Positions 1 to 64,000 of a DNA stretch of 64,000 nt are shown here, one piece after another. Under the pieces are notes generated by a model. It was not told the origin of the DNA, made no database searches, and saw only the letters and a program-made list of their open reading frames with translations. Location of the stretch: NCBI GenBank assembly GCA_034670305.1, contig JAXMNT010000011.1, forward strand, positions 1 through 64,000. The letters are read 5' to 3'. The position numbers and the translations under genes are program-made. This stretch comes from Deltaproteobacteria bacterium. Its GTDB lineage: Bacteria > Myxococcota_A > Polyangia > Polyangiales > Houyiibacteriaceae. Each line of letters begins with the position of its first letter. The first letter of the stretch is position 1.

Positions 1-64
1 GTCCGCTGGGCATCGCGCTCCGATTCGCGCCTCGCCGTCGCGAAACACACGGCGTCCACGACGC

Positions 65-125
65 GGGCAAGGGCACGGGCAAGGGCAACGGCAAGGGAGC
101 AGGTCGCTTTTCAGCGACCTGCTAG
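65..125. repeat. 61-bp inverted repeat, left copy (hexamer run + AGCAGGTCGCT/AGCGACCTGCT palindrome + CTAG)
   Basis: Reverse complement matches 2694-2754 at 60/61 positions. Confidence 0.9.
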
Positions 126-243
126 TGTTGGGTGAGTCGTGCGCAGTGCCCTGTGTCTGTGTGGTGCGCCTTGTGTCCTGGGCTGGTCCAAACCGCGTGC
201 ACCCACGGGCAAGGGCATGGGCAAGGGCAACGGCAAGGGGCCT

Positions 244-2652
244 TTAGATCAGCAGGCAGCCCACGCTGGCGATCCGCGCGATGTTGTTGCTCTCGATGCA
301 CTCGACGTTGTCGTCGGCCGCGTCCACCCAGAGGTAGACGTCGCGCTCGCCATCGCTCGGTGCCGGATCCCAATCGCACGAGACCGGTTCGCATGTGCCG
401 GGCGGCAACGTGCGCACCGTGAGCGCGCTGCAGATCTCGGTACCCGCTTCTCTCGGGTCGCCGTCGTAGAACGTCGCCACCATGCCGCTGTCGACCGGCT
501 CCGCGCCGCGGTTGCACACGACGGCGTTGAGCGGAATCACCGGCATCGCCGCGGTGCAGGAGCGTTCGAACGAACCGCGGCCGATCGTGAGGTCCGGCCC
601 GGCCAGTGGCACGAGGTTGCCCTGCACGTTCTTCCGGAAGTCGTTGAGGCCCGGCTCGCTCCAGTTGCGCACCACTTCGCTGGTGCGGGGAATGGTGCCG
701 TCTTCGTTCACGCCGGTCACCGCGTACGCGTGCTGGTTCCAGATGCGGCGGCTGCTCACCCAGCGGTCGCTCGAGTCCGAGTACACCCGGATGCCCACGA
801 TGCTCGAGGAGAAGCGCGCGCGACACACGTTGCCATCCGCGCCTTCGAGCGGCGGGACACACTGGTAGCTGGTCGCGTCGCCGCACTGCGCGTCTTCGGT
901 GCAGCGGCAGAGGCCCGCCACGCACGGCGTGCCGCCCGCGCAGTCGGTCGCGTCGGTGCACGCGAGCCCAGCGTGGATCGGATCGAGCGCCGGGCAGGAC
1001 CCGTGCGCCGAGTTGGAACCGACGACGAGCTCCGCGTTGAAGTCCCCGTCCGGATCCGCGATCACCGGCGCTTCGATCCAGGTGCCGCTTGAACGCGGCG
1101 CCGACCAGACGACCGAGCCGGTCGCGCCATCGAACACGCGGACGAAACACTCGTCTGCGTAGACGAGCTCGGAGCGCCCGTCGCCCTCGAAGTCGAACAC
1201 GCTCGAGCCGTTGATGCCGCTCGAGAAGTCGCGCACCACCTGGGTCCAGAGGATGCCGTCGGTGCGGCCGGATTCACAGGTGCCGGTCCCGCCGCCCTCC
1301 ACGCAGTCCAGATCGAACATCGTGAGGCTGCCGGGGCCACCGGTGGCGAGCTCCACCCGTCCGTCGCCATCGAAGTCGGCGACGGTCGGGTTGCCGCCGT
1401 GGGAACCACCCGGGAGTGCGATCGGTCCGAACACCGTCTCGCCCCCGAGTGTCTGCACGCGCGCGGTGCCGCTGCTGATGACACCGATCTCGGGGCCGCC
1501 TGGGAAGTCTCCCGCGGCCGCTGTGAAGTCGCCGAAGTCCGCCACCGCGACGTAGCCATCGGGCTGGGTCGCGGTCCAAGCGCGCCGCACCCACGCGGTC
1601 TCCACCAAGTCCCAGTCGTACACCCCCTCGCCCGTGGCGAGCTCCGCGTCGCCGTCGTGGTCGAGGTCGGCGATCACCGGCGGCTGGCTGTAGCCCGCGA
1701 CCGGATGCAGTCCGAGCGCTTCGTCGAGCAACACTCCGTCCGGGCCGTAGGTCACGCCGCCCATCAAGATCTCGGGGCGCCCGTCGTTGTCGAGGTCGGC
1801 GATCGAGAGGCTGGGGATCGCGGACGACCCACCGATGAGATCGCGCGCGCCATCGGGGCGGGTGGAGAACCACCGCCGCACGAACGCGCTCCCGTCCCAT
1901 TCGAACGCCACGAGGCCACCGGAGGCACTCTTCGCCACGATCTCTGGCCGGCCGTCCCCGTCGAGGTCCCCGACCACCGGCGTCGTCGCGCCGCCCACCG
2001 CGTCCATCGGATCGCCGAGCACGCCCTGGTCTGCGCAGGTGCGCCCGTCGATGATGCGCATCGTGCCGCCATCGCCGTAGACGAACGCTGCGGTCGAGAT
2101 GAAGACGATGGATGGCCGAATCGGCGCGTCGGCCGCGCGCCCGATCCCGAAGTCGACCACGAGCGGCGTCGACTCGACCTGCACGGAGGCGGGCACCGGG
2201 TCGCCGTCGGCTGGGCCTTCCCAGCGGCATTGCACGGTCGGGTTGAATCGACCTGGTTGGACTTCGCGGCGGCACTCGTCGTTCGCGTCTCCGCGGGGTG
2301 GGGTGCCGTAGGGGGTGCAGCGGTCTTCGTGGCAGTAGCTGTCGTCGAGGCAGTCTCCGTCTTCGGTGCAGGGACCGAGGTCGGCGACGCATGCGTCGGC
2401 CAGACAGCGTTCGCCGGTCTCACAACACGCGCTCCCGCACATCAGGTCGCAGGTGCCGGCGTCGTCCGTGGAGATGGGCGCATCGGTGCCGCCGCTGTCG
2501 GGGCCTCCGGTCGCAGGCACGCACATTCCGTCCACGCATCGGTCGGTCCCGCTGCAATCGGCGCTGGTGGTGCAGGTGTCGCCCGGGCTCGAGCCGCCAC
2601 AGGCGAAGCAGAAGAAACCGAGGAGCGCCCAGCGCAGAAGAGAAGCGTGCAT
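244..2652 (-). CDS. Secreted lipoprotein with Cys-rich repeats, FG-GAP/VCBS beta-propeller repeats and a C-terminal CARDB-like domain
   Basis: Lipobox-like FFCFACGG; repeated DLDGDGRPEI/DLDNDGRPEI/DFDGDGRVEL Ca-binding motifs; WNQHAYAVT motif; C-terminal VCNRG...VDAADDNVECIESNN. Confidence 0.85.
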   Translation of the reverse strand: MHASLLRWALLGFFCFACGGSSPGDTCTTSADCSGTDRCVDGMCVPATGGPDSGGTDAPISTDDAGTCDLMCGSACCETGERCLADACVADLGPCTEDGDCLDDSYCHEDRCTPYGTPPRGDANDECRREVQPGRFNPTVQCRWEGPADGDPVPASVQVESTPLVVDFGIGRAADAPIRPSIVFISTAAFVYGDGGTMRIIDGRTCADQGVLGDPMDAVGGATTPVVGDLDGDGRPEIVAKSASGGLVAFEWDGSAFVRRWFSTRPDGARDLIGGSSAIPSLSIADLDNDGRPEILMGGVTYGPDGVLLDEALGLHPVAGYSQPPVIADLDHDGDAELATGEGVYDWDLVETAWVRRAWTATQPDGYVAVADFGDFTAAAGDFPGGPEIGVISSGTARVQTLGGETVFGPIALPGGSHGGNPTVADFDGDGRVELATGGPGSLTMFDLDCVEGGGTGTCESGRTDGILWTQVVRDFSSGINGSSVFDFEGDGRSELVYADECFVRVFDGATGSVVWSAPRSSGTWIEAPVIADPDGDFNAELVVGSNSAHGSCPALDPIHAGLACTDATDCAGGTPCVAGLCRCTEDAQCGDATSYQCVPPLEGADGNVCRARFSSSIVGIRVYSDSSDRWVSSRRIWNQHAYAVTGVNEDGTIPRTSEVVRNWSEPGLNDFRKNVQGNLVPLAGPDLTIGRGSFERSCTAAMPVIPLNAVVCNRGAEPVDSGMVATFYDGDPREAGTEICSALTVRTLPPGTCEPVSCDWDPAPSDGERDVYLWVDAADDNVECIESNNIARIASVGCLLI

Positions 2653-2668
2653 AAGGCAGGATACCCCG

Positions 2669-2695
2669 AGGGCCCGCGGCTGTACCGCGGGCCCT
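2669..2695. promoter_or_regulatory. Perfect GC-rich hairpin just upstream of the FG-GAP gene start
   Basis: AGGGCCCGCGG-CTGTA-CCGCGGGCCCT, 11-bp stem with 5-nt loop; function unknown. Confidence 0.45.
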
Positions 2696-2754
2696 AGCAG
2701 GTCGCTGAAGAGCGACCTGCTCCCTTGCCGTTGCCCTTGCCCGTGCCCTTGCCC
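2694..2754. repeat. 61-bp inverted repeat, right copy
   Basis: CTAGCAGGTCGCTGAAGAGCGACCTGCTCCCTTGCCGTTGCCCTTGCCCGTGCCCTTGCCC is the reverse complement of 65-125 with one mismatch. Confidence 0.9.
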
Positions 2755-3020
2755 TTGTCGCGCCGAATCCGAAGCCGAAGCCGAAGCCGAAGCCGAAGCC
2801 GAAGCCGACCCCCGAATCCGAAGCCGAAGCCGAATCCGAAGCCGAAGCCGAATCCGACCCCGAATCCGAGTCCGAGTCCGAATCCGACCCCGAATCCGAA
2901 TCCGAAGCCGAAGCCGAAGCCGACCCCCGAATCCGAATCCGAAGCCGAATCCGAATCCGCAGGAGAGGATGCGCGGTGCCCGTGCCCGTGCCCGTGCCCG
3001 TGCCCGTGCCCCGTGCCCCG
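2723..3020. repeat. Composite hexamer array (GCCCTT)n-(GCCGAA/TCCGAA)n-AGGAGAGGATG-(GCCCGT)n
   Basis: Directly visible 6-nt periodic tracts downstream of the hisS stop. Confidence 0.9.
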
Positions 3021-3046
3021 TGGCCTAATGTGGCTCCGCCCTGTGC

Positions 3047-4306
3047 TCAGGCGGGGGCGCCGTGGAGGGCGTCGAGGACGAGGGCGCGGGCGACCTCGCG
3101 CTGGGTGCCTTCACGAAGTTGTTTCACTTGCACTGTGCCCTCGGCGATCTCTCGTTCGCCGAGCACGAGCGCGAATCGGGCGCCGCTCTTGTCGGCGCGC
3201 CGCATCTGGCTTTTCATCGACGTGCCGCGGAGATCCGCGTCGACGCGCAAGCCGCTCTCCCGAACCTCCCGGGCGAGCTGTACCGCTTCGGCGCGCTGCT
3301 CGGGTTTTTGCGCGACCACGAACACATCGACGCGGGGCGCAGCTTCGAGTTTCGCGCCGGCGAGCAGCACCCGCTCGAGCCCCATGCCGAACCCGATCGC
3401 CGGCGTCGGGTTGCCGCCGAGTCCGCCGATCATCTCGTCGTAGCGACCGCCGCCACACAGCGTCGACTGCGCTCCGAGATCGCCCCCGCGTCCCCGGATC
3501 TCGAAGAGCGTGCGGGTGTAGTAGTCGAGCCCGCGCACGAGCCCCGGCTCCACCCGGTAGGGGGTGCCGAGTGCGTCGAGCGTCGACTTGAGTCCTTCGA
3601 AGTGCGCGCGGTCTTCGTCGTCGAGTGAGTCGAGCACCGAAGGCGCGTCCTTCACGACTTCTTGATCTTGAGGCGCCTTCGAATCGAGCACCCGCAGCGG
3701 GTTGCGCTCGAGCCGGCGCTGGCTGTCTTCGCTGAGCTTGTCGGCGAGCGGTCGCAAGAACGTCACGAGCGCCTCGCGGTAACGTTCGCGCGCCGCGGCG
3801 GTGCCGATGCTGTTGATGAGCACCTCGATGTCCTCGACGCCGATCTTCTCGAGAAAGCGCACGACCAGATCGATGAGCTCCGCGTCCACGTACGGACCCG
3901 GGTCGCCGTAGACCTCACAGCCGGCCTGATAGAACTCGCGGTAGCGTCCCTTCGCCGGCCGCTCGCGGCGGTACATGCGACCGAGGTAGTACCACTTGGT
4001 CACCGACTCCTGCCCGCCGATGCCGTGCTGCAGGAACGCGCGCACGCAGGACGCGGTGCCTTCCGGCCGCATCGTGAGCGACTTGTCGCCCTTGTCGGTG
4101 AACGTGTACATCTCCTTCTCGACGATGTCGGTCACCTCGCCGATGGACTTCACGAACAGTTCGGTCGGCTCGAGGATCGGCGTGCGCACCTCGCCGAATC
4201 CATAGCTCTCCGCGACCTCTCGGAACGTCGCTTCCAGCCGATGCCAGCGCGCCGTCTCCTCCGGAAAGAAGTCGTTCATGCCCTTGACCGATCGAAGCTT
4301 CGCCAT
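3047..4306 (-). CDS. hisS: Histidine--tRNA ligase
   Basis: KGMNDF, LTMRPEGTAS, YRRERPAKGRYREFYQ, LVRGLDYY, GGGRYD, GFGMGLER; start placed at MAKLRSV. Confidence 0.97.
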   Translation of the reverse strand: MAKLRSVKGMNDFFPEETARWHRLEATFREVAESYGFGEVRTPILEPTELFVKSIGEVTDIVEKEMYTFTDKGDKSLTMRPEGTASCVRAFLQHGIGGQESVTKWYYLGRMYRRERPAKGRYREFYQAGCEVYGDPGPYVDAELIDLVVRFLEKIGVEDIEVLINSIGTAAARERYREALVTFLRPLADKLSEDSQRRLERNPLRVLDSKAPQDQEVVKDAPSVLDSLDDEDRAHFEGLKSTLDALGTPYRVEPGLVRGLDYYTRTLFEIRGRGGDLGAQSTLCGGGRYDEMIGGLGGNPTPAIGFGMGLERVLLAGAKLEAAPRVDVFVVAQKPEQRAEAVQLAREVRESGLRVDADLRGTSMKSQMRRADKSGARFALVLGEREIAEGTVQVKQLREGTQREVARALVLDALHGAPA

Positions 4307-4443
4307 GCGGGGGGTGCTAGCAGGTTGGGAGGCCAATGCCGAGGCCAATGCCGAAGCGGCATTGGCTTAGGGGCCTGGCGGCCCAACACCCACCCACGCG
4401 GGACCGAACCGCGTCGGTTTCGCTGTCGCTATCGGCGTCGCTG

Positions 4444-4650
<207 letters not shown>

Positions 4651-4651
4651 C

Positions 4652-5482
4652 TCACTCTTCGAGCTGCGCTCGGAAGTGCGGCGAGTGTTCGGCGAGCGTC
4701 TCGACGTACGGCCGGATGCGTTCTCGCGACTCGGCCGGCAGTTGCCCGAAGTCCTCGATGAGATCCGCCGGCACGTGCCGGAACGACACGCTGATCCGGC
4801 GCACGTCGAAGCCTTCGAGCTGCGTCGTCAACGTCGGCTTCTGCCCATGCCGCACCCGGCGGATGCGGTGGTAGAGCCGGTCCTTGAACTCGGGGCCGCT
4901 CAGCACGCTGATCGATCGGTGCCGCGTCCACACGCCGAGCGCCACCTCGTCCTCGCGCGCCACGTCGACGAACTCGAGCAGCCCGGCTTGACCGATGGAG
5001 ATCATCACCACCGGTCCCGGTTCGCCATCGCGGTGTTTGCGCAGGCGCGCGTAGTCCACCGGCGGGCCGGACTCGTGGATCTCCTTGCCGTAGTAGTTCA
5101 CGAGGCAGCTGTTCGGCGGGTCGGGAAACGCCGGGTCGTGCGTATGGAGCACCGGGCGCAGCCGCTCGAGCAGCGACTGCATGACCGCCGGCAACGGCTC
5201 CGCGCGCATACATCGGTGTTCGCGGTGGTCGGGTTCGGCGTAGTAGCCAAGGCACGCGAACTGCCACGCGCCGAGCCAGTACACCGGCCGCGTCAGCCGC
5301 CGGCGCCCCACACCGTCGCGCGCGTGGTCGGTCTCGGCGTGTCGGTGTTCCCAGAGCGGATGAATCGAAGCGAAGTACGCTGCGAGCACGTCCGCTTCCT
5401 CGAGCGAGATGAACCGCGGCAGGTAGTTGAAGCCCGGGCGTTCGATGGGGCTGCGGCCATCGTGTTCGGTCTCGTCGCTCAT
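4652..5482 (-). CDS. AlkB-like 2OG-Fe(II) dioxygenase
   Basis: PNSCLVNYY, HxD (KHRDG), distal His (LYHRI), RISVSFR. Confidence 0.8.
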   Translation of the reverse strand: MSDETEHDGRSPIERPGFNYLPRFISLEEADVLAAYFASIHPLWEHRHAETDHARDGVGRRRLTRPVYWLGAWQFACLGYYAEPDHREHRCMRAEPLPAVMQSLLERLRPVLHTHDPAFPDPPNSCLVNYYGKEIHESGPPVDYARLRKHRDGEPGPVVMISIGQAGLLEFVDVAREDEVALGVWTRHRSISVLSGPEFKDRLYHRIRRVRHGQKPTLTTQLEGFDVRRISVSFRHVPADLIEDFGQLPAESRERIRPYVETLAEHSPHFRAQLEE

Positions 5483-6000
5483 GGGGGCGGTGTGCCGGTT
5501 CTGCGAAGAAACGCAACGACCGCATCGGCGGCGTCGGCGCGAAGTCGGTCTTCGGTGTGGGCTGTGCGTGCGCGCGGTACGAATCGGTGGTTGCCGTCGG
5601 GCAGCCAGACGACCTCGACGTGCGACGGCAACGCGTAGCCCCGCACGTCCGCTTCGCTGCCGTGGCTGTCGCGGCTGCCCTGTACGAGCAGCGTCGGTGT
5701 CGGAACGTGAAGGAAGGTCTCGAGCCCCGCACGTTGTGCTGGCGCTCCCGGCGGGTGAAACGGAAACCCGCACGCGACGAACGCGACGACGTCGCTTCGT
5801 CCGGCACAGAACCGCGCGGCCAAGCGTGCGCCCCGCGAGAACCCGCCCACCGCACGGGCGCCATCGGCCACGGATGCCGCCAACGCGTCGAGCACGTCGT
5901 CGTCGTCGTCAGCGAGGTCGACGCGTTTCAGCGCTGCGCCCAAGCGCGCGTCGAGTTCCGCGAACGGCGGGTCGTCCGGAGCGCAGGCGAACGCGAGCAT
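5479..6000 (-). CDS. Short alpha/beta hydrolase (KANL3/Tex30-like)
   Basis: GGFSRGAR nucleophile elbow, GFPFHPPG, VQGSRD, DGNH; 4-bp overlap with the AlkB-like start; N-terminus looks short. Confidence 0.75.
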   Translation of the reverse strand: MLAFACAPDDPPFAELDARLGAALKRVDLADDDDDVLDALAASVADGARAVGGFSRGARLAARFCAGRSDVVAFVACGFPFHPPGAPAQRAGLETFLHVPTPTLLVQGSRDSHGSEADVRGYALPSHVEVVWLPDGNHRFVPRARTAHTEDRLRADAADAVVAFLRRTGTPPP

Positions 6001-6733
6001 GCGGGATGATACGGGACGCCGCGCCGGAACCTCGGTACAAAGACCCCATGATTCGGAACGCGATGTGCCTCGTCCCGGACCGGCCGAGATCCTGCGTCCG
6101 CTCGCAGAAGCAGGCGGCGTGAGCGATCCCTTCGTGGTGCTCGGCGATGCGCGCACGATCTGGGTCGCCTACTCGACCCCGGCGCCCACTGTGATGCGGG
6201 TCGACGCGACGACGGGCGCCCCGATCGAAACCGCTTCGTTCCCAGCCTCGTTCGGCAGGATCGTGGCTGCCGACGGATCGCCCAGCCGTCTGGTCTTCGC
6301 GACAACCGGCGGGGTGTTCTCGGTCGTGCCGTCCCGCCTCTCTCCACCCGATACTTTCTTCTCGCCCACCGGCGTGGACATCATCCGCGACCTGGCGATG
6401 CGCGGCGACGAGGTCGTGGTCGGCGTGACCGCCGGCGGGCGCGCGCAGGTGCGCACCTACGGCCTCGAGGGAGACGTCGGGGCCGAACGCAACATCGACG
6501 CGGCGCCCCCTGCCGACGATCCTTTGGTCGCGGTGCGTGGCGACCACATCTTGGTCTCGGCACGGCTGCCGGGCGAAGCGTTGATCTTGGACGGCGACCT
6601 GCGCGAGGTCTTCGATCCCGGCCCGCTCTTCAACAACCCACGCATCGCGCCCACCCGCACCGGCTTCTTCGCAGTCTCCACCGACACGACGGTGAGCGAC
6701 GCCGTGCTCACGTTCCTCGACGAGTGCCCGTAG
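5999..6733 (+). CDS. Hypothetical protein (beta-rich, possibly a propeller fragment)
   Basis: 244-aa ORF with protein-like composition; start uncertain. Confidence 0.5.
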   Translation: MRDDTGRRAGTSVQRPHDSERDVPRPGPAEILRPLAEAGGVSDPFVVLGDARTIWVAYSTPAPTVMRVDATTGAPIETASFPASFGRIVAADGSPSRLVFATTGGVFSVVPSRLSPPDTFFSPTGVDIIRDLAMRGDEVVVGVTAGGRAQVRTYGLEGDVGAERNIDAAPPADDPLVAVRGDHILVSARLPGEALILDGDLREVFDPGPLFNNPRIAPTRTGFFAVSTDTTVSDAVLTFLDECP

Positions 6734-6751
6734 GCAGTTCGCGCGGATCGT

Positions 6752-7363
6752 TCAGGGCGCCAAGTGGTCGTTTCCGATGCGGAGCGGGAGCGCCATGCCG
6801 TTGAAGTAGCGTTCGACGGCGCAGAGCCAGACGAGTTCGGTCATCTCGCGCTCCGAGAACGAGGCGCGGACCCGTTCGAGGACTTCGTCGGAGACGTGCA
6901 ACGACGCGCAGACCGCGCGGCCGTATGCGAGCGCGGCTTTGGTGCGTTCGTCGAACTGGTCGGACGTCTCGAACTGGGCGAGGTCGCTGAACCGTTCCTT
7001 GCCGATGCGGCTGCGGATGGCTTCGGCGAGCACGAGGTCCGCACAGAAGGTGCAGCCGTTTTCGGTGGCCATCGAGACCTGAACGAGGAACCGGATCTCT
7101 TTCGGCAACTTCAGGAACCGGTCCATCACCGTCGCAAGGACCAGGGTGCCTACGGCAAGCGCTGGCGCACGGGCGTAGACGACGCGGAACGCGGTGGGCG
7201 TGGCACCGAACCGGCGTTTGGTCGCCCAATACAAGAAGCGCAGGAAGAGCCCGCGCGGCCGATCGATCGGCTCGAGCGGAAGGACCCCGTGTTCGCTGGT
7301 GGTGCGTGGGGGGTCGGCCGCGGTGGACGCGTTGGAGGGGAGGGTGGTGGTGTTCGTGGTCAT
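6752..7363 (-). CDS. Carboxymuconolactone decarboxylase / AhpD-family protein
   Basis: [12 protein letters not shown] CxxC motif, [20 protein letters not shown]. Confidence 0.85.
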
Positions 7364-7371
7364 GCCGGTAC

Positions 7372-7398
7372 CACGGATGAGGAGCCGGAAAGGTTACA
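7372..7398 (-). promoter_or_regulatory. Putative ECF41-type promoter
   Basis: Minus strand TGTAACC-N16-CGTG, 8 nt before the CMD start; resembles the ECF41 consensus TGTCACA-N16-CGTC. Confidence 0.5.
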
Positions 7399-7410
7399 AG
7401 CGAACAGCCC

Positions 7411-7637
7411 TCGTTGCCTTTGCCTCTGCCCTTGCCGTTGCCCTTGCCCGATTGGTCCGACCCCGAAGCCGAAGCCGATGCCGAAGCCGAAGCCGATGCC
7501 GATGCCGAATCCGAATCCGAAGCCGAAGCCGAAGCCGAAGCCGACTCCGACCCCGAAGCCGACTCCGATGCCGAAGCCGACCCCGAAGCCGACCCTGAAG
7601 CCGAAGCCGACTCCGATGCCGACTCCGATGCCGACCC
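7411..7637. repeat. Composite hexamer array (GCCCTT)n-(GCCGAA/GCCGAT/TCCGAC)n
   Basis: Visible; abuts the stop at 7642. Confidence 0.9.
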
Positions 7638-7641
7638 AGGG

Positions 7642-8748
7642 TCAGTTGCAGGTGGTCTCGTTGAAGATGCGCGGGACTGCGCCGGCGTCGACGCGGGAGT
7701 CGAGCCAGGTGCGGCGGAGGACCCAGCCGCCAGACGCGCCGGGGGGGCGGACGATGCCTTCGGCGTGCCAGCGGTGGATGCGGCGGGCGCGCGACATCAC
7801 GCGCGCCAGCGCGGTTCGGATCGCGGCGGCGCGGGGTGCGCAGGATGGAGTCGCGAGCTGCGCTTCGACGGCGCGCACCCGCGCTTCGAGTGCCGCCATG
7901 TCTCGGTAGAACGCTGGCAGGCCTTGTTTGACGGTGCAGACGATGCGCTTGCGGAGGTTCTGGACGTTGCGTGCCATCTGGGTGGCGCTCGTGATGAACT
8001 CGAGCGTCGGGTCGTTGCCGCGGGAGGTGGTGTTGTGCTGGATGATGCGGCTCCGGATCCCGCCGAGCACCGTGACGGAGAGCGACTGGATCGCGCTGAT
8101 GCCCGTCGCTGCGGAACCGTCTTCGAACGCGCTCAGGACACCGCCCGCGGTCTCGACGTTGCGCACCACGTTGAGCACGCTGTTGGCCAGGCCGCCGCTG
8201 TCGTTGGTGATGCGGACCGAGATCGAACGGCCGCTGGACTCGACGCAGTAGTTCAGTTCCGGAAACTCTGGGAGCTGCAGCTGTGTCACCCGCCGCAGCC
8301 GCTCACCCGTCGTTGCGAGCGCGTTCGCTTGGGTCTGGATCGCAGGCAGCGCTTCGGCCGCCCGGCACACCGTGTTCGAAGCGGCGGGCGGAGGCGGCGG
8401 CCGGCGCGCGGCGGCGGCCTCGTGCGGGCACGCCTGGTTGTTGTGCACGCACGCATAGACGCAGTTCGGACACGCCGCGAAGTCGCTCGGCCGGCTGCAC
8501 TCCTTGTTCGGGTCGTTCGGGTTCTCCCGGATCGATCCCGACGAGCCGCACACACACGCGCCCGCGTACGCCTCGTGCGCGTGCTGCACCTGGGCGCAGT
8601 TCGTCTGCACGCACGCCACCACCCGCCGGCTCCACGAATACCCAGGCCGGCAACTCCGTTGCGCCTCGACGTCCGCACTCGCCCCCAACACCAGAACCGA
8701 AAGCCCGAACGCCACCGACCCCAAACCCCGCACCCCGAATCGAACCAT
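7642..8748 (-). CDS. Secreted hypothetical protein, Cys-rich N-terminal domain and helical C-terminal region
   Basis: Signal peptide ending ADVEAQ; ten Cys in the first ~80 mature residues; poly-Pro linker. Confidence 0.7.
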
Positions 8749-8943
8749 GCGCGCAATTGTACCGACGCGGCGTGGCCGACGAAAGCGAGCCCGCAGTGGT
8801 CAGCGTTTTGGGGGCGATCCGATCAGGTACGTGACGAACCCGGGACCCTTCATCGGCAACCGGCCGCTCTCCCACGTGCCGTCCAATCCCTCGGTGAGCG
8901 CGTCGAGTTCCTTCGGCGCGTGCACACGCGCCATGCGCGGAGG

Positions 8944-10125
8944 CTACTTGCTGCGCATGAGGTGCGTCATGCCTTCGCCGAGCCCGTCGAGGGTCAGCGG
9001 GAACATGTCGAAGACGCCGCGGATCTGTTCGATGGTGTTGCCGTGCCAGAACCGCTGCGGCTCCGGGTTGAGCCACGCCGAGCGGCGGAAGTGTTTCGCG
9101 AGCCGCATCAGCCACACGATGCCTTCGGCCCGTTCGGTGCCGCGCATGTGGATCGAGCCGCCCGGACTCAAGAGCTCGTAGGGCGCCATCAGCGCGTCGC
9201 CCATCAAGATGAGTTTGTAGTGCGGCCCGCAGTCGTGCAGCAGGTCCTGGATCCGGACCGGTTCGGTGAAGTTCTCGGTCTCGTAGACGTGGCCGTAGAT
9301 GCAGTTGTGGAAGTAGTAGGTGCGCAGCTCTTTGAAGTGCGTCGACTTCTTCGCCGCCGAGAACATGCGCGAACAAAGGTGCGCGAACGGGTCCATCGAC
9401 CCGCCCACGTCCATCATCAGAATGACGCGCGTGTTCGGGCGCCGCGGCGGCCGCACCACGACTTCCAGTTCGCCCGCGTTCTTCGCGGTCTGGGTGATGG
9501 TCTCTTCGAGGTCGAGTTCTTCTTCGCCGCCGATGCGGGTGAACGTGCGCAGCTTCCGGAGCGCGAGCTGCATCTGCCGCACGTCGAGCGTCAGGTCTTG
9601 GCGGTAGCCTTTGTAGAGGCGCGCGTCGGCGGTCTTGATCGCGCTGCGTCCACCGCCTGGGCCGCCCACCCGAAAGCCCGGGCGTGCCGCTTTGCCGCTG
9701 TGGCCGAAGGGCGAGGTGCCGGCGGTGCCGATCCACTTGTTGCCGCCGTCGTGCCGCTCGTCCTGTTCTTTCAGACGTTCTTCGAACATGCGCTGCAGCT
9801 CGTCCGGGTCGAGGTGCTCGAGCAGCGCGCGCTCTTCGTCGGTGAGTTCGTCGATGCGTTCTCTGGCTTCGCGCAGCCAATCGAGCAGCTCGTCTTTGAG
9901 CTTCTTCGACTCGACTTCGACCCCGCGGAAGACTTTCAGAAACGCCTGGTCGAAGTCGTCGAGGTCGCCTTCGCGGTGGACGAGGAGCGCGCGCGCCACG
10001 TGGTAGAAACCATCGAGCGAGCTGTCGTGCAGCCCATGTTTCAGCGCCGCCGCGAGCGCGACCGCTTCGGTCGCACCCACCTGCACGCCTCGGTCGCGCA
10101 GCGCGTAGAGAAACGGGACGAACAC
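8944..10125 (-). CDS. VWA-domain (CoxE-like) protein
   Basis: RHDGGNKWIGTAGTSPFG, MIDAS-like DVGGSMD, YYFHNC, GDALMAPYEL; GTG start inferred. Confidence 0.9.
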   Translation of the reverse strand: MFVPFLYALRDRGVQVGATEAVALAAALKHGLHDSSLDGFYHVARALLVHREGDLDDFDQAFLKVFRGVEVESKKLKDELLDWLREARERIDELTDEERALLEHLDPDELQRMFEERLKEQDERHDGGNKWIGTAGTSPFGHSGKAARPGFRVGGPGGGRSAIKTADARLYKGYRQDLTLDVRQMQLALRKLRTFTRIGGEEELDLEETITQTAKNAGELEVVVRPPRRPNTRVILMMDVGGSMDPFAHLCSRMFSAAKKSTHFKELRTYYFHNCIYGHVYETENFTEPVRIQDLLHDCGPHYKLILMGDALMAPYELLSPGGSIHMRGTERAEGIVWLMRLAKHFRRSAWLNPEPQRFWHGNTIEQIRGVFDMFPLTLDGLGEGMTHLMRSK

Positions 10126-10132
10126 GTCGGGT

Positions 10133-10972
10133 TCAGCTCCGCCACTGCCGGCCACCGGCCAGCTGGTCCGCGAACGCGACGAGGTCCTGTTCCTTCTTGA
10201 GCAGCGCGCCGAGGAAGGGCAGGTCGCGGTCGAGTTTCACGTCGCCGATGCCCGCCCGCCGCAGCACCGTGATCCAATCGACCAGCTCGCTCGTGCTCGG
10301 TCGTTTGCGGAGCCGCTTCATCGCGCGCAGCTCGTAGAAAGTCTCAATCGCCTGCTGCGCCAAGGACTCTGCGAGGTCCGGGTGGTGCACTTTCACGATG
10401 CGCTCCATCAGTTCCTGCTCGGGGAAGTCGATGAAGTGGAAGACGCAGCGCCGCAGGAACGCGTCGGGCAGCTCCTTCTCCGCGTTGCTCGTGATGAGCA
10501 CGATGGGCCGCTGGGTCGCGACGATCTCTTCTTGGGTCTCGTCGATGAAGAAGCGCATCCGGTCGAGCTCGTTGAGCAGGTCGTTCGGAAACTCGACGTC
10601 CGCTTTGTCGATCTCGTCGATCAAGAGCACGACGCGTTCCCGGGCCGCGAACGACTTCCCCATCGGTCCGAGCTTGATGTACTCGCTGATGTCCGCGACG
10701 TCCTTGTCCTGGAAGCGCGAGTCGTAGAGCCGCTGCACCGTGTCGTAGACGTAGAGGCCGTCCTGCGCGCGCGTGGTGCTCTTGACGTTCCATCGGATGA
10801 GCCGAAGCCCGAGCGCTTCGGTCACCGCTTCGGCGAGCAACGTCTTGCCGGTGCCCGGTTCGCCGCGGACCAGCAGCGGTCGTTCGAGCGCGAGCGCGCA
10901 GTTCACGGCGGCTTCGAGGCCTTCGCTCGTGAGGTAGGAGTCGGTTCCGGTGAATCGTCGGAAGTCGGTCAT
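10133..10972 (-). CDS. MoxR-family AAA+ ATPase
   Basis: Walker A GEPGTGKT, Walker B VLLIDEIDKAD, FPNDLL, ELPDAFLRRC. Confidence 0.93.
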   Translation of the reverse strand: MTDFRRFTGTDSYLTSEGLEAAVNCALALERPLLVRGEPGTGKTLLAEAVTEALGLRLIRWNVKSTTRAQDGLYVYDTVQRLYDSRFQDKDVADISEYIKLGPMGKSFAARERVVLLIDEIDKADVEFPNDLLNELDRMRFFIDETQEEIVATQRPIVLITSNAEKELPDAFLRRCVFHFIDFPEQELMERIVKVHHPDLAESLAQQAIETFYELRAMKRLRKRPSTSELVDWITVLRRAGIGDVKLDRDLPFLGALLKKEQDLVAFADQLAGGRQWRS

Positions 10973-11127
10973 CGGGTCTTCTTTTTCTTCTTGGTCTTGG
11001 AACCGGCCTTCAGCGCGGTCTTCGGTTTCGTCTTCGGGCGCACCCGCTCGTAGCCACGACCCAGCTTCCAGCCCAGGCTTGCGCCCGCTGCTGCACCAAC
11101 GCCGAGTAGGATGAGGTAGAGAGTCAT
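10969..11127 (-). CDS. Small membrane-anchored Lys-rich protein
   Basis: MTLYLILLGVGAAAGASLGW...KKKKKTR; stop overlaps the MoxR ATG (ATGA). Confidence 0.55.
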   Translation of the reverse strand: MTLYLILLGVGAAAGASLGWKLGRGYERVRPKTKPKTALKAGSKTKKKKKTR

Positions 11128-11271
11128 GGCACGTGGTTTCTTTAGGGCTGCGGGGAGCGTCACCCAGTGCTCGAGTGCGCCCCAACACGGCGCAGCGTCG
11201 AACGGATAATGAATGACCATTCACTCTACCATGCAGGATCGGGCACGCGCCACGCGACGGTCGCCGGGCCG

Positions 11272-11340
11272 GCATCGGCATCGGCTTCGGAGTCGGCTTC
11301 GGCTTCGGCTTCGGGGTCGGCTTCGGGGATCGGCGTCGGC
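11272..11340. repeat. Hexamer array (TCGGCT/TCGGCA)n
   Basis: Visible tract between divergent genes. Confidence 0.85.
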
Positions 11341-11359
11341 TCCCCCGAGCCCTCGCGAG

Positions 11360-12277
11360 ATGGGCGGCCAGCGCCCTTCCAACCCGGTCCTCGTGCTCGC
11401 GCTCTTGTGCTCTACGGCCTGCGGAAGTTGCGGCCCAGATGCGCGGGTCGAAGGGCCGGCCCCGTACATTCGATGTGCGCTGCAAGAGCCCGAACCCCGT
11501 GAGCTCACCGCGGACGGAGTCACTGCGGTGCTCGCCGATCGCACGCTGACCCTCTCCGGCGCGGCCCGGTTCTTGGTCTTCAACGCCGCCGAGAACCTCG
11601 ACGCCCTGGCCGAGTTGCCGGCCGGTCCCGCGATCGTGCTGGGCGGGTTCGCCCGGACCGAAGAGGGCGCCGAGCGGTTCGCGGAGGCCATGGGCAGCCG
11701 GTTCGCGCTGCTGCTCCCGGGCGGGCTCGACGACCCCGACTTCATCGACGACGCGATCTCCGCCAACGCGATCGATCTGCGCGGCGTGCACCGCGTGGTG
11801 CTTCCGGGTGGCGAGCTCGTGGTCGTGCCCGGTGCGTTCGACGGCCGGTTGGCCATCGGCGACGACGCGTGCGGCTTCGGTGCGGCCGACCTGACGCTGC
11901 TGCAGGAGTCGCTTGAGGGAGAGATCGACCGGCGGTGGTGGCTCTCCTGGGAAGCCCCGCTCGGCACCGGCGCCGTGGCACCCGACCTCGGCTTCGAGGG
12001 CGCGCACGTCGGCGCCCAGGCGTTGCTCGACCTCGGCGGGACGCTCGGCATCGCGGGCGGCGTGTTCGGCTACCCAGAGACCCAAGCCGGGCTCGGCTCC
12101 GCCGATCTCGGCACCCGCGCGGTGCCGGCCGACGAGTTCGCCCCGGACCTCAGCTTCGTCGCGCCGACGCTTGGACGCGTTGTCGAACGGGCGGACGAGA
12201 GCCGCACCGATGGGAGCGCGGCGTGGGTGGAGTTCGGGGCGGAGGGCATGCGCTGGTCGGCGGTGGTGGCGGAGTAG
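11360..12277 (+). CDS. Lipoprotein with degenerate metallophosphoesterase-like fold
   Basis: Lipobox-like STACG; motif spacing VLGG / LPGGLD / LSWEAP / VFGYP echoes calcineurin-like motifs without the metal ligands. Confidence 0.55.
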
Positions 12278-12278
12278 G

Positions 12279-12495
12279 ACGCCGACGCCGACGCCGAAGC
12301 CGAGGCTGATGCCGACGCCGACTCCGACGCCGAAGCCGACGCCGAAGCCGAAGCCGAAGCCGACGCCGAAGCCGACGCCGAAGCCGAAGCCGACGCCGAA
12401 GCCGACGCCGAAGCCGACCCTGGCCTCATCCTCTCCTTCGGATTCGGATTCGGATTCTTGAGGGCAAGGGCAGGGGCAAGGGCAGGGGCAAGGGG
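12279..12495. repeat. Composite hexamer array (GCCGAC/GCCGAA)n-CATCCTCTCCT-(TCGGAT)n-(GGGCAA)n
   Basis: Starts just after the TAG at 12277. Confidence 0.9.
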
Positions 12496-12545
12496 GGAGG
12501 CGGGCGCTGGCTTTGGTCGCTGTCGGCTGCTAGCAGTCTCGGCCG

Positions 12546-13115
12546 ATGGCGTTCAACCTCGACATTCCCGAGATCGAATCGACTCCGCAGAAGCGGTACG
12601 AGTTTGATGTGACGGCGGCTTGGATCGCCGAGAGCTTGGCGGACACCGAGCTCTCCGCACCCAACGAGACCGCGCCCGACGTGGTGCTCGGGCACGTCGT
12701 CGTCAGCGCGACGAAGACCGGGCCGGACCTGCTCCTGCAAGCCAGCGTGTCGGTGAAGCTTCAGGCGGACTGTGTGCGCTGCACCGATCCGGTCGAGTTC
12801 ACCTTCGACAAAGACTTCACCCGGCTGCTCTCTCCGGCGAGCTCGGTCAGCCACAAGTCGGATGCGGAAGAGGTCGAACTCTCGGCCGCGGATCTCGACG
12901 TCGATCATTTCGAGGGCGACGTGGTCGACTTCGCGCCCTTCCTCCGGGAACACCTCCTGCTCGAGAGCCCGTCGCGGCCGGTGTGTGTGAACGGCTGTTC
13001 CGATCCCGTCGTCGTCGCCATCCTCGATCGCGGCGAAGCACCGCCTGCGCCTGCCCCCGCCTCTCCCTTCGCCGGCCTCGCCGGGCTGAAGGTCGAACCG
13101 AAGAAGGACAAGTAG
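12546..13115 (+). CDS. yceD: YceD/DUF177 family protein
   Basis: CVRC motif, VDFAPFLREHLLLESPSRPVCVNGC, SPFAGLAGLK tail; upstream of the fab cluster. Confidence 0.88.
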   Translation: MAFNLDIPEIESTPQKRYEFDVTAAWIAESLADTELSAPNETAPDVVLGHVVVSATKTGPDLLLQASVSVKLQADCVRCTDPVEFTFDKDFTRLLSPASSVSHKSDAEEVELSAADLDVDHFEGDVVDFAPFLREHLLLESPSRPVCVNGCSDPVVVAILDRGEAPPAPAPASPFAGLAGLKVEPKKDK

Positions 13116-13862
13116 ATGTTCGATCTCACAGGGCGCGTCGCGCTCGTCACCGGTGGCAGCCGCGGCATCGGCCGCGCGGTCTGCATCGGCCTCGCGCAAG
13201 CGGGCGCCACAGTCGTCGTGAACTACCGCTCCGGCGAAGAAGCCGCGCGTGAGACGGTCGCGACGATCGAAGCCGCGGGCGGCAAGGCGGAAATCCTCCA
13301 GTTCGACGTCGCCGACGAAGAAGCTGCGGCTGCGGCGATCAAGGATGTCGCCAAGCGCCTAGGATCGTTGGACATTCTGGTGAACAACGCCGGAATTGCG
13401 ATGGATCAGCTGCTTCTGCGGGTGAAAGCCTCCGAGATCGAGACGACCTTCCAGGTCAACGTCGCCGGCAGCATTTTCTGCGCGAAAGCAGCCATTCGCC
13501 CGATGATGAAGGCCCGCCACGGCCGCATCATCAACCTCTCGAGCGTGGTGGGCGAAGCGGGCAACCCGGGCCAAGCGGTGTACTCCGCGTCCAAAGCTGC
13601 CGTCCTCGGGTTGACGAAGACCCTGGCTCGCGAGTACGCCTCGCGCGGCATCACGGTCAACGCCGTGGCGCCCGGATACATCGACACCGACATGACTGCA
13701 GGGCTCCCCGAACAGGCCAAGCTGGCCATCACCGAGCAGACCCCCCTCGGGCGCGTAGGACGCCCCGAAGAGGTCGCCGCTGCCGTCGTGTTCCTCGCCA
13801 GTGACGAGGCCGGTTACGTCACCGGACAGGTGCTTCGTGTGAACGGCGGAATGTACGTCTGA
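13116..13862 (+). CDS. fabG: 3-oxoacyl-ACP reductase
   Basis: TGGSRGIG, NNAGI, YSASK, VNAVAPGYI, VNGGM. Confidence 0.96.
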   Translation: MFDLTGRVALVTGGSRGIGRAVCIGLAQAGATVVVNYRSGEEAARETVATIEAAGGKAEILQFDVADEEAAAAAIKDVAKRLGSLDILVNNAGIAMDQLLLRVKASEIETTFQVNVAGSIFCAKAAIRPMMKARHGRIINLSSVVGEAGNPGQAVYSASKAAVLGLTKTLAREYASRGITVNAVAPGYIDTDMTAGLPEQAKLAITEQTPLGRVGRPEEVAAAVVFLASDEAGYVTGQVLRVNGGMYV

Positions 13863-13928
13863 CTTTCGCGCCCCGTTGGGACGGAGCGGACCGAGCGGCC
13901 CTCAGGGGCCCGATCGTGGAGGAAAACT

Positions 13929-14162
13929 ATGGAAATCGCGGACAAGGTCAAAGAGATCATCTCGCAGCAGTTGGATGTCGACACGTCCAAGATCGAAGAC
14001 AACGCATCGTTCATCGACGATCTCGGAGCGGACTCGCTTGCGATCGTAGAGCTCGTGCTCGCGTTCGAAGAGCAGTTCGAGATCGACATCCCCGACGAGG
14101 ACACGGAGAAAATCCGGACCGTCGGCGATGCGGTGGGCTACATCAAGCAGCACTCGGCCTGA
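13929..14162 (+). CDS. acpP: Acyl carrier protein
   Basis: DLGADSL phosphopantetheine site; GGAGG RBS. Confidence 0.97.
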
Positions 14163-14169
14163 CGGCCAC

Positions 14170-14191
14170 CGCCATTCCCTCGGGAATGGCG
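14170..14191 (+). terminator. Hairpin after acpP (terminator or mRNA-stabilising stem)
   Basis: CGCCATTCCC-TC-GGGAATGGCG; no U-tract. Confidence 0.55.
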
Positions 14192-14336
14192 TAACGCATG
14201 CGTGCTCGGCGCGTCGATGTCGTGGGCCCACTCGGGTTCAGACACGGCGCGTTGCGTGCTCGTGCGCCAATGACGCTCGGCGGAGACGTCGGGCCGAACC
14301 ACGGGACACACGTCCCAAAGATGGAGTGTAGGTCGG

Positions 14337-15593
14337 ATGCGCAGAGTCGTCGTCACGGGCGTAGGGGCTGTGAGTCCTTGCGGAAAGGACACCGAGTCCA
14401 CGTGGTCTTCCGTCGTCGAGGGCCGGAGCGGCATCGCGCGCATCGCGCGTTTTGATCCCTCGGACCTCGCCTCGCAGATCGCGGGTGAGTGCAACGACTA
14501 CGACCCCGAGTTCTTCATCGAGAAGAAGCGGCTGCGGGAGATGGCGCGCTTCATCCACCACGGCATCGGCGCGAGCCAGATGGCGTTCGACGCCTCCGGA
14601 TTCGAAGCGACCGACGAAGAGATGGAACGGGTCGGCACCTTCATCGGCGTGGGCTTCTGCGGCATCGAAGTCGTGGAAGAGCAGCACAGCCGCCTGGTCG
14701 ACAAGGGCGCGCGGCGCGTCAGCCCGTACTTCATTCCTTCGGCCATCTCGAACCTCGCCAGCGGCCAGGTCTCGATGCGCTTCGGCATGAAGGGCCCGAG
14801 CTTCACCATCGCCAGCGCGTGCTCGAGCGGCGCGCACTGCATCGGCGAAGCGTACCGGTGGATCCAGCGCGGCGGCATCGACGCGGCGCTCGCCGGCGGC
14901 ACCGAAGCGAGCGTGACGCCCCTCGGTGTGGCGGGCTTCGCCTCCATGCGCGCGCTCTCCAAACGCAACGACGCGCCGGAACAGGCGAGCCGACCCTTCG
15001 ACAAGGGACGCGACGGCTTCGTCATCTCCGAAGGCGCCGGCGTGATGATGCTCGAAGAGCGCGATCGCGCGATCAAACGCGGCGCCCCGATCCTCGCAGA
15101 GATCCTCGGCTACGGCGCGAGCGCCGACGCGTACCACCTCACCCAGCCGGCACCGAACGGCGAGGGCGCGCAGCGGGCCATGCGGTCCGCGCTCGAAGAC
15201 GCGAAACTCGAACTGACCGACGTCGACTACATCAACGCGCACGGCACCTCGACGCCGACCGGCGACGCGCAGGAGCTCATCGCGATCAAGTCCGTCTTCG
15301 GCGACCACGCCACGAACGGACTCTTGGTCTCGAGCACCAAGAGCGTGCACGGCCACTTGCTCGGTGCCGCCGGCGGACTCGAGTGCGTGATCGCCGCGCT
15401 CGGCCTGCGCGACAGCGTGGTGCCGCCGACCATGAACCTCGACGACCCGGACGACGCGGCCGAAGGCCTCGACCTCGTCCCGCACGAAGCCCGCCGCAAG
15501 GCGCAGAAGGTCGCGCTCAGCAACTCGTTCGGGTTCGGCGGCACCAACGTCACCGTCGCGTTCGGTTCGGCCGCGTTCTCGGAGACCCGGTGA
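14337..15593 (+). CDS. fabF: Beta-ketoacyl-ACP synthase II
   Basis: SACSSG catalytic Cys, NAHGTST, HGHLLGAAG, SNSFGFGG. Confidence 0.96.
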   Translation: MRRVVVTGVGAVSPCGKDTESTWSSVVEGRSGIARIARFDPSDLASQIAGECNDYDPEFFIEKKRLREMARFIHHGIGASQMAFDASGFEATDEEMERVGTFIGVGFCGIEVVEEQHSRLVDKGARRVSPYFIPSAISNLASGQVSMRFGMKGPSFTIASACSSGAHCIGEAYRWIQRGGIDAALAGGTEASVTPLGVAGFASMRALSKRNDAPEQASRPFDKGRDGFVISEGAGVMMLEERDRAIKRGAPILAEILGYGASADAYHLTQPAPNGEGAQRAMRSALEDAKLELTDVDYINAHGTSTPTGDAQELIAIKSVFGDHATNGLLVSSTKSVHGHLLGAAGGLECVIAALGLRDSVVPPTMNLDDPDDAAEGLDLVPHEARRKAQKVALSNSFGFGGTNVTVAFGSAAFSETR

Positions 15594-16039
15594 GCCGCAC
15601 CATTCACGCGGCCAGCGACCACGCCGGCCTCGAGTTGAAGAACCACCTGGTCGAGGTGCTGCGCGCCGCCGGCCACGAAGTCGAAGACCACGGCACCCAC
15701 GACGGCGCCTCGGTGGACTACCCGGACTTCGCGCACGTCATCGCGGACGTGGTTGCGAAAGACGAAGGCACGGAAGACGGCGCGATCGGGCTGCTCGTCT
15801 GCGGCACCGGCCTCGGCATGTCGATCGCCGCCAACCGCCACGCCGGCGTGCGCGCCGCGCTCTGCCACGACGTCTTCAGCGCGCGCATGACCCGCGCCCA
15901 CAACGACGCGAACATCCTCTGCATGGGCGCCCGGGTCGTCGGCATCGGCGTCGCGGAAGAAGTCGCCACCGCGTTCTTCGGCGGCGCGTTCGAAGGCGGC
16001 CGCCACGCCCGACGCGTCGGCAAGATCGAACCGAAGTAG
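15590..16039 (+). CDS. rpiB: Ribose-5-phosphate isomerase B
   Basis: ASDHAG, VDYPD, CGTGLGMSIAAN, HNDAN, FEGGRHARRV; GTGA overlap with the fabF stop. Confidence 0.95.
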   Translation: MSRTIHAASDHAGLELKNHLVEVLRAAGHEVEDHGTHDGASVDYPDFAHVIADVVAKDEGTEDGAIGLLVCGTGLGMSIAANRHAGVRAALCHDVFSARMTRAHNDANILCMGARVVGIGVAEEVATAFFGGAFEGGRHARRVGKIEPK

Positions 16040-16045
16040 TCCTTC

Positions 16046-16333
16046 GTGATCATTCCGCAGGACCAGCTCTTCCGCGACGAACGCGAGCGCTACCAGCTCC
16101 GCTGGAACTGCGAAGACTGCGCCCACTTCGCCCCCAACGGCCTCGCCGACCCCGGCACGCCGACGACCGAGGGCGCGACCGAAGGCGGGGAGGGTGCTGC
16201 TGCGGCCGTAGGCGACACCGAGAAGAAGCCGCCCGTCTGCGTGCACGGCTTCCCGATCCAGCGCCACCGCCGCGCCCGCTACGACGATCCCGAAGCCGAG
16301 CTGTTGTTCTGCAAAGAACACGTCCTGGACTAG
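16046..16333 (+). CDS. Small putative metal-binding protein
   Basis: CEDCAHF...CVHGFP...FCKE. Confidence 0.65.
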   Translation: MIIPQDQLFRDERERYQLRWNCEDCAHFAPNGLADPGTPTTEGATEGGEGAAAAVGDTEKKPPVCVHGFPIQRHRRARYDDPEAELLFCKEHVLD

Positions 16334-16431
16334 CAGGAGCCGAAAGGCGAGTGCTCCCGTGCCCGTGCCCTTGCCCTTGCCCGTGCCCTTGCGTTCGGGG
16401 GCCGCAGGTGACCACTCACCCCACAACGGAG

Positions 16432-16550
16432 TGCGACGGAACTCCCCCACACTCCCCCTCAACTCCCCCCAACTCTCCCGAAATTGAACGGGACCGGCCG
16501 AGTCACGCACCGCCCGCAGAAGTGACCACGCCGACGGCGACCGGCCGGAC
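16432..16550 (+). repeat. Dispersed AACTC-rich repeat, copy A
   Basis: TGCGACGGAACT...AACTCTCCCGAAATTGAACGGG...GTGACCACGC shared with 26955 and 39712; preceded by a short hexamer tract at 16356-16392. Confidence 0.85.
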
Positions 16551-16675
16551 TGTGACGCGATGGCCTGCTGCCAAAGCCCGTCTGTGCGCCCTACTGAAAC
16601 GAGAGCACGGCTGCCTCGGTTCACGCGGCGGGCTGCTTGGTGGTTGTTCTCATGGGGTCCAGGAACACAGAGGTG

Positions 16676-18040
16676 TTACTGGACCGCGTCCAGCAACGTT
16701 TGCGCGTGCGCGACCGGAGGGAAGCCGAGCCAGTGCGCGTCGATGTTCGGCTCCGCGAACGATGCCCGCAGCGCCTCTCGTTCCCGGCGCGCCGCCGCGT
16801 CCTGCGCCGCCCGCTCCGAGGCGCTCAGCTTCGAATCGAAGAACGTCTTGCACGCGTGCGCGAGTGCGGCGTGGTCGAGTTCGTCTTCCGCGATCTCTGC
16901 GAACACCCGGCGCGCCGGCGCCCACTGCGCGTGCGCGGACTGGTAGAGCGCGACCGCGGCCGCGTACGTCTCTCCGACGCACCCTTCGAGCGCGTTCTCC
17001 ATCGCACACGCGGCGAGTGACCGAATCGGCAAAGGCTCCAGCGCATCGCTCGGCGCGTCGACCTCGAACCCTCCGACCTCGAACTGAAGCGCGGTCGCCA
17101 GTTCTACGCCAAGCCGCGCATGCCGCCGCTCGTCGTCGGCTGCCTTGGCCGCGGCACGCACCAGCTCGTCCGGCGCCCCGTGCGCGCGCAACTCTCGGCC
17201 GAGCCGATCGAACGCGCGGACCGACTCCGCCTCCTGGTGCACCATGCGCGCGAGCAACCCACGCAACGTGCCGCCGCTCGGGCAGTCGACGAACCCCTCT
17301 GGCCGGCGGCCGAGCGGATGGCAGCCGTCCACTCGGTTCTGAGCGGTCTCGGCGCGCGCGGTCTCTTCGATCGCGCCGTCGGGCCGCACCAAGAGCCGGA
17401 CTTGGTAGTGGTGCGCCATCATCGATGCGCAGTCGCCTTCCTCTTCGTGGAGGTGGGTGATCACTTCCCACCCGCCGGGCACCTCGCTCACGAACCCGGT
17501 CCGGATCGAGAGCGGGTTGTCCTCAGGGTTCGCCAGCACGTAGCGCGCATCGATCCAGACCGCGGCCATCGCCTTCTGCGGGCTGTCGATGGGACCGAGC
17601 GCAGCCGGGCTGTCGAAGACGGACTCCGCGCCCGCCTCATCGATCACCACCAGTGCGTTGCCCGTGCGGTGTTCGTGGCGGCGCAGGATCTCCGCGACCG
17701 TCGCCGGACACGTCTCGAACTCCGCGGGTGGGTCGCCGTAATCCTCCACCGCGCGCTGGCAGTTGAACCCCGACTTCTCGAGCGCGATCTGCGGACCGCG
17801 ATCCTCTCCCCACGAGTCGAGCCGCGTGAGCGGACCGAGGAACGCGAAGTAGTGAACGCTCTCTAGAAACGCACCCTCTTCGAGCTGCACGGACGCGAGC
17901 CCGCTCACGTCCACCGGGGCGACGACCGTCTCCACCGGCTGGACCGAAGTGGCCGAACCACACGCGACGACCGCCCCCAGCGCCGAAGCTGCGAGCCCCT
18001 CACGCCAAGGCCGAACCAACCGCCCAAAAGGATGTGCCAT
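16676..18040 (-). CDS. Lipoprotein with C-terminal ferritin-like diiron domain
   Basis: Lipobox VVACG; GRRPEG then EAESVRAF, DERRHA, ENALEGCVGETYAA, DELDHA (paired ExxH). Confidence 0.8.
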   Translation of the reverse strand: MAHPFGRLVRPWREGLAASALGAVVACGSATSVQPVETVVAPVDVSGLASVQLEEGAFLESVHYFAFLGPLTRLDSWGEDRGPQIALEKSGFNCQRAVEDYGDPPAEFETCPATVAEILRRHEHRTGNALVVIDEAGAESVFDSPAALGPIDSPQKAMAAVWIDARYVLANPEDNPLSIRTGFVSEVPGGWEVITHLHEEEGDCASMMAHHYQVRLLVRPDGAIEETARAETAQNRVDGCHPLGRRPEGFVDCPSGGTLRGLLARMVHQEAESVRAFDRLGRELRAHGAPDELVRAAAKAADDERRHARLGVELATALQFEVGGFEVDAPSDALEPLPIRSLAACAMENALEGCVGETYAAAVALYQSAHAQWAPARRVFAEIAEDELDHAALAHACKTFFDSKLSASERAAQDAAARREREALRASFAEPNIDAHWLGFPPVAHAQTLLDAVQ

Positions 18041-18095
18041 GGAGCGGGATGGTAGCGGAGGACACGGGCTCAACAAGACCGCCCGAAGAACCCGG

Positions 18096-18476
18096 TGCCC
18101 TTGCCCGAAGAACCCTTGCCCTTGCCCTTGCCCTTGCCCTTGCCCTTCGAAAATTCCGAAGCCGAAGCCGAAGCCGAAGCCGAAGCCGAATCCGAAGCCG
18201 AAGCCGAAGCCGAATCCGAATCCGAATCCGACCCCGAATCCGAAGCCGAAGCCGAATCCGAATCCGCTCCCGCTACCGCTACCGCTACTGCTACCGCGAC
18301 CGCTTCCGCTCCCGCTTCCGCGACCGCGACCGCTACCGCTTCCGCGACCGCTTCCGCTCCTGCTTCCGCTCCCGCTACCGCGGCCGCTCCCGCGACCGCT
18401 CCCGCGCTCCCCATCCCGAATCCGTAGAAGAGGATGTGCGGTTCCCGTGCCCGTGTCCGTGCCCGTGCCCGTGCGC
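18096..18476. repeat. Composite hexamer array (GCCCTT)n-(GCCGAA)n-(GCTACC/GCTTCC)n-AGAAGAGGATG-(GCCCGT)n
   Basis: Same module order as 2723-3020. Confidence 0.9.
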
Positions 18477-18497
18477 GTGGTTCGAGTGCGACCCGCG

Positions 18498-19688
18498 CTA
18501 AACCTCCGCCCGCCGCACGGACCAGATGAACGCGTCGTACCAGAAGTGCATGAGCGAGACGACCATCGTCACCGCCCAGAAGGCGTGCCAGCTCGGGTCC
18601 ATCAGTTCTACGGACAGGCCGTACGCGCCAATGGCGACGAAGAAGGCCGCCGCCGCCCACCGTCGGCCGCCGGGTCGGGCATCGAGGCGCAGCCGCGTCG
18701 TCCAGCGGCCGCCTTCCACCGCCCACACGAGGGCGAGGTACTGCACCGCGTGGAAGAAGTTCATGATGAAGAACGCTTCGCCCCACGAGTTGAAGCCCCA
18801 CGTGTAGATCGAACACGCGCCGGTCACGACGAGCAGCACCACCTTCTGCATCGGCACGCGGTGGCCGGCGCGACGCGCCCGCAACGACGCCACGACGTAC
18901 ACGATCAAGAACAGCGAGCCCAAGACCAAGAGCGTCGTCGTCAGCACCCCAGCGTTGGCTTCGAACGCGCCCGGCGTGCGCGCGAAGATGAGCGCGAGCG
19001 GATCGTCCAGGTCGCCGAAGTCCTCGAACACCGCCACGTGATCCATGAGCGATGCGCCGGCCAGAATCGGGCCCGCGTAGAGCAGTTGGTTCAACCAGAA
19101 GTCGAGCCGCCGCAGCGTGGTCGGCTCGGTGCCCGCATTGCGTTCGTAGATGCGCGCGAAGCCGAACGTCTGCGCGCCGCTGTGCCAGACGTCCCAGAAC
19201 GTGGCGACCGCGAGGGAGAGCACCACCAACCACGTCGAGAGGAGCAGCGCCACGAAGAGCACCGGCGGCACCACGAAGAACGCGATGCGGTGCCGGCGGC
19301 GGATCGCCGCGTTGCCGTGCGAGCGAAAGAACACCGCGACCAGGTGCGCGTGGATGAGTGCGCCGATGAAGAGCGCGGCGGGCGTGGTCGGGTCGCCCGG
19401 CGCCAACGGCGACCACACCATCGACTGCGCCAGCGGCCACTGCGAGACCGCGATGCCCAACACCAAGCCCACCAGCGGCGGCAGCAAGAAGAACGCCCAG
19501 TCGTAGCCGCGCGACACGATGTACCCGCCGGTGCGCATGGGGCGTTTCGGAACGCTCGGCTCCGCGCGCTCCTTCCCCACCGCGTGTTCGTCCACCACGT
19601 GTCCGCCCACCGCGTGCGCGTGCGCGTCCACCGCGTGTTCGTCCAGCGCGTGTTCGTCCACGTGTTCAGCCAGCCACGTGCTGGTCAC
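18498..19688 (-). CDS. Polytopic membrane protein with His motifs
   Basis: Many TM segments; HAHL, WDVWHSGAQTFG, FFHAVQY, MHFWYDAFIW; the real start may be ATG at 19538. Confidence 0.75.
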   Translation of the reverse strand: MTSTWLAEHVDEHALDEHAVDAHAHAVGGHVVDEHAVGKERAEPSVPKRPMRTGGYIVSRGYDWAFFLLPPLVGLVLGIAVSQWPLAQSMVWSPLAPGDPTTPAALFIGALIHAHLVAVFFRSHGNAAIRRRHRIAFFVVPPVLFVALLLSTWLVVLSLAVATFWDVWHSGAQTFGFARIYERNAGTEPTTLRRLDFWLNQLLYAGPILAGASLMDHVAVFEDFGDLDDPLALIFARTPGAFEANAGVLTTTLLVLGSLFLIVYVVASLRARRAGHRVPMQKVVLLVVTGACSIYTWGFNSWGEAFFIMNFFHAVQYLALVWAVEGGRWTTRLRLDARPGGRRWAAAAFFVAIGAYGLSVELMDPSWHAFWAVTMVVSLMHFWYDAFIWSVRRAEV

Positions 19689-20373
19689 CCAGGTCCAGCC
19701 AGGCGGTCGGGATCAAGCGCCGCGCGAGGGTGTGCGCGAACCACGTCGCGCCGAACAGTTCACACGTCTCTTCCACCCAGTCGAGCAAGCCGTAGACCAG
19801 GTTGTCGTCCCCGTGCGACTCCGTCCAGTATCCGAGCGGCAACTCCATCAAGAGCGCGCCGCCCACGTAGAGCACCGCCGCGCCGATGAACCGTTGCCGC
19901 GTCCACGCGTCGACCTGCCGCAGCAGCGGCCACATCGACGCGCCGAACACCATCACCACGATCGACGCCGGCACCACCCAGCTGAAGTAGAGCACCCCCT
20001 CGGTCTGCAGCAGCCCGCCGAGGTGTTCGTGGATCTCGATCGCCTCGTCGAGCGACATGAACGCGAACACCCCAGACAGCACCCACCACCGAGTCGGCGG
20101 TCCGCTCTGCAAACGTTCGGACGCATGCGCCGTCAGCGCCAGCAACGCCGCGCACCCGAGCAGGAGCGAACTCGCGTACCAAGTCGGCACGTTCTTCTCG
20201 TAGCTCAGCGAGAACAGCTCCACCGGCTTGGCCGGCGCGTCGGCCAGAAAACACAGCAGCTCCGCGACCAGCCCCGTCGTCGAGACCAGCGCGGTGGCGA
20301 CCAGCAGCACGGTGCCCGCACGGCCGAGCCCTGGCGGCGCACCCTCGATGTCCGGGTCCACGTCGCCGCTCAA
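19666..20373 (-). CDS. Hypothetical membrane protein
   Basis: EKNVPTWYAS, MSLDEAIEIHE, EETCELFG motifs with several TM helices. Confidence 0.75.
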   Translation of the reverse strand: MSGDVDPDIEGAPPGLGRAGTVLLVATALVSTTGLVAELLCFLADAPAKPVELFSLSYEKNVPTWYASSLLLGCAALLALTAHASERLQSGPPTRWWVLSGVFAFMSLDEAIEIHEHLGGLLQTEGVLYFSWVVPASIVVMVFGASMWPLLRQVDAWTRQRFIGAAVLYVGGALLMELPLGYWTESHGDDNLVYGLLDWVEETCELFGATWFAHTLARRLIPTAWLDLGDQHVAG

Positions 20374-20451
20374 CGCAACCTGCCGTGCCGGTCGCGAACC
20401 TGCGGAACCGATGGCTTCGTCATCGCGAGGCTCCCCGATTCCGCCGTCGAC

Positions 20452-21135
20452 TCAGTGACCGATGCGGATGTCGATGCCGCCGCCGTGGCCGCCGCGCACC
20501 CGGTGTTTGCCGCGCATGCGGTGCTTGCGGTGCTTGTGTTTGCCACGCACTCGGACCCGCGGGCCCTCGAGCACGATCATCGGCGTCTCCACCGTCACCC
20601 GGTGGTCCACCCGCGTGCGCGCAGGAGCTTCCACCCGGACGTTGATGGCGGGCGCCAGATCGATGTGCACCTCCGACTGGTGCGTGTGGCCGCCGACTTC
20701 CACCGTCACCTCGACCGGCCCCGGCGTCACTTCGACCCGGCGGAGCCGTCCTTGAAACCGGGCTTCGCCCGCGTGCCAGCGGAGCGGCACCCGGCGCACG
20801 CCGCCCGCTGTCGGGACCGCCGCGATCACGGTCACGTCGTCTTCGAGGTCTTCGTCCGCGGGCGGGTACGCGTAGACCTGACCGCCTTCGTGCACGACCA
20901 CCTCGAGCACGTGGCCGCCGACCGCGACCGTCTGACCGCCGTGGCTCGGAGAACGGTCCACCCGGGCTTCACCGCTCACCTGCGGTGCGAGCTCCATCGA
21001 CACCGGCTCGGGCGGCGTGTCCCCACACCCGAACGCGAGCAGCGCGCTTGCGGAGAGCGAGAGGATCCACCCCTTGGAAGCGAAGCCCCGACCGGAGTCC
21101 CGGCGGGCTGAGTTCTGGCTGTTCGAATGCGTCAT
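20452..21135 (-). CDS. Hypothetical lipoprotein with basic His-rich tail
   Basis: Lipobox LAFGC; GGAG RBS; HGGQ motif. Confidence 0.7.
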   Translation of the reverse strand: MTHSNSQNSARRDSGRGFASKGWILSLSASALLAFGCGDTPPEPVSMELAPQVSGEARVDRSPSHGGQTVAVGGHVLEVVVHEGGQVYAYPPADEDLEDDVTVIAAVPTAGGVRRVPLRWHAGEARFQGRLRRVEVTPGPVEVTVEVGGHTHQSEVHIDLAPAINVRVEAPARTRVDHRVTVETPMIVLEGPRVRVRGKHKHRKHRMRGKHRVRGGHGGGIDIRIGH

Positions 21136-21146
21136 ACGTACTCCTG

Positions 21147-21542
21147 TCATGGCCACTCGCAGATCGTGTCGCCGTGTTCGCAGCCCTGTCCCTCGGCGCA
21201 GTCGAGATCCGACTCGCACCGAAAGAAGCACATGTCGTGTTCACACGCCATGAAGGAAGGACAGTCGAGATCGTCGTCGCATGCCAGCGTGCACATGCCC
21301 CCGCCGCAGTTGCTCTCTTCCGTGCAACAGAACCCATCCGCGCAGTCCCCGTCGTCGAGGCAATCCGCCCCCACGTCGCCACCACAGAAAAGTGGGTTGT
21401 GCCGACACCCCTGAGCGGGCCCGGAATCACATCCAAAACTCCCCACCCCCAGCAAAGCCGCAAAGCAGCCCGCCAGGACCATCGTTCGGCCTCCCCCATC
21501 TTGGGGGCAGCGCGCACCTCGGGAACCAGAGTTTTCGCTCAT
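21147..21542 (-). CDS. Small Cys-rich lipoprotein
   Basis: SFGC lipobox; three C-x2-D-x-D-C repeats; start could be 21482. Confidence 0.7.
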   Translation of the reverse strand: MSENSGSRGARCPQDGGGRTMVLAGCFAALLGVGSFGCDSGPAQGCRHNPLFCGGDVGADCLDDGDCADGFCCTEESNCGGGMCTLACDDDLDCPSFMACEHDMCFFRCESDLDCAEGQGCEHGDTICEWP

Positions 21543-21802
21543 ACCCTTCTCCATGCGCGCACCAGAGCTTTCCTTCACCCCAGACCGCCACTTCTTTCTC
21601 AACCCGTCCAGGTTGGCCCAGAGCCCACGGCGACGATGCAGACCCTTGCCCTTGCCCTTGATCAGGTCCCACACCCGTCACCCCCGCCCCAGAACGACCA
21701 AGGGAGGGTGGGGTTCGGGGGGGCGTAGGAATCGGGCATCATTCGAGTGGGTGTCTTCTGTGAAGGCGCGACGACGTGGGTACTCCAAAAGCAGGTTGGT
21801 GA

Positions 21803-22702
21803 ATGAGCGAGATCAAGTGGTCGAAGGCGCAGCGGAAGAAGCTGCATGGGTTTCGGACGCCGCATAAGGCGGATTCGATCGATGCGGTGATGGATGTGAA
21901 GAGCGCGTGGACCTTGCTGAAGGACCGGGCCAAGGGGACCAAGCTGTCGAAGGGGCCGAAGCCTTTGACGACGGCGTTTGAGCTGCGCAAGAAGGGGAAG
22001 GCGCCGGACTCACTCGATGCGGTGACGGAGGTGGGGCTGCTGGAGCTGGCGTCGGTGGCCAAGGATCCGCTGACCAAGTGGGAGCAGTGGGCGGAGGCGC
22101 GCGCGACGGTGGGGCTCTGGGTGGGCGTCCAGGGGTTCGCGTTTGCGTTCGATGTGATCCTTCAGAACCGGCCCTATCAGATGATGAAGATGCCGGGCCG
22201 CGAGTTCGAGATGACGGCGATCAAGAGCCGCGATGCGTGCGCGTTCACGAGCTGGCCGGTCTACGAGCCGCTCTACTGGGCCCTGCGCTGCCACGTGGCG
22301 CACATGAGCGATGAGGCGTTCGCAGACGCGTGCGCGTCGGTGAAGAAGCGGCTGAGCAAGGCGGCGCCGAAGAAGGGCGAGGCGTTCTGGCATCGCGCGG
22401 CGCTGGTGTACGTGCTCTCGCGCGACGAGTCGCTCGTGGCGGCGCAGATCGACAAGATGAAGGCGAACGTGGAGTCGGCTGGCTACAACGCGGGCGAGCT
22501 GCTCGCGGTGGCGACGACCGACCTCGATCAGGCGGCGTGGTTGGCGGAGCGTTCGAGCTTCGTTCGGTACGCGCTGGACTTCGTCGAGACGCATGGCGCG
22601 GCGGCGAAGCCCGTCTTCGAGAAGCAGTACGAGCGGCGGGCGCAGCACTCGTCGAAGCAGTACCTGAAGGGGCTGAGTGCGGGGTTGAAGATGGTGGGGT
22701 GA
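21803..22702 (+). CDS. Hypothetical protein (Lys-rich, helical)
   Basis: 299-aa ORF with strong GC3 bias. Confidence 0.75.
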   Translation: MSEIKWSKAQRKKLHGFRTPHKADSIDAVMDVKSAWTLLKDRAKGTKLSKGPKPLTTAFELRKKGKAPDSLDAVTEVGLLELASVAKDPLTKWEQWAEARATVGLWVGVQGFAFAFDVILQNRPYQMMKMPGREFEMTAIKSRDACAFTSWPVYEPLYWALRCHVAHMSDEAFADACASVKKRLSKAAPKKGEAFWHRAALVYVLSRDESLVAAQIDKMKANVESAGYNAGELLAVATTDLDQAAWLAERSSFVRYALDFVETHGAAAKPVFEKQYERRAQHSSKQYLKGLSAGLKMVG

Positions 22703-22843
22703 TTCGGGCACGCGCGGGATCGAAGATCCGGAGGGCAGGGGCAGGGGCAAGGGCAAGGGCAAGGGTGCTCCGGATTCCACGTTGCTCGTGGCGTGAGCTG
22801 TCCGGCATGCTCGGGCTTGGCGGTTTGGTCCGGAGGAGTGGCG

Positions 22844-23389
22844 ATGGGTGTGCAGTGGGATGGTTCTGCGGCGTTCGAGAAGTTCTCGGGGGCATTTGAT
22901 TCCGTGGTGGTGGCTGCGGGACAACAGGCGGTGTTGTTCGACCAGGGCATGGTGATGGCCTCCCTCTCGCCGGGAACCCACACGCCGGCGAATCTGCCGG
23001 CGCTCGGTCAGGTGGGGGTGGGGGCGGAGTTGGTGATGATGACGGCTCTGCCCTGGTCGGCGAAGTTCGGCAGCAAAGGGGTGCACGTCAAGGGATCCGG
23101 CCGACTGCGACACTTCGGAGAAATCCGCTTCACCATCGTTCAGCCGGAGCGGTTCGCGATGGAGGTGCTCGGCGGGCTCGATCCGGTGCGGGTGGCGGGC
23201 GATGCGGTTGGGAAGCTGCTGGATGCATGCGCACTCGAGTGGATCAACGGCGGGTACATGACGGTCGCCGACCTGGCGCCCTCCATCGACAAGTTCCGGC
23301 AGACGCTGGGACCGCACATTCGGCAGGCGGTGGAGCCGCTGGGGATGGGCTCGGTCGAGCTCGTGGACTTCGTCCCGAACGTTGGGTGA
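22844..23389 (+). CDS. SPFH/band-7-like protein
   Basis: SVVVAAGQQAVLFDQG...LSPGTH, FGEIRFTIVQPERF; GGAGGA RBS. Confidence 0.6.
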   Translation: MGVQWDGSAAFEKFSGAFDSVVVAAGQQAVLFDQGMVMASLSPGTHTPANLPALGQVGVGAELVMMTALPWSAKFGSKGVHVKGSGRLRHFGEIRFTIVQPERFAMEVLGGLDPVRVAGDAVGKLLDACALEWINGGYMTVADLAPSIDKFRQTLGPHIRQAVEPLGMGSVELVDFVPNVG

Positions 23390-23421
23390 GACGTCGATCA
23401 GCGGACGATGCCGCGTCGGAC

Positions 23422-23550
23422 ATTGTCTCTCGCGCGGGAGGTTCTGGGCCCGCGCAGGAGCGAAGCGACGAGCAGGTCCGGAGCCGCTTTCGAGGGTTCG
23501 GAAAGCCGAAGGCGTCCGAGCCCGCAGAAACCCCGCGAGAGACCAGCAAT
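23422..23550 (+). other. Structured intergenic element (REP/MITE-like or ncRNA)
   Basis: Outer stem GTCTCTCGCG/CGCGAGAGAC; inner stems GGTTCTG/CAGAAACC and GGGTTCGGA/TCCGAGCCC; GAA mini-hairpins. Confidence 0.6.
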
Positions 23551-23655
23551 ATCTGAAGGGGCGGACGGCGGCGATGAAGAGGGTCTGGGTGGCTCGAGGC
23601 GTCTGAGGGACTCGAGGCGTCCGGCCAAGGAACGCGGTGAACGCGCGGTTCGGAT

Positions 23656-24834
23656 GTGCCGTATCATCCGGGCGTGCGTTTCTCCTTTCCCGTGGTCCGA
23701 GTGCTGTTCTCGATCGGGTTGTGTGGGCTCGTTGGCTGTGAAGACGACCCGCCACCTCCACCCCGACCGATCCAAGTGTTGCCGCCGACGTTCCCGGATC
23801 GGCCTCCGGTGGTGGCACCCCGAGCGGTGTCGTCGCCCAATGCGTTCGATCTGGTGATGACCAGCGCGGGCGCCACCCTGGTGTATGGGGCGGCGTACGG
23901 CGACGGCGCGGGGATCCGGATGTTGCCGCTCACAACCCAAGGCGACGCGGCGGCGGGAGAGCGCATCGTGCTGCAGGGCGGTGCGGCGGCGGGCGACACA
24001 GTGGAGCTCGCGGCGGCAAGCGGTGGCGGCCGGATCGGAGTGGGTTGGCTCGAGCGTACGCCGCGTGGCTCGCGGGTGCGGGTGACGTACGGCGAAGATT
24101 CGGGCGAGGCGTTTGCGCCGCCGCGCACGCTCGGCAACTCGGACGCGCCGGCGCGCGGTCCTCGAGGGCAGGTCGCGCTGGCGGCGTCGAACGGTGGCCG
24201 GGTGCAGGTGCTCTGGCGCGGCGCGCGGACGGCGTGTGAGAGCGGAAGCAGCGCGCAGTGTGTGCCGGTGTCGGTGGACCGGGTGGCGCCGGTGGCGAGC
24301 GAGCGCAGTGGCGTGGCGCTCGTGTTGCCTTCGCCGTGTGCGCGCACGGTCACCGGGTTCGCGATCGCGGCGGACGGGACCTGGTACTACGGGGTCTGCG
24401 ACAACTCGGTGACGACGGCGTACGCGATCCAGTTCGAGCCGCAGTACGCGCACGCGGAGCGGCTGCTCGAAGGATGTGATCCGATCGGGATCTCGTCGTT
24501 CGCGGAGGGGGTGGCCCTGACGGGCAGTTGCGAGGGCACGGTGCGCGGGACGCGCCTCGAGTCCGGCGGGCGGGCGCTCTCGCACTTCGATTCTCCGCCG
24601 CTCATCGGATGCGTGGAGGGCGGGCCGGTGATCGAGATCGGCACGGTGGTGTCGCCGCTCGGTGCGCCGCGCGATGGGCTGGCGGCGCTTCTGCCTTCGC
24701 AGTTCGCACCTCCGGGATCGCGGGCGGTGTGGACAGGCGACGCGGTGCTGGTGGCGCAGTCCCAAGGTGGCGAAGTGGTGCTGCGACGGTACGATTGTCA
24801 GGGCGGCGTCTTCCGGCGCAACGACCACGAGTAG
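23656..24834 (+). CDS. Hypothetical lipoprotein
   Basis: Lipobox LVGC, Pro-rich linker, beta-rich body; start uncertain. Confidence 0.7.
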   Translation: MPYHPGVRFSFPVVRVLFSIGLCGLVGCEDDPPPPPRPIQVLPPTFPDRPPVVAPRAVSSPNAFDLVMTSAGATLVYGAAYGDGAGIRMLPLTTQGDAAAGERIVLQGGAAAGDTVELAAASGGGRIGVGWLERTPRGSRVRVTYGEDSGEAFAPPRTLGNSDAPARGPRGQVALAASNGGRVQVLWRGARTACESGSSAQCVPVSVDRVAPVASERSGVALVLPSPCARTVTGFAIAADGTWYYGVCDNSVTTAYAIQFEPQYAHAERLLEGCDPIGISSFAEGVALTGSCEGTVRGTRLESGGRALSHFDSPPLIGCVEGGPVIEIGTVVSPLGAPRDGLAALLPSQFAPPGSRAVWTGDAVLVAQSQGGEVVLRRYDCQGGVFRRNDHE

Positions 24835-24842
24835 GGGGCGAT

Positions 24843-26807
24843 GTGAAAACGAACGTGCGGGTTGTGGGGGTGGCGCTGCTCTTGGGTGCGTTCGGCTGCG
24901 GGGACGACGACGCGGGTGGCGTGGATGCGGGCGGCGATGCGTTCGCGGAAGACGCCTTCGTGCCGGACGCGGGGCCGTCGTGCACGGAGCTCTTGTGGGA
25001 CCCGACCGATTCGGAGATCACGATGTGGCCCGACCCGTCGATGCTGGTGACGTCGACCGAGACCGACACCGGGTTCGCGCTCACGTTCGACGAGGTGCGC
25101 TTCGCGGATTCGCTGACGCGCTTCGGTGGGTATGCGCCGGTGTTCACGGAGGACCTGCCGGAGCTCGATGGCTTCGGCAACAACGCGAGCGCGTTCATCC
25201 AGTTCGGCCGGCACTTCGATGTGGAGATGTTGCCCACGGCGGAGGAGACGGGCTCCGGCACGGCGGGGCTCGGTACGGTGGTGCTCGGGGACACGCCGCG
25301 CATTCAGCCCGTGCTGGTCGACACGACCGACGACGGGCGCACGTTGTTGCTCACACCGATGCAGCCGCTCGCGGAGCGCAGTTGGGCCGCGTCGTTCGTG
25401 ACGCGCACGCTGACCGATGCCGCGCGCGGATGTCTCGAGCCGAGCGCTGCGATGCAGGCGGTGTTCGATGCGCCGAGTGTCCGAGAGATGGAAGCGATCG
25501 ATGCGTTGGTGGCGCTCGGTGCCATCGAGAGCGCGGCGGACCTGATCGCGCTCAGCGTGTACCCGGTGCAGAGCCTCACGGCGGACACGCGCGAGATCGC
25601 GGCGGACATCGCGGCGCGCGACTACGTGCCGAACCTCGAGGTCACGTGCACGGACGAAGAGGTGTTCCGGTCGTGTGAGCTCGCGTTCGAAGCGATCGAC
25701 TACCGACAAGAAGACAAGGTCATTCGCCGACGCGAAGGCGAGCCGCTCGTGACGACGCGGCGGTACACGCTGCCGGTGAGTGCGTGGTTGCCGCTCGAAG
25801 GCGAGGGACCGTTCCCGGTGATGATCTGGGGCTCGGGTCTCGGCAGCGGGCGCGACCAAGGGCGCAGGCTCGCAGCGTTTGCGGCGCCGGAAGGCATCGC
25901 GACAATTGCGGTCGACCCGGTGAGCCATGGCGAACACCCGGACGTGGCCGAAGGCGAGAGCACCGAGACGCTGAACACGGTGATTCGGTTCTTCACGATC
26001 GGGAGTGATCTGCGGGTGCGGGCGATCCGGCCGCTGCAGCTGCGCGATCACTGGCGGCAGGCGAGCTACGACAAGCTGCAGCTCGTGCGGCTGGTCCAGG
26101 GCGGGTTGGATCTGGATGGCGACGACGCGGTGGATCTCGACGCGAACCGGATGTCGTACCTCGGGGTGTCGCTCGGCGGCATCATGGGCGTGGAGCTCTT
26201 GGCGGCGACCGACGCGGTGCGCACGGGCGTGCTCGTGGTGCCGGGTGGCCGGGTGGGATCGATCATCAGCGACAGTTCGTTGTTCGGGACGTTGATCACA
26301 TTGCTCCGACCGCGCGGCACGACCGAAGGGGACGTGGATCGCTTCTTCCCGATCCTGCAGACGGTGATCGAACGCGGGGACGCGGCGACGTATGGGCCGC
26401 AAGTGTTGCAGGACCGGATGGTCGACGACTCGCGCGCGCCGAACGTACTCGCGGGCGTGGTGCTCGACGACGACACGGTGCCGAACCCGGCGAACTACGC
26501 ACTGATGCGCGCGATGCGGCTGCCGCTCGTCGGGCCAGTGTTGCGGCCGGAGCCTGGGATCATGGGCGTGCCGGCGCCGCTGCTGGGGAACATCGACGAC
26601 GGCGCGACGACGGCTGGGTTTCTGCAGTTCGACGTGGTGCGCGACGGCGAGATGATCGAAGCAGCGACCCACAACAACATCGGCGACAGCGAAGTCGGCA
26701 TCGAAGCGTGGTTCCACTTCTTGCGGACCGCGGACGCGGGCGACGCAGAGATCGCGGACCCGTACGTGGCGGTGGGGCTGGAGCACGGGCTGCCCGCAGA
26801 GGAGTAG
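24843..26807 (+). CDS. Lipoprotein alpha/beta hydrolase (lipase-like)
   Basis: Lipobox AFGC; YLGVSLGG nucleophile elbow; DDDTVPN; ATHN. Confidence 0.8.
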   Translation: MKTNVRVVGVALLLGAFGCGDDDAGGVDAGGDAFAEDAFVPDAGPSCTELLWDPTDSEITMWPDPSMLVTSTETDTGFALTFDEVRFADSLTRFGGYAPVFTEDLPELDGFGNNASAFIQFGRHFDVEMLPTAEETGSGTAGLGTVVLGDTPRIQPVLVDTTDDGRTLLLTPMQPLAERSWAASFVTRTLTDAARGCLEPSAAMQAVFDAPSVREMEAIDALVALGAIESAADLIALSVYPVQSLTADTREIAADIAARDYVPNLEVTCTDEEVFRSCELAFEAIDYRQEDKVIRRREGEPLVTTRRYTLPVSAWLPLEGEGPFPVMIWGSGLGSGRDQGRRLAAFAAPEGIATIAVDPVSHGEHPDVAEGESTETLNTVIRFFTIGSDLRVRAIRPLQLRDHWRQASYDKLQLVRLVQGGLDLDGDDAVDLDANRMSYLGVSLGGIMGVELLAATDAVRTGVLVVPGGRVGSIISDSSLFGTLITLLRPRGTTEGDVDRFFPILQTVIERGDAATYGPQVLQDRMVDDSRAPNVLAGVVLDDDTVPNPANYALMRAMRLPLVGPVLRPEPGIMGVPAPLLGNIDDGATTAGFLQFDVVRDGEMIEAATHNNIGDSEVGIEAWFHFLRTADAGDAEIADPYVAVGLEHGLPAEE

Positions 26808-26954
26808 CGGCGGCCGTGGAGATGCGCCCACCCGTGCCGGTGGCAGTGGAAGATGGCCGTGGCGCGGGAGATGCGCGACCCGTGCCCGTGCCCGTGCCCG
26901 TGCCCGTGCCCGTGGTTCAGTCGTTGGGTCGGCGACTCAGGTGGTCTGTGGTTC

Positions 26955-27070
26955 TGCGACGGAACTCCCCCTCCCTCCTCTGAACTCCTCCGGAACTCTC
27001 CCGAAATTGAACGGGCGCTGGCGAGCGACGCGATGGACGGCAGGGGTGACCACGCGTGCGGCTGCCGGGT
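26955..27070 (+). repeat. Dispersed AACTC-rich repeat, copy B
   Basis: Matches copy A; flanked by (GCCCGT)n at 26878-26913 and (GCAGAG)n at 27092-27211. Confidence 0.85.
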
Positions 27071-27091
27071 TTTCGGGGTCGGCGGCAGAAT

Positions 27092-27211
27092 GCAGAGGCA
27101 GAGGCAGCGGCAGCGGCAGCGGCAGAGTCAGAGTCAGAGGCAGAGGCAGAGGCAGAGGCAGAGGCAGAGGCAGAGGCAGAGTCAGAGTCAGAGGCAGCTA
27201 CCGCTACAGCC
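27092..27211. repeat. Hexamer array (GCAGAG/TCAGAG/GCAGCG)n
   Basis: Visible periodic tract. Confidence 0.9.
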
Positions 27212-27306
27212 CATGCTCTCCTTCGGAGTCGCACGGTCTCAGCCTCTTCCTTCGGAACTCGGCTCCTTCATCCTTCGGATTCGGAGTGGCTTGGGTGGGC
27301 TTGCTG

Positions 27307-27438
27307 GCTCGGCGGGATTTCGATGGTGGCGGAGTGCTCACCCGCGTCAAGGGTGCCTTCGGCCCCAGCCTTCGGAAGGCTGGCTGCGCCCTTGACCCGG
27401 GCTCCGCTCTCCACCGGGGGCGCTTCGCGCCGCCGAGC
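27307..27438. promoter_or_regulatory. Conserved multi-stem element upstream of four-helix-bundle gene 1
   Basis: GTCAAGGGTGC/GCGCCCTTGAC core stem, nested outer stems and TTC-loop hairpins; same topology as 29267-29421. Confidence 0.7.
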
Positions 27439-27469
27439 AATGTCGCTCTTCGGGGCATTGGAGGCTCTC

Positions 27470-27857
27470 ATGATTGTTCTCGAATCTTCTTTGGTTCTCG
27501 TCGAGTCGTTGGTGGGTGTGCTGGCGGATGTTTCTCGCCGGGACCGTTCGTTGGGGGATCAGATGCGGCGGGCAGCTCAGTCCGTCGTGCTGAACTGCGC
27601 GGAAGCGAAGCACGCCCGGGGGAAGCGGAGCGTCGATCGGTTCGAGTCGACACGGTGCAGCCTCGCGAAGCGAGCCAGCCGTGTCACCGGGACGGCGTTT
27701 GGGGGCTGTGCCCCCAAGAAGCATCGCGTACGGGGAAGCGAGCGAGCTGAAGGCGGCGCTTCGATTGGTTCGGGTGTTTGGGTACGCGGAGGTCAGCGAG
27801 GAGTTGGTGCAGCGCTGCGATGAGGTCTGCGCGATGCTGTATCGGCTCGGTCGTTGA
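27470..27857 (+). pseudogene. Four-helix-bundle protein (23S-IVP/TIGR02436-like) interrupted by a 76-bp insertion
   Basis: LGDQMRRAAQSVVLNCAE...DRF, then in another frame [14 protein letters not shown]...[10 protein letters not shown]; removing 27644-27719 restores a 103-aa ORF colinear with 29458-29769; GGAGG RBS. Confidence 0.8.
27644..27719. mobile_element. 76-bp two-hairpin micro-insertion (REP/MITE-like)
   Basis: GACACGG..CTCGC-GAA-GCGAG..CCGTGTC and TTGGGGGC-TGT-GCCCCCAA; absent from the paralog; boundaries uncertain by about 3 nt. Confidence 0.65.
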
Positions 27858-27892
27858 GAGCGAGGGCCGGCGGCGCGCCTGACGCCGTCGCC

Positions 27893-28060
27893 GGCTCGGC
27901 TTCGGCTTCGGCGTCGGCTTCGGCGTCGGCGTCGGCTTCGGCGTCGGCGTCGGCTTCGGCTTCGGCTGCGTCGGCTTCGGCGTCGGCTTCGGCTTCGGCT
28001 TTGGCTTCGGCTTCGGCCTCGACGTCGGCCTCGGCGTCGGCCGAGGGCGAGGGCGAGGCT
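27893..28060. repeat. Hexamer array (TCGGCT/TCGGCG)n
   Basis: Visible, downstream of four-helix-bundle gene 1. Confidence 0.9.
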
Positions 28061-28148
28061 TCCGGCGTCGCCACCGGCGACGCCATCGCGGCCGGCGCAG
28101 CCGGGCGCGCTTGACGTCTGTGACGGCAGGCGGCAGGGATCGATCACC

Positions 28149-29063
28149 ATGTTGCTCGACTCTCTGCCGAAGTCCGTGTCCATCTACGAAGTGTCGCCGC
28201 GCGACGGTCTCCAGAACGAGGCGGGGCAGGTGGCGACGCATGCGAAGGTGCGGCTCATCGAGGCGCTCGCGGATGCGGGGCTCAAGCGCATCGAGGCGAC
28301 GAGTTTCGTCTCGCCCAAGTGGGTGCCGCAGATGGCGGACGGCGACCAGGTTTGCCAGATGCTCGACCGCACCGAAGGGGTGACGTACTCGGCGCTCGTG
28401 CCGAACGCGCGCGGGCTCGAGCGGGCCATCGAGGCGGGCGTGGACGAGGTCGCGGTGTTCTTGAGCGCGAGCGAGACGCACAACCGCAAGAACGTGAACA
28501 AGACGATCGCGGAGACGCTGAAGGCGTTCGAGCCGGTGGTCGCGCCGGCGTCGAAGACGATGCCGGTGCGTGGGTACGTGTCGACGATGTGGGGCTGTCC
28601 GTACGAGGGCGACGTGGACCCGAAGCGCGGGCTCGAGATCGCGCAGACGTTGCTCGCGGCGGGCTGCTACCAGGTGAGCCTGGGCGACACGATCGGCGTG
28701 GGCACGCCGCTGCAGACGCGACGCATCCTGGAGCTGTTCTTGAAAGAGATCCCGGCGGAGAAGATCGCACTGCACCTGCACGACACGCGGGGCACGGCGC
28801 TGGCGAACGTGCTGGTCGGACTCGACATGGGCATCACGACCTACGACGCGTCGGTGGCCGGACTCGGCGGCTGTCCGTACGCGCCGGGCGCGGCGGGCAA
28901 CCTGGCGACGGAGGACCTCGTGTACACGCTCGACGGCATGGGCATCGAGACGGGGGTGGACTTGGCGAAGCTGTGGCAGGCGGGGCAGGTGGCGGAGGCG
29001 GTGTGCGGGCGGGAGTTGCCGGGCAAGGTGCACCGGGCGGGCGTGCGAAGTTTGGCGGGGTAG
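28149..29063 (+). CDS. hmgL: Hydroxymethylglutaryl-CoA lyase
   Basis: [51 protein letters not shown]. Confidence 0.95.
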
Positions 29064-29093
29064 GGCATCGGGGTAGGGCATCGCGTGCCCGAT

Positions 29094-29228
29094 CCTGAAG
29101 CCGAAGCTGAAGCCGAATCCGAAGCCGAAGCCGAAGCCGACGCCGAAGCCGAAGCCGACGCCGAAGCCGACGCCGAATCCGAAGCCGGATCCGAATCCGA
29201 ATCCGAAGCCGACGCCGAAGCCGACGCC
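29094..29228. repeat. Hexamer array (GCCGAA/GCCGAC/TCCGAA)n
   Basis: Visible; inverted relative to 27893-28060. Confidence 0.9.
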
Positions 29229-29266
29229 ACCGCAGCTGTCGCACCTCTTCTCGTGGAGGTTGGCTG

Positions 29267-29421
29267 GCCCGATGGATGGTCCAGCGTAGCGGTCGGCGGG
29301 GCGGCGCCTCAAGGAGGCCTTCGGCCCGGCGCCTTCGCGCCGCTTCGCTGGCGCGCTTCGCGCTGGCTCGTCCTTGACCCGCCACCCCGCCGACCACTGG
29401 GGGCGCTGCGCGCCCTCGGGC
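29267..29421. promoter_or_regulatory. Conserved multi-stem element upstream of four-helix-bundle gene 2
   Basis: TCAAGGA/TCCTTGA core stem; GGTCGGCGGGGCGGCG/CGCCACCCCGCCGACC stem (15/16); GCCCGA/TCGGGC outer stem; TTC/TGC-loop hairpins. Confidence 0.7.
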
Positions 29422-29457
29422 GAGTTCACGCTCGGCGTACACAACGGTAGGTTCTCG

Positions 29458-29769
29458 ATGCTGGTATTCGACAAGTCGCTTCTTCTTCTCTCGCTTCTGG
29501 TGAGCGAGGTTCTGCCTCGCATTCGCGAGGCTTCACTGAAGTCGCAGCTGCGGCGCGCTGCGCAGGCAGTTCCCTTGCTCATTGCGGAGTCTCGGAGTGC
29601 GCGGGGGGCGAGGAACCCTGACGGGTTCTCGCGCGCACTTGGCGAAGCCCGTGAAGTGAAGGCGGCTTTGCAGGTCGCGGGGGTGATGGGGTACGTGCAA
29701 GCTGGCGAGGACATGTACGACTTGGCGGACCACGTCTGCGCGATGCTGTTCAAGCTGAGTCGAGGGTAG
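29458..29769 (+). CDS. Four-helix-bundle protein (23S-IVP/TIGR02436-like), 103 aa
   Basis: [44 protein letters not shown]. Confidence 0.85.
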
Positions 29770-29936
29770 CCTGGGGCGGGGCGGCACTTGTGGCCGCTCC
29801 GCTTGGACCTTTCGCACGGGCACGGGGCACACGGCCTCATCCTCTCCTTCGGATCGGATTCGGCCGACTCCTCGGATCGCTTGCGGCGTCTTGGGTGGGG
29901 AGACTTTTTGGGCGGTCGGGGTAATGTTTAGGCGCG

Positions 29937-31019
29937 ATGGTCGGAGGGGATCCGGGTGAGGCGACGGCGTGGGGGTGGCTTCGCGGGTTTGCTTGGTTTC
30001 TGATCGCTTGGCCGGCGCTCTCGTTGCTCGCGCTGAGGGAGCTGGTGGGGCACGAGTGGGAGCTCATCCTGCTCGCGATGCTCGGGCCGGCCGGGGTTGG
30101 GGTGCTGCTGCTCGGGCTGGTGGCGGGGCTCGACCGGTTCGTGGGCACTGCGGGGCGTCCGCAGGCGCGGCCGAGCCTGTTGCGGGATGTGTCCAACACG
30201 GCGCTGACGGTCGCGGTGCTGCTCGGGATCGACCTCGCGCTCGTGCTCGCGTTCGAGGAGGAGAACCTCTTCGCACGTGACGACTTCGACGCGGGGCCGA
30301 TGACGGCGTGGGTGCTGGCGGGGGCGTTCGGCACGGCGCTCGTGCTTCGGGTGCTGCACCGGGTGGCGTTCGGCAAGGACCGGCGCGGCGTCGATCTCGG
30401 GGAAGGGTGGGGCCATGCGCCCACGCTGACGCGGCTCTTCGGTTACCTGACGCTCATCCCGATGCTCCTCGTGTACACGGTGATGATCGACTACGCGCTG
30501 CGCGGCACGCCGGGGTTCGGCATCGGCGGATGGGTGGGGCTGACGGCACTGTTGTGGCTCGGGCTGCGGTCGGCGATGGCGGGGCCGCCGCGCCGGTGGG
30601 CGGGCGACCCGTGGCGGGCGTACCTGCGGGGCGAGTCCATCGCGTTTCCGTGGTGGGTGATCGCGAGCGCGCTGGCGCTTGGCTTCGGCGCGCTCTTCGT
30701 GATGTCGCCATGGCTCGACGACGACATGACGACGTTCGGCCGGGTCCTCGCGGGCGTGCTCTTGATGCCACTCGGCGGCTTCGTCTACGCAGCGTGGCTC
30801 TTGGCGATGCGCCGCATCGTGCCGTCGTGGATGCGCACGGTTCGACTCGCGTGGCGCGCGCGCATCGACCCATCGGTGATCGTCGCGTGGTCGCTCGACG
30901 GCGAGGGCGACCACACGGAGGTCGTGCTGCACGCCCGCGACGGCGCACAGGGCCGCCTCCCGAGCCACGCCGGCTGGACCGCGTGGCTTCGCGAACACGT
31001 CGGCGGCCCCCAGCCGTAG
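29937..31019 (+). CDS. Hypothetical polytopic membrane protein
   Basis: About eight hydrophobic segments. Confidence 0.75.
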
Positions 31020-31029
31020 TGGCCGTAGA

Positions 31030-31809
31030 CTAAGCCCGGCGGCAGAACAAGATCTGGCTGTCGCTGACTTCGTCGAGTTCGTTGCCTTCGAAGTCGCCGT
31101 GGCGCTCTTCGATGGCGAGACCGTTGTAGGCCAGCAGCGCTTCGAGCTCGGCCGGGAAGTAGTGGCGCTGGGTGAGCGGGGTGATCTCGAAGTGGAGGGG
31201 GTCGTCGACGCCGACGAAGGCCATGTCGATGGTCTGGATCTGGGTGACCGGGTCGTACTCGAAACGCTCGCGGTAGAAGACTTTGCGGCGGGCGTCGCCG
31301 GTGCCGCGCACGACTTGGCCCACGCGGTAGACGCGGTCCGGATCGCGGGCGAGTTCGCGCGCGTCGGGCAAGCGGATGTCGAAGACGAAGAGGCCGCCGG
31401 GCGCGAGGTGCGCCTTGACGGTGGCGATGGCGCGTTCGAAGTCGCTGCGGGTGTAGAGGTGGTTGAAGACGTTGAAGGGCGCGACGACGAGCGGGAACTT
31501 TCGGCGCGCGCGGAACGAACGCAAGTCGCCTTGGTGCAGCGAGAGCCGCGCCCGAATCCGTTTCGGCTTCTTCGCCAGCCGCGCGCGCGCCCGCTCGAGC
31601 ATCGCCGGCATCGCATCCACGCCGACCACGTCGACGTGCTCCGCCATCGCGAGCGACACCCGTCCGGTCCCACACCCGAGCTCGAGCACCGAGCCGCCCT
31701 CGCCGAGCGCCGCGGCCAGCCCCGCGTAGAACCGAACATCCTCCCGCCGCCGCCGATACGCCTGGTCGTAATACCCAGCGTCCTCGTAATGCGCCTCCGC
31801 CCCGCTCAA
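31030..31809 (-). CDS. Class I SAM-dependent methyltransferase
   Basis: [32 protein letters not shown]. Confidence 0.9.
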
Positions 31810-32555
31810 CGCATCCGCCCAGAGCGGACAGGCTCGGCTTCGGGAACGGCATCGGCTTCGGCATCGGCATCAGCTTCGGCATCGGCATCGGCTTCGGCAT
31901 CGGCATCGGCATCGGCTTCGGCTTCGGCTTCGGAGTCGGCTTCGGCTTCGGCTTCGGAGTCGGCTTCGGCTTCGGCTTCGGAGTCGGCTTCGGAGGCTTC
32001 CGCCCCGCCCTCGAACACCGGCTGCCCGCCGGGCAGCACCGGCGGCTCCGACAGGATCTCGCCGAACTCGAAGTCGATCACTTTCCACTTTTGGCCGTCG
32101 GGCGCGACCACGAACTCCATGCGCCGTTCGTACGGCCGCCCGAGGAACGTGCCGCTCGCGATCCCGGACAGCGCGGTGGTGCCGTCGTCGAGGAACTCGA
32201 TGGTGTCGATCAGCAGCGCAAGCCGTTCGGCCGCCATGTGATCCCAGACCTGCTGCTTCAGCTCGCGTTCATGCGTGCTCAGGGCCGCGTCGGTGCGTCG
32301 TCGCGCTTCCACCCGCGCGGCGGCGTCTCCCATCGAGAGTTCAGCCGCGGTGTCGTGTTCGCGTTTTCGCCACGCGTCGAGGAACGACTCGGCCACCCGC
32401 TCGGGGGTGCTGTCGTCCACTTCGACGACGGGGTCCACCACCGGGACCTCCTCGTCGACGTCGCCTCCACTCAGACCGATCGCGATGCCGGCCGCACCGA
32501 CGCAGAACATGCCGCTCGTCGCGGCGAGCACCATCGGGGTGGAGAGCTTCTTCAT
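31806..32555 (-). CDS. Membrane-anchored hypothetical protein (NTF2-like) with repeat-encoded acidic tail
   Basis: N-terminal [22 protein letters not shown]-terminal EAEAD tract encoded by the hexamer array at 31831-31999. Confidence 0.7.
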
Positions 32556-32582
32556 GCCGAGCGGGCGGTCTAGGTCAGCCGC

Positions 32583-33347
32583 TCAGCCGCGGCCGTCGAG
32601 GAGGTGTTTCGCGAGCTCCGCGAACCCTTCCCCGTGCGAGGCCTCGGTGACGTACTTCGGCGGGGTGGGCAGCGCGTCGGTCTTCACGTTCGCGACGCCC
32701 ACGCTGTGCGGGAACGCTTCGAACGCGGCCGCGTCGTTGCCGCTGTCGCCGATGAAGATCCACTGGTCCGGATCGAAGCCCCAGCCGGCGGCCTGGAACG
32801 CGGCTTCGGCGCCGCTCGCTTTGTTCGCGGCGCTCGCGGTCGCGTGGCAGTGCACGGTGCTCACGCTGGCGAGGAGTCCGTCGTTCTTGATGAGGTTCAC
32901 GAGCGCGTCGATCTTCGACTTCGAGAGCGAGGCGTACTCGCCGATGTCGAAGGCGCGGTCACAGCGGCGGTGGCGCGAGTCGGCGCTCGGCTTCACGTCC
33001 GGCAGTTCGCGGGTCACGCGGGCACAGAGCCAGTCGAGCCGATCGCTGTGGGCTTCGCGGGCGTCCTCGTCGTCGAAGTAGCCTTCTTCGACTTTGCCTT
33101 CGTGCACGCGGACCCAGCCGGCGCCGTTCTCACCGATGGCGAGTCCGACCGGGAGCAGGCGGGCGACGACGTCGACCCAGCCGAGCGGTCGACCGGTGAC
33201 GAGCACGAGATCGAGGCCGGCCGTGGCGAGGTCCTCCATCGCGCTCAGGGACGCCGCCTGGAGTCGCCCGTCGCGCGTGACGGTGTCGTCCATGTCGAAC
33301 ACCACACCGCGCACCGACGCGCGGATCTTCTTTGGAATTTTGATCAT
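32583..33347 (-). CDS. HAD-IIB family hydrolase
   Basis: FDMDDT, VTGRP, GENG, NKASG, FIGDSGND. Confidence 0.9.
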   Translation of the reverse strand: MIKIPKKIRASVRGVVFDMDDTVTRDGRLQAASLSAMEDLATAGLDLVLVTGRPLGWVDVVARLLPVGLAIGENGAGWVRVHEGKVEEGYFDDEDAREAHSDRLDWLCARVTRELPDVKPSADSRHRRCDRAFDIGEYASLSKSKIDALVNLIKNDGLLASVSTVHCHATASAANKASGAEAAFQAAGWGFDPDQWIFIGDSGNDAAAFEAFPHSVGVANVKTDALPTPPKYVTEASHGEGFAELAKHLLDGRG

Positions 33348-34522
33348 CAATCGACCCGGAAGAGAAGCGATTTGAGGTACCGACCTTCGGGGAAGGCGGC
33401 TGGCGTGGGATGGTCGCCCGGCTGACCGCCGGACCAGATCAGGGTGAGGTGACGTCCGGCGCGCCTGGCGCCTTCGTTCACGGCTCGGAGAAAATGTGCC
33501 GGCCCGAGCGCGGCAGAACAAGAACAACTCATCAGCAGCCCACCGCGTTCGACGAGCGGAGCCGCCAGACGGTTGAGCTGCACGTACGCTTTGCGGCCGC
33601 GATCCATGTGGCGTTTGCTCGGGATCAGTTTCGGCGGGTCGACGACGACCAGATCAAAGGTCTCTCCGGCCTTGGCGAGCTCCGGCAGCTTGCGGCGGAT
33701 GTCGGCCTTCTGGAACTGGACCTTGCCGAGCAGGTCGTGGTGCTGAGCGATGGCGGCGCCGGCCGCGACCGCAGGGGCCGAGCTGTCGATGCAGACGACT
33801 TCGTCCGCCCCGCCTCGGGCGGCGGCCAAGCCGATCGAACCGACGTAGCTGTACGCGTCGAGCACCCGGCCGCGCGCGACGGCTTCGACCTGGTCGCGCG
33901 TGATGCGCTGGTCGAGGTAGTAGCCGGTCTTCTGTCCGAGGGCCGAGGGGATCCGGAGCGAGAAGCCGCGGTCCATGAACTCGAGCGCGTCGACTTCGCT
34001 CCCGCGCGCCACGCGGGCGCCTTCCTGGATGCCTTCGGCTTTGATCTCGGTCGCCGGGCAGAGGATGGTCTTCACGCCGGTCGCGCGGGTGATGTGGCCG
34101 AAGATGGCTTCGGCCCGTTTCAGGGCGCCAATCGTCCGGAACTGCACGACCGCGACCTTGTGGAAGATGTCCACGATGAGGCCGGGGGTGTCGTCGCCCT
34201 CCGAGTTCAGCAGCCGGTAGGCCTGGTTGCGGTCGGAGGGAAGTCCGAGGCGGGCGCGAAGGGCGAGGGCGGCGTCGATGCGGCGGCCGATCAGCGCGTC
34301 GTCGATCTTCTCCGCGGCGTCGCGCGACCAGATGCGCAATGGAATCGCGCTCTTGGGCGACCACAGACCGGTGCCCAGAAACCGCCCGTCGGGGTCGGTC
34401 ACGCGCACTTCATCACCCGGACCTGGAGCTCCCTCCACGTTCGCGATGTTCTGGCTGAAAACCCAGGGGTGCCCCGCCCAGACAGGCTGGACGTGGCCCT
34501 TGCGAAGCCTAACGGTACTCAC
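33347..34522 (-). CDS. rlmI: 23S rRNA m5C1962-type methyltransferase
   Basis: GHPWVFS, SEGDDTPGLIVD, GQKTGYYLDQR, VVDPP, CSCS, DHP..PEGRYLK. Confidence 0.9.
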   Translation of the reverse strand: MSTVRLRKGHVQPVWAGHPWVFSQNIANVEGAPGPGDEVRVTDPDGRFLGTGLWSPKSAIPLRIWSRDAAEKIDDALIGRRIDAALALRARLGLPSDRNQAYRLLNSEGDDTPGLIVDIFHKVAVVQFRTIGALKRAEAIFGHITRATGVKTILCPATEIKAEGIQEGARVARGSEVDALEFMDRGFSLRIPSALGQKTGYYLDQRITRDQVEAVARGRVLDAYSYVGSIGLAAARGGADEVVCIDSSAPAVAAGAAIAQHHDLLGKVQFQKADIRRKLPELAKAGETFDLVVVDPPKLIPSKRHMDRGRKAYVQLNRLAAPLVERGGLLMSCSCSAALGPAHFLRAVNEGARRAGRHLTLIWSGGQPGDHPTPAAFPEGRYLKSLLFRVD

Positions 34523-34539
34523 GGTTTCAGTTGGTCGAT

Positions 34540-34788
34540 TCAGCCGTTGCGCTCAACAACCTCAGCATCGGTGACTTCGTCCTGAGCGCTCGCGGCGGTG
34601 CGTGCCGTCACTTGCTTCTCTTTGGGCGTAGGGGTCACATCGATCTCGTCGTCGGTGTTGAGTCCGCGCTTGAGGTTCCGAATCGCCTTGCCGAGGCCTT
34701 CACCGATCTGCGGAAGCCGGCTTGCGCCGAACACCAGCAGGACGATGACGAGGAGGATGAGTAGCTCCCCCATTCCGAGATTGGGCAT
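34540..34788 (-). CDS. tatA: Twin-arginine translocase TatA/E
   Basis: [37 protein letters not shown]. Confidence 0.95.
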
Positions 34789-34892
34789 GATGACTCCGAG
34801 GTAGCTCGAATGAGCCGAAGGTCCAACCGAGGACCACCAGACATCGAAACCCTACGCCCCGCAGGCAGGGTCCGCAATGAGGCGAATGCGTC

Positions 34893-35624
34893 GTGTATGC
34901 TGATCGTGTGCACGCCCAGGTGCTCACCCGCCGACTTCAATCCGTGCGCGATCCCTCCGTGCGGGCGACCTACGTCCGCAACGCCGTCTCGGCGCTTCGG
35001 CCGGACGCGGTCGTGGCGCTCGTGGCGGCGCTCGATGCCCAGCGCAGCCCGGAGCATCTGGATGTGCTGCTGCTGGTCTCGGTGGCTCTGGCGGAGCCCT
35101 CCTTGGCCGAGCTGCGGGAGCGTTCGGCGGTCGAGGCGCACCAGCTCGGATTGGCCGATGTGGCGGAGCTTCTGGCCTCCCACGAGGCGGACACGCCGGA
35201 GATCGGGGAGCTGCGGGTGCCAGACTTCGGGGTCGGGCGATCGCTCACCCTGGGGGAACGCAAGTCGCTGGCGCGCAAGCGAGAGCGGGGGGTGCTGCAG
35301 CGGGTGCTGCGGGATCCGAGCCCGGACGTCATCCGGATCTTGCTGGGCAACCCGTCGCTGACCGAGCCAGACGTGGTGCAGCTGGCGGCGTTGCGGCCCA
35401 TCGACCCGGCGTCGCTCCGAGAGATCTTCCGCCACCCCAAATGGACGATCCGGTATCCGGTGCGGCGGGCCCTCGTGCAAAACCCGTATCTGGAGCTCGC
35501 GCTGGCGTTGGCGCTGGCGCCGCATCTGAACGTCGCCGATGCCCGTCGATTGGCCGCTTCTCCGGATCTGAGGATCCCGCTGCGTCGGGCGCTCGGCCGG
35601 GTGGGCGGACTCCGCCTGCACTGA
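34893..35624 (+). CDS. Hypothetical helical-repeat protein
   Basis: LTLGERKSLAR, DPSPDVIRILLGNP, VRRALVQNP repeats. Confidence 0.75.
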   Translation: MYADRVHAQVLTRRLQSVRDPSVRATYVRNAVSALRPDAVVALVAALDAQRSPEHLDVLLLVSVALAEPSLAELRERSAVEAHQLGLADVAELLASHEADTPEIGELRVPDFGVGRSLTLGERKSLARKRERGVLQRVLRDPSPDVIRILLGNPSLTEPDVVQLAALRPIDPASLREIFRHPKWTIRYPVRRALVQNPYLELALALALAPHLNVADARRLAASPDLRIPLRRALGRVGGLRLH

Positions 35625-35674
35625 TTCTCGTCCTTCGGGACCGCGATCCTTGACGCAGTGCGCCAAGGGGGGTT

Positions 35675-36283
35675 ATGGAAATCGTTCGTTTGGAGGTCCC
35701 GCGAGTGGAGGCAACCGTAGAAGATCCGGCAAAAGAACCGCGCCTTATCAAGCGCTACGCCAACCGGAAGCTCTACGATACGCAGGACAGCCGGTACGTC
35801 ACGCTTCAGCAGATCGCCGAGATGGTGGGTCGCGGCGAGGACGTGAAGATCATCGACAACAAGTCGAAGGAAGATCTGACCAACGTCACCCTCGCGCAGA
35901 TCCTCGCGCAAATCGTCCACGAAGAAGAGAAGCAGGGCGAGGGGTCGGCGCGGCGGAGCAGCTTGCGGTCGTTGATCGAAGAGGGGCAGAAGCGCCTCGT
36001 GGACTCGCTTCCGGGGCCGCTCTCGAAGCTCCTTCGCGAGGACGAGGGCAAAGCCGCTGCGAAAGCGGCCGCCAAGCCCGCCAAGACCGAAGAAAGCGAT
36101 GAGCCGAAGGGCGACAAGCCGAAGGGCAAAGGCCCGCTGGACGACCTGATGCACCTGGCCGACGACCGGGTGAAGTCGATCGTCGGAGAGGTTCGACGGC
36201 TCCAGGGCCGCATCGACGAGCTCGAGCAGCGGCTCGCATCGATGCTCGGCCGGAAATCGAAGGCCAAGGGCGAAGAAGAGTAG
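35675..36283 (+). CDS. PhaR-like DNA-binding protein
   Basis: IKRYANRKLYDTQDSRYVTL...EDLTNVTLAQI; C-terminal coiled coil. Confidence 0.88.
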   Translation: MEIVRLEVPRVEATVEDPAKEPRLIKRYANRKLYDTQDSRYVTLQQIAEMVGRGEDVKIIDNKSKEDLTNVTLAQILAQIVHEEEKQGEGSARRSSLRSLIEEGQKRLVDSLPGPLSKLLREDEGKAAAKAAAKPAKTEESDEPKGDKPKGKGPLDDLMHLADDRVKSIVGEVRRLQGRIDELEQRLASMLGRKSKAKGEEE

Positions 36284-36334
36284 AGCCTCGGTCGGCTTGC
36301 CCCGCCGGTGGCAGATCGGTACGGTCCAGCCGAC

Positions 36335-36520
36335 ATGGCGGACCATTCCAACGAAGGCGGCATCCTCCCGGACGTTCACGACGAGGCGGCCGACACCCCG
36401 ATGTGGGTGCCGATGCTCGGCTTGGCGCTGCTGACCCTGGCCACGATCTTCCTGATCGTGCGCGCGGCGGTCGCTGACGACGCAGTCGACGAAACCGTCG
36501 AAGCCGCGCTGGCCGACTGA
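36335..36520 (+). CDS. Small single-TM protein
   Basis: DVHDEAADTPMWVPMLGLALL. Confidence 0.6.
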   Translation: MADHSNEGGILPDVHDEAADTPMWVPMLGLALLTLATIFLIVRAAVADDAVDETVEAALAD

Positions 36521-36581
36521 GTCTTTTGCCACTGGCGGCCACCCAGCCCATCGATGGGTGCATTGGGTACACTGCGCCGCG

Positions 36582-37382
36582 ATGACGTTTGATCTGGATC
36601 GGGTGGGCGGTTGGCGCGGGCTCGAAGGCATCGTGTCCGAGGTGCTCGGGTGCGGGGAACTCGCGATGCGGCTCTTCGCGGACGGCGCGGCGGACCGCCT
36701 CGAGAAGAAGGGCGACCGCAGCCCGGTGACCGAAGCGGACCGCGCGGTGGAAGCGCGTCTGCGCGCGTACCTAGAAGCGGCGACTCCGGACGCCGGGTTC
36801 CTCGGCGAAGAATCCGGGACGGACGACCATGCGGCGGCTTCGAAACGCAGTGCGCTCCGGTGGATCGTCGACCCCATCGACGGCACCCGCGCGTTCGTGC
36901 GCGGCTTGCCGACCTGGTCGATCCTCGTCGGCCTCGAGTACGAGTCCGTGCCGGTGCTCGGCGTGGCGCTCCTCCCGGTCACCGAAGAACTCTTCATTGG
37001 CGTCGCCGGCGGTGGCGCGACCATGAACGGCCGCCCGCTTCGGGTGTCCAACGTCGCGGCGATCGAAGACGCCGCCATCGGCCACGGGTCGCTTTCCCAG
37101 TTCACCGAATCCGGCCGCACCGACGCACTCGCCCGCCTCGCCGCCGGCACCTACACCCAGCGCGGCTTCTGCGACTTCGCCAACTACCGCGAGCTCCTCC
37201 TCGGCCGCCTCGACGCCGTCGTCGACCCCGGCGTGCAGCCCTACGACTGCGCCCCCGCAGCCGTCCTCGTGCGCGAAGCGGGTGGCCAAACCTCCGACCT
37301 CACCGGCCAAGACACCATCTACGGCGACGGCTTCCTCGCCACCAACGCACACCTCCACTCCGCCGTCCTCGCCCTGGTCTGA
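36582..37382 (+). CDS. Inositol monophosphatase family, HisN-like
   Basis: [32 protein letters not shown]. Confidence 0.88.
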
Positions 37383-37410
37383 GCGGGTGGGCGCGCACGC
37401 GGCAGGAGCG

Positions 37411-37628
37411 AGGTCGGGATCGGGTTCGGCATCGGCATCGGCTTCGGCTTCGGGCTCGGCATCGGCATCGGCATCGGGATCGGCTTCGGGATCGGCTTCG
37501 GGATCGGCTTCGGCATCGGCTTCGGCATCGGGTTCGGCTTCGGGATCGGCTTCGGCATCGGGTTCGGCTTCGGCTTCGGCTTCGCCCCGAACAGTCGGGC
37601 ACGGGCACGGGCACGGGCACGGGCACGG
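37411..37628. repeat. Hexamer array (TCGGCT/TCGGCA/TCGGGA)n + (GGGCAC)n
   Basis: Visible, downstream of the IMPase stop; same order as 4450-4650. Confidence 0.9.
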
Positions 37629-37632
37629 ACAT

Positions 37633-38334
37633 GTACGCTGGCAGAGTCTCGTCGGGTCGCCGCACAGCCGCGACACTCTGGCGTGGCTCTGGCTGGCCGC
37701 GCTGTTCGCCCTCGCCTGTGGCGGTGACGACGCGGCCAACGCCTCTCCCGACCCCCGCTTCGAACCGGTCTCCGCGCCGGCCGACGACCCGGCCGCCGTC
37801 GTCGTGCGGGACTTGCCGCCGAGCGAGCTGCGCGCGCACGTGCTCGAACAGACGCGCACCCAGACGATCACGCCGACCTGGTTCGGCGAAGATCCGTGGC
37901 AGGCGTTCGCGGTGGTCGTCGGCGATCAGGACGTGGGCGAGGTTGTCGCGCGGGGCCGCACGTACGTGCGCAACGGCGGCGGGCTCGAGCTCGATGTGCG
38001 CATGGGCGCGGGCGACCGCGGCGCGTTCATGGGCGGGGTGCTCGCGACCGGGGTGGAGCGCGCGATGGTACAGGTGCGGGTGATGGATCCGGACACGCTC
38101 GGTGCGCGGTTCTCGATCCGGGTGCACGCGCTCGAAGGCGACGTGCGTCCGCGCGATGCGACGCCTGGGTACCTGCGGCGTGCGGTGCCGCGCGGGACCT
38201 ACCGCGCGTGGGTGGATGTGCCGCCGCGCGGCGGGCGGTACCTGGTGGAGGTGACGACGCTGGATCGCGGTGGCGAACAGGTGGCGCAGGCGTGGGCGAG
38301 TCCGATCGCGGTGGAGCGGCCGTGGCTGCAGTGA
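37633..38334 (+). CDS. Hypothetical lipoprotein
   Basis: [12 protein letters not shown] lipobox; no clear start codon next to the array. Confidence 0.6.
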
Positions 38335-39338
38335 CGGGGGCGTCAGACGCAGACGCGGGTGCAGACGCAGGTGCAGCAGCAGGTGCAGACGCAGGTGCAG
38401 ACGCAGCAGCAGCAGGTGCAGACGCAGCAGCAGCGACAGCGACAGCGACAGAGTCAGCGACAGAGTCAGCGACAGAGTCAGCGACAGAGTCAGCGACAGA
38501 GTCAGCGACAGAGTCAGCGACAGAGTCAGCGACAGAGTCAGCGACAGCCGCCGATGCCGATGCCGATACCGATGCCGATGCCGATGCCGATGCCGAAGCC
38601 GATTCCGATGCCGATGCCGAAGCCGAGGCCGATGCCGACGCCGACGCCGGTGCCGTTGCCGTTGCCGACGCCGATGCTGACGCCGATGCCGGTGCCGACT
38701 CCGAGCTGCCGCTAGCGGTTCGGGTGCGGTGGACGGTGGGGTTCGTGTGGGTGGCTGCGGCGTTGGCGTTCTTGGTGGTGGGGCTTTGGACGCATGCGGA
38801 GGCGCGGGAGGCGTGGGCGGGGGAGCGGGGGCTGCTCGGGACCGAGGACTACGACGCGGAGGCGAGCGACCGGGCGTATCTGCGGAGCCGGCGGGCGCAC
38901 GAACGGGTGGGGTGGGCGGCGCCGCTTTTGGTGATCGGGGTGGTGATCGTGTTGGGGCTCGGCGGCGCGTCTGAGACGCCGCTTCGTGCGCCCGGCCGTG
39001 GGCGACTCGTGGGGGCGACGTTGGTCGACCTGGGGTGCGCCGTCGCGCTCACGTCGCTCGGGTGGCTCGACACCGGGGAGAGTGCGCTGGTGTTTGCCAT
39101 CGCGCGCGCCGGTCCGGTGGCGGGCGTCGCGGTGCTCGCGGCGGGCTACGGACAGGGCGCGTCGCTCGGCCTGCGGACGATGGGGCTGCGGTGCGCGGCG
39201 TCGCCGGTGCAAGCGGTGGTGGCGGCGGTGTGTTGGCCGCTCTCCGTGGTCGTGGTGGCTGCGCCGGTGTGGGCGGTGGCGGCGGCGCCTGCGTTGGCGT
39301 TGGTGCGGGCGCGGGTCGGGCGGTCTCTCCCGAGCTGA
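38331..39338 (+). CDS. RDD-like membrane protein with repeat-encoded N-terminal extension
   Basis: GTGA overlap with the upstream stop; ~120 codons of ADAG/ATES/ADAD, then TM segments with RLVGATLVD and [14 protein letters not shown]. Confidence 0.6.
38341..38703. repeat. Array (GCAGAC/GCAGGT)n-(GCGACAGAGTCA)x8-(GCCGAT)n
   Basis: Visible 6/12-nt periodicity. Confidence 0.9.
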
Positions 39339-39685
39339 ACCGACGCCGAAGCCGATGCCGAAGCCGATGCCGATGCTGATGCCGAAGCCGAAGCCGAAGC
39401 CGATGCCGATGCCGATGCCGATGCCGACGCCGAAGCCGAAGCCGAAGCCGATGCCGAAGCCGATGCCGATGCCGATGCCGATGCCGATGCCGAAGCCGAC
39501 GCCGATGATGCCGACGCCGACGCCGATGCCGATGCCGAAGCCGACGCCGACGCCGACGCCGATGCCGAGGCCGACGCCGATGCCGAGGCCGATGCCGACG
39601 CCGATGATGCCGACGCCGACGCCGATGCCGAGGCCGGAGCCGAGGCCGACGCCGATGCCGAGGCCGGAGCCGAGGCCGACGCCGC
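39339..39685. repeat. Hexamer array (GCCGAT/GCCGAA/GCCGAC/GCCGAG)n
   Basis: Begins right after the TGA at 39338. Confidence 0.9.
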
Positions 39686-39711
39686 CTCGGGTAGGGAGGT
39701 TGGGTTCCTTT

Positions 39712-39793
39712 TGCGACGGAACTTCCACCCACTCCTCACTCTTCTGAACTCTCCCGAAACGAACCGGGAGCCGGCGAGAACCGGCAACCACGC
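39712..39793 (+). repeat. Dispersed AACTC-rich repeat, copy C (diverged)
   Basis: TGCGACGGAACT...AACTCTCCCGAAACGAACCGGGAGCCGGCGAG..ACCACGC. Confidence 0.8.
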
Positions 39794-39879
39794 AGGAGCG
39801 CCCCGCCCGCGAGAACGCTCAGGGGGGCGTGCGCAGTCGCGCTGCCCAACTCGCCAGCGTGTCGCGCTGGGCGCAGTAG

Positions 39880-40076
39880 TCGCGGTCGCTGCCGCTGTTG
39901 CTGTCGCTGCCGCTGACGCTGACGCTGTCGCTGCTTCTGACTCTGCTTCTGACTCTGCTTCTGACTCTGCTTCTGACTCTGCTTCTGACTCTGCTTCTGA
40001 CTCTGCTTCTGACTCTGCCTCTGACTCTGCGAAACGAACCAAGGGCAAGGGCAGGGGCAAGGGCAGGGGCAAGGGG
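39880..40076. repeat. Array (GCTGTC)n-(GCTTCTGACTCT)n-(GGGCAA)n
   Basis: Visible, downstream of the 40101 stop. Confidence 0.9.
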
Positions 40077-40100
40077 CCTCTTGGAGTCGCTTGGCTCCTC

Positions 40101-42548
40101 CTAGAGGATCGGCACGGTGCCGGTGAGGGCTTGGGACAAGAAGCGGCGGGTGTCGGTGCGGCCGCCTTCGGTGCGGGTGGCGACGAAGTGTCCGTCGTCT
40201 CCGCTCTGCGGGTCGTAGGAGCGCAGGCCGAAGGTGTAGAAGAGGTCGCCTTGGGTGATGTTGCCGGTGAGGCCGGCGTCCGCTTGGCCGAGGCGCAGTT
40301 CGATCACCCGCGGCGCGACGTGCGGCAGTCCGGCCGCGGCGGCGAACGCGCGCTGGTTGGCTTCGGTCGTGTAGGTGTCGCCGGTGCCGAACGTCATCAT
40401 CACGTGCCGGAGCGTCACGTCTTCGGGCACTTCGCGTGCGAGCAGCCGCGCGTAGTTCACCGGATCGGCGACGTCGAAGTACATCTGGAAGAGCGCGAGC
40501 ATCGGGTGGAAGTCACCGGCCGGCAGGTTGCCGTCTCCGTCGGCGTCGAGCAGCGCGAAGGGCACGAGCGCCTTGATGTTGGTCGGCGAAGTCTTGTTCA
40601 GAAGCGACAGGGTGAGGTCCCCCGAGTTGCCGCTGAAGACAACCGCGGAGAGCCCACTCTCGAACGGGACCATCAGGTCCGCGTGGGTGGCGCCTTGCGA
40701 GTGCGCGTAGAGCGCGATGCGGCTCGGGTCGAACTGGATCGGCGCCGCGGTGGGCGAGTCGCCTGCGGCCAGGGCGAGCTCTTCGGCGAGCCGCACGAGC
40801 GCGAAGAGATCGCCGCTGCCCTGAAGCACGTTGTCGCGCGCGGCAGCCGGGTTGAGCACGTTGAAGAAGAGCTCGTCCGGTGGACCGTCTGAGTGCCGCC
40901 GGCTTCCGTGCTGCGGCATGTCGATGGCCAGGGTCGCGGCGCCAAGCGGGCTGCCGTCCACGTCCATGGTCGCTGCGTCGAGCGCGAGACCCGAACGCGC
41001 GGCGGTGGTGAACGCGCCGCCGGTGCCATGCGCGGCGATGACGAGCGGCCAGCCGGTCGTGGGTGCGTCGCCCTCCGGCAACGTGAGCGCGAAACACACG
41101 TCTTCGGTGCGCTGGATCGTCGGCACGCCGCCCGCCCATTCGATCGCGCCACCGTCCTCGGGCGTCGCGTAGGGGGCTTCGCCTGCTTGGAAGATCGGCA
41201 GGCTCACCCGGCCGTGGATCTCGACCACGCCGGGGGTCGCCGCGTCGGGGCACGCGTGCTGGGGCGTGCCGTCGTCGCACGGGGAGGTGACCCCGGCAGC
41301 GCACACCGTCATGTCGCTGAGGGTCGGCAGCGGGGCGTCGCGCACGGCCTGGCGCATGCCGGCCATGGGCCGGAGCGGTTCGGTGGTGAAGACCGCGGCG
41401 TTCAAGAGATCGTCGGCGCCGAGCATCTCGTCTTCGGCCAGGTACGAACGGAGGGGTGCGTAGGTGGCCCACGCGGCGGCGAGCACCGGGTCGCTCGGTT
41501 CGGTGTCGGCCATGACCGCGTCGAAGTCTTCGTCGCGCGCGAAGCTCGCCGCGTACTCGGGGTTCGGGATCATGTCGCGGGTCAACATCACCGCGTAGGT
41601 GGTGCCGGGGCGGAGCGGCGCGCCGTGCACGGTGCGGACCGCGAACCAGTCCTCACAGATGTACTTGGTGATCTGACCGAAGGTCGTCAGCCACCCGTAG
41701 AGCACGGACTCGCCGCGGTTGGGCGAGTCCGGATCGACATCGACGAAACGGATCGCGCCGGGCGCCGAGTCCCAGTCGTACGCGCCGCTGAATCGGAAGT
41801 ACGCGACCGGGTTCGTGCTGAACCCTCCCATGTCGTTCTCCGCCGCGCGCAGGTAACGGTCGATGAGATCCACGTCGAGCGCGACGTCGGGCGCCGCATG
41901 GTTGCGCAGGTCCACGTGTCCGTCGCGGGTGCGGATGTCGTTCGGGAAGGGCAGCCGGTAGAAGTCGTTGTCGGTGCCGTCGAAGCGGGGGACCTCGAAG
42001 TAGCTCCGCGCCGGTCCGTCGTCTTCGGTGCACGCGATGCCAGGCCAGAAGGGCGCGCTCGGCGGCGGCTCGGAACCGACCTCGCCGGTGACCGATTGGC
42101 AGAGGCCGCCGTTCATGAGTGGGTTGTGCACGCACGAGAGTCCGGCGAGGCAGTCGGCGATGGTGCCGCACTCGTCCATCAGGTCGCCTTCCCCCGACGC
42201 GCCGCAGCGCGCGTAGAAGCCTTCGAGCCGACAGACGAGACCGGCCACGCAGTCCGCGGCGGAGTCGCAGCTCGCGCCGTCGGCGCCGGGGCCTTCCGGG
42301 GCGCAGAGGCGGTCGGCCGCGCAGTAGAGCCCGTCCTGACAGTCGCCGGTCAGCTGACACATGCCGCCTTCGGCGGTCGTGCCCGCGGGCTGGCAGGTGC
42401 CTGTGCAGACGAGCTCGCCGCGGCACTGGCTCGAGACTTCGCAGCCTTCGCCCACGCCGCGAAAGTTCTCACTCGGTGGATCGCCGCGATCGAAGAAGTT
42501 GCATCCCGCACTCACACACAGAGCCGTCACCAACAAGCAAATCCGCAC
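40101..42548 (-). CDS. Lipoprotein with Cys-rich repeats and C-terminal alpha/beta hydrolase
   Basis: SAGC lipobox; four C..DC..GL.C repeats; LPFPND, AHGTGG, AHSQGA, GDTY, DGHF. Confidence 0.82.
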   Translation of the reverse strand: MRICLLVTALCVSAGCNFFDRGDPPSENFRGVGEGCEVSSQCRGELVCTGTCQPAGTTAEGGMCQLTGDCQDGLYCAADRLCAPEGPGADGASCDSAADCVAGLVCRLEGFYARCGASGEGDLMDECGTIADCLAGLSCVHNPLMNGGLCQSVTGEVGSEPPPSAPFWPGIACTEDDGPARSYFEVPRFDGTDNDFYRLPFPNDIRTRDGHVDLRNHAAPDVALDVDLIDRYLRAAENDMGGFSTNPVAYFRFSGAYDWDSAPGAIRFVDVDPDSPNRGESVLYGWLTTFGQITKYICEDWFAVRTVHGAPLRPGTTYAVMLTRDMIPNPEYAASFARDEDFDAVMADTEPSDPVLAAAWATYAPLRSYLAEDEMLGADDLLNAAVFTTEPLRPMAGMRQAVRDAPLPTLSDMTVCAAGVTSPCDDGTPQHACPDAATPGVVEIHGRVSLPIFQAGEAPYATPEDGGAIEWAGGVPTIQRTEDVCFALTLPEGDAPTTGWPLVIAAHGTGGAFTTAARSGLALDAATMDVDGSPLGAATLAIDMPQHGSRRHSDGPPDELFFNVLNPAAARDNVLQGSGDLFALVRLAEELALAAGDSPTAAPIQFDPSRIALYAHSQGATHADLMVPFESGLSAVVFSGNSGDLTLSLLNKTSPTNIKALVPFALLDADGDGNLPAGDFHPMLALFQMYFDVADPVNYARLLAREVPEDVTLRHVMMTFGTGDTYTTEANQRAFAAAAGLPHVAPRVIELRLGQADAGLTGNITQGDLFYTFGLRSYDPQSGDDGHFVATRTEGGRTDTRRFLSQALTGTVPIL

Positions 42549-42625
42549 GCGAGACCTCCCAAGTATGGGTGGAGGGTAGCAGGCGGAAGCGGGTCTTGTC
42601 GGCCCGCCGGGAACTCACCCCACGT

Positions 42626-43645
42626 TCACTCCACGACAGGGTGGTCGGGCCCCTCGCCGAACCAGCACGCGACCTCGGCCGCGTTCATGTAGCGGTCGTA
42701 GAGCGCGACCCGGTCGTAGCGGCCTTCGTATTGCCGGCTCGCATCGAGTTGGGCTTCGTCGCCGAGCACGAAGCGCAGCTCGCGCAGCTCCCAGTTGAGA
42801 TCGCCTGGTTCGCAGGGGTAGTCGAGGGCGACCGGCACGCCGTCCATGTACAGCTCCGGCACCCGCCCGTTGCGGAACGCGAGCACCACCTGCACCGCGT
42901 CGCCCGTCGTGCGGAAGCGGGGGCCGAGCAACTCGACGCTCGGGCCGAGGAAACCTCCGTCCGGCAGTGGCTCGTCGAGGATGCAGTTGGTGCCGTTGTC
43001 TTCGGTCGTGGAGGTCGAGAGCCGGGCGACCAGCTGCTCGTCGCGCAGCCCGAAGGTGAAGGCGCGCCGGCCTTGGTTTGCGCTGAGGGTGACCATGCGC
43101 TCGGGGCCGATCTCTTCTTCAACCACCAGGTCCCGCGGCAGCACCCACGCTTCGACCGTGAATGCGCCGTTGTCCACGAGCTGGCCCCCGAGCGTGTCGC
43201 CTTGCTCGATCGTGCTGGCCGCGTAGCCAGTGACGACCTGCGCGGCGCCCCCCGAAATGGTGAAGCCCATGGCGGAAAGATCGATGTCGGGTGCAAGGGG
43301 GGACGAGTCCGCCACCGTCGCGGGGTCTGGATCGTCAAAGCGGTAGAGCAGGATGGGCGGGCGGCGCATGCCGAGGCAGCTCACCGGTCCAGCATCCGGG
43401 CCCCCGTCCTCGCCGCTGCCGGCATCTTCGGTTCCGGTGTCTTCGGTGCCGGTGTCGGGGCTCGAGGCGTCTTCGCCTGCGTCTTCGCCGCCGTCGGTGC
43501 CCGCATCCTCGCGGTCGACGCAGGCGCCGTTCACGCACGCCATGCCGTCCTCACATTCGGACGCGGTCGTACATGGGGCTGCGTCGTCGGAGCCGCACCC
43601 GGCACAAGCCGCGAGTACGCAGATCGAGAGCAAGCCAAGCCGCAC
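42626..43645 (-). CDS. Lipoprotein with LamG/ConA-like domain
   Basis: LYRFD, FTVEAWV, ELYMDG, YEGRYDRVALYDRYM. Confidence 0.8.
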   Translation of the reverse strand: MRLGLLSICVLAACAGCGSDDAAPCTTASECEDGMACVNGACVDREDAGTDGGEDAGEDASSPDTGTEDTGTEDAGSGEDGGPDAGPVSCLGMRRPPILLYRFDDPDPATVADSSPLAPDIDLSAMGFTISGGAAQVVTGYAASTIEQGDTLGGQLVDNGAFTVEAWVLPRDLVVEEEIGPERMVTLSANQGRRAFTFGLRDEQLVARLSTSTTEDNGTNCILDEPLPDGGFLGPSVELLGPRFRTTGDAVQVVLAFRNGRVPELYMDGVPVALDYPCEPGDLNWELRELRFVLGDEAQLDASRQYEGRYDRVALYDRYMNAAEVACWFGEGPDHPVVE

Positions 43646-43715
43646 GGGCCAAGCCTACCAGACGGGGATCCTTTGCGCCTGATCGGGGACCAGCGGGCCG
43701 ACCAGCCCGCGAGGC

Positions 43716-44252
43716 TCACTCGGGGCCGGGGGCGCCGGCTTCGATCCACTCTCGGAAGAGGTCGAGCCGGTTCTGAGGCAGCGGGGTGGGGCGGCCGATG
43801 TTCTGGGGCATCGCGTAGCCGAAGGTGAGTTCGCCGTCTTCGACGTTGGGACAGATCGACGGGGGGTAGCTTCCATCCGCCCGCGGCTCGATGCCCGGGA
43901 CCCAGGCCGGGTCCGGTTCGAAGAGCAGCCGACCGTCTTCGGCGTGGGCGTGGGTGAGCTTGATCCAGAGCCAGCTGCGCTCCGGGTCCCCGGGCTCGAC
44001 GCGGTCGAGCAGATCGTACTCGCAGGCGGGCACGTCCACGAGCAGCTCGGTCAACGGCACGCCATCGGCCAGCGCCCGTTCGAAGTTCATCATCGCGTTT
44101 GCCCGGGCGCCGCCGTGGCAGCTGCTGGAGGACGCGCCACAGGTCAGCTGGACGGTCTCTTCGATGTTCGCGTACGTGGGCTCGAAATGCTCGGGTTCCC
44201 CGCCGCATGCACTGAGGCCCAAGGTGAGAAAGACGCAGAAAATCGCTCGCAT
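43716..44252 (-). CDS. Lipoprotein, cytochrome-c-like
   Basis: LSAC lipobox; CGASSSSCH, VEPGDPERSWLWIKL, AMP, REWIEAGAP. Confidence 0.7.
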   Translation of the reverse strand: MRAIFCVFLTLGLSACGGEPEHFEPTYANIEETVQLTCGASSSSCHGGARANAMMNFERALADGVPLTELLVDVPACEYDLLDRVEPGDPERSWLWIKLTHAHAEDGRLLFEPDPAWVPGIEPRADGSYPPSICPNVEDGELTFGYAMPQNIGRPTPLPQNRLDLFREWIEAGAPGPE

Positions 44253-44374
44253 GGCCGAACATAACCGATCGCGGCGGATTCTCAGTGAGCGGATGATCAG
44301 AGTCGGACAACCCGGCAGGATGATTGGGCTTTCCTCAGACTCTGCTATGTTGCGGGCCGTTCTCGGATTTGACC

Positions 44375-44402
44375 GGAAATAAGCAAAGCCTTCGGGGTGT
44401 TG
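44375..44402 (+). promoter_or_regulatory. Putative autoregulatory ECF promoter
   Basis: GGAAAT-N18-GTTG just upstream of the sigma ATG; resembles the SigR/SigH GGAAT-N18-GTT consensus. Confidence 0.55.
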
Positions 44403-44420
44403 CGCCGGTCGTACCTGCCC

Positions 44421-45068
44421 ATGCGACTTTTCCAACGCAAAACCACCACGGACGAGACCCGACGCGCCGAGTTCGAGCGCGAGGCTCTGCCGTACCTCGA
44501 CAACCTGTATGCCACCGGCATGCGCCTGACCCGGTCGCCGAGCGACGCCGAAGACTTGGTCCAGGACACGTTGCTGAAGGCCTTCCGGTTCTACGACCGC
44601 TTCGAAGCGGGCACGAACATGAAGGCGTGGCTGCTCAAGATCCTCACGAACACCTTCATCAACCGCTACCGCCGCAAGGTGCGCGAGCGGAAGGTGTTCG
44701 ACGGGGTGCACGCCAAGCCGGTGGGCGAAGGCGTGATGAGCCGCTCGGCGATGCGGGGGCTCTCGCGCCCCATCGAGGTCGCCGAACAGCGCATTCTCGC
44801 CGCGGAGATCCAGAAGGCGATCGACGCGCTCCCCGAGGACTACCGGATCATGATCCTCCTCGCGGACGTTCAGGAGCTTGCGTACAAGGAGATCGCCGAG
44901 GTCCTCGGCTGTCCCATCGGGACCGTGATGTCCCGCCTGCACCGGGCCCGGAAGGTCCTGCAGCGCAGCCTGCTCAAGCAAGCACTCGAGCTCGGCATCG
45001 TCGAAGACGAGGCGCCGACCGCGCCTCCCGTTTCGCTGGCGGACTACCGCAAGAAGGTGGCGGAATGA
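44421..45068 (+). CDS. ECF sigma factor (SigR/SigH-like)
   Basis: DAEDLVQDT, GTNMKAWLLKILTNTFIN, YKEIAEVLGCPIGTVMSRLHRAR. Confidence 0.95.
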   Translation: MRLFQRKTTTDETRRAEFEREALPYLDNLYATGMRLTRSPSDAEDLVQDTLLKAFRFYDRFEAGTNMKAWLLKILTNTFINRYRRKVRERKVFDGVHAKPVGEGVMSRSAMRGLSRPIEVAEQRILAAEIQKAIDALPEDYRIMILLADVQELAYKEIAEVLGCPIGTVMSRLHRARKVLQRSLLKQALELGIVEDEAPTAPPVSLADYRKKVAE

Positions 45069-45865
45069 TCAACTGCGAGCTGTTCGAACGCCACGTTGGC
45101 GCGTTTGTGGACGGAGAGCTCGATCCCCACACCCAGATGGAGTTCGATGGCCATTTGGAGGGGTGCCCCGAGTGCCAGGAACGCATGGCGTTCGAGGGCG
45201 TGTACCGCGAGCAAGTGCGGGAGGCGGGCGATGCCATCGCACCGAGCAGCCTGCACGAGCGAGTTCGGTTGAGCCTGCAAAACGAGCAGCCGCCGGCGCG
45301 CGCGGCGCTCGCGCTGCCGCTGGTGCTGCCGTTTGCGAGCGCTGCCGCCGTGGCGCTGGTCGTTGGCGGGGTCTACGCGAATCAGCCGGTGGATGAGGAG
45401 GCTGCGTTCGAAGACGTGGTGCGGCTCCACAACATCCAGCTCCCGGCCGACATCACGGTGAACGAAGAGACCGGCATGGGCGGAGAGTTCGCGCCGCCGG
45501 TGCAGCAGGTCAGCCACTGGTTCCGCGACAAAGGCGTCGCGTTTCCGGTCCGTCCGGCCGAGTTCGCCCAGCGCGATGTGCGTCTGGTCGGTGCGCGGTT
45601 GTCGAACGTGCGCGAGCGCCGAGCGGCAGCCCTCTACTACGAACTCCAGGATGGGCAGCGGCTCACGGTCGTCGTGACCGACGCCAACGTCCAGGACGAC
45701 GACACCGAGGAGCTCCAGGTCGGCGACCACAGCGTGCTCTTCCGCGACGTCCACGGCCATTCGGTGCCGCTGCGACGCGAGGGCAACCTGAGCTACGCGT
45801 TCACGGGCGATGTCGACCGCGAGACGCTGCTGAGGCTGGCGGCGACCGCGCGCGTCCGTCCCTGA
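45065..45865 (+). CDS. Zinc-binding (ZAS, zf-HC2) membrane anti-sigma factor
   Basis: HLEGCPEC (HxxxCxxC), one TM, periplasmic LVGARL domain; ATGA overlap. Confidence 0.9.
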   Translation: MINCELFERHVGAFVDGELDPHTQMEFDGHLEGCPECQERMAFEGVYREQVREAGDAIAPSSLHERVRLSLQNEQPPARAALALPLVLPFASAAAVALVVGGVYANQPVDEEAAFEDVVRLHNIQLPADITVNEETGMGGEFAPPVQQVSHWFRDKGVAFPVRPAEFAQRDVRLVGARLSNVRERRAAALYYELQDGQRLTVVVTDANVQDDDTEELQVGDHSVLFRDVHGHSVPLRREGNLSYAFTGDVDRETLLRLAATARVRP

Positions 45866-46055
45866 CGGCCGGGTCGGCGCAGACGGGTCCCTTGGCGTGC
45901 ATCGAACCGGATGCACTTCCTCCGAGTTTCGGCCTGCACGGCTGGCGAACGAACCGGAATCGCGGCGCTTTTCGGTCGGGATTCGTTGACTCGTGCCACG
46001 CGGCTTGGGTACGCTCGCGCCTCGCGGGACCCCCTTCCGCGTTCAAGGAGCACTC

Positions 46056-48035
46056 ATGGCGCATCGGATCCTCGTCTTCGAGAGCGATACAGACTTCGCA
46101 TCGGAGCTACGGAGCGGATTCACCAGTTTCGACGTCGAGCTGGACATCGTGGAGGACGGAGCGACGGGCCTGCAAAAAGCCGCCGCCGAGCCGCCCGACC
46201 TCATCCTGCTCTCGATCGAACTGCCGAGCATGAATGGCTTCTTGGTCTGCAAGAAGATCAAGAAGAACGCCGCGCTCAAGAGCGTCCCGCTCGTCATCCT
46301 CTCGAGCGACCCGAACGCGGACGAGATCTTCGAGCAGCACAAGAAGCTCCGGACGCGCGCGGAAGATTACGTGCGCAAGCCGGTCGAGTTCGAGTTGCTT
46401 CTCGCGCGCATCCGCGACCACGTGCCGGTCGCCGAGGGCGGCGGGTCGGATGAAGGCACCCAGGTCCACGCGGCCGCTGTCGACGACGAGATCGACGCAT
46501 TCGCCGACGACGCGTTCGATGCGCTCATGGTCGACGACGTCGAAGAACTCCAGATCGACGAGGTCGCGTTCGACGAAGACGATGCCACGGCCATCGTCAG
46601 CGCGGCAGACCTGGAAGCGGCCGCGCTTCCCCAAGAGACCCAGCCGTCGGAGCGGCCTCCGCCCCCGCCCCCGCCGCCCTCCGAGCCGGCCCCGGTGGTG
46701 GAAGACGTCTCCCCCGAACCGGTGATGGCCGCGGCCGACACGGGCGCTTCGTCGGAAGAGTTGCAGGCCGCCCAGCAGGCGCTCGAAGCGGCCCAGTCCG
46801 AAGTTGCGGAGCTGTCTCGGCAGGTTGCAGACCTCAAGGCCCAGGCGGACCGGGTCGAGCCGCTCGAAGAGCGCGTGCAAGCATTCGAGTCGAAGGTCGG
46901 CTCGCTCGAGTCCGAACTGGCCACCGCCAAGAGCAGCGGCGGCGGCGGCATCTCGAGCCGTGAGTTCCTCGACCTCCGAGAGAAGCTCAACAGCAAAGAC
47001 AAAGAGATCCTCGACCTGCGCGATCAGGTCACGGCGCGCGACAAGCAGCTCTTGGAGCTCCGCGATGGATCGCTGATCATCGAGCGGCAGAAGGCCGACG
47101 TCGAAGACAAGGCACTGAAGCTCGAACGCGACCTCGGCGTGGCGCAAGAGAAGGTGGCCGGGCTGACGTCCGACAAGGAGTCGGGCGCCAAGCGCGAAGA
47201 AGACCTCAAGGCGCGCCTCGGTCGCGCCGAGGAGCGTGGCAAGGAACTCGAAGGCGAGATCGCCGGCGTACGCGCCGCGACGAAGGCCCGCGAGGAAGAG
47301 CTGGAAGCGGAAGCTGCCGCGAAGATTCAAGCCGCCGAAGAAGCGGCCGCTGCGAAGGCTGCCGCCGCCGAAGAGAAGCTCGCCGAAGACACGGCCATGC
47401 TGCGCGCGGAAGCCGCTGCCGCGGTTGAGAAGGCGCAAGAAGATCAGGCCGAAGCGCTCGCGGCGCTCACGCTCGAGAAAGACACGGAGCTGGAGCAGGC
47501 AGCTGCTGCGGCCGCTGCGGCCCTCGCGGCGCTGACCACCGAGAAGGACGAAGCGGTGGCTTCGCTGCGGGCGGAGAGCGCGGCTGCGCTCGAGCAGAAG
47601 GTCGCCGAACTCGAAGCGTCCAAGTCGGAAGCCCTCGAAGCACAGAAGAACGAACTCGAGACCGCCGCCGCGACCGCCTTGGCGGCGCGCGAGACGGAAC
47701 TGGAAGAACTGGCCGCGACTCAGAAGGCGGAACTCGAGGCGGCTCAGAGCCGGGAACTCGCGTTGCTCGGACGCAAGCTGGCCGACACCGAGGGCAAGTT
47801 CGACACCGCATCGACCGAGTTGAAGACCGCCCAAGAGAAGATCGAGGAGCTCACGTTGCGCCTCGGTCAGCTCGAAGCGGCGAAGTCGGATCTCGAGGCG
47901 CGGGTGGCGAGGACCGATGCCAAGATCGCGAGCGACGATGCGTTGCTCGAGCGGGTTCGCAAGGCGATGACCATTGGACTTGGGCTTCTGGAAGATCAGA
48001 AGAACAACCAAGGCCAAGGCGCGGACGCGGAGTAA
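46056..48035 (+). CDS. Pseudo-receiver + long coiled-coil protein (AglZ/FrzS-like architecture)
   Basis: Receiver fold RILVFES..PDLILLSIELPSMNG..YVRKP; Pro linker; >400 aa of heptads; AAGGAG RBS. Confidence 0.85.
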   Translation: MAHRILVFESDTDFASELRSGFTSFDVELDIVEDGATGLQKAAAEPPDLILLSIELPSMNGFLVCKKIKKNAALKSVPLVILSSDPNADEIFEQHKKLRTRAEDYVRKPVEFELLLARIRDHVPVAEGGGSDEGTQVHAAAVDDEIDAFADDAFDALMVDDVEELQIDEVAFDEDDATAIVSAADLEAAALPQETQPSERPPPPPPPPSEPAPVVEDVSPEPVMAAADTGASSEELQAAQQALEAAQSEVAELSRQVADLKAQADRVEPLEERVQAFESKVGSLESELATAKSSGGGGISSREFLDLREKLNSKDKEILDLRDQVTARDKQLLELRDGSLIIERQKADVEDKALKLERDLGVAQEKVAGLTSDKESGAKREEDLKARLGRAEERGKELEGEIAGVRAATKAREEELEAEAAAKIQAAEEAAAAKAAAAEEKLAEDTAMLRAEAAAAVEKAQEDQAEALAALTLEKDTELEQAAAAAAAALAALTTEKDEAVASLRAESAAALEQKVAELEASKSEALEAQKNELETAAATALAARETELEELAATQKAELEAAQSRELALLGRKLADTEGKFDTASTELKTAQEKIEELTLRLGQLEAAKSDLEARVARTDAKIASDDALLERVRKAMTIGLGLLEDQKNNQGQGADAE

Positions 48036-48041
48036 CGAGCC

Positions 48042-49238
48042 ATGTCGACGTCGACCACGGTCCGCCGCTGGTTCGACGCGATGTGGCGACAGCTGGATCC
48101 AGAAGCGGCCACCCGGCAGGCGGTGGACCGGCTGTTCGAAGCGGGCACTCGGGTGCACCTGTTCGCGCTCGGCAAGGCCGCCCGAGGCATGGTGCGCGGG
48201 GCGCTCGACGCGCACGTCGCGGTGGTTGGGGGCGTCGTGTACGCGCCTGCGGGGCCCGACTTCCCGCCGGGCGGACTGGGGCTCCGGTGGTTCGTCGGAG
48301 AACACCCGTGGCCGGCCGCCGACGCCTCTGCGCAGGGGCGGGTCGCGTTGGACGTGGCCGGCGCGCTCGATGCGCACGACCACGCGTTGGTGCTCGTCTC
48401 CGGCGGAGGTTCGTCGCTCTTCGAAGTGTTGGCGCCGGGGGTCGACCGGGAGCGCTACCGCGCCTGGTTGCAGACCGCGATGCATCGAGGCGCCGACATC
48501 CAGTCGCTCAATCGGGCGCGCGGTGGGCTGTCTCTCGTCAAGGCGGGACGACTGGCGGCGGCGATCCACCCGGCGTCGATCACCACCCTGATCATCGACG
48601 ACGTACCGGGCGGCGCGTCGCACGAAGTCGCCTCCGGACCGACCATGGTGGGTCCCGGCGAGCCGGAAGACGTGGCTGCGACGTTTGAAGGTTTCCCGGA
48701 TCTGCTCCGCCTGTGGCAACCGCCGGCGGCGCTTGGCCAGGTCGTGATGCGGAGCGAGGTGCTGCTCGACAACGACTTCGCGGTCGCGTCGGTCGTCGCG
48801 GCCGCCCACGCGGAAGGCGTGCGCCTCTTGGTGGTGCCGTCCCTCTTCGGCGAAGCCCGGGATGTGGGGGCGCGCTTGGTGCGGGAAGCGCGCGCGGCGT
48901 GTCTGGCGACGGGGGCCGATGGGGTGGTCTGCGGCGGAGAGACGACGGTCACGGTGCGGGGCGACGGCCGGGGCGGGCGGAACCACGAGCTGGTGCTGGG
49001 CGGCGCTGGGTCGCTCTTGCCCGGAGAGTTTCTCGCCAGCGTGGGGACGGACGGGGTGGACGGCGCGAGTGCGGCAGCGGGCGCGTGGGCGCTCGGTCCG
49101 CTGGGAGATGGCGTCGCGGCTCGGGATGCGCTGGAACGGAACGACAGTGGGACGTACTTCGCGGAGCGTGGGGCGCAGTGGGTGACGGGGGCGAGCGGGA
49201 CGAACGTGGCGGACGTGACGGTGTATCTGCGGGGGTAG
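48042..49238 (+). CDS. Glycerate 2-kinase (DUF4147/MOFRL)
   Basis: LGKAA, GEHP, SGGGSSL, ASGPT, GGETTV, GRGGRNHE, TDGVDG, GTNVAD. Confidence 0.9.
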   Translation: MSTSTTVRRWFDAMWRQLDPEAATRQAVDRLFEAGTRVHLFALGKAARGMVRGALDAHVAVVGGVVYAPAGPDFPPGGLGLRWFVGEHPWPAADASAQGRVALDVAGALDAHDHALVLVSGGGSSLFEVLAPGVDRERYRAWLQTAMHRGADIQSLNRARGGLSLVKAGRLAAAIHPASITTLIIDDVPGGASHEVASGPTMVGPGEPEDVAATFEGFPDLLRLWQPPAALGQVVMRSEVLLDNDFAVASVVAAAHAEGVRLLVVPSLFGEARDVGARLVREARAACLATGADGVVCGGETTVTVRGDGRGGRNHELVLGGAGSLLPGEFLASVGTDGVDGASAAAGAWALGPLGDGVAARDALERNDSGTYFAERGAQWVTGASGTNVADVTVYLRG

Positions 49239-49257
49239 TGGGCGCCGACTGAGGAAG

Positions 49258-49567
49258 AAGCCGAAGCCGATGCCGAAGCCGAAGCCGATGCCGATGCCGA
49301 TGCCGAAATCCGAAGCCGAATCCGAAGCCGAATCCGAAGCCGAAGCCGAATCCGAAGCCGAATCCGAATCCGAAGCCGAAGCCGAAGCCGAATCCGAATC
49401 CGAAGCCGAAGCCGAAGCCGAAGCCGAAGCCGAATCCGAAGCCGAAGCCGAAGCCGACGCCGAAGCCGAAGCCGAAGCCGAAGCCGACGCCGATGCCGAA
49501 TCCGATGCCGCCTCCGCTACCGCTTCCGCTACCGCTACCGCTTCCGCTACCGCGTCCGCTTCCGATT
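49258..49567. repeat. Hexamer array (GCCGAA/TCCGAA)n-(GCTACC/GCTTCC)n
   Basis: Fills the gap between convergent stops. Confidence 0.9.
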
Positions 49568-49568
49568 C

Positions 49569-50801
49569 TTACGAGAGCAGGAGCCAGGTTAGGGCGGCGG
49601 CGGTGGCGAGGGCGAGGATTGCGGCGGCGATGTAGATCGCGGTGGGCGGAGGGGGAGCGGGGGTGGGGTGGTCGGCGCGGGCGGAGGCGGGGTCGGTGGT
49701 GGCGTCGAGGGTGGTTCTGGTTTCGACTGCGGTGGGGGGGTCGGGGGCGACTTCGGTCTGCACGTCGGGGAGGCGGGTTCGGGTTTCGTCGGTGGGCCCG
49801 GCGGAGCGGGGCTGTTCTTGGCGCTCGGGGCGGTCGCCGAGTTGCATGGTGCCGCCGGGGGTCGCGGGTTTCGTCTCGTCGAAGACCAAGTCGTTCTCGG
49901 GGGTGGGGCGTGCGTGGGCCCGCACGAGTTTGGCGAGGATGCGGCGGGCGGTGGGCGGGGGCGTGACCGCGCCGAGTGCTTGACGCAGTTCGCGGGTGGA
50001 GGTGAAGCGCACGTCGGGATCCAGCTCGAGCAGGCAGTCGACGACGTGCGCGAGTTCCACCGGGACCGAGGGCGCGAGGTCGAGCAGGGCAGGGCGGCTG
50101 CCCTTCGCGATGTTCTCGAGCGTCTCGATGTCGTTGCGGCCATCGAAGGGGCGGCGACCGGCCAACGCTTCGAACAACGTCACGCCGAGCGAGAAGAGGT
50201 CGATGCCTGGGTGGACCCGGCCTTCGCGCGCGTACTCCGGTGCCATGTACGGCACCTTGCCTTTGACGCTGCCGGTGCGCGTCTTGTCCGACGCGATGCG
50301 CCGGGCCACGCCGAAATCGGCGACCTTCACCTCGCCCGCGTTGCTCAGCAGGATGTTCGAGGGAGAGATGTCCCGATGCACGATGCCTTCGTCGTGGGCA
50401 CGCTCGAGGCCGGACGCGATCGAGACCGCGATGTACGCCACGAGCCCGGTCGTCAGCTCTTCGCCTGTCCGCTTGAGGCCGCGGAGCAAGAGCCGCAGGT
50501 CGGTGCCTTCGACGAGCTCGAGGACCAGGTAGTAATTGCCCTCGTGTTCCCCGAAGTCGAGCACCTGGGCGATGTTGCCGTGGCGCAGCCGCGCCGCGAG
50601 TTGGGCTTCCTGTAGAAACAGTGCGGTGAGTTCCGCGTCGCTCGCGAGGCTCGGCAACATGCGTTTGAGACACACCCGCTGTTCGAAGCGCGCGGGGCCC
50701 ACCTTCTTCGCCAGGTAGGTCTCCGCCATGCCACCGGCGCCGAGACTGCCGAGGAGCTCGTAGGGTCCGATCTTCGAGGCGCCGATCTTCGAACCGGTCA
50801 T
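49569..50801 (-). CDS. Membrane-anchored Ser/Thr protein kinase
   Basis: [33 protein letters not shown]-terminal TM. Confidence 0.93.
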
Positions 50802-51961
50802 CCGAGCGCGCGGTCGAGGTCGCGCCACAGATCCTCGACGTCTTCGATGCCGATGCTCAGGCGCAAGAGACCGTCGGTGATGCCGGCGGCCAACCGCTGC
50901 GTACCGGGCATGGAGGCGTGGGTCGTCGACGCGGGGTGGGTCACGAGGCTGCGCACATCGCCGAGGCTGACGGCGCGGGTGAACACGTCGAGTTTGTCGT
51001 ACGCGCGGGCGCCGGCCGCGGCGCCGCCCTCGAGCTCGAGCGCGATGAGCGAACCGAAACCGCGCAACATCTGCCGCCGCGCGAGCGCGTGGTCGGGGTG
51101 GGAGCCGAGGCCCGGGTAGTGCACGTCTTCGACGCGGGGGTCGTCGTCGAGTCGCCGCGCGATCTCGAGCGCGGTGGAGCTCGAGCGCGCCATGCGAAGC
51201 CCCAGTGTCTTGACGCCGCGCGCGAGCAGCCAAGCGACGTCCGGTGCCAGCATGCCGCCGGTGGCCCGCACGCCGCGTTTGCGGATCAGCTCGATGCGTT
51301 CGTGGTCGCCGCACACGACGCCGCCGATGGCGTCCCCGTGTCCGCCGAGCGCTTTGGTCGCGCTGTGCACGACCAGGTCCGCACCGAGCGAGAGCGAACG
51401 CTGGTGGTAGGGCGTGGCGAACGTCGCGTCGACGACGAGCAGCGCGTCTTTCGCGCGGCACCGTTCCGAGAGCGCGCCGATGTCGGTGAGGGTGAGCACC
51501 GGGTTCGCGGGCGTCTCCGCCCAGACGAGCGCGGTGTTCTCGCGCCAGGCGGCGTCGATGGCATCGAGGTCGCGTTGATCGACGAAGTCGACCTCGACCC
51601 CGAACGCCATGAAGTGGTCGCGCAGAAGCTTTGCGGTCTCGGCGTACACGGCGATCGGCGCGATCACGTGTGCGCCGGATCGAAGGAACGTAGCCAGCAC
51701 GCCGTGGATGGCGGCCATGCCGGAAGCGAGCGCGGCGCAGGCCGGCGCGCCTTCGAGTGCGGCGACCTTGCGCTCGAACGCCTGCACGCTCGGGTTGCCC
51801 CAGCGGCCGTAGATCGGACCTTCCAGCGCGCCTTGGAAACGGGCGGCGGCGTCTCCGGCGTCGGCGAACCCGAACGCGCTCGAGCGCACGAGCGGCAGGT
51901 CGAGCGGTCCGTCCGATGCTTCGCCCGCGTGCACCGCCAGGGTGTCGAACTGCTTCTTCAT
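50798..51961 (-). CDS. PLP-dependent Cys/Met metabolism enzyme (methionine gamma-lyase/cystathionine gamma-synthase family)
   Basis: YGRWGNP, ASGMAA, ETPANP, DATFATP, HSATKALGGH, VSLGD, RLSIGIED. Confidence 0.92.
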   Translation of the reverse strand: MKKQFDTLAVHAGEASDGPLDLPLVRSSAFGFADAGDAAARFQGALEGPIYGRWGNPSVQAFERKVAALEGAPACAALASGMAAIHGVLATFLRSGAHVIAPIAVYAETAKLLRDHFMAFGVEVDFVDQRDLDAIDAAWRENTALVWAETPANPVLTLTDIGALSERCRAKDALLVVDATFATPYHQRSLSLGADLVVHSATKALGGHGDAIGGVVCGDHERIELIRKRGVRATGGMLAPDVAWLLARGVKTLGLRMARSSSTALEIARRLDDDPRVEDVHYPGLGSHPDHALARRQMLRGFGSLIALELEGGAAAGARAYDKLDVFTRAVSLGDVRSLVTHPASTTHASMPGTQRLAAGITDGLLRLSIGIEDVEDLWRDLDRALG

Positions 51962-52854
51962 GCCGTCCGTGCCTGCAGCTGGACTGCGTTGGCATCAAAG
52001 TTCGGACCACGCGTTTCCGGATGCAGGATCCCGGCGAGGACCTCGGCGCCCGCGCCCACACTCACCGGTGTGCAGCGGGAGAAGAGCTTGTCCGCATCGG
52101 TGGCCCAGACCTCGCAGTTCGGCAGGCGCGGGAGCACTTCCGCGCGCGCGTCGGCCACGGTGTGCTCGAGGTCGTACCCACACGGCATGTGTACGACGAC
52201 GTCCGGCTTCGCCGCGAGGATCTCTGCCCACTCCACCCGCCGCGAGTGTTCGCCCGGTTGGGCGAGCACGTCTTCACCGCCGGCGAGTTCGATCAGTTCC
52301 GGAACCCAGTGGCCGCCGAGGTAGGGCGGGTCGCTCCACTCGAGCGCGACCACGCGCGGCCGGGTCCGAGGTTCGGCGTGCGTCATCGCGCGGATCCGCT
52401 CGAGTCGCTTGTGCATGCCCGAGCGCGCCGGGGCCGACGCGACTCCGAGCGCGGCTGCGACCCGTTCGAGGTCTTCTTCGAGCCCCGCCAGGGTGCTGCC
52501 GCTCAGTCGAACGAGGGACGAGCCAAAGGGCAGAGGACACGCATCCGCCGACACCGCGCACACGTCGCAGATGTCCTGCGCCAACACCACGTCTGGCCGC
52601 AACGACTCCAGCAAGCTCAGGTCGGTGACGTAGAGCGCGCGGCCTTCGGTCAGCGCCCGCTGAACGGCGTCCTCGACTTCGCGCGGGCTCGCTCCGCCTG
52701 CCTTGCCCGCGGAGGGGATCCGGGTCCGCGTGACCACCGGGAGGTCGGCCGCGGCCACGTGGTCGCATTCGTGCGAGATGCCGACCAGCTGATCGGCGGC
52801 GCCAAGAGACGCGACGAGATCGGTGGCCGAAGGAACGAGACTGACTACACGCAT
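51958..52854 (-). CDS. BtuF-like substrate-binding-fold protein (no signal peptide)
   Basis: MRVVSLVPSATD, GISHECD, QDICDVCAV, GGHWVPE, MPCGY. Confidence 0.85.
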   Translation of the reverse strand: MRVVSLVPSATDLVASLGAADQLVGISHECDHVAAADLPVVTRTRIPSAGKAGGASPREVEDAVQRALTEGRALYVTDLSLLESLRPDVVLAQDICDVCAVSADACPLPFGSSLVRLSGSTLAGLEEDLERVAAALGVASAPARSGMHKRLERIRAMTHAEPRTRPRVVALEWSDPPYLGGHWVPELIELAGGEDVLAQPGEHSRRVEWAEILAAKPDVVVHMPCGYDLEHTVADARAEVLPRLPNCEVWATDADKLFSRCTPVSVGAGAEVLAGILHPETRGPNFDANAVQLQARTA

Positions 52855-52888
52855 GTCGAAGTGGTTGCCGAAGTAGTTAACGAAGTGG

Positions 52889-54379
52889 TCAGAAAGTGAG
52901 ACCAGGCCAGGTGGGAAGCGGTGCATCCGCTGGAGGCGAGAATCTCACGGCTTGGGGCCAGGCGCAGAACGTCCCGGCGAGAATCCCGGCGGGGCGGTGG
53001 TTGCCGGAGTCTTTCACGCCGCCGAAGGGCAGCCGTCCGCTCGCGCCCGCGCTCGACTGGTTCCAGTGCAACACCCCGACACGAAGTCGGTCGGCGGCGT
53101 GCTCGAACGAGGCTTCCGACGCGGTGAACACCGCGGCGGCCAGTCCGTACTCGGTGTCGTTCGCCAGCGCGATCCCTTGGTCGAGATCCTTCACGACGTA
53201 GACGGCGACGTCGGGACCGAAGAGCTCGTCGTGGCTGTAGCCCGGCACCCGCGCATCCGCGCTCGGGGCCCGGTGCACGTTGGGGCGGACGTACCATCCG
53301 ACTCGATCGAGCTCTGGCACGCCGCCTTTGGCGCGGGCCTCGTAGCCGGCCGCGACCGCGCGGGCGCGGGCTTCGACGAGCCGGGTGCGCGCGCCTTCGT
53401 CGATCATCGGACCCATGAACACGTCTTCGTCGAGCGGGTGCCCGACCTTTGCGGCATCGGCGGCGGCGGCGAGGCGAGCGAGCAACGGCTCCGCGACGGC
53501 CTCGGTCACGAACACGCGGCTCGTCGCGGTGCACCGCTGGCCTGCGCTCGCGAACGCAGCGAATGCGATCTGCCGCGCAGCGCGTTCGACGTCCGCGTCG
53601 TCGAGCACGATCGAGGAGTTCTTGCCGCCGAGCTCGAGGGCGACCAGGCGGCCCGGTCGGTGCGCGTTCGCGGCGATGATCGCGCGGCCCACCGGCGCCG
53701 AGCCGGTGAAGAGGATGCCGTCGACGTCGTCGTGGGCGACGAGGGCTTTGGACGACGCCACGTTGCCTTGCACGATGTTCACGACGCCGGGCGGGAAGCC
53801 AGCTTCTTCGAAGCAGCGCGCCATCCACACGGCGGGGCTCGGCGTCTTCTCGCTCGGCTTGAAGACCACCGTGTTGCCGTGAAGCAGCGCCGGCACGATC
53901 TGTCCGTTCGGGAGGTGGGCCGGGAAGTTGAACGGACCGATGACGGCCAGCACACCGTGGGGACGGAATCGAATCGCACCGGGCAGGTCGTCGAGCCGCT
54001 TGTCGCGGGTGAAGGCGGCGCCTTCGCCGAGCATGAGGTCGACTTTGCCCGCGAGTGCGTTCGCTTCTCCGAGCGCGTCCCACAGCGGCTTGCCGACCTC
54101 GCGCGCGATCGATTCCGCGATCGCGTCTCGGTGGTGGCGGAGCCGGACTTGGTACGCCCTCAGGAGTTCGCGGCGTTTCTCTTCCCCGAGCCGGCGCCAG
54201 GCCGGAAACGCCTCGCGCGCGGCGGTCACCGCCCGGTCGACGTGGGCATGGGTGACGTCGTGCACCGCGACGAGGTCGTCCTGGTCCGCCGGGCTCGAGA
54301 TGCGGAGTGTCTCGTCGGCCGCGCCGTGGACGAATTCCCCGCCGATGAAGTCCCCAGGTCGTTCCAGTGTCGGTTGCAT
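52889..54379 (-). CDS. astD: Aldehyde dehydrogenase, succinylglutamate-semialdehyde dehydrogenase-like
   Basis: GPFNFPAHLPNG, FKPSEKTP, FTGS, ALELGGKN, SAGQRCT, ELFGP, SGNHRP. Confidence 0.82.
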   Translation of the reverse strand: MQPTLERPGDFIGGEFVHGAADETLRISSPADQDDLVAVHDVTHAHVDRAVTAAREAFPAWRRLGEEKRRELLRAYQVRLRHHRDAIAESIAREVGKPLWDALGEANALAGKVDLMLGEGAAFTRDKRLDDLPGAIRFRPHGVLAVIGPFNFPAHLPNGQIVPALLHGNTVVFKPSEKTPSPAVWMARCFEEAGFPPGVVNIVQGNVASSKALVAHDDVDGILFTGSAPVGRAIIAANAHRPGRLVALELGGKNSSIVLDDADVERAARQIAFAAFASAGQRCTATSRVFVTEAVAEPLLARLAAAADAAKVGHPLDEDVFMGPMIDEGARTRLVEARARAVAAGYEARAKGGVPELDRVGWYVRPNVHRAPSADARVPGYSHDELFGPDVAVYVVKDLDQGIALANDTEYGLAAAVFTASEASFEHAADRLRVGVLHWNQSSAGASGRLPFGGVKDSGNHRPAGILAGTFCAWPQAVRFSPPADAPLPTWPGLTF

Positions 54380-54593
54380 CGTTTCCTCGGTCGAATCGGT
54401 GGCACCGCGCGCCACAACGTCAAGACGGCCGGACTCTACACCAAGAACCGCCCGCTTCGACCGTGTGGCGGATGGGCAGCGTGGTGCGCAAGGACGCCCC
54501 GATCGCCGCGCAGCGCGGGGCACCCGTCTCGAGCGCTGGCCGAACTTGCCTCATCGGTGAACATTCGGCCGCCCTGGCACGTATCATCCGCAC

Positions 54594-55835
54594 GTGTCTG
54601 CCCATCTCCGTCTTCTCCCTGGATCCCTGATCGTGCTGCTCTGCGTGGGTGCATCCATCGGGGTCGCTCAGAACGAGGATGCGTCGCTCATGCTCGCGGT
54701 CGCGAGCGCGGGGGAACACGACGCGCGCGGGACCCGCATCGGATCGATGCGTCACGAGGAGGTTCGGCCGGGCCGACCACTGACGTTCGACACCACCTTG
54801 AACCCCAGCGAGTGCTTGCTCTTGGTCGCACAGGCCGGGCAAGGAATTCGGGATCTGGACCTGACCATTCGCCGACTGGGCGCCAGCGGGACCCCGCTCT
54901 CCCGCGTCACCGCACGCGGCGGGTTGGGCCAGGCGCGGCACTGCGCGGGTGCGCGGATCGAGCGCCTGCGTTTCCTGGTCGCGAGTGTGGCGGGTCGCGG
55001 ACGGGTGGTGGCCGCCATCTACCGCGTGGCCGCGCCTCCCCCCTCGCAGGCGATCGTGATCGACTCGACCAGCCCACTCGAACGACTCAGCGCGCTCGTC
55101 GAACGCGACGGCGCCCGCTACGCGCCGATCACGCCGCCGGCACTGGAGCCTGCGCTCGAGGCCGGTACGTTCATCGAACGCACGGTGCCACTCGCGCCCG
55201 GTCGCTGCTACCGAGTGTTCGCTGCCGGGTCCGCTGGGGTGACGCACCTCTCGATTTCGATCCGCGCGCCACGAAGCGATGCAGAGCTTCAGAACGACGG
55301 GGCGGAATTGGCGACGCCTACGCTCGGCGTGCTCCGGCCCCTGTGCCCCGCCACGGCCGGCGAACACCATCTTCGTTTTCAGGTCGAAGCCGGCTCGGGT
55401 CGTTTCGCGTGGCGCGTGTACGCCCAAGCGCAGCGTGCGGCCGCCGTGGCCCGGCTCCAGACCTATGCCGTGGGTGGCGATGGTTCGGGCTACGTGCCCA
55501 GTCGCCTTCGATCCCGGCACCGCGTGGTTGGGCGGGGCGGTCTCGGTGTGATTCCGCTCGCCGAGGGCGCACTGCGCCGCAGCGGCACGGTCGAGGTGCC
55601 CGTCGAGGTGCGCGCGGGGCGTTGTTATGTGGCCATCGCCGCGGGCGTGCCGTCGGTCCGCAGCCTCTCGCTCTCGGTGCGCGACACCTTCGGGCAGGAG
55701 CGCGCGACCGGAGCCGCCGCGCCGCAGCCCCACGCCCGATTCTGTCCGTCGATCGCCGGGCAGTGGACCGTCCGGGTGAAAGCCGAAGTCGGCTACGGCC
55801 GGTATGGCATGCAGGTCTTCTCGCAGCCTCGGTGA
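54594..55835 (+). CDS. Secreted protein with three tandem ~120-aa domains
   Basis: Signal peptide; recurring L.P..C(Y/L)...A...G...L.L.(I/V)R...C pattern three times. Confidence 0.75.
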   Translation: MSAHLRLLPGSLIVLLCVGASIGVAQNEDASLMLAVASAGEHDARGTRIGSMRHEEVRPGRPLTFDTTLNPSECLLLVAQAGQGIRDLDLTIRRLGASGTPLSRVTARGGLGQARHCAGARIERLRFLVASVAGRGRVVAAIYRVAAPPPSQAIVIDSTSPLERLSALVERDGARYAPITPPALEPALEAGTFIERTVPLAPGRCYRVFAAGSAGVTHLSISIRAPRSDAELQNDGAELATPTLGVLRPLCPATAGEHHLRFQVEAGSGRFAWRVYAQAQRAAAVARLQTYAVGGDGSGYVPSRLRSRHRVVGRGGLGVIPLAEGALRRSGTVEVPVEVRAGRCYVAIAAGVPSVRSLSLSVRDTFGQERATGAAAPQPHARFCPSIAGQWTVRVKAEVGYGRYGMQVFSQPR

Positions 55836-55836
55836 G

Positions 55837-56075
55837 CCGTGCCCGTGCCCGTGCCCGTGCCCGTGCCCGTGCCCGTGCCCGTGCGCGTGCCCGTGCCCTG
55901 CCCGCGGTCGAAGCCGACGCCGACGCCGAAGCCGACGCCGACGCCGACGCCGACGCCGAAGCCGATGCCGACGCCGAAGCCGACGCCGAAGCCGATGCCG
56001 ATGCCGAATCCGACGCCGAAGCCAAAGCCGAAGCCGAAGGCGACGCCGACGCCGAAGCCGACGCCGAAGCCGACG
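55837..56075. repeat. Hexamer array (GCCCGT)n-(GCCGAC/GCCGAA)n
   Basis: Begins right after the TGA at 55835. Confidence 0.9.
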
Positions 56076-56191
56076 CACACAGATGCCGAGGTCGTTTTTA
56101 GATCCTTGTGCGGGCTCGACCGTCGGAGGGGGTTCGGGCAGGTTGGGTTCCACGTGGCGCGTTGCGCCCGGACGAGGACGCGAGGACGACG

Positions 56192-57790
56192 ATGCGGAAC
56201 AGACGGGCGATGCAGGGGTGGACGTTGGCGGTGGCGCTGGGGTGCGCGGTGGCGGTGCCCTCGGGGGTCCGGGCGTTCTGCGGGTTCTACGTCGGGGGCG
56301 CGGAGAGCACGCTCTACAACGATGGATCGATGGTCGTGTTGATGCGTGATGGGACCCGCACGGTCGTCTCTATGCAGAACGACTACCACGGTCCGCCCGA
56401 AGCGTTTGCGCTGGTGGTGCCGGTGCCGGAGGTGTTGGACGAGGACATGGTCCGCACGCTGCCGCGCGAAGTGTTCGCGAAGGTGGACCGGCTGACCGCG
56501 CCGAGACTGGTCGAGTACTGGGAGCAGGATCCTTGTCCACAGGAGGCGGTGTACGGCTACGAAGGCGGAGTCACGATCGAGCTGGCGTCGCGCGCGGAGA
56601 CCGACGACGACGAGGGCTACGAGGAAGAGCCGCGTGACCTCGGCGTGCGCGTGGAAGCCGAGTTCGCGGTCGGCGAGTACGACATCGTGATCCTCAGCGC
56701 CGAGTACTCCGCCGGGCTCGACACCTGGCTGCGGCAGAACGGGTACGCGATCCCGGCCGGCGCGGAGCGCGTGCTGCGCCCGTACGTCGAACAGAACATG
56801 AAGTTCTTCGTCGCCAAGGTGGATCCGCAGCGGGTGACCTTCGATGGGGAGTCCGCGGTGCTCTCGCCGCTCCGGTTTCACTACGACGCAGAGTCGTTCT
56901 TTCTGCCCATCCGGCTCGGGCTGCTCAACTCGCGCGGCCAGCAGGACGTGATCGTGAACGTGCTCGCGCGGCAGCTTCGGTACGAGGTCGCGAACTACGA
57001 CAACTTCGCCATCCCCACCAACCTCACGGTCAGCGATCGGGTCCGGGCGGAGTTCGGTTCGTTCTACGACGCGCTCTTCACCCGCATGATCGAAGCCCAT
57101 CCCGGCAGCGTCATCACCGAGTACGCGTGGGGCGCGGGATCGTGCGACCCGTGTCCGGAACCGCCGCTCGATGCGGACTCGATCGTGAGCCTCGGTGCGG
57201 ACGTCATCCCGAGCTACGAGCGCGCCATCCGCAGAGGACGGGTACAGACCGGCTTCGAGCAGGACTTCGTCGTGACACGGCTTCATCTCCGGGCGCGGGC
57301 GGACGGGCAGGGCGAAGATCTCTTCTTCCGGCCGGCGCCGCCGATCGAAGGTGGGCGCGGCACGCCCGACGTGGAAGGTCAGATGAGTGGCGGGGTGCAG
57401 AGCTACGGGGTGAACAACTTCCAGGGCCGGTACGCGATCCTCCATGAGTGGGAGGGCGCGATCGAATGCGAACAGCCGATGCGTGGACGTTGGGGCGGTC
57501 CGCCGTCGACCGAAGTCGCGTCGGGGCAGCCCATGGCGGCGACCGGTCTCGCATTCGTCGCCGCGGGCACGGGCGCGACGACGTTGGGCGGGTACCTGAC
57601 TCAGGAGAACCCGCTGCTCGGGCAATCCACCGACACCCTGCCGACCGGTCCGGTCGCGCCTCCGGGTCCGCCACCGACCGCGCCCGGCGGGTGCAGTGGC
57701 GCGACGTGTTCGATGGGCACCGGCGGGACGGCGACCGTGTGGTTCGTGGGCGCCGCCGCGCTCTTGTTGTGGGGACGCCGACGACGCTGA
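56192..57790 (+). CDS. DUF2330 domain protein with MYXO-CTERM-like tail
   Basis: [44 protein letters not shown]-terminus. Confidence 0.88.
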
Positions 57791-57824
57791 CTTGTTCGAG
57801 CGCAAGGCGCGCTAGGTTGCGTCC

Positions 57825-58023
57825 GTGGAACTTCGTTTGGATGTGGTGGGTCCTGCGCTCGCGATTTGCCGGTTGGCGGCCGACGCCAGGCTTCCGGAGT
57901 GGGCGCTGTCGGGGAGGTTCTTCTCGATCACCCGAACCGAGAACGAGCTGTCGGTGGTCGCGCCCGAGGACGAAGTGCCAACCGCGGCCGAAGGCCGAAG
58001 CCGATGCCGAAGCCGAAGCCGAA
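57825..58023 (+). pseudogene. Truncated ACT-domain (ACT_7/CASTOR-like) protein
   Basis: LAICRL..LPEWA..FFSITRTENELSVV, then a hexamer tract at 57986-58023; the second ACT half is not seen before the lexA stop. Confidence 0.65.
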
Positions 58024-58059
58024 ATGACTCCGACGGCGTTCCCGGCTTCGTGCTTCTCG

Positions 58060-58719
58060 TTAGTCCAGGCGGCGGTAGACGCCGACGACGACGCCGAGGA
58101 CCTGGGTGGTGCGCCAGTCGTTTTTCGGCACGAGGATCGGGGCCATCGTGCTGTTCTCGGGCTGCAAGCGGATGTGGTCCTTCTCGGGGAAGTACCGTTT
58201 GCAGGTGGCTTCGTCGCCGACGAGGGCGATGACGATGTCGCCCCGGCGGGCGTCGAGTTGTTTGCGCACGAAGACGTAGTCGCCGTCGTGGATGCCGGCC
58301 TCGATCATCGACTCGCCCGTGATGCGCAGGCCGAACACGTCCTGGCCACGCCCGATGAGCATGCGGTCGATCTTGACCGTGTCCTCCGGGTGCTCGATCG
58401 CTTCGGCAAGGGCGCCGGCGGCGACACGACCGAGGATCGGGATCGAGATGAGGTCGGCCGATTCTTCTGGAACCGGCGCGCTCGTCTGGATCGAGGATCC
58501 GTCGGGGTGGCGCAGCAAACGAAGCGTGCGCGACTTCATGTCCTGGCGGGTCAGGTAGCCCTTCCGTTCGAGCGCGCGCAGGTGGTCGTTCACCCCATTG
58601 GTGCTCTTGATGCCGAGCCGGTTTCCGATCTCACGCAACGTGGGCGGGTACCCCTGTTCGGAGATCGACTCTTCGATGAATTCGAGTACGGCGCGCTGGC
58701 GGTCGGTGAGCTTTTGCAT
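58060..58719 (-). CDS. lexA: SOS repressor LexA
   Basis: LTDRQ, YPPTLREIG, GRVAAG cleavage site, GESM, ATCKR. Confidence 0.97.
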   Translation of the reverse strand: MQKLTDRQRAVLEFIEESISEQGYPPTLREIGNRLGIKSTNGVNDHLRALERKGYLTRQDMKSRTLRLLRHPDGSSIQTSAPVPEESADLISIPILGRVAAGALAEAIEHPEDTVKIDRMLIGRGQDVFGLRITGESMIEAGIHDGDYVFVRKQLDARRGDIVIALVGDEATCKRYFPEKDHIRLQPENSTMAPILVPKNDWRTTQVLGVVVGVYRRLD

Positions 58720-58800
58720 CTGGGGTTCCTGGGGTCTGGTCGGGGCGGTTCTGGAGCGGCGTGCCCGCGCGTTGGATGGGTCCACGAGGACCGCGATCCA

Positions 58801-58854
58801 CTGATGATACGTACAGGTAGGACTCCAAACTACGGATCCAATGTCCCGTGTCAA
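58801..58854 (-). promoter_or_regulatory. Putative lexA sigma70 promoter with downstream SOS box
   Basis: Minus strand TTGACA-N16-TAGTTT, then CTGTACGTATCATCAG (CTG-N10-CAG). Confidence 0.6.
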
Positions 58855-58966
58855 ACATTCAGTGTCAAAAACTCAGCAGATCTCATGTGGTCGCCGCATC
58901 TGCGCACGGTGCAGAAAGAACCTCGACGACGTGTAAGTGCTGAGGAACCACCGCCGTTGTCCTCCC

Positions 58967-59680
58967 ATGAAACGGATTCTCGGCCTCGCCGTCCTCGCCG
59001 CCTTCCTGCTCCCTGCCGCGCTCGCACCCGAGTCGGCCGAGGCCCAAGAATGGCATCCTGATCGATACCTCTACGTGAACCCACGGGTCACGCCGCGCCC
59101 GGTGGTCGTCGTGCGTCCCTCGCCTCCGCCGTCACTGGTGGTCGTGCACCGCGCGCCGCCCCCGCCGGTCGAAGTTCGCGTGCACACGATCCACACCCCG
59201 ACGCCCGAGCCGATCGTGCAACCGCGTTCTGAATCGCGCTTCCGGGTCGGCGTCGGGGCCGGCGCACTGCTCCGGTTCGGGGACGCGGAGACCGAGGCGA
59301 TCGCCAGCTACGAAATCCGGCTCGGCATGATCGTCGACCAAGCCGAGTTCGGCTTCCGGTTCGACCTCGCGCCGAGGTTCTCCGGCGGCGATGCGTTCTA
59401 CACCGCGGGCGCGGGGTTCCGGTACCGCTTCCTCGAGGACTCGAACGTGCACCCACACGTGGGCCTCGGACTCGAGACGGTGTTCTACAACCCGGTCGGC
59501 GCAGAGACGGCGCGGGCCTTTGGACTCACCGCGGCCGCCGGTCTCGAGATGGACGTCGAGACGGGGTTCGGTGAACTCGCCCTCGGACTCGACCTGCGCG
59601 GTCATCAGCCGATCGCGGGTGCGGAACAAGCCGCTGTGCGCCTCGTCGGCATCGGCGCCCACCTCGACTTCCGCTTCTGA
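58967..59680 (+). CDS. Outer-membrane beta-barrel protein with Pro-rich N-terminus
   Basis: Signal peptide (AEAQ), alternating strands, terminal LDFRF. Confidence 0.8.
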   Translation: MKRILGLAVLAAFLLPAALAPESAEAQEWHPDRYLYVNPRVTPRPVVVVRPSPPPSLVVVHRAPPPPVEVRVHTIHTPTPEPIVQPRSESRFRVGVGAGALLRFGDAETEAIASYEIRLGMIVDQAEFGFRFDLAPRFSGGDAFYTAGAGFRYRFLEDSNVHPHVGLGLETVFYNPVGAETARAFGLTAAAGLEMDVETGFGELALGLDLRGHQPIAGAEQAAVRLVGIGAHLDFRF

Positions 59681-59711
59681 CTCGCCACGGGCCGCCAGGC
59701 CCGTAGCGCAA

Positions 59712-61061
59712 TTAGAAAGCCGCGGCTTCGAGGACGTCGGCGATGTCTGGACGCTCGGCGGGCACCTTCTCGAGAAGGAGGTCCGCGGGCGTCTGTTCCT
59801 TTTCGAGCAGGTCCCGAAGACTCCGGAGGAACACCCGCTCGTCGCGGCCTTGGCCATCGAGGTGACCGAGCCGCGCGAGGCCACTCTCGGCGAGCTCGAG
59901 CACATCGCCCGCCCACTCCAAGACTTTGCGTCCACCGAGGTCCGCATGGAGCCCATCGACCGGAATCGACAGCCGCGCCTTCTGAAGGTCGGCGTGGTGG
60001 ATCTTGCCCGCGAGACTCTCGGCACGGCGCCGCGTCTCGGCGTCGTAGAGCAGTCCCTTCCACAACGCGGGCAGCCCACAGAGCGTGCTGCTCGACTGGC
60101 CGTCCGCGCCGCGCATCTCGATGATGTTCTTCAGGCGCGTCTCGGGGAAGAGGCTGTTGACGTGGGCGTCCCAGTCGGCGCGCGTCGCGGTCAGCCCCTC
60201 GTGGCCATCCTTCCAGTAGGTGCGAAACGTCTGATGGGTGGGCTTGATCGAACCGCCGCGTTTGATGCCGAACATCGGCACGTCGAGCGCCCACTCGACG
60301 TAGCGTTCGTAGCTCGCCGGGCCATCCCAGAGTGGTTCGAGCAGACCGCATCGATCGGGATCCATGTGAAGCCAGACTTCGGCGCGCCGGCTGCGTTGCC
60401 CGGTCCGAACCCCTTCGACCCAGGGGCTGTTGGCGAACACCGCAGTGATGATCGGCTGCAAGCGCAGGCCGATGCGGAGCTTGGAGAACGCGTCGTCCAC
60501 GTCCGAGTAGTCGAGGTTCGCTTGCACCGTGCAGGTGCGGCGCATCATGTCGAGCGCCATCGATCCCTTGGTCGGCAGGTACTCGCGCATCACGCCGTAG
60601 CGGAGCTTCGGCACCCACGGCAGGTCGGCCTGGCGCGCGAGCGGATGAAACCCGAGCCCGAGCCAGCGCACGCCGAGCGCATCGCCCACCGACTGCAGCT
60701 CCGCCACGTGTCCGCGAAACTCCGCGCAGGTCTGGTGCACGGTGTCGAGCGGCGCGCCGCTCAACTCCAACTGGCCGCCGGGCTCGAGCGTGATGTTGGC
60801 CGCGCCCCGGTTCAGTTGGATGACGTCGCCGCCTTCCCACTCCGCCTGCCCGAACCAGCCGTGGTGTTCGATCAGCCGGTCGAGCACGCCGCGGATGTCG
60901 ACGTCGTAGTTCGTCGCTCGCCCGTCCAGGTGCACCCCGATCTTCTCGGCTTCGGTGCCGACCCTCCACTTGTGCGCGGGCTTCTCCGCGGCGTGAAAGG
61001 GGGCGATCAGTTCGTCCATGCTTTCCAGCGGACGGGTGGAGGAGGGGGATTCGGCAGCCAT
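59712..61061 (-). CDS. gshA: Glutamate--cysteine ligase
   Basis: VGTEAEK, ITLEPGGQLELSG, PKLRY, MMRRTCTVQANLD, FANSP, IEMRGAD. Confidence 0.93.
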   Translation of the reverse strand: MAAESPSSTRPLESMDELIAPFHAAEKPAHKWRVGTEAEKIGVHLDGRATNYDVDIRGVLDRLIEHHGWFGQAEWEGGDVIQLNRGAANITLEPGGQLELSGAPLDTVHQTCAEFRGHVAELQSVGDALGVRWLGLGFHPLARQADLPWVPKLRYGVMREYLPTKGSMALDMMRRTCTVQANLDYSDVDDAFSKLRIGLRLQPIITAVFANSPWVEGVRTGQRSRRAEVWLHMDPDRCGLLEPLWDGPASYERYVEWALDVPMFGIKRGGSIKPTHQTFRTYWKDGHEGLTATRADWDAHVNSLFPETRLKNIIEMRGADGQSSSTLCGLPALWKGLLYDAETRRRAESLAGKIHHADLQKARLSIPVDGLHADLGGRKVLEWAGDVLELAESGLARLGHLDGQGRDERVFLRSLRDLLEKEQTPADLLLEKVPAERPDIADVLEAAAF

Positions 61062-61258
61062 GGGTCTCTGGTCGGTCTCGTCGTCCGGCTGGGAGCGGGC
61101 GTTACCTTCGAACGGCGAGGTTCTGGACGAGCGGTCTCCTAGCACCGGCAGCCCGTGAGCAGTAGCGCGAAAAGCGCGCTGGAGAGCACCTGGGGCCGGC
61201 GGCGATGTCCGCGAGGATCATCTCGTGTGTTCGCCGAGGTCCTGCTAGCGTGGGCGGC

Positions 61259-61615
61259 GTGAGCACGGACGATGACGATCGTGGCCGTTTCGCCCCCGGC
61301 TTGACCGCGCGCGGACACCTCGGCGGCCAGGGCCGAGTCCGACTCGAGGGCCGCTTCGAAGGCACGATCGAGCTGCTCGGTCAGCTCGAGGTCGCGCCCG
61401 GCGCCGAGGTCACAGCGCCCATCCGCGCCCTCGAGGCGTACCTCGGCGGCGAGGTCCGCGGAAACGTGACCGGCCTCGGGGCCTCCTCTCGGGTCGTGGT
61501 GCTCAAGACCGGTCGGCTCATCGGCGACGTACGGGCGGCCGAGGTGGGCATCGACGACGGGGGCGCACTCCACGGTTCGGTCGACATGGTGGTCGACATC
61601 AAGGACCTGTCGTGA
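61259..61615 (+). CDS. Bactofilin
   Basis: VRLEGRFEGTI, GEVRGNV, GRLIGDV, IDDGGALHGSVDM; start uncertain. Confidence 0.85.
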   Translation: MSTDDDDRGRFAPGLTARGHLGGQGRVRLEGRFEGTIELLGQLEVAPGAEVTAPIRALEAYLGGEVRGNVTGLGASSRVVVLKTGRLIGDVRAAEVGIDDGGALHGSVDMVVDIKDLS

Positions 61616-62334
61616 ACCGCGCGTCCATCCTGCCCAGCGGCGTCGTGTTCGAAGGAACGCTCGAAGGAACCGGCGACCTCGTGGTGCGCGGTACCGTCGT
61701 CGGTTCGATCCAAATCGACGGTGCCCTCTGGATCGAGGCCGGCGGTGTGGTGCGTGGGCACGTACAAGCACGCGTCGTCACGGTGCGTGGCGTGCTGAAG
61801 GGCAATGCGTTCGGTGACGAAGCCGTCCGCGTGTCGGCCACCGCGAAACTCATCGGCGATCTGACCGCACCGCGGGTGCAAGTGGTCCCAGGCGCCCGGT
61901 TCAAGGGCGCGGTGTTCGTCGAGTCGCCGAACCTGCCGCTGCTCGACCGCTACGATCCGGCGGAGCACACGCTCGCCGGCCAAGAGGCGCCCGAAGTCGA
62001 AGCCCCGATCGGCGCGCCGACGGTCGTGGGACAACCGGCCCCGACGTTCGCGCTGCCAGCGAGTTTCCCGGACACCCTGGCGCGGGCAACGATGCCGTCC
62101 CCGCCGCGCCTGGACACACCTCCCGGTGGCACACTGCGTGCCCCGCCGCCGGACAAAGCGCTTGCGCCTCTGCCGTTCGAGCCGGCCGCACACGTGACGT
62201 TGCCTTCGCCTCCCATGCCGGGCGCGCTCGCGGATGCGGAGTCGGACGCACAGGCACCGCGCTTGCCGAAGGTGTCGCTCCGGATGCCGTCGCTCGGACG
62301 TGCCCGCGGCAAGCGCCGCACGGATCCGCGGTGA
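61612..62334 (+). CDS. Bactofilin with Pro-rich C-terminal extension (BacP-like architecture)
   Basis: EGTLEGTGDLVVRGTVVGSI..GARFKGAV, then a Pro-rich tail ending in basic residues. Confidence 0.88.
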   Translation: MNRASILPSGVVFEGTLEGTGDLVVRGTVVGSIQIDGALWIEAGGVVRGHVQARVVTVRGVLKGNAFGDEAVRVSATAKLIGDLTAPRVQVVPGARFKGAVFVESPNLPLLDRYDPAEHTLAGQEAPEVEAPIGAPTVVGQPAPTFALPASFPDTLARATMPSPPRLDTPPGGTLRAPPPDKALAPLPFEPAAHVTLPSPPMPGALADAESDAQAPRLPKVSLRMPSLGRARGKRRTDPR

Positions 62335-62891
62335 CGATGCCGGAGCCCGATCCACTCTTGGAGATGCTGCGCGCGAAGAGTTTTCGACGCGGCGAGTTCC
62401 GTCTGACCTCGGGGCGCACCAGCGACTTCTTCATCGACTGCAAACCCACCGTGCTCAGCGCGCGCGGGCACGCGTACGTCGGTCGCGCCATGGGGGATGC
62501 GATCCGGAAGCACGCGGGCGGCGTCGATGCCGTGGCTGGGGTCGAGCTCGGCGGGTGTTCGCTGGCGAGCGCGGTCGCGATGCAGTCGCTCGACGCCGAT
62601 GCGCCTCTGGACGCGGTGTTCGTCCGGAAGTCGACCAAAGCGCACGGCAGCCAGCGGCAGCTCGAAGGCGCGCAGGACTTGAAACCCGGAGCGGCGCTGG
62701 CCGTGGTCGAGGACACGGTCACGACGGGTGGCTCGACGCTTCGCGCGATCGACGTGCTGGTGGAGCACGGCTTCGTCGTGCCGTTGGTCGTCGCGGTGGT
62801 CGATCGCCTCGAGGGCGCGGCCGGTGCATTCGCGGCGCGCGAGGTTCCGTTCGTCGCGCTCTACGATCGACACGACTTCATTCCAGCGTGA
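62331..62891 (+). CDS. pyrE: Orotate phosphoribosyltransferase
   Basis: GEFRLTSGRTSDFFIDCK, FVRKSTKAHG, VEDTVTTGGS, VVDR. Confidence 0.95.
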   Translation: MTMPEPDPLLEMLRAKSFRRGEFRLTSGRTSDFFIDCKPTVLSARGHAYVGRAMGDAIRKHAGGVDAVAGVELGGCSLASAVAMQSLDADAPLDAVFVRKSTKAHGSQRQLEGAQDLKPGAALAVVEDTVTTGGSTLRAIDVLVEHGFVVPLVVAVVDRLEGAAGAFAAREVPFVALYDRHDFIPA

Positions 62892-62895
62892 TCCC

Positions 62896-63582
62896 ATGCG
62901 TGCGTCTCTACCCAGCTCTTCTCGTGCGACCGGCTTCTGGCTGCTTGGGGTGTTGTGCCTGGGCCTTGGTGCGGGCGGCTGCGCGACCCACACGATCAAC
63001 CTGCAGACCGGTCCGCGTGCGTTCACTGCGGACGAGTACGAACTCGTCTACGAGGGTTGGACCCGCAGCGAAGACGACTTCGCGTGGACCGAACTCGACG
63101 ACATCTTGCATGTCACCGCCACCTTCGAGAGCTGGGAGTTCCGCTGGGCGTACGTGGCCCGCTACGCGCGCGACCACTCGATCGAAGAGAGCGCGCGCGC
63201 GGCGATGCTCCGAGCCACACTCGCCGACGCGACCCAGCACCACCGCTTCTTCGTGACCCTCTCCGGCCCCGTCTTCCGCGAGCAAGATCTCACCAGCCCC
63301 CGCTCCGGATGGCGGGTGTTGCTCGTGGACGAAGACGGCCGCCAGACCACCCCCATCGAGATGCGCAAAGTGCGGCATCCCACCGCGGCGGAGCTCATCT
63401 ACTTCCCGAGCGTGAGCCCGCACCGCCAGGCGTTCCGAATCGTCTTCCCCGCCCACCGCGAAGACGGCAGCGAGACGATCCCCGCCGACACCCGGACGAT
63501 CACCCTCCGATTCGCAGGCGCGCGCGGCCAAGTGAACCTGGAGTGGCAGATCCCGAGCCCGGAGGGCGTCTCCACGGAGTAG
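62896..63582 (+). CDS. Hypothetical lipoprotein
   Basis: AGGC lipobox; strong GC3 bias. Confidence 0.75.
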   Translation: MRASLPSSSRATGFWLLGVLCLGLGAGGCATHTINLQTGPRAFTADEYELVYEGWTRSEDDFAWTELDDILHVTATFESWEFRWAYVARYARDHSIEESARAAMLRATLADATQHHRFFVTLSGPVFREQDLTSPRSGWRVLLVDEDGRQTTPIEMRKVRHPTAAELIYFPSVSPHRQAFRIVFPAHREDGSETIPADTRTITLRFAGARGQVNLEWQIPSPEGVSTE

Positions 63583-64000
63583 GGGCGGACGCCGGAGGGC
63601 ATGGATGTCCCGCATCCTCAGCGCCCCGCCAGATCCCATTCGACCGCGGCTCGCAATCTGCGAGGGTCGCATCCACCGATGCGGGGGCTTGTTTGCTGGA
63701 TAGGGCGGGCGGGTTCAGGCGTGGTACGGGGGCGCGCCCGGTTGAGAAGGAGCGGCACGGATGCGGGGCTCGTTGCAATGCAGCATGCTGCTGCACCGCT
63801 TTGAACTGCCGTGTTCGAACGAGTCGCCGGAGGCCGTGAGGACTGCGCGGCTCCTACGTCCGAGCGGGACCGTACGCAGCCGGCTCCGGGCCGTGAAGCG
63901 CAGCGCCCGGCTGGCCCGGCGCAGCTGGAAAGTGGCTGCGCGGGATCCGCTCAAGGCTGCCGTGTTGGTGTTCACGAAGCTGGCTTAGACCTGTGTCTCG

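Follow-up and report, generated by a model that had tools for sequence, protein, structure and literature searches.

About forty small cassettes in a myxobacterial genome combine a short tandem array with a conserved folded element and a gene for a small four-helix bundle

Few small proteins of unassigned function are as common as those of the PF05635 family, which are met in intervening sequences (IVS) of ribosomal RNA, in DGRs, where they serve as Avd, and in scattered cassettes. A published account places the DGR accessory protein Avd in this same family (PMC10053308). Mobile elements of the IS1111 type offer a second point of reference, with a transposase-bound seekRNA that is encoded in the 3' non-coding region and ranges in size from 82 to 154 nt (PMC11187229). 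Papers naming the PF05635 family, in the portions covered, describe the protein as uncharacterised or Avd-like and mention no structured element upstream; likewise, no such element was found for the family in the literature searched, which comprised titles and the starts of abstracts.

The window, that is the whole 64,000-nt stretch of DNA analysed here, contains two look-alike units, and their resemblance is confirmed to be real and not due to chance. All the sequence features listed for them in the original prediction were found in place; that inventory, however, had missed the flanking tandem arrays, the size of the family and the break in the gene of the first unit. Copy 1 (all features lie on the forward strand) is preceded by a tandem array of (GGCAGN)n hexamers at 27085-27198, a type read as common to the upstream regions of subfamily A, and by a spacer (27199-27302), conserved in subfamilies A and C, that contains a G-rich run (CTTGGGTGGG) as well as three mini-hairpins of the form TCC-TTC-GGA; TCCTTCGGA is located at 27219, 27248 and 27271 and has 178 occurrences genome-wide. 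The structured element itself, a member of subfamily A, spans 27303-27443 and matches the models with 125.8 bits (R1) and 122.2 bits (R2). From sequence and alignment, its P1 stem is formed by GCTCGGCGG (27307-27315) and CCGCCGAGC (27430-27438), and P2 runs from 27325 on one side to 27415 on the other. The core, P3, consists of TCAAGGG (27347-27353) and CCCTTGA (27389-27395) with the tip hairpins in between, and P4 is GCGC-TTC-GCGC (27420-27430), after which GGAGG (27460-27464) and an ATG (27470) follow.

The PF05635 gene of copy 1 (27470-27857) is broken, with its N-terminal part at 27470-27646 and its C-terminal part, in another frame, extending to a stop at 27855-27857. An 80-nt dispersed repeat, with 114 BLAST matches in the genome at E <= 1e-4, lies inside it at 27647-27726, and because of this insert the PF05635 match is split into two sub-threshold halves that do not share a frame, one of 27.7 bits over profile positions 5-61 and one of 21.2 bits over positions 63-105; the gene reads through to an aberrant product of 117 aa. 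Excision of the 27643-27722 stretch was considered and rejected: the metagenome contigs at the locus are short and a mixture of paralogues, and their one clean joint, 27643 to 27722 (three contigs in X1, one in X5), fits paralogues lacking the 80-nt insert. Downstream of the gene is a second array, (TCGGCN)n at 27880-28040, of the reverse-complement type of the array that precedes copy 2 at 29089-29228; 29100-29228 matches 28041-27910 on the opposite strand with 84.8% identity.

This latter array, (GCCGAN)n, is of the type common to subfamily B, to which the structured element of copy 2 (29264-29425; three tip hairpins; 103.7 bits with R1 and 93.9 bits with R2) also belongs. Here P1 pairs GCCCGATGG (29267-29275) with CCCTCGGGC (29413-29421), the P3 core pairs TCAAGGA (29309-29315) with TCCTTGA (29371-29377), and P4 reads GCGC-TGC-GCGC. 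The four-helix-bundle gene of copy 2 is intact (29458-29769, ATG at 29458, 103 aa) and scores 42.5 bits against PF05635, above the gathering cut-off of 33.8 that is passed by 39 of the 48 matches in the genome. Its product aligns to PDB entry 2GSC over residues 13-86 (E = 1.7e-5). None of five proteins searched against the PADLOC defence-system library gave a match.

Using nhmmer, 44 copies of the element, both window units included, were detected in the 7.9-Mb myxobacterial MAG from which the window comes, and 36 of these 44 are followed directly, on the same strand, by a PF05635 gene of the 23S-IVS/Avd type; these fall into three subfamilies, named A, B and C. A covariance model recovers 38 copies in this MAG and further copies in other genomes. 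Of 43 elements in ten other genomes, 42 are followed on the same strand by a PF05635 gene and 42 lie no more than 300 nt downstream of a tandem array; on account of these two links the unit is taken to be array, element and gene, with or without a second array. The source MAG has about forty such small cassettes, each made up of a short tandem array, a spacer of about 40-100 nt, a conserved folded element of 140-165 nt forming a three-way junction and a small four-helix-bundle gene of 103-104 aa, often with a second array. A conserved and covarying nucleic-acid element, a putative partner, is thereby defined for one large branch of PF05635, with a covariance model and about 100 examples. Array type tracks element subfamily in the source MAG. 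That hexamer microsatellites are so dense in these myxobacteria may be due in part to the association of the cassettes with arrays.

The modules are dispersed and intergenic, lying between protein genes with housekeeping neighbours such as hmgL. By the gene calls of a crude GC3 method, 26 of 36 modules have a co-oriented and 10 a divergent upstream neighbour, and 17 of 38 have a co-oriented and 21 a convergent neighbour downstream. Since these orientations are mixed, the modules cannot all depend on read-through, and the 10 modules with a divergent upstream gene need a promoter of their own. No promoter was recognised upstream of P1, and a terminator-like T run was absent between P1 and the start codon in the module sequences inspected.

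Both the gene and the element are under selection. The gene is intact in 33 of 36 cases with dN/dS of 0.06-0.13, indicating strong purifying selection, and such a set of intact paralogues must be expressed regularly. The proposal that the cassettes are expressed only when single-stranded is therefore a poor fit. Within subfamilies, p-distances between elements are 0.07-0.10 as compared to dS of 0.48-0.69, so that synonymous sites change 5-7 times faster than the element does.

The fold comprises the outer stem P1, a long P2, the TCAAGG/CCTTGA core, tip mini-hairpins and P4, and it is supported by covariation. Among 53 distinct copies from outside the source MAG, in an alignment fitted to the covariance model, which favours structure, 92.1% of cells were paired; shuffled alignments gave 65.6%, with none of 500 reaching the observed value, and sliding the partners gave 30-51%. 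In the same copies double changes occur in all seven P1 pairs and covariation extends to P3a and P4; the P2 sequences of subfamilies A, B and C differ but still pair, and double changes are seen within C. The claim of a repeated module with true covariation is borne out by these figures. The inverted core is conserved, the terminal part is variable with one to three hairpins, and internal loops measure 2-3 nt. Compared with shuffled sequences, the top strand folded as RNA gave z = -2.42 (copy 1) and -3.63 (copy 2), and the bottom strand folded as DNA gave z = -4.91 and -5.66. The folded element is absent from the RNA catalogue searched: no Rfam 15 family reached its gathering score anywhere in the window, and at E <= 10 over 27000-29900 nothing fell in the copy 1 element; the only match touching an element is a chance-level lncRNA (15.3 bits, E = 9.7, minus strand 29388-29441) that overlaps the 3' end of the copy 2 element.

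Loop sequences would favour the bottom strand as DNA. The hairpins are overwhelmingly triloops with the sequence U-N-C when taken as RNA; U-N-C is not known as a stable RNA loop, and its complement C(GNA)G is a classic stable DNA mini-hairpin. On the top strand T-N-C accounts for 43 of 87 triloops in the source MAG and 53 of 66 in other genomes, mostly closed by C-G, and G-N-A for none and two, respectively; when pooled, 96 of 153 triloops have the C(GNA)G-type reading on the bottom strand versus 2 GNA on top, which extends to the whole family what had been suggested for the GNA-type bottom-strand loops. Additionally, TTGACG, TTGAGG or TTTACG followed 15-19 nt on by NANNNT is present on the bottom strand of 30 of 30 copies in the source MAG and 42 of 51 in other genomes (72 of 81), as against 0 of 30 and 0 of 51 by the same test on the top strand, and the spacers cluster at 16-18 despite differing P2 sequences.

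These features form the case for a promoter on single-stranded DNA, which we consider distinctly unlikely. The single-stranded bottom (template) strand would fold such that P3 and P2 present a duplex -35 and a partly unpaired -10-like hexamer, and RNA polymerase would start near the base of P2 and transcribe into the gene, as in Frpo or plasmid single-strand origins. The DNA folds of the bottom strand (z of about -4.9 and -5.7) and the failure to see an ordinary rightward promoter agree with it, as do the mismatches of the source MAG (A-C 27 versus G-T 4), which on the bottom strand are tolerated G-T. The originally predicted -35/-10 pair is present as a sequence pattern; its -10, however, is weak, mostly CACNNT and beginning with T in subfamily B alone, and in double-stranded DNA the pair would fire away from the gene. 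The regular expression implied by the 33 intact paralogues also speaks against this reading, and so does the G092 homologue described below, which sits where RNA is made. To our knowledge, hairpin promoters on single-stranded DNA have so far been found only in conjugative and rolling-circle plasmids and in phages. If such a promoter did operate here, Avd-like genes would be switched on, or the second strand of the cassette primed, by single-strandedness of the locus. The same hexamers and spacing could also represent an ordinary double-stranded promoter that fires leftward and lies in a palindromic region by chance, but this would explain neither the covariation of P1, P2 and P4 nor the fixed link to a downstream gene, and in 26 of 36 modules its transcript would do no more than enter the upstream gene's end in antisense direction; we regard it as highly improbable.

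The mismatches do not settle on one strand. Single (1x1) mismatches number 4 G-T, 27 A-C and 35 others in the source MAG and 24, 18 and 77 in other genomes, which pools to 28, 45 and 112 with no preference for G-U as in typical RNAs; no strand bias emerges from the wobble orientation. In other genomes top-strand G-T at least equals A-C, and a top-strand T-G pair in P2 (GTGC/GCGC) is kept in most lineages, with A-T instead in the G057 lineage, both of which go against the single-stranded promoter. The non-Watson-Crick pairs of P1 in other genomes (G-T 10, A-C 8) likewise do not favour G-U. A model-fitted wobble total (G-T 47, A-C 15) was set aside because most of its G-T pairs are in the badly aligned P4. 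The free-energy comparison of strands is ambiguous: in the source MAG the bottom strand is more stable in 19 of 30 copies as RNA and 28 of 30 as DNA, and in other genomes the top strand is more stable as RNA in 38 of 52, with neither strand favoured as DNA (30 versus 22).

The inserted character of the unit bears on another possibility. In a relative (G001), the orthologous junction between the upstream gene and hmgL is about 80 nt as compared to 1342 nt in the source MAG, and no module was seen within 330 nt on either side of hmgL in five relatives. The empty site at hmgL expected of an inserted unit is thus present, and the view that the module behaves as one is supported. Terminal repeats or target duplications are undefinable because arrays flank the units, and no recombinase was found linked to the modules; the source MAG has 11 genes for Y1 transposases (PF01797). 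The element may be a DNA-level site, a hairpin or cruciform for a recombinase, an HUH enzyme or the priming machinery, with a logic like that of integron attC, IS200/IS605 ends or rolling-circle single-strand origins, which would explain the insertion and spread of the cassette. Structure more conserved than sequence, a conserved inverted core with variable terminal hairpins, DNA-type triloops, the empty site, the Y1-transposase genes and convergent downstream neighbours (21 of 38) are in keeping with it, and so are the roughly equal G-T and A-C counts, which would follow if both strands, or a cruciform, were relevant.

Orientation relative to GC skew points the same way in one genome only. 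In the source MAG 30 of 38 modules (all flanking DNA), or 28 of 35 with strand-balanced genic skew, share an orientation, against 50.6% of 3047 called genes; there is no such bias in other genomes (18 versus 20 of 38 modules, with shorter flanks and after exclusion of two opposite-strand double-hit loci and of three second hits, two of them weak and one in tandem). Because it is absent from those 38 modules, the replication-strand bias is taken as unexplained and not as evidence. In the source MAG it makes the bottom strand usually C-rich (28 of 35) and so, if the rule of a G-rich leading strand holds, the leading-strand template, little exposed at forks, which is a further point against the single-stranded promoter. 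As for the DNA-level site, the copies are old (dS 0.5-0.7) and under purifying selection, unlike recent transposition, and together with the undefinable ends, the lack of a linked recombinase and the absence by eye of the attC core GTTRRRY this leaves it unlikely.

A homologue of the element outside the cassettes was detected in genome G092 (14 hits), with the same P1/P2/P3 layout and the core blocks GGGCGCGTCAAGGC and GCCTTGACCCGCCC shared with distant module copies. It lies on the sense strand, overlaps the end of an IS110/IS1111-family DEDD transposase gene and continues just downstream, and the right end of this IS110-family element borders on a 24-nt tandem repeat. The homologue hints at an RNA module shared by guide-RNA transposons and cassettes, and could mean that the element is a guide-type RNA akin to seekRNA or bridge RNA that directs the cassette into tandem arrays. 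Array flanks, and array type following subfamily in the source MAG, are consistent with this, and shared 8-mers between flanks are more often direct than inverted, as array insertion predicts, by 17 against 10 of 27 pairs in other genomes. However, no DEDD transposase (PF01548) was matched in G000, G013 or G045 despite their 38, 7 and 10 elements, so a transposase acting in trans was rejected. Moreover, elements matched their own arrays no better than unrelated ones (longest common substring 7.9/7.6 versus 7.5/7.6 nt, median rank 0.73; low power for guides of 4-7 nt), and the internal loops are only 2-3 nt. A guide function is accordingly improbable.

The explanation we prefer, tentatively and at somewhat under an even chance, is that the element is a cis RNA of the cassette, acting on the gene's own strand. 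Within a myxobacterial branch of IVS-type four-helix-bundle cassettes it may be the conserved nucleic-acid component that acts in cis; it would be co-transcribed with the gene as a 5' leader that folds into P1-P4, and the folded RNA could be a binding or processing site, either controlling the messenger or forming a particle with the encoded protein. We infer that the folded molecule is RNA and the encoded protein its partner. This reading is preferred because position and strand are fixed (36 of 44; 42 of 43) with no T run before the start codon, because the base-pairing is real (covariation in P1, P3a and P4, with P2 keeping its pairing across subfamilies), and because element and gene are both under selection; top-strand signs (the conserved T-G pair and the more stable top RNA in 38 of 52), the homologue in an RNA-coding context and the kinship of PF05635 with Avd are further reasons. 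Counted against it are the missing promoter upstream of P1, the lack of a G-U preference, the U-N-C triloops, the lack of an Rfam match, the stability of the bottom strand as DNA (28 of 30 in the source MAG) and the promoter-like hexamers on that strand.

Among known systems, integron attC sites differ in their core (by eye, TCAAGG/CCTTGAC and not RYYYAAC/GTTRRRY) and in being arranged in cassette arrays, whereas the modules are dispersed. A type III toxin-antitoxin layout of array, hairpin and small protein was considered and set aside, the 6-nt units being too short compared with known antitoxin RNAs. With Frpo-type promoters the modules share a long imperfect fold and -35/-10-like hexamers 16-18 nt apart on one strand, placed so that transcription would run into the gene, although the -10 is weak and the likeness is one of sequence pattern only; unlike those promoters, the elements are chromosomal, intergenic, present in about 40 copies and tied to one gene family. 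Nor do they lie in a plasmid leading region with its regular single-strandedness, being at chromosomal sites by housekeeping genes with a mostly C-rich bottom strand.

The G092 homologue is similar to seekRNA and bridge RNA in lying on the sense strand of a 3' non-coding region and, at about 130 nt, falls within the published 82-154 nt (PMC11187229); the modules differ in that they have no transposase and their element is upstream of a four-helix-bundle gene, a place in such a non-coding region being found only in G092. Avd belongs to the same superfamily as the module proteins (PMC10053308). It is a small four-helix bundle and has a structured RNA to work with. The modules, however, lack an adjacent reverse transcriptase and no template/variable repeat pair was seen; three reverse transcriptase genes are present in the source MAG, and even the closest, on contig C67, is separated from a module by about 5 kb; as none adjoins a module a DGR link was rejected.

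Finally, the ORF-bearing IVS of 23S rRNA in Leptospira, Coxiella and others differ from the modules, which are not in rRNA, whose copies are under purifying selection and whose three-way-junction element closes on itself upstream and does not enclose the gene. The 23S gene of the source MAG (3013 nt against a 2925-position model) has no large insert and so no IVS, the flanks of both window copies are not complementary to each other, and 17 of 27 flank pairs in other genomes are more direct. The other 10 are more inverted, like IVS arms; of 40 modules in the source MAG, 26 have flanks that are more direct and 10 flanks that are more inverted, 4 are tied, and both counts stay below 5 in 7. In both systems a short inserted unit has a small PF05635 gene as its sole ORF and is bracketed by short-period tandem repeats, and its behaviour is that of a selfish insert, as indicated for the modules by the empty site in a relative.

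The original observation, a structured element repeated ahead of two paralogous genes, is confirmed, and the family behind it is much larger than first reported: the element is a conserved cis element of an array-flanked cassette family around an Avd-like four-helix-bundle gene. The source genome, G000, is a 7.9-Mb myxobacterial MAG in 105 contigs, of which the window is C11 (1-64000, + strand), and the locus is present in DNA runs of a marine plastic metagenome but in no RNA run. On reading the sequence, all the features originally listed for the two units were found in place. In copy 1, on the + strand, the outer stem P1 pairs GCTCGGCGG (27307-27315) with CCGCCGAGC (27430-27438), the long middle stem P2 runs from GGTGG at 27325 to CCACC at 27415, the core P3 pairs TCAAGGG (27347-27353) with CCCTTGA (27389-27395), and the tip consists of mini-hairpins; the P4 hairpin, GCGC-TTC-GCGC at 27420-27430, adjoins the 3' strand of P1 and is followed by GGAGG and the gene start, ATG at 27470. 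Copy 2, also on the + strand, has the same layout (P1, 29267-29275 with 29413-29421; P3, 29309-29315 with 29371-29377; ATG at 29458), with 76% column identity between the two aligned copies.

The ORFs 3' of both elements are PF05635 genes, intact in copy 2 (103 aa) and broken into two frames in copy 1 by an 80-nt insert (27647-27726), which is a dispersed repeat with 114 BLAST matches in G000. This repeat is hairpin-rich and MITE/REP-like, it occurs in tandem in places (e.g. on contig C70), and it or similar inserts break other elements as well (e.g. C10:57103-57364). The genome also carries eleven paralogous Y1-transposase (PF01797) genes with open frames of about 235-250 aa, one example being C11:64206-64496, just past the window end; these enzymes may mobilise the hairpin repeats.

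The repeated module proposed originally extends far beyond the pair, with 44 nhmmer element matches in G000 and 48 PF05635 matches, 39 of them above the Pfam cut-off. A same-strand PF05635 match lies directly downstream of 36 of the 44 elements, the remaining eight being truncated or gene-less remnants. Conversely, an element is missing from 12 of the 48 PF05635 matches; this set includes four at contig ends as well as the four top-scoring matches of the genome. The opening codons of the gene distinguish three subfamilies, A, B and C, copy 1 being of type A and copy 2 of type B, and 33 of the 36 module genes are intact, with a length of 103-104 aa. Among 11 A, 10 B and 8 C copies, with broken, truncated and insert-bearing copies excluded, dS within subfamilies is 0.48, 0.69 and 0.53 and dN/dS is 0.13, 0.06 and 0.09, while the elements diverge by only 0.07-0.10 per site. 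Given this high dS, low dN/dS and low element divergence, the copies are old and purifying selection acts on both gene and element. By eye, variation in the otherwise near-identical paralogous proteins is concentrated at residues about 79-88, between the last two predicted helices.

With R2, a covariance model rebuilt after distant copies were added, the element was detected in 10 of the 40 further genomes searched within the same family (at most 7 copies each), in 7 of 39 others sampled from the order (top counts 14, 13 and 10) and in one of 39 others in a phylum sample, which included 6 genomes of the same order; that one is G092, discussed below. G000, with 38 copies by covariance model, has by far the highest count among the genomes searched. 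A survey of 20-kb stretches around 43 element matches in 10 other genomes revealed a PF05635-like gene after the element in 42, and in 42 a tandem array (period 6-26) whose end lies no more than 300 nt upstream, usually at 35-50 nt. An array was also present 250-1300 nt downstream in 31 of the 43, and arrays cover 16.4% of the sequence near modules versus 0.88% of the rest of the stretches. Of 27 cases in which the two flanks were compared, 17 have more 8-mers in common in direct orientation and 10 have more in inverted orientation.

In G000 the upstream hexamer array differs by subfamily, being (GGCAGN)n in A, (GCCGAN)n in B and (CCGCTT)n in C, and in A and C it is followed by a spacer with TCC-TTC-GGA mini-hairpins. 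Genome-wide there are 1697 arrays (2.59% of the genome; period 6 in 1254), of which only 80 lie near an element, whereas in the other genomes arrays are concentrated at modules. The TCC-TTC-GGA motif TCCTTCGGA has 178 copies in G000, with window positions 27219, 27248, 27271, 29845 and 12434, and it also occurs downstream of copy 2, before an ordinary gene. The gene hmgL lies between units 1 and 2, and the arrays flanking it, (TCGGCN)n at 27880-28040 and (GCCGAN)n at 29089-29228, are mutual reverse complements (84.8% over 132 nt); as RNA or single-stranded DNA they could pair across the whole of hmgL.

The empty site sought around hmgL is found in the relative G001, which has a module-free junction: there the orthologue of the upstream gene stops about 80 nt short of hmgL, versus a gap of 1342 nt in G000 that contains arrays and module 1. 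In G004, G012, G001, G011 and G007 the 330 nt flanking hmgL on each side are free of modules, and a conserved promoter-like TTGAC box of hmgL lies 3' of the insertion. According to gene calls made crudely from GC3, the neighbour upstream is co-oriented for 26 modules and divergent for 10, and the one downstream is co-oriented for 17 and convergent for 21; from these orientations, modules tend towards gene ends and read-through cannot serve all of them. Of the 38 modules of G000 with sufficient flanking sequence, 30 are coded on the locally G-rich strand, and strand-balanced genic skew puts 28 of 35 there (binomial p about 5e-4), compared with only 50.6% of 3047 called genes; in other genomes, with shorter flanks, this bias is absent (18 vs 20 among 38 modules), and it is not counted as evidence here.

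The fold of the element is real. Pairing had been claimed to survive sequence change, and double substitutions in P1 and P2 bear this out: between subfamilies, one P1 pair changes from C-G to T-A and another from G-C to A-T, P2 pairing is kept in A, B and C despite different sequences, and several P2 pairs show compensatory changes inside subfamily C. A first covariance model, R1, built from 32 copies, annotated P1, P3, P3a, P3c, P4 and the top of P2. Across 53 distinct copies from other genomes, in an alignment that was fitted to the covariance model and is therefore biased towards structure, 92.1% of cells pair versus 65.6% in shuffles (0 of 500 as high) and 30-51% with slid partners, and 19 of 25 pairs show double changes. 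No Rfam family matched at its gathering score; at E <= 10 the sole match touching an element was a chance-level lncRNA hit, antisense to the 3' end of the copy 2 element.

The original prediction was that the bottom strand, when single-stranded, may fold into a promoter driving the gene, and its sequence cues hold family-wide. Triloops account for 87 of 97 hairpins in own copies and 66 of 86 elsewhere, and most have a C-G closing pair; on top they read T-N-C in 43 of the 87 and 53 of the 66, and G-N-A in 0 and 2, so that the bottom strand carries C(GNA)G, a classic stable DNA mini-hairpin. The bottom strand also has TTGACG, TTGAGG or TTTACG, followed after 15-19 nt (mostly 16-18) by an NANNNT hexamer such as CACCAT, TACGCT, CACGCT or CACCCT, in all 30 own copies and in 42 of the 51 others, whereas the rightward test on the top strand gave 0 of 81. 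As sequence cues, loops and hexamers favour the bottom strand, and the proposed geometry is correct in that a folded bottom strand would send transcription towards and into the gene. As duplex DNA, the same hexamers would point away from the gene, as a plain leftward promoter would require, a reading we consider very improbable.

Helix mismatches of the 1x1 type number 4 G-T, 27 A-C and 35 other in own copies and 24, 18 and 77 in other genomes; P1 in other genomes has 10 G-T and 8 A-C, a union-of-both-strands count in G000 gives 59 and 57, and P2 has a T-G pair on the top strand that most lineages keep and one has as A-T. On these counts and this pair, wobble pairs favour neither strand, which is unusual for RNA. 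A site acting at the DNA level comes second in our ranking and is unlikely. The mismatch counts, the conserved T-G pair and the contradictory free energies of the two strands are against a folded bottom strand or neutral; we rate the single-strand promoter, whose loops and hexamers hold family-wide, slightly below the DNA site.

An RNA role on the strand of the gene, as a leader or as a particle with the encoded protein, is tentatively rated most likely because of the position of the element, selection, the lack of any T run resembling a terminator ahead of the gene, and the element's homologue in an IS110-family unit. The 14 element matches in G092 are not modules: each starts within the final codons of a 376-aa ORF and continues downstream of it. 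This ORF has PF01548 and PF02371 domains and encodes an IS110/IS1111-family DEDD transposase. The element therefore does occur without a PF05635 gene. This version has a 9-12-bp P1 and an 8-bp P2 helix, lacks P4, and has the same core blocks, GGGCGCGTCAAGGC and GCCTTGACCCGCCC, as distant module copies; it lies inside a repeated unit that ends about 65 nt beyond, beside a 24-nt tandem repeat. The G092 loci (L140-L149, e.g. L140:396-1700) represent an IS110/IS1111-family insertion sequence, with 14 element and 12 transposase matches, which has the homologue in its 3' non-coding region; the 24-nt repeat adjoining its right end varies in copy number.

Such a homologue raises the prospect of a guide-type RNA in the modules themselves. 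No DEDD transposase was found in G000, G013 or G045, and own arrays were matched no better than foreign ones in a low-power test, so we regard a guide role there as doubtful, less probable than the single-strand promoter and more so than the leftward one. The G092 homologue is the one observation that points to RNA made from the top strand. In IS1111-type elements the non-coding stretch that follows the transposase gene yields a seekRNA of 82-154 nt, which the transposase binds and which target choice requires (PMC11187229); the G092 element has a like location, downstream of a transposase gene.

Follow-up and report, generated by a model that had tools for sequence, protein, structure and literature searches.

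A short two-hairpin repeat very probably interrupts a PF05635 gene in a Sandaracinus-like myxobacterium

The window (the whole stretch of 64,000 nucleotides analysed here) holds a gene for a small four-helix-bundle protein of the 23S rRNA IVS type (PF05635, 23S_rRNA_IVP; 27470-27857, plus strand) that is present in two pieces, and the question it raises is what the nucleotides between the pieces are and how they came to be there. Each half scores under the 33.8-bit PF05635 cut-off, and jointly they span the profile, the C-terminal half (27720-27854) covering positions 63-105 (E 2.2e-4, 21.8 bits). BLASTP against an intact paralogue in the window (table 1) places the N-terminal half on residues 25-59 and the C-terminal half on residues 60-104 without a gap; the break thus falls between residues that are adjacent in the paralogue (59|60). 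The last base of the TTC (Phe) codon is 27643 and the first base of the AGC (Ser) codon is 27720, with 76 nucleotides (27644-27719) in between and a +1 frameshift. Straight read-through runs out of register to a stop at 27821-27823, neither half contains a stop codon, and deletion of exactly 76 nt would rejoin ...DRF-SIAYG.... All of this agrees with an earlier note on the same DNA, which had described a 76-nt insert with a +1 frameshift, a gap-free paralogue and two stop-free halves, and had proposed either a clean REP-like insertion mobilised by HUH/RAYT enzymes or an excisable or bypassed switch.

Table 1. Positions of the split gene, the parts of the insert and the intact paralogue in the window.
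Feature	Position	Strand	Evidence
N-terminal half, ending ...SVDRF	27470..27643	+	PF05635 profile 4-61, E 9.4e-7, 29.5 bits
Junction bases GAG, 5' of repeat core	27644..27646	+	family alignment with flanks; missing from empty-site paralogues
72-nt repeat core, TCGAC...CCCCCAAG	27647..27718	+	nhmmer E 8.3e-19, model positions 1-72; covariance model 102.5 bits
Hairpin 1: outer stem GACACGG/CCGTGTC, inner CTCGC-GAA-GCGAG (contains GCGAAGC)	27649..27685	+	fold; compensatory changes
Hairpin 2: TTTGGGGGC-TGT-GCCCCCAAG	27698..27718	+	nearly invariant in family; 98.9% of cells paired
A-rich 3' tail AAG of the insertion	27719..27721	+	13/13 paralogues TTC TCC/TCG AT; contig alignment skipping 78
C-terminal half, from its first 14 residues (letters not shown) to ...LGR and stop codon	27720..27857	+	+1 frame relative to N-terminal half
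Intact paralogue, uninterrupted reference	29452..29769	+	PF05635 42.5 bits, cut-off 33.8; ORF list

As the earlier note had also seen, the insert is almost fully structured. As single-stranded DNA the 76-mer folds into two hairpins at -21.9 kcal/mol, against -14.6 +/- 2.3 for 200 shuffled sequences (z -3.16), only one of which folded equally well; as RNA with its flanks the z-score is -2.2, with six of 200 shuffles equally good. Hairpin 1 alone is a 37-nt imperfect palindrome. Neither a tRNA scan nor a search of 27000-28200 against Rfam (E<=10) identified the insert as a catalogued RNA: the former found no tRNA, and the latter returned no overlap with the insert and nothing near a gathering score.

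The best-matching HMG-CoA-lyase locus belongs to a Sandaracinus sp. MAG (lyase 83% identical at the amino acid level), and the host is a Sandaracinus-like member of the Myxococcota. At the seven closest HMG-CoA-lyase loci no four-helix-bundle gene lies beside the lyase, which leaves no orthologue for comparison with the split gene. Paralogues are plentiful: this genome carries 47-48 PF05635 genes, the most among the relatives compared, and the family is multi-copy in 21 of 30 relatives (range 0-31). All 13 of the closest paralogues in the genome (80-87% nucleotide identity) are uninterrupted and read TTC TCC/TCG AT(C/T) across the site, with TCC in 12, TCG in one and AGC in none.

The earlier note had named uniqueness of the 76-mer as the result that would speak against a REP-like insertion. 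The 76-mer is not unique. BLAST against its own genome (7.93 Mb in 105 contigs, 96% complete) gave dozens of matches with 86-95% identity over positions 4-76, and iterated nhmmer (E<=1e-3, three rounds) gave 85, 115 and 115 matches, converging on a 72-nt model. Seventy-eight of the 115 are near full length and divide into subfamilies A (29), B (29) and C (12) and eight others; the studied copy has the 5' arm of subfamily C and the inner hairpin of subfamily A. The matches make up 98 loci, 13 of which are tandem arrays with two to four copies spaced at roughly 76-78 nt. Contig ends coincide with several of the copies, which is what a repeat that interrupts assembly should produce. Judged by a rough GC3-based criterion, by which half of random genomic windows count as coding-like, 74 of 94 loci have no coding-like flank, 20 have one and none has two. 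Orientation shows no bias with respect to neighbouring genes (upstream, 40 same and 39 opposite) and no significant bias with respect to GC skew in this 105-contig assembly (36 versus 21, 31 versus 24 and 25 versus 19 for 10, 25 and 50 kb, respectively). The family was not found in 40 relatives searched by BLAST (E<=1e-5), nor in 60 genomes of the same family, none of them a second genome of the genus, in each of which a covariance model made for this analysis scored only 77 candidates. An exact 36-nt pattern across the linker and hairpin 2 had no match in 185,579 species genomes.

Paralogous empty sites exist for 25 of the 78 near-full copies (left and right flanks searched separately), and these filled and empty pairs prove insertion; because many insertions hit sequences that are themselves repeated, uninterrupted versions of the target serve as controls within the same genome. 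Together with the 115 matches, the pairs bear out the REP-like insertion that had been proposed. For subfamilies A and B, cccgATATcgaac becomes cccgATAT-(72-nt core + A/AA)-ATATcgaac, a gain of 77-78 nt, which can be read either as duplication of ATAT or as insertion, after ATAT, of an element that itself ends in ATAT. Subfamily C copies sit in the loops of other palindromic repeats (for example gcgcgaATTaggg versus gcgcgAGA-(core)-AGAAaggg), following no tidy rule and showing no duplication. ATAT forms the last four nucleotides of the 5' flank in 34 of 77 copies, others following CGAA, GTGA or GAGA, while TAT/ATA on the 5' side is combined with ATAT/AATA on the 3' side in 36 of 77. With a flank A+T content of 0.79 against 0.319 for the genome, these sites show a preference for A/T-rich tetranucleotides, often ATAT or loops within other palindromic repeats. 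Tails on the 3' side are rich in A and of variable length (AAATAT, AAAGAA, CAAAA, AGAAA), and the element ends, TCGAC... and ...CCCAAG or CCCCCAAG(A), are mutually non-complementary and form no terminal inverted repeats.

The studied copy has neither a terminal inverted repeat nor a target duplication, just as the earlier note stated, and its junctions (5' CGAG, 3' AAGCAT) do not obey the ATAT rule; in other copies the position of its GAG junction is occupied by ATAT, GAGA, TGA or GAA. Its five empty paralogous sites read GTTC-TCC-ATT/C-GC, and a paralogue-like metagenome contig aligns to the locus with 78 nt skipped and TC in between. That contig and the 13 uninterrupted paralogues lead to a history of 78 nt in and 2 nt out, and thus to an insertion that was not perfectly clean. 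The event was probably, as the simplest history, a gain of 78 nt (27644-27721) and a loss of 2 nt (TC), net +76. The last two bases of the AAG tail would then probably stand in for the TC of an ancestral TCC serine codon, and the AGC codon is probably a by-product consisting partly of element bases. The description of the insertion as clean is thus right only to a first approximation. As the ATAT rule is broken and a 2-nt loss is implied, the insertion was either imprecise or mutated afterwards; imprecise junctions such as these are untypical of precise HUH strand transfer. With both halves still stop-free, the split gene is most likely a recent pseudogene.

Elsewhere in the genome, the same family adds exactly 78 nt, or 26 stop-free codons, at an ATAT site in another PF05635 gene group, and at least three such copies (C3:235462, C32:46357 and C43:128) preserve the gene frame. 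C77, which starts at PF05635 profile position 62 and was considered as a second insertion at the site studied here, proved to be merely a contig break and of a different subfamily.

RNAalifold on the nhmmer alignment gave a poor consensus, and the family structure was fixed by hand. In an alignment of 21 sequences, pairing takes in 92.4% of cells, a share that falls to 35-51% once the partners are slid, and the covariation score of 0.089 (0.055 when shuffled) was reached by none of 500 shuffles, a significance that is overstated because the copies are related. Outer-stem pairs of hairpin 1 vary across unique members: GC (49) and CG (23) both occur at pair 7-33, CG (41) and TA (five) at pair 6-34, and GT (32), AT (30) and GC (eight) at pair 5-35. 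One hairpin 1 pair has both sides changed in 10 of the 21 sequences. These compensatory base changes indicate that hairpin 1 is under selection. Owing to frequent G-T pairs, the given strand folds better than its complement, which holds for 49 of 57 unique copies, and this asymmetry points to a role as a single strand, whether of DNA or RNA.

Hairpin 2 has a wider distribution than the rest of the element. In scans for exact patterns, GTTTGGGGGCNGTGCCCCCAAG had 25 matches in genomes of other species and its reversed control had none. With its lead-in, hairpin 2 (GGGGTTTGGGGGC-NGT-GCCCCCAAG) recurs verbatim in Asticcacaulis, other Caulobacteraceae, Dehalococcoidia, Leptolyngbya, Bacillota, Planctomycetota, Ktedonobacterales, Chloroflexia and Acidocella. 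Five of those genomes hold one to nine copies each at up to two mismatches, 21 in total (reversed control, 0), among them compensatory variants (GGGGCC...GGCCCC). In these other phyla the hairpin usually stands behind another hairpin or directly after a stop codon: in Asticcacaulis it lies 0-20 nt behind stop codons, in gene orientation and ahead of terminators, and in a Dehalococcoidia genome it is built as a module into a longer repeat between genes. It was absent from viral contigs, and Rfam (E<=1) returned nothing near a gathering score for 14 such loci of other phyla. PF05635 was found in none of the five genomes, which gives no link between that family and the hairpin in other phyla. A full-text search of PMC and bioRxiv for the string GGGGGCTGTGCCCCC returned no paper, but hairpin 2 may still correspond to one of the REP families catalogued in PMC3733652. 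It is conceivable, if rather unlikely, that the element is modular, a hairpin 1 that co-varies and is specific to the lineage being combined with a constant hairpin 2 that serves as the handle of one widespread mobilising or binding protein. Were that so, there would be a cross-phylum class of tiny hairpin elements without a known enzyme, and the burst of about 115 copies in this myxobacterium would be the best natural system for finding it.

Candidate enzymes are present in the genome. Eleven genes match the Y1 (HUH) transposase family PF01797, all over its cut-off; their best NCBIfam match is REP_Tyr_transpos (REP-associated tyrosine transposase), at 38-41 bits and under the 80-bit cut-off. 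Inverted repeats of their own, some 200 nt long, enclose each ORF (roughly 230 aa) and in this genome are found solely beside the Y1 genes; one of the genes (C11:63972-64721) lies just beyond the window end. The 72-nt repeat occurs within 1 kb of three of the 11 (within about 650 nt of the ORF, on one side each); the rough expectation is about 0.3, and the repeats cluster anyway. Among pairs of a 5' half and a 3' half of the element within 8 kb, none encloses a Y1 or other ORF, as an autonomous parent would: the sole such pair in this 96% complete assembly is 128 nt apart. No candidates other than the 11 Y1 genes with their long inverted repeats were seen, and the link of these genes to the element is unproven. 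Against HUH/RAYT mobilisation, as first suggested, are the inverted repeats of those genes, the presence of the repeat near only three of 11 and the lack of a GT[AG]G tag.

That the insertion of a dispersed repeat broke the gene is very probable, and we regard it as highly probable, too, that this is the case and that the insert is no switch. That an assembler stitched the repeat into the gene is scarcely credible. The repeat does break assemblies elsewhere, with copies at several contig ends, and the right junction 27719/27720 is bridged by no listed contig. The segment 27734-27755 is uncovered in three of four runs, and neither gap in coverage counts for or against the insert. RNA runs contained just 5-7% of the sequence words. 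The Logan contigs, an independent assembly, nonetheless bridge the left gene-repeat junction 27643/27644 in four of four metagenome runs of one study, over 283-284 nt and without a mismatch; the 72-nt element is shorter than typical reads, and the flanking halves are one gene at adjacent residues. We attach very little weight to a programmed switch, in which the 76 nt would be excised as DNA, spliced as RNA or bypassed by the ribosome to give conditional expression. The stop-free halves, rejoined by exact removal, would suit such a device, and excision of REPINs has been seen by deep population sequencing of Pseudomonas (PMC3116915). The same element, however, occupies about 98 other, mostly non-coding loci, which makes a locus-specific switch very unlikely, no repeats for a recombinase flank it, and no Rfam family, intron or ribozyme, overlaps 27644-27719 at E<=10. 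To our knowledge, 76 nt is far too short for any known self-splicing intron. Programmed translational bypass of the T4 gene 60 type involves matching take-off and landing codons and a stop after take-off; here the TTC before the gap finds no counterpart among the triplets ahead of 27720 (AAG and AGA) and is not followed by a stop. Contigs of all four runs carry the left gene-repeat junction and include no identical empty allele; the sole contig that skips it is a paralogue, with 13 mismatches in 159 nt, although contigs are blind to rare excised molecules. The switch that the earlier note offered as its alternative is accordingly set aside. It is improbable, finally, that the element is an exapted RNA or DNA structure (a binding site for a protein, say, or a terminator or stabiliser of mRNA) and that the family has a host function to which the copy in this gene is irrelevant. 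The verbatim occurrence of hairpin 2 across phyla and its placement in Asticcacaulis speak for a role of this kind, and REPs that follow genes are believed to function at the RNA level (PMC3733652). In this genome, on the other hand, the copies have no orientation bias relative to genes, the insert has no T-tract terminator or promoter-like site, and a host function would not explain a frame-breaking copy within a gene.

How an inserting repeat would move is a more tentative matter. Two end hairpins, the absence of inverted termini, a preferred tetranucleotide and the strand asymmetry make single-strand, HUH-type mobilisation the best-fitting model, one that we consider a real possibility while stopping short of calling it probable. 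A double-stranded cut and paste by a classical transposase, with the element as a DDE-type MITE that duplicates a 4-bp ATAT (or 2-bp TA/AT) target, seems unlikely. The 36 of 77 copies with ATAT-like sequence on either side agree equally well with a 4-bp target duplication, there being one ATAT in empty sites and two in filled ones, but the ends TCGAC... and ...CCCAAG are not inverted repeats, no parent IS with such ends was found in the genome, the subfamily C copies and the studied copy lack a duplication, and a folding asymmetry between strands is unexpected of a double-stranded substrate. Transcription of the repeat and copying back by a reverse transcriptase would account for A-rich tails of variable length and for untidy junctions such as the 2-nt loss at the studied copy, and G-T (G-U) pairs that favour one strand would agree with it; yet A/T-rich sequence also lies 5' of the copies, suggesting target preference over tailing, and orientation is random with respect to neighbouring genes (upstream, 40 to 39). 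We think such a retro-mobile origin quite improbable.

On the preferred reading, insertion of a dispersed repeat, the 76 nt are a copy of a small, non-coding, non-autonomous mobile repeat that comprises two unlike hairpins in a core of 72 nt and has short ends rich in A/T. In this Sandaracinus-like myxobacterium the repeat has reached about 115 copies, of which one entered one of about 48 PF05635 genes, adding a net 76 nt and shifting the frame. The element would move as single-stranded DNA, in the manner of REPs and IS200/IS605 ends, through an HUH/Y1-type enzyme acting in trans, and would insert beside ATAT-like sites; its 3' end may recreate such a site, so that arrays could build. At this locus the consequence is small, one of about 48 redundant small genes having been broken by selfish DNA. 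The repeat family is new, and its kind is ordinary, a REP-like insertion that makes a pseudogene. It has some value as a clear case of a recent burst, confined to one lineage, of a REP-like element without a GTAG tag, REP doublet or TIRs, and the many filled and empty site pairs in one genome make its insertion rules directly readable. The in-frame 26-codon insertions and the cross-phylum hairpin 2 could matter more than the locus studied.

Among known systems, the REP/REPIN/BIME group with its RAYT (TnpA-REP) enzymes offers many likenesses: short, hairpin-forming, high-copy repeats, mostly extragenic, single and tandem, nested in other palindromic repeats, with several subfamilies per genome and RAYT-like Y1 genes in the same genome. 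The literature describes REPINs in tandem clusters as well as REPs in the flanks of RAYT genes (PMC3116915, PMC6006769). Like canonical REPs, the family has many copies that are chiefly extragenic (115 matches; 74 of 94 loci without a coding-like flank by the crude GC3-based measure). Canonical REPs, as described in PMC6006769, carry a guide tetranucleotide, GTAG or GTGG, at a distance of 0-2 nt on the 5' side of the hairpin foot, whereas neither these tags nor their complements occur at either hairpin foot in the studied copy or the subfamily consensus sequences. REP copies flank a cognate RAYT gene, usually a single one (REPtron); here there are 11 Y1 genes flanked by repeats of their own. 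A REPIN is an inverted doublet of one REP that forms a single long hairpin, whereas this element is two unlike hairpins side by side, and REPIN populations are described as long-lived and vertically inherited (10.1101/2022.05.22.493013), unlike a 72-nt family found in none of 40 (BLAST) and none of 60 same-family genomes (covariance model). The TIRtrons/TIRYTs reported by Di Nocera et al. (2013, PMC3733652), tyrosine transposase genes with long terminal inverted repeats on both sides, have exactly the layout of the 11 Y1 genes (ORF about 230 aa, inverted repeats about 200 nt), a likeness that concerns the candidate enzyme genes and not the 76-nt element; TIR families are described there as dispersed in some genomes, whereas here TIRs occur solely beside Y1 genes.

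The element resembles the ends of IS200/IS605 elements and their gene-less derivatives in its hairpin near each end, lack of terminal inverted repeats, preferred tetranucleotide at the left end and structure favoured on one strand. It differs in having no cognate TnpA between such ends, and in this fragmented assembly a replication-strand bias did not reach significance. In IS608 the hairpins lie 10-20 nt from the ends; here 2 nt separate hairpin 1 from the 5' end, and the core finishes with hairpin 2. The IS608 TnpA recognises subterminal imperfect palindromes at both ends (PMC3201880). From DDE-derived MITEs the element is set apart by non-complementary ends without terminal inverted repeats. 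With Rickettsia palindromic elements (RPEs) it shares the placing of palindromic repeats within protein-coding genes, including 78-nt in-frame copies in other PF05635 genes; in-frame RPE insertions (PMC10969869) and intragenic REPs (PMC3733652) have both been described. Unlike those RPEs, the studied copy adds a net 76 nt and breaks the frame, and, as judged by the lack of any database match, it is unrelated to RPEs in sequence. A last likeness is to the CGTC-tagged REP super-family, which Di Nocera et al. (2013, PMC3733652) report from several phyla and without a dedicated transposase: hairpin 2 has a stem of 8-9 bp, A/T pairs in the first positions and a short unpaired tail, but its loop is 3 nt rather than 4-5 and no CGTC, TGTC or CCTC tag abuts the stem. 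Hairpin 2 may all the same be identical with one of the families described there. The element fails defining features of canonical REPs, REPINs and MITEs, and it works like a REP/REPIN or an IS200/IS605-derived miniature.

The assembly from which the window was taken, GCA_034670305.1, contains 48 matches to PF05635, 39 of which lie above the cut-off. These genes are housed in repeated cassettes of approximately 600 bp each, many of them decayed mosaics, with boundaries that read ...CTAGCAGG / CCTGCTAG and with complementary hexamer arms (CCCTTGCC... / ...GGCAAGGG). In a PF05635 subfamily other than that of the split gene in the window, the 72-nt repeat, a dispersed two-hairpin element, is inserted near profile position 86, at a site that reads ATAT, where the gain of exactly 78 nt yields a 26-residue insert that is in-frame and stop-free. 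The same site is also empty in 6–8 copies and is seen with two copies of the repeat in tandem. Insertion of the repeat into the split gene itself has produced a putative GTG-started ORF of 58 aa, which starts within the repeat and extends into the gene's C-terminal half in that half's frame.

Coordinates of cassettes, repeat insertions and neighbouring features (C11, the contig of the window; C1, C3, C32 and C43, other contigs of the same assembly)
Feature	Location	Strand	Remark
PF05635 cassettes, examples	C1:298400-299000, C3:235000-235800, C43:1-400		
72-nt repeat copies in-frame in PF05635 genes	C3:235462, C32:46357, C43:128 and others		
Putative 58-aa ORF	window 27681-27857		
Hexamer array (GCAGAG)x17.7	window 27092-27197		near four-helix-bundle genes
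Hexamer array (CGGCTT)x24.7	window 27892-28041		near four-helix-bundle genes
Hexamer array (GAAGCC)x22	window 29097-29228		near four-helix-bundle genes
HMG-CoA lyase gene	window 28149-29063		
Imperfect palindrome	window 27300-27440		
Y1 (HUH) transposase gene, ~230 aa	C11:63972-64721	-	window ~63765-64000 and beyond

The three hexamer arrays surround the two four-helix-bundle genes of this region. Two of them, (CGGCTT) and (GAAGCC), are inverted complements with up to 93% identity over 74 nt. The HMG-CoA lyase gene lies between this pair, and beyond each arm is one four-helix-bundle gene. At the lyase loci examined in the closest relatives, no four-helix-bundle genes stand beside the lyase. 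A further stretch, at 26879-26914, was noted with the arrays.

Close to the split gene, on its upstream side, is a long imperfect palindrome (gctcggcgg...ccgccgagc). Its summed contig depth is 10–40 times that of its flanks in all four metagenome runs, which makes it another multi-copy element. A second palindromic repeat (...agggccgccagtCTCGCGAAGCGAGccaggccc...), present at many loci of the same genome and commoner than the 72-nt element, has the inner hairpin in common with that element, and its loops are the insertion sites of subfamily C copies. Genome-wide counts are 152 for the 13-mer CTCGCGAAGCGAG and 4942 for GCGAAGC. The second hairpin of the 72-nt repeat, GGGGTTTGGGGGC-NGT-GCCCCCAAG, recurs verbatim across phyla (25 exact matches, and none with the reversed control). 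Asticcacaulis has it after a stop codon and before a terminator. On a Dehalococcoidia chromosome it belongs to an intergenic repeat that is at least 150 nt long and present in nine copies.

The transposase gene at the window end is one of 11 diverged Y1 (HUH) genes of approximately 230 aa in this genome, each lying between inverted repeats of approximately 200 nt that begin GTGTAGCCAATAGGG. These inverted repeats are not scattered through the rest of the genome. Together, the Y1 gene at the window end and its inverted repeats are a TIRtron-like unit.
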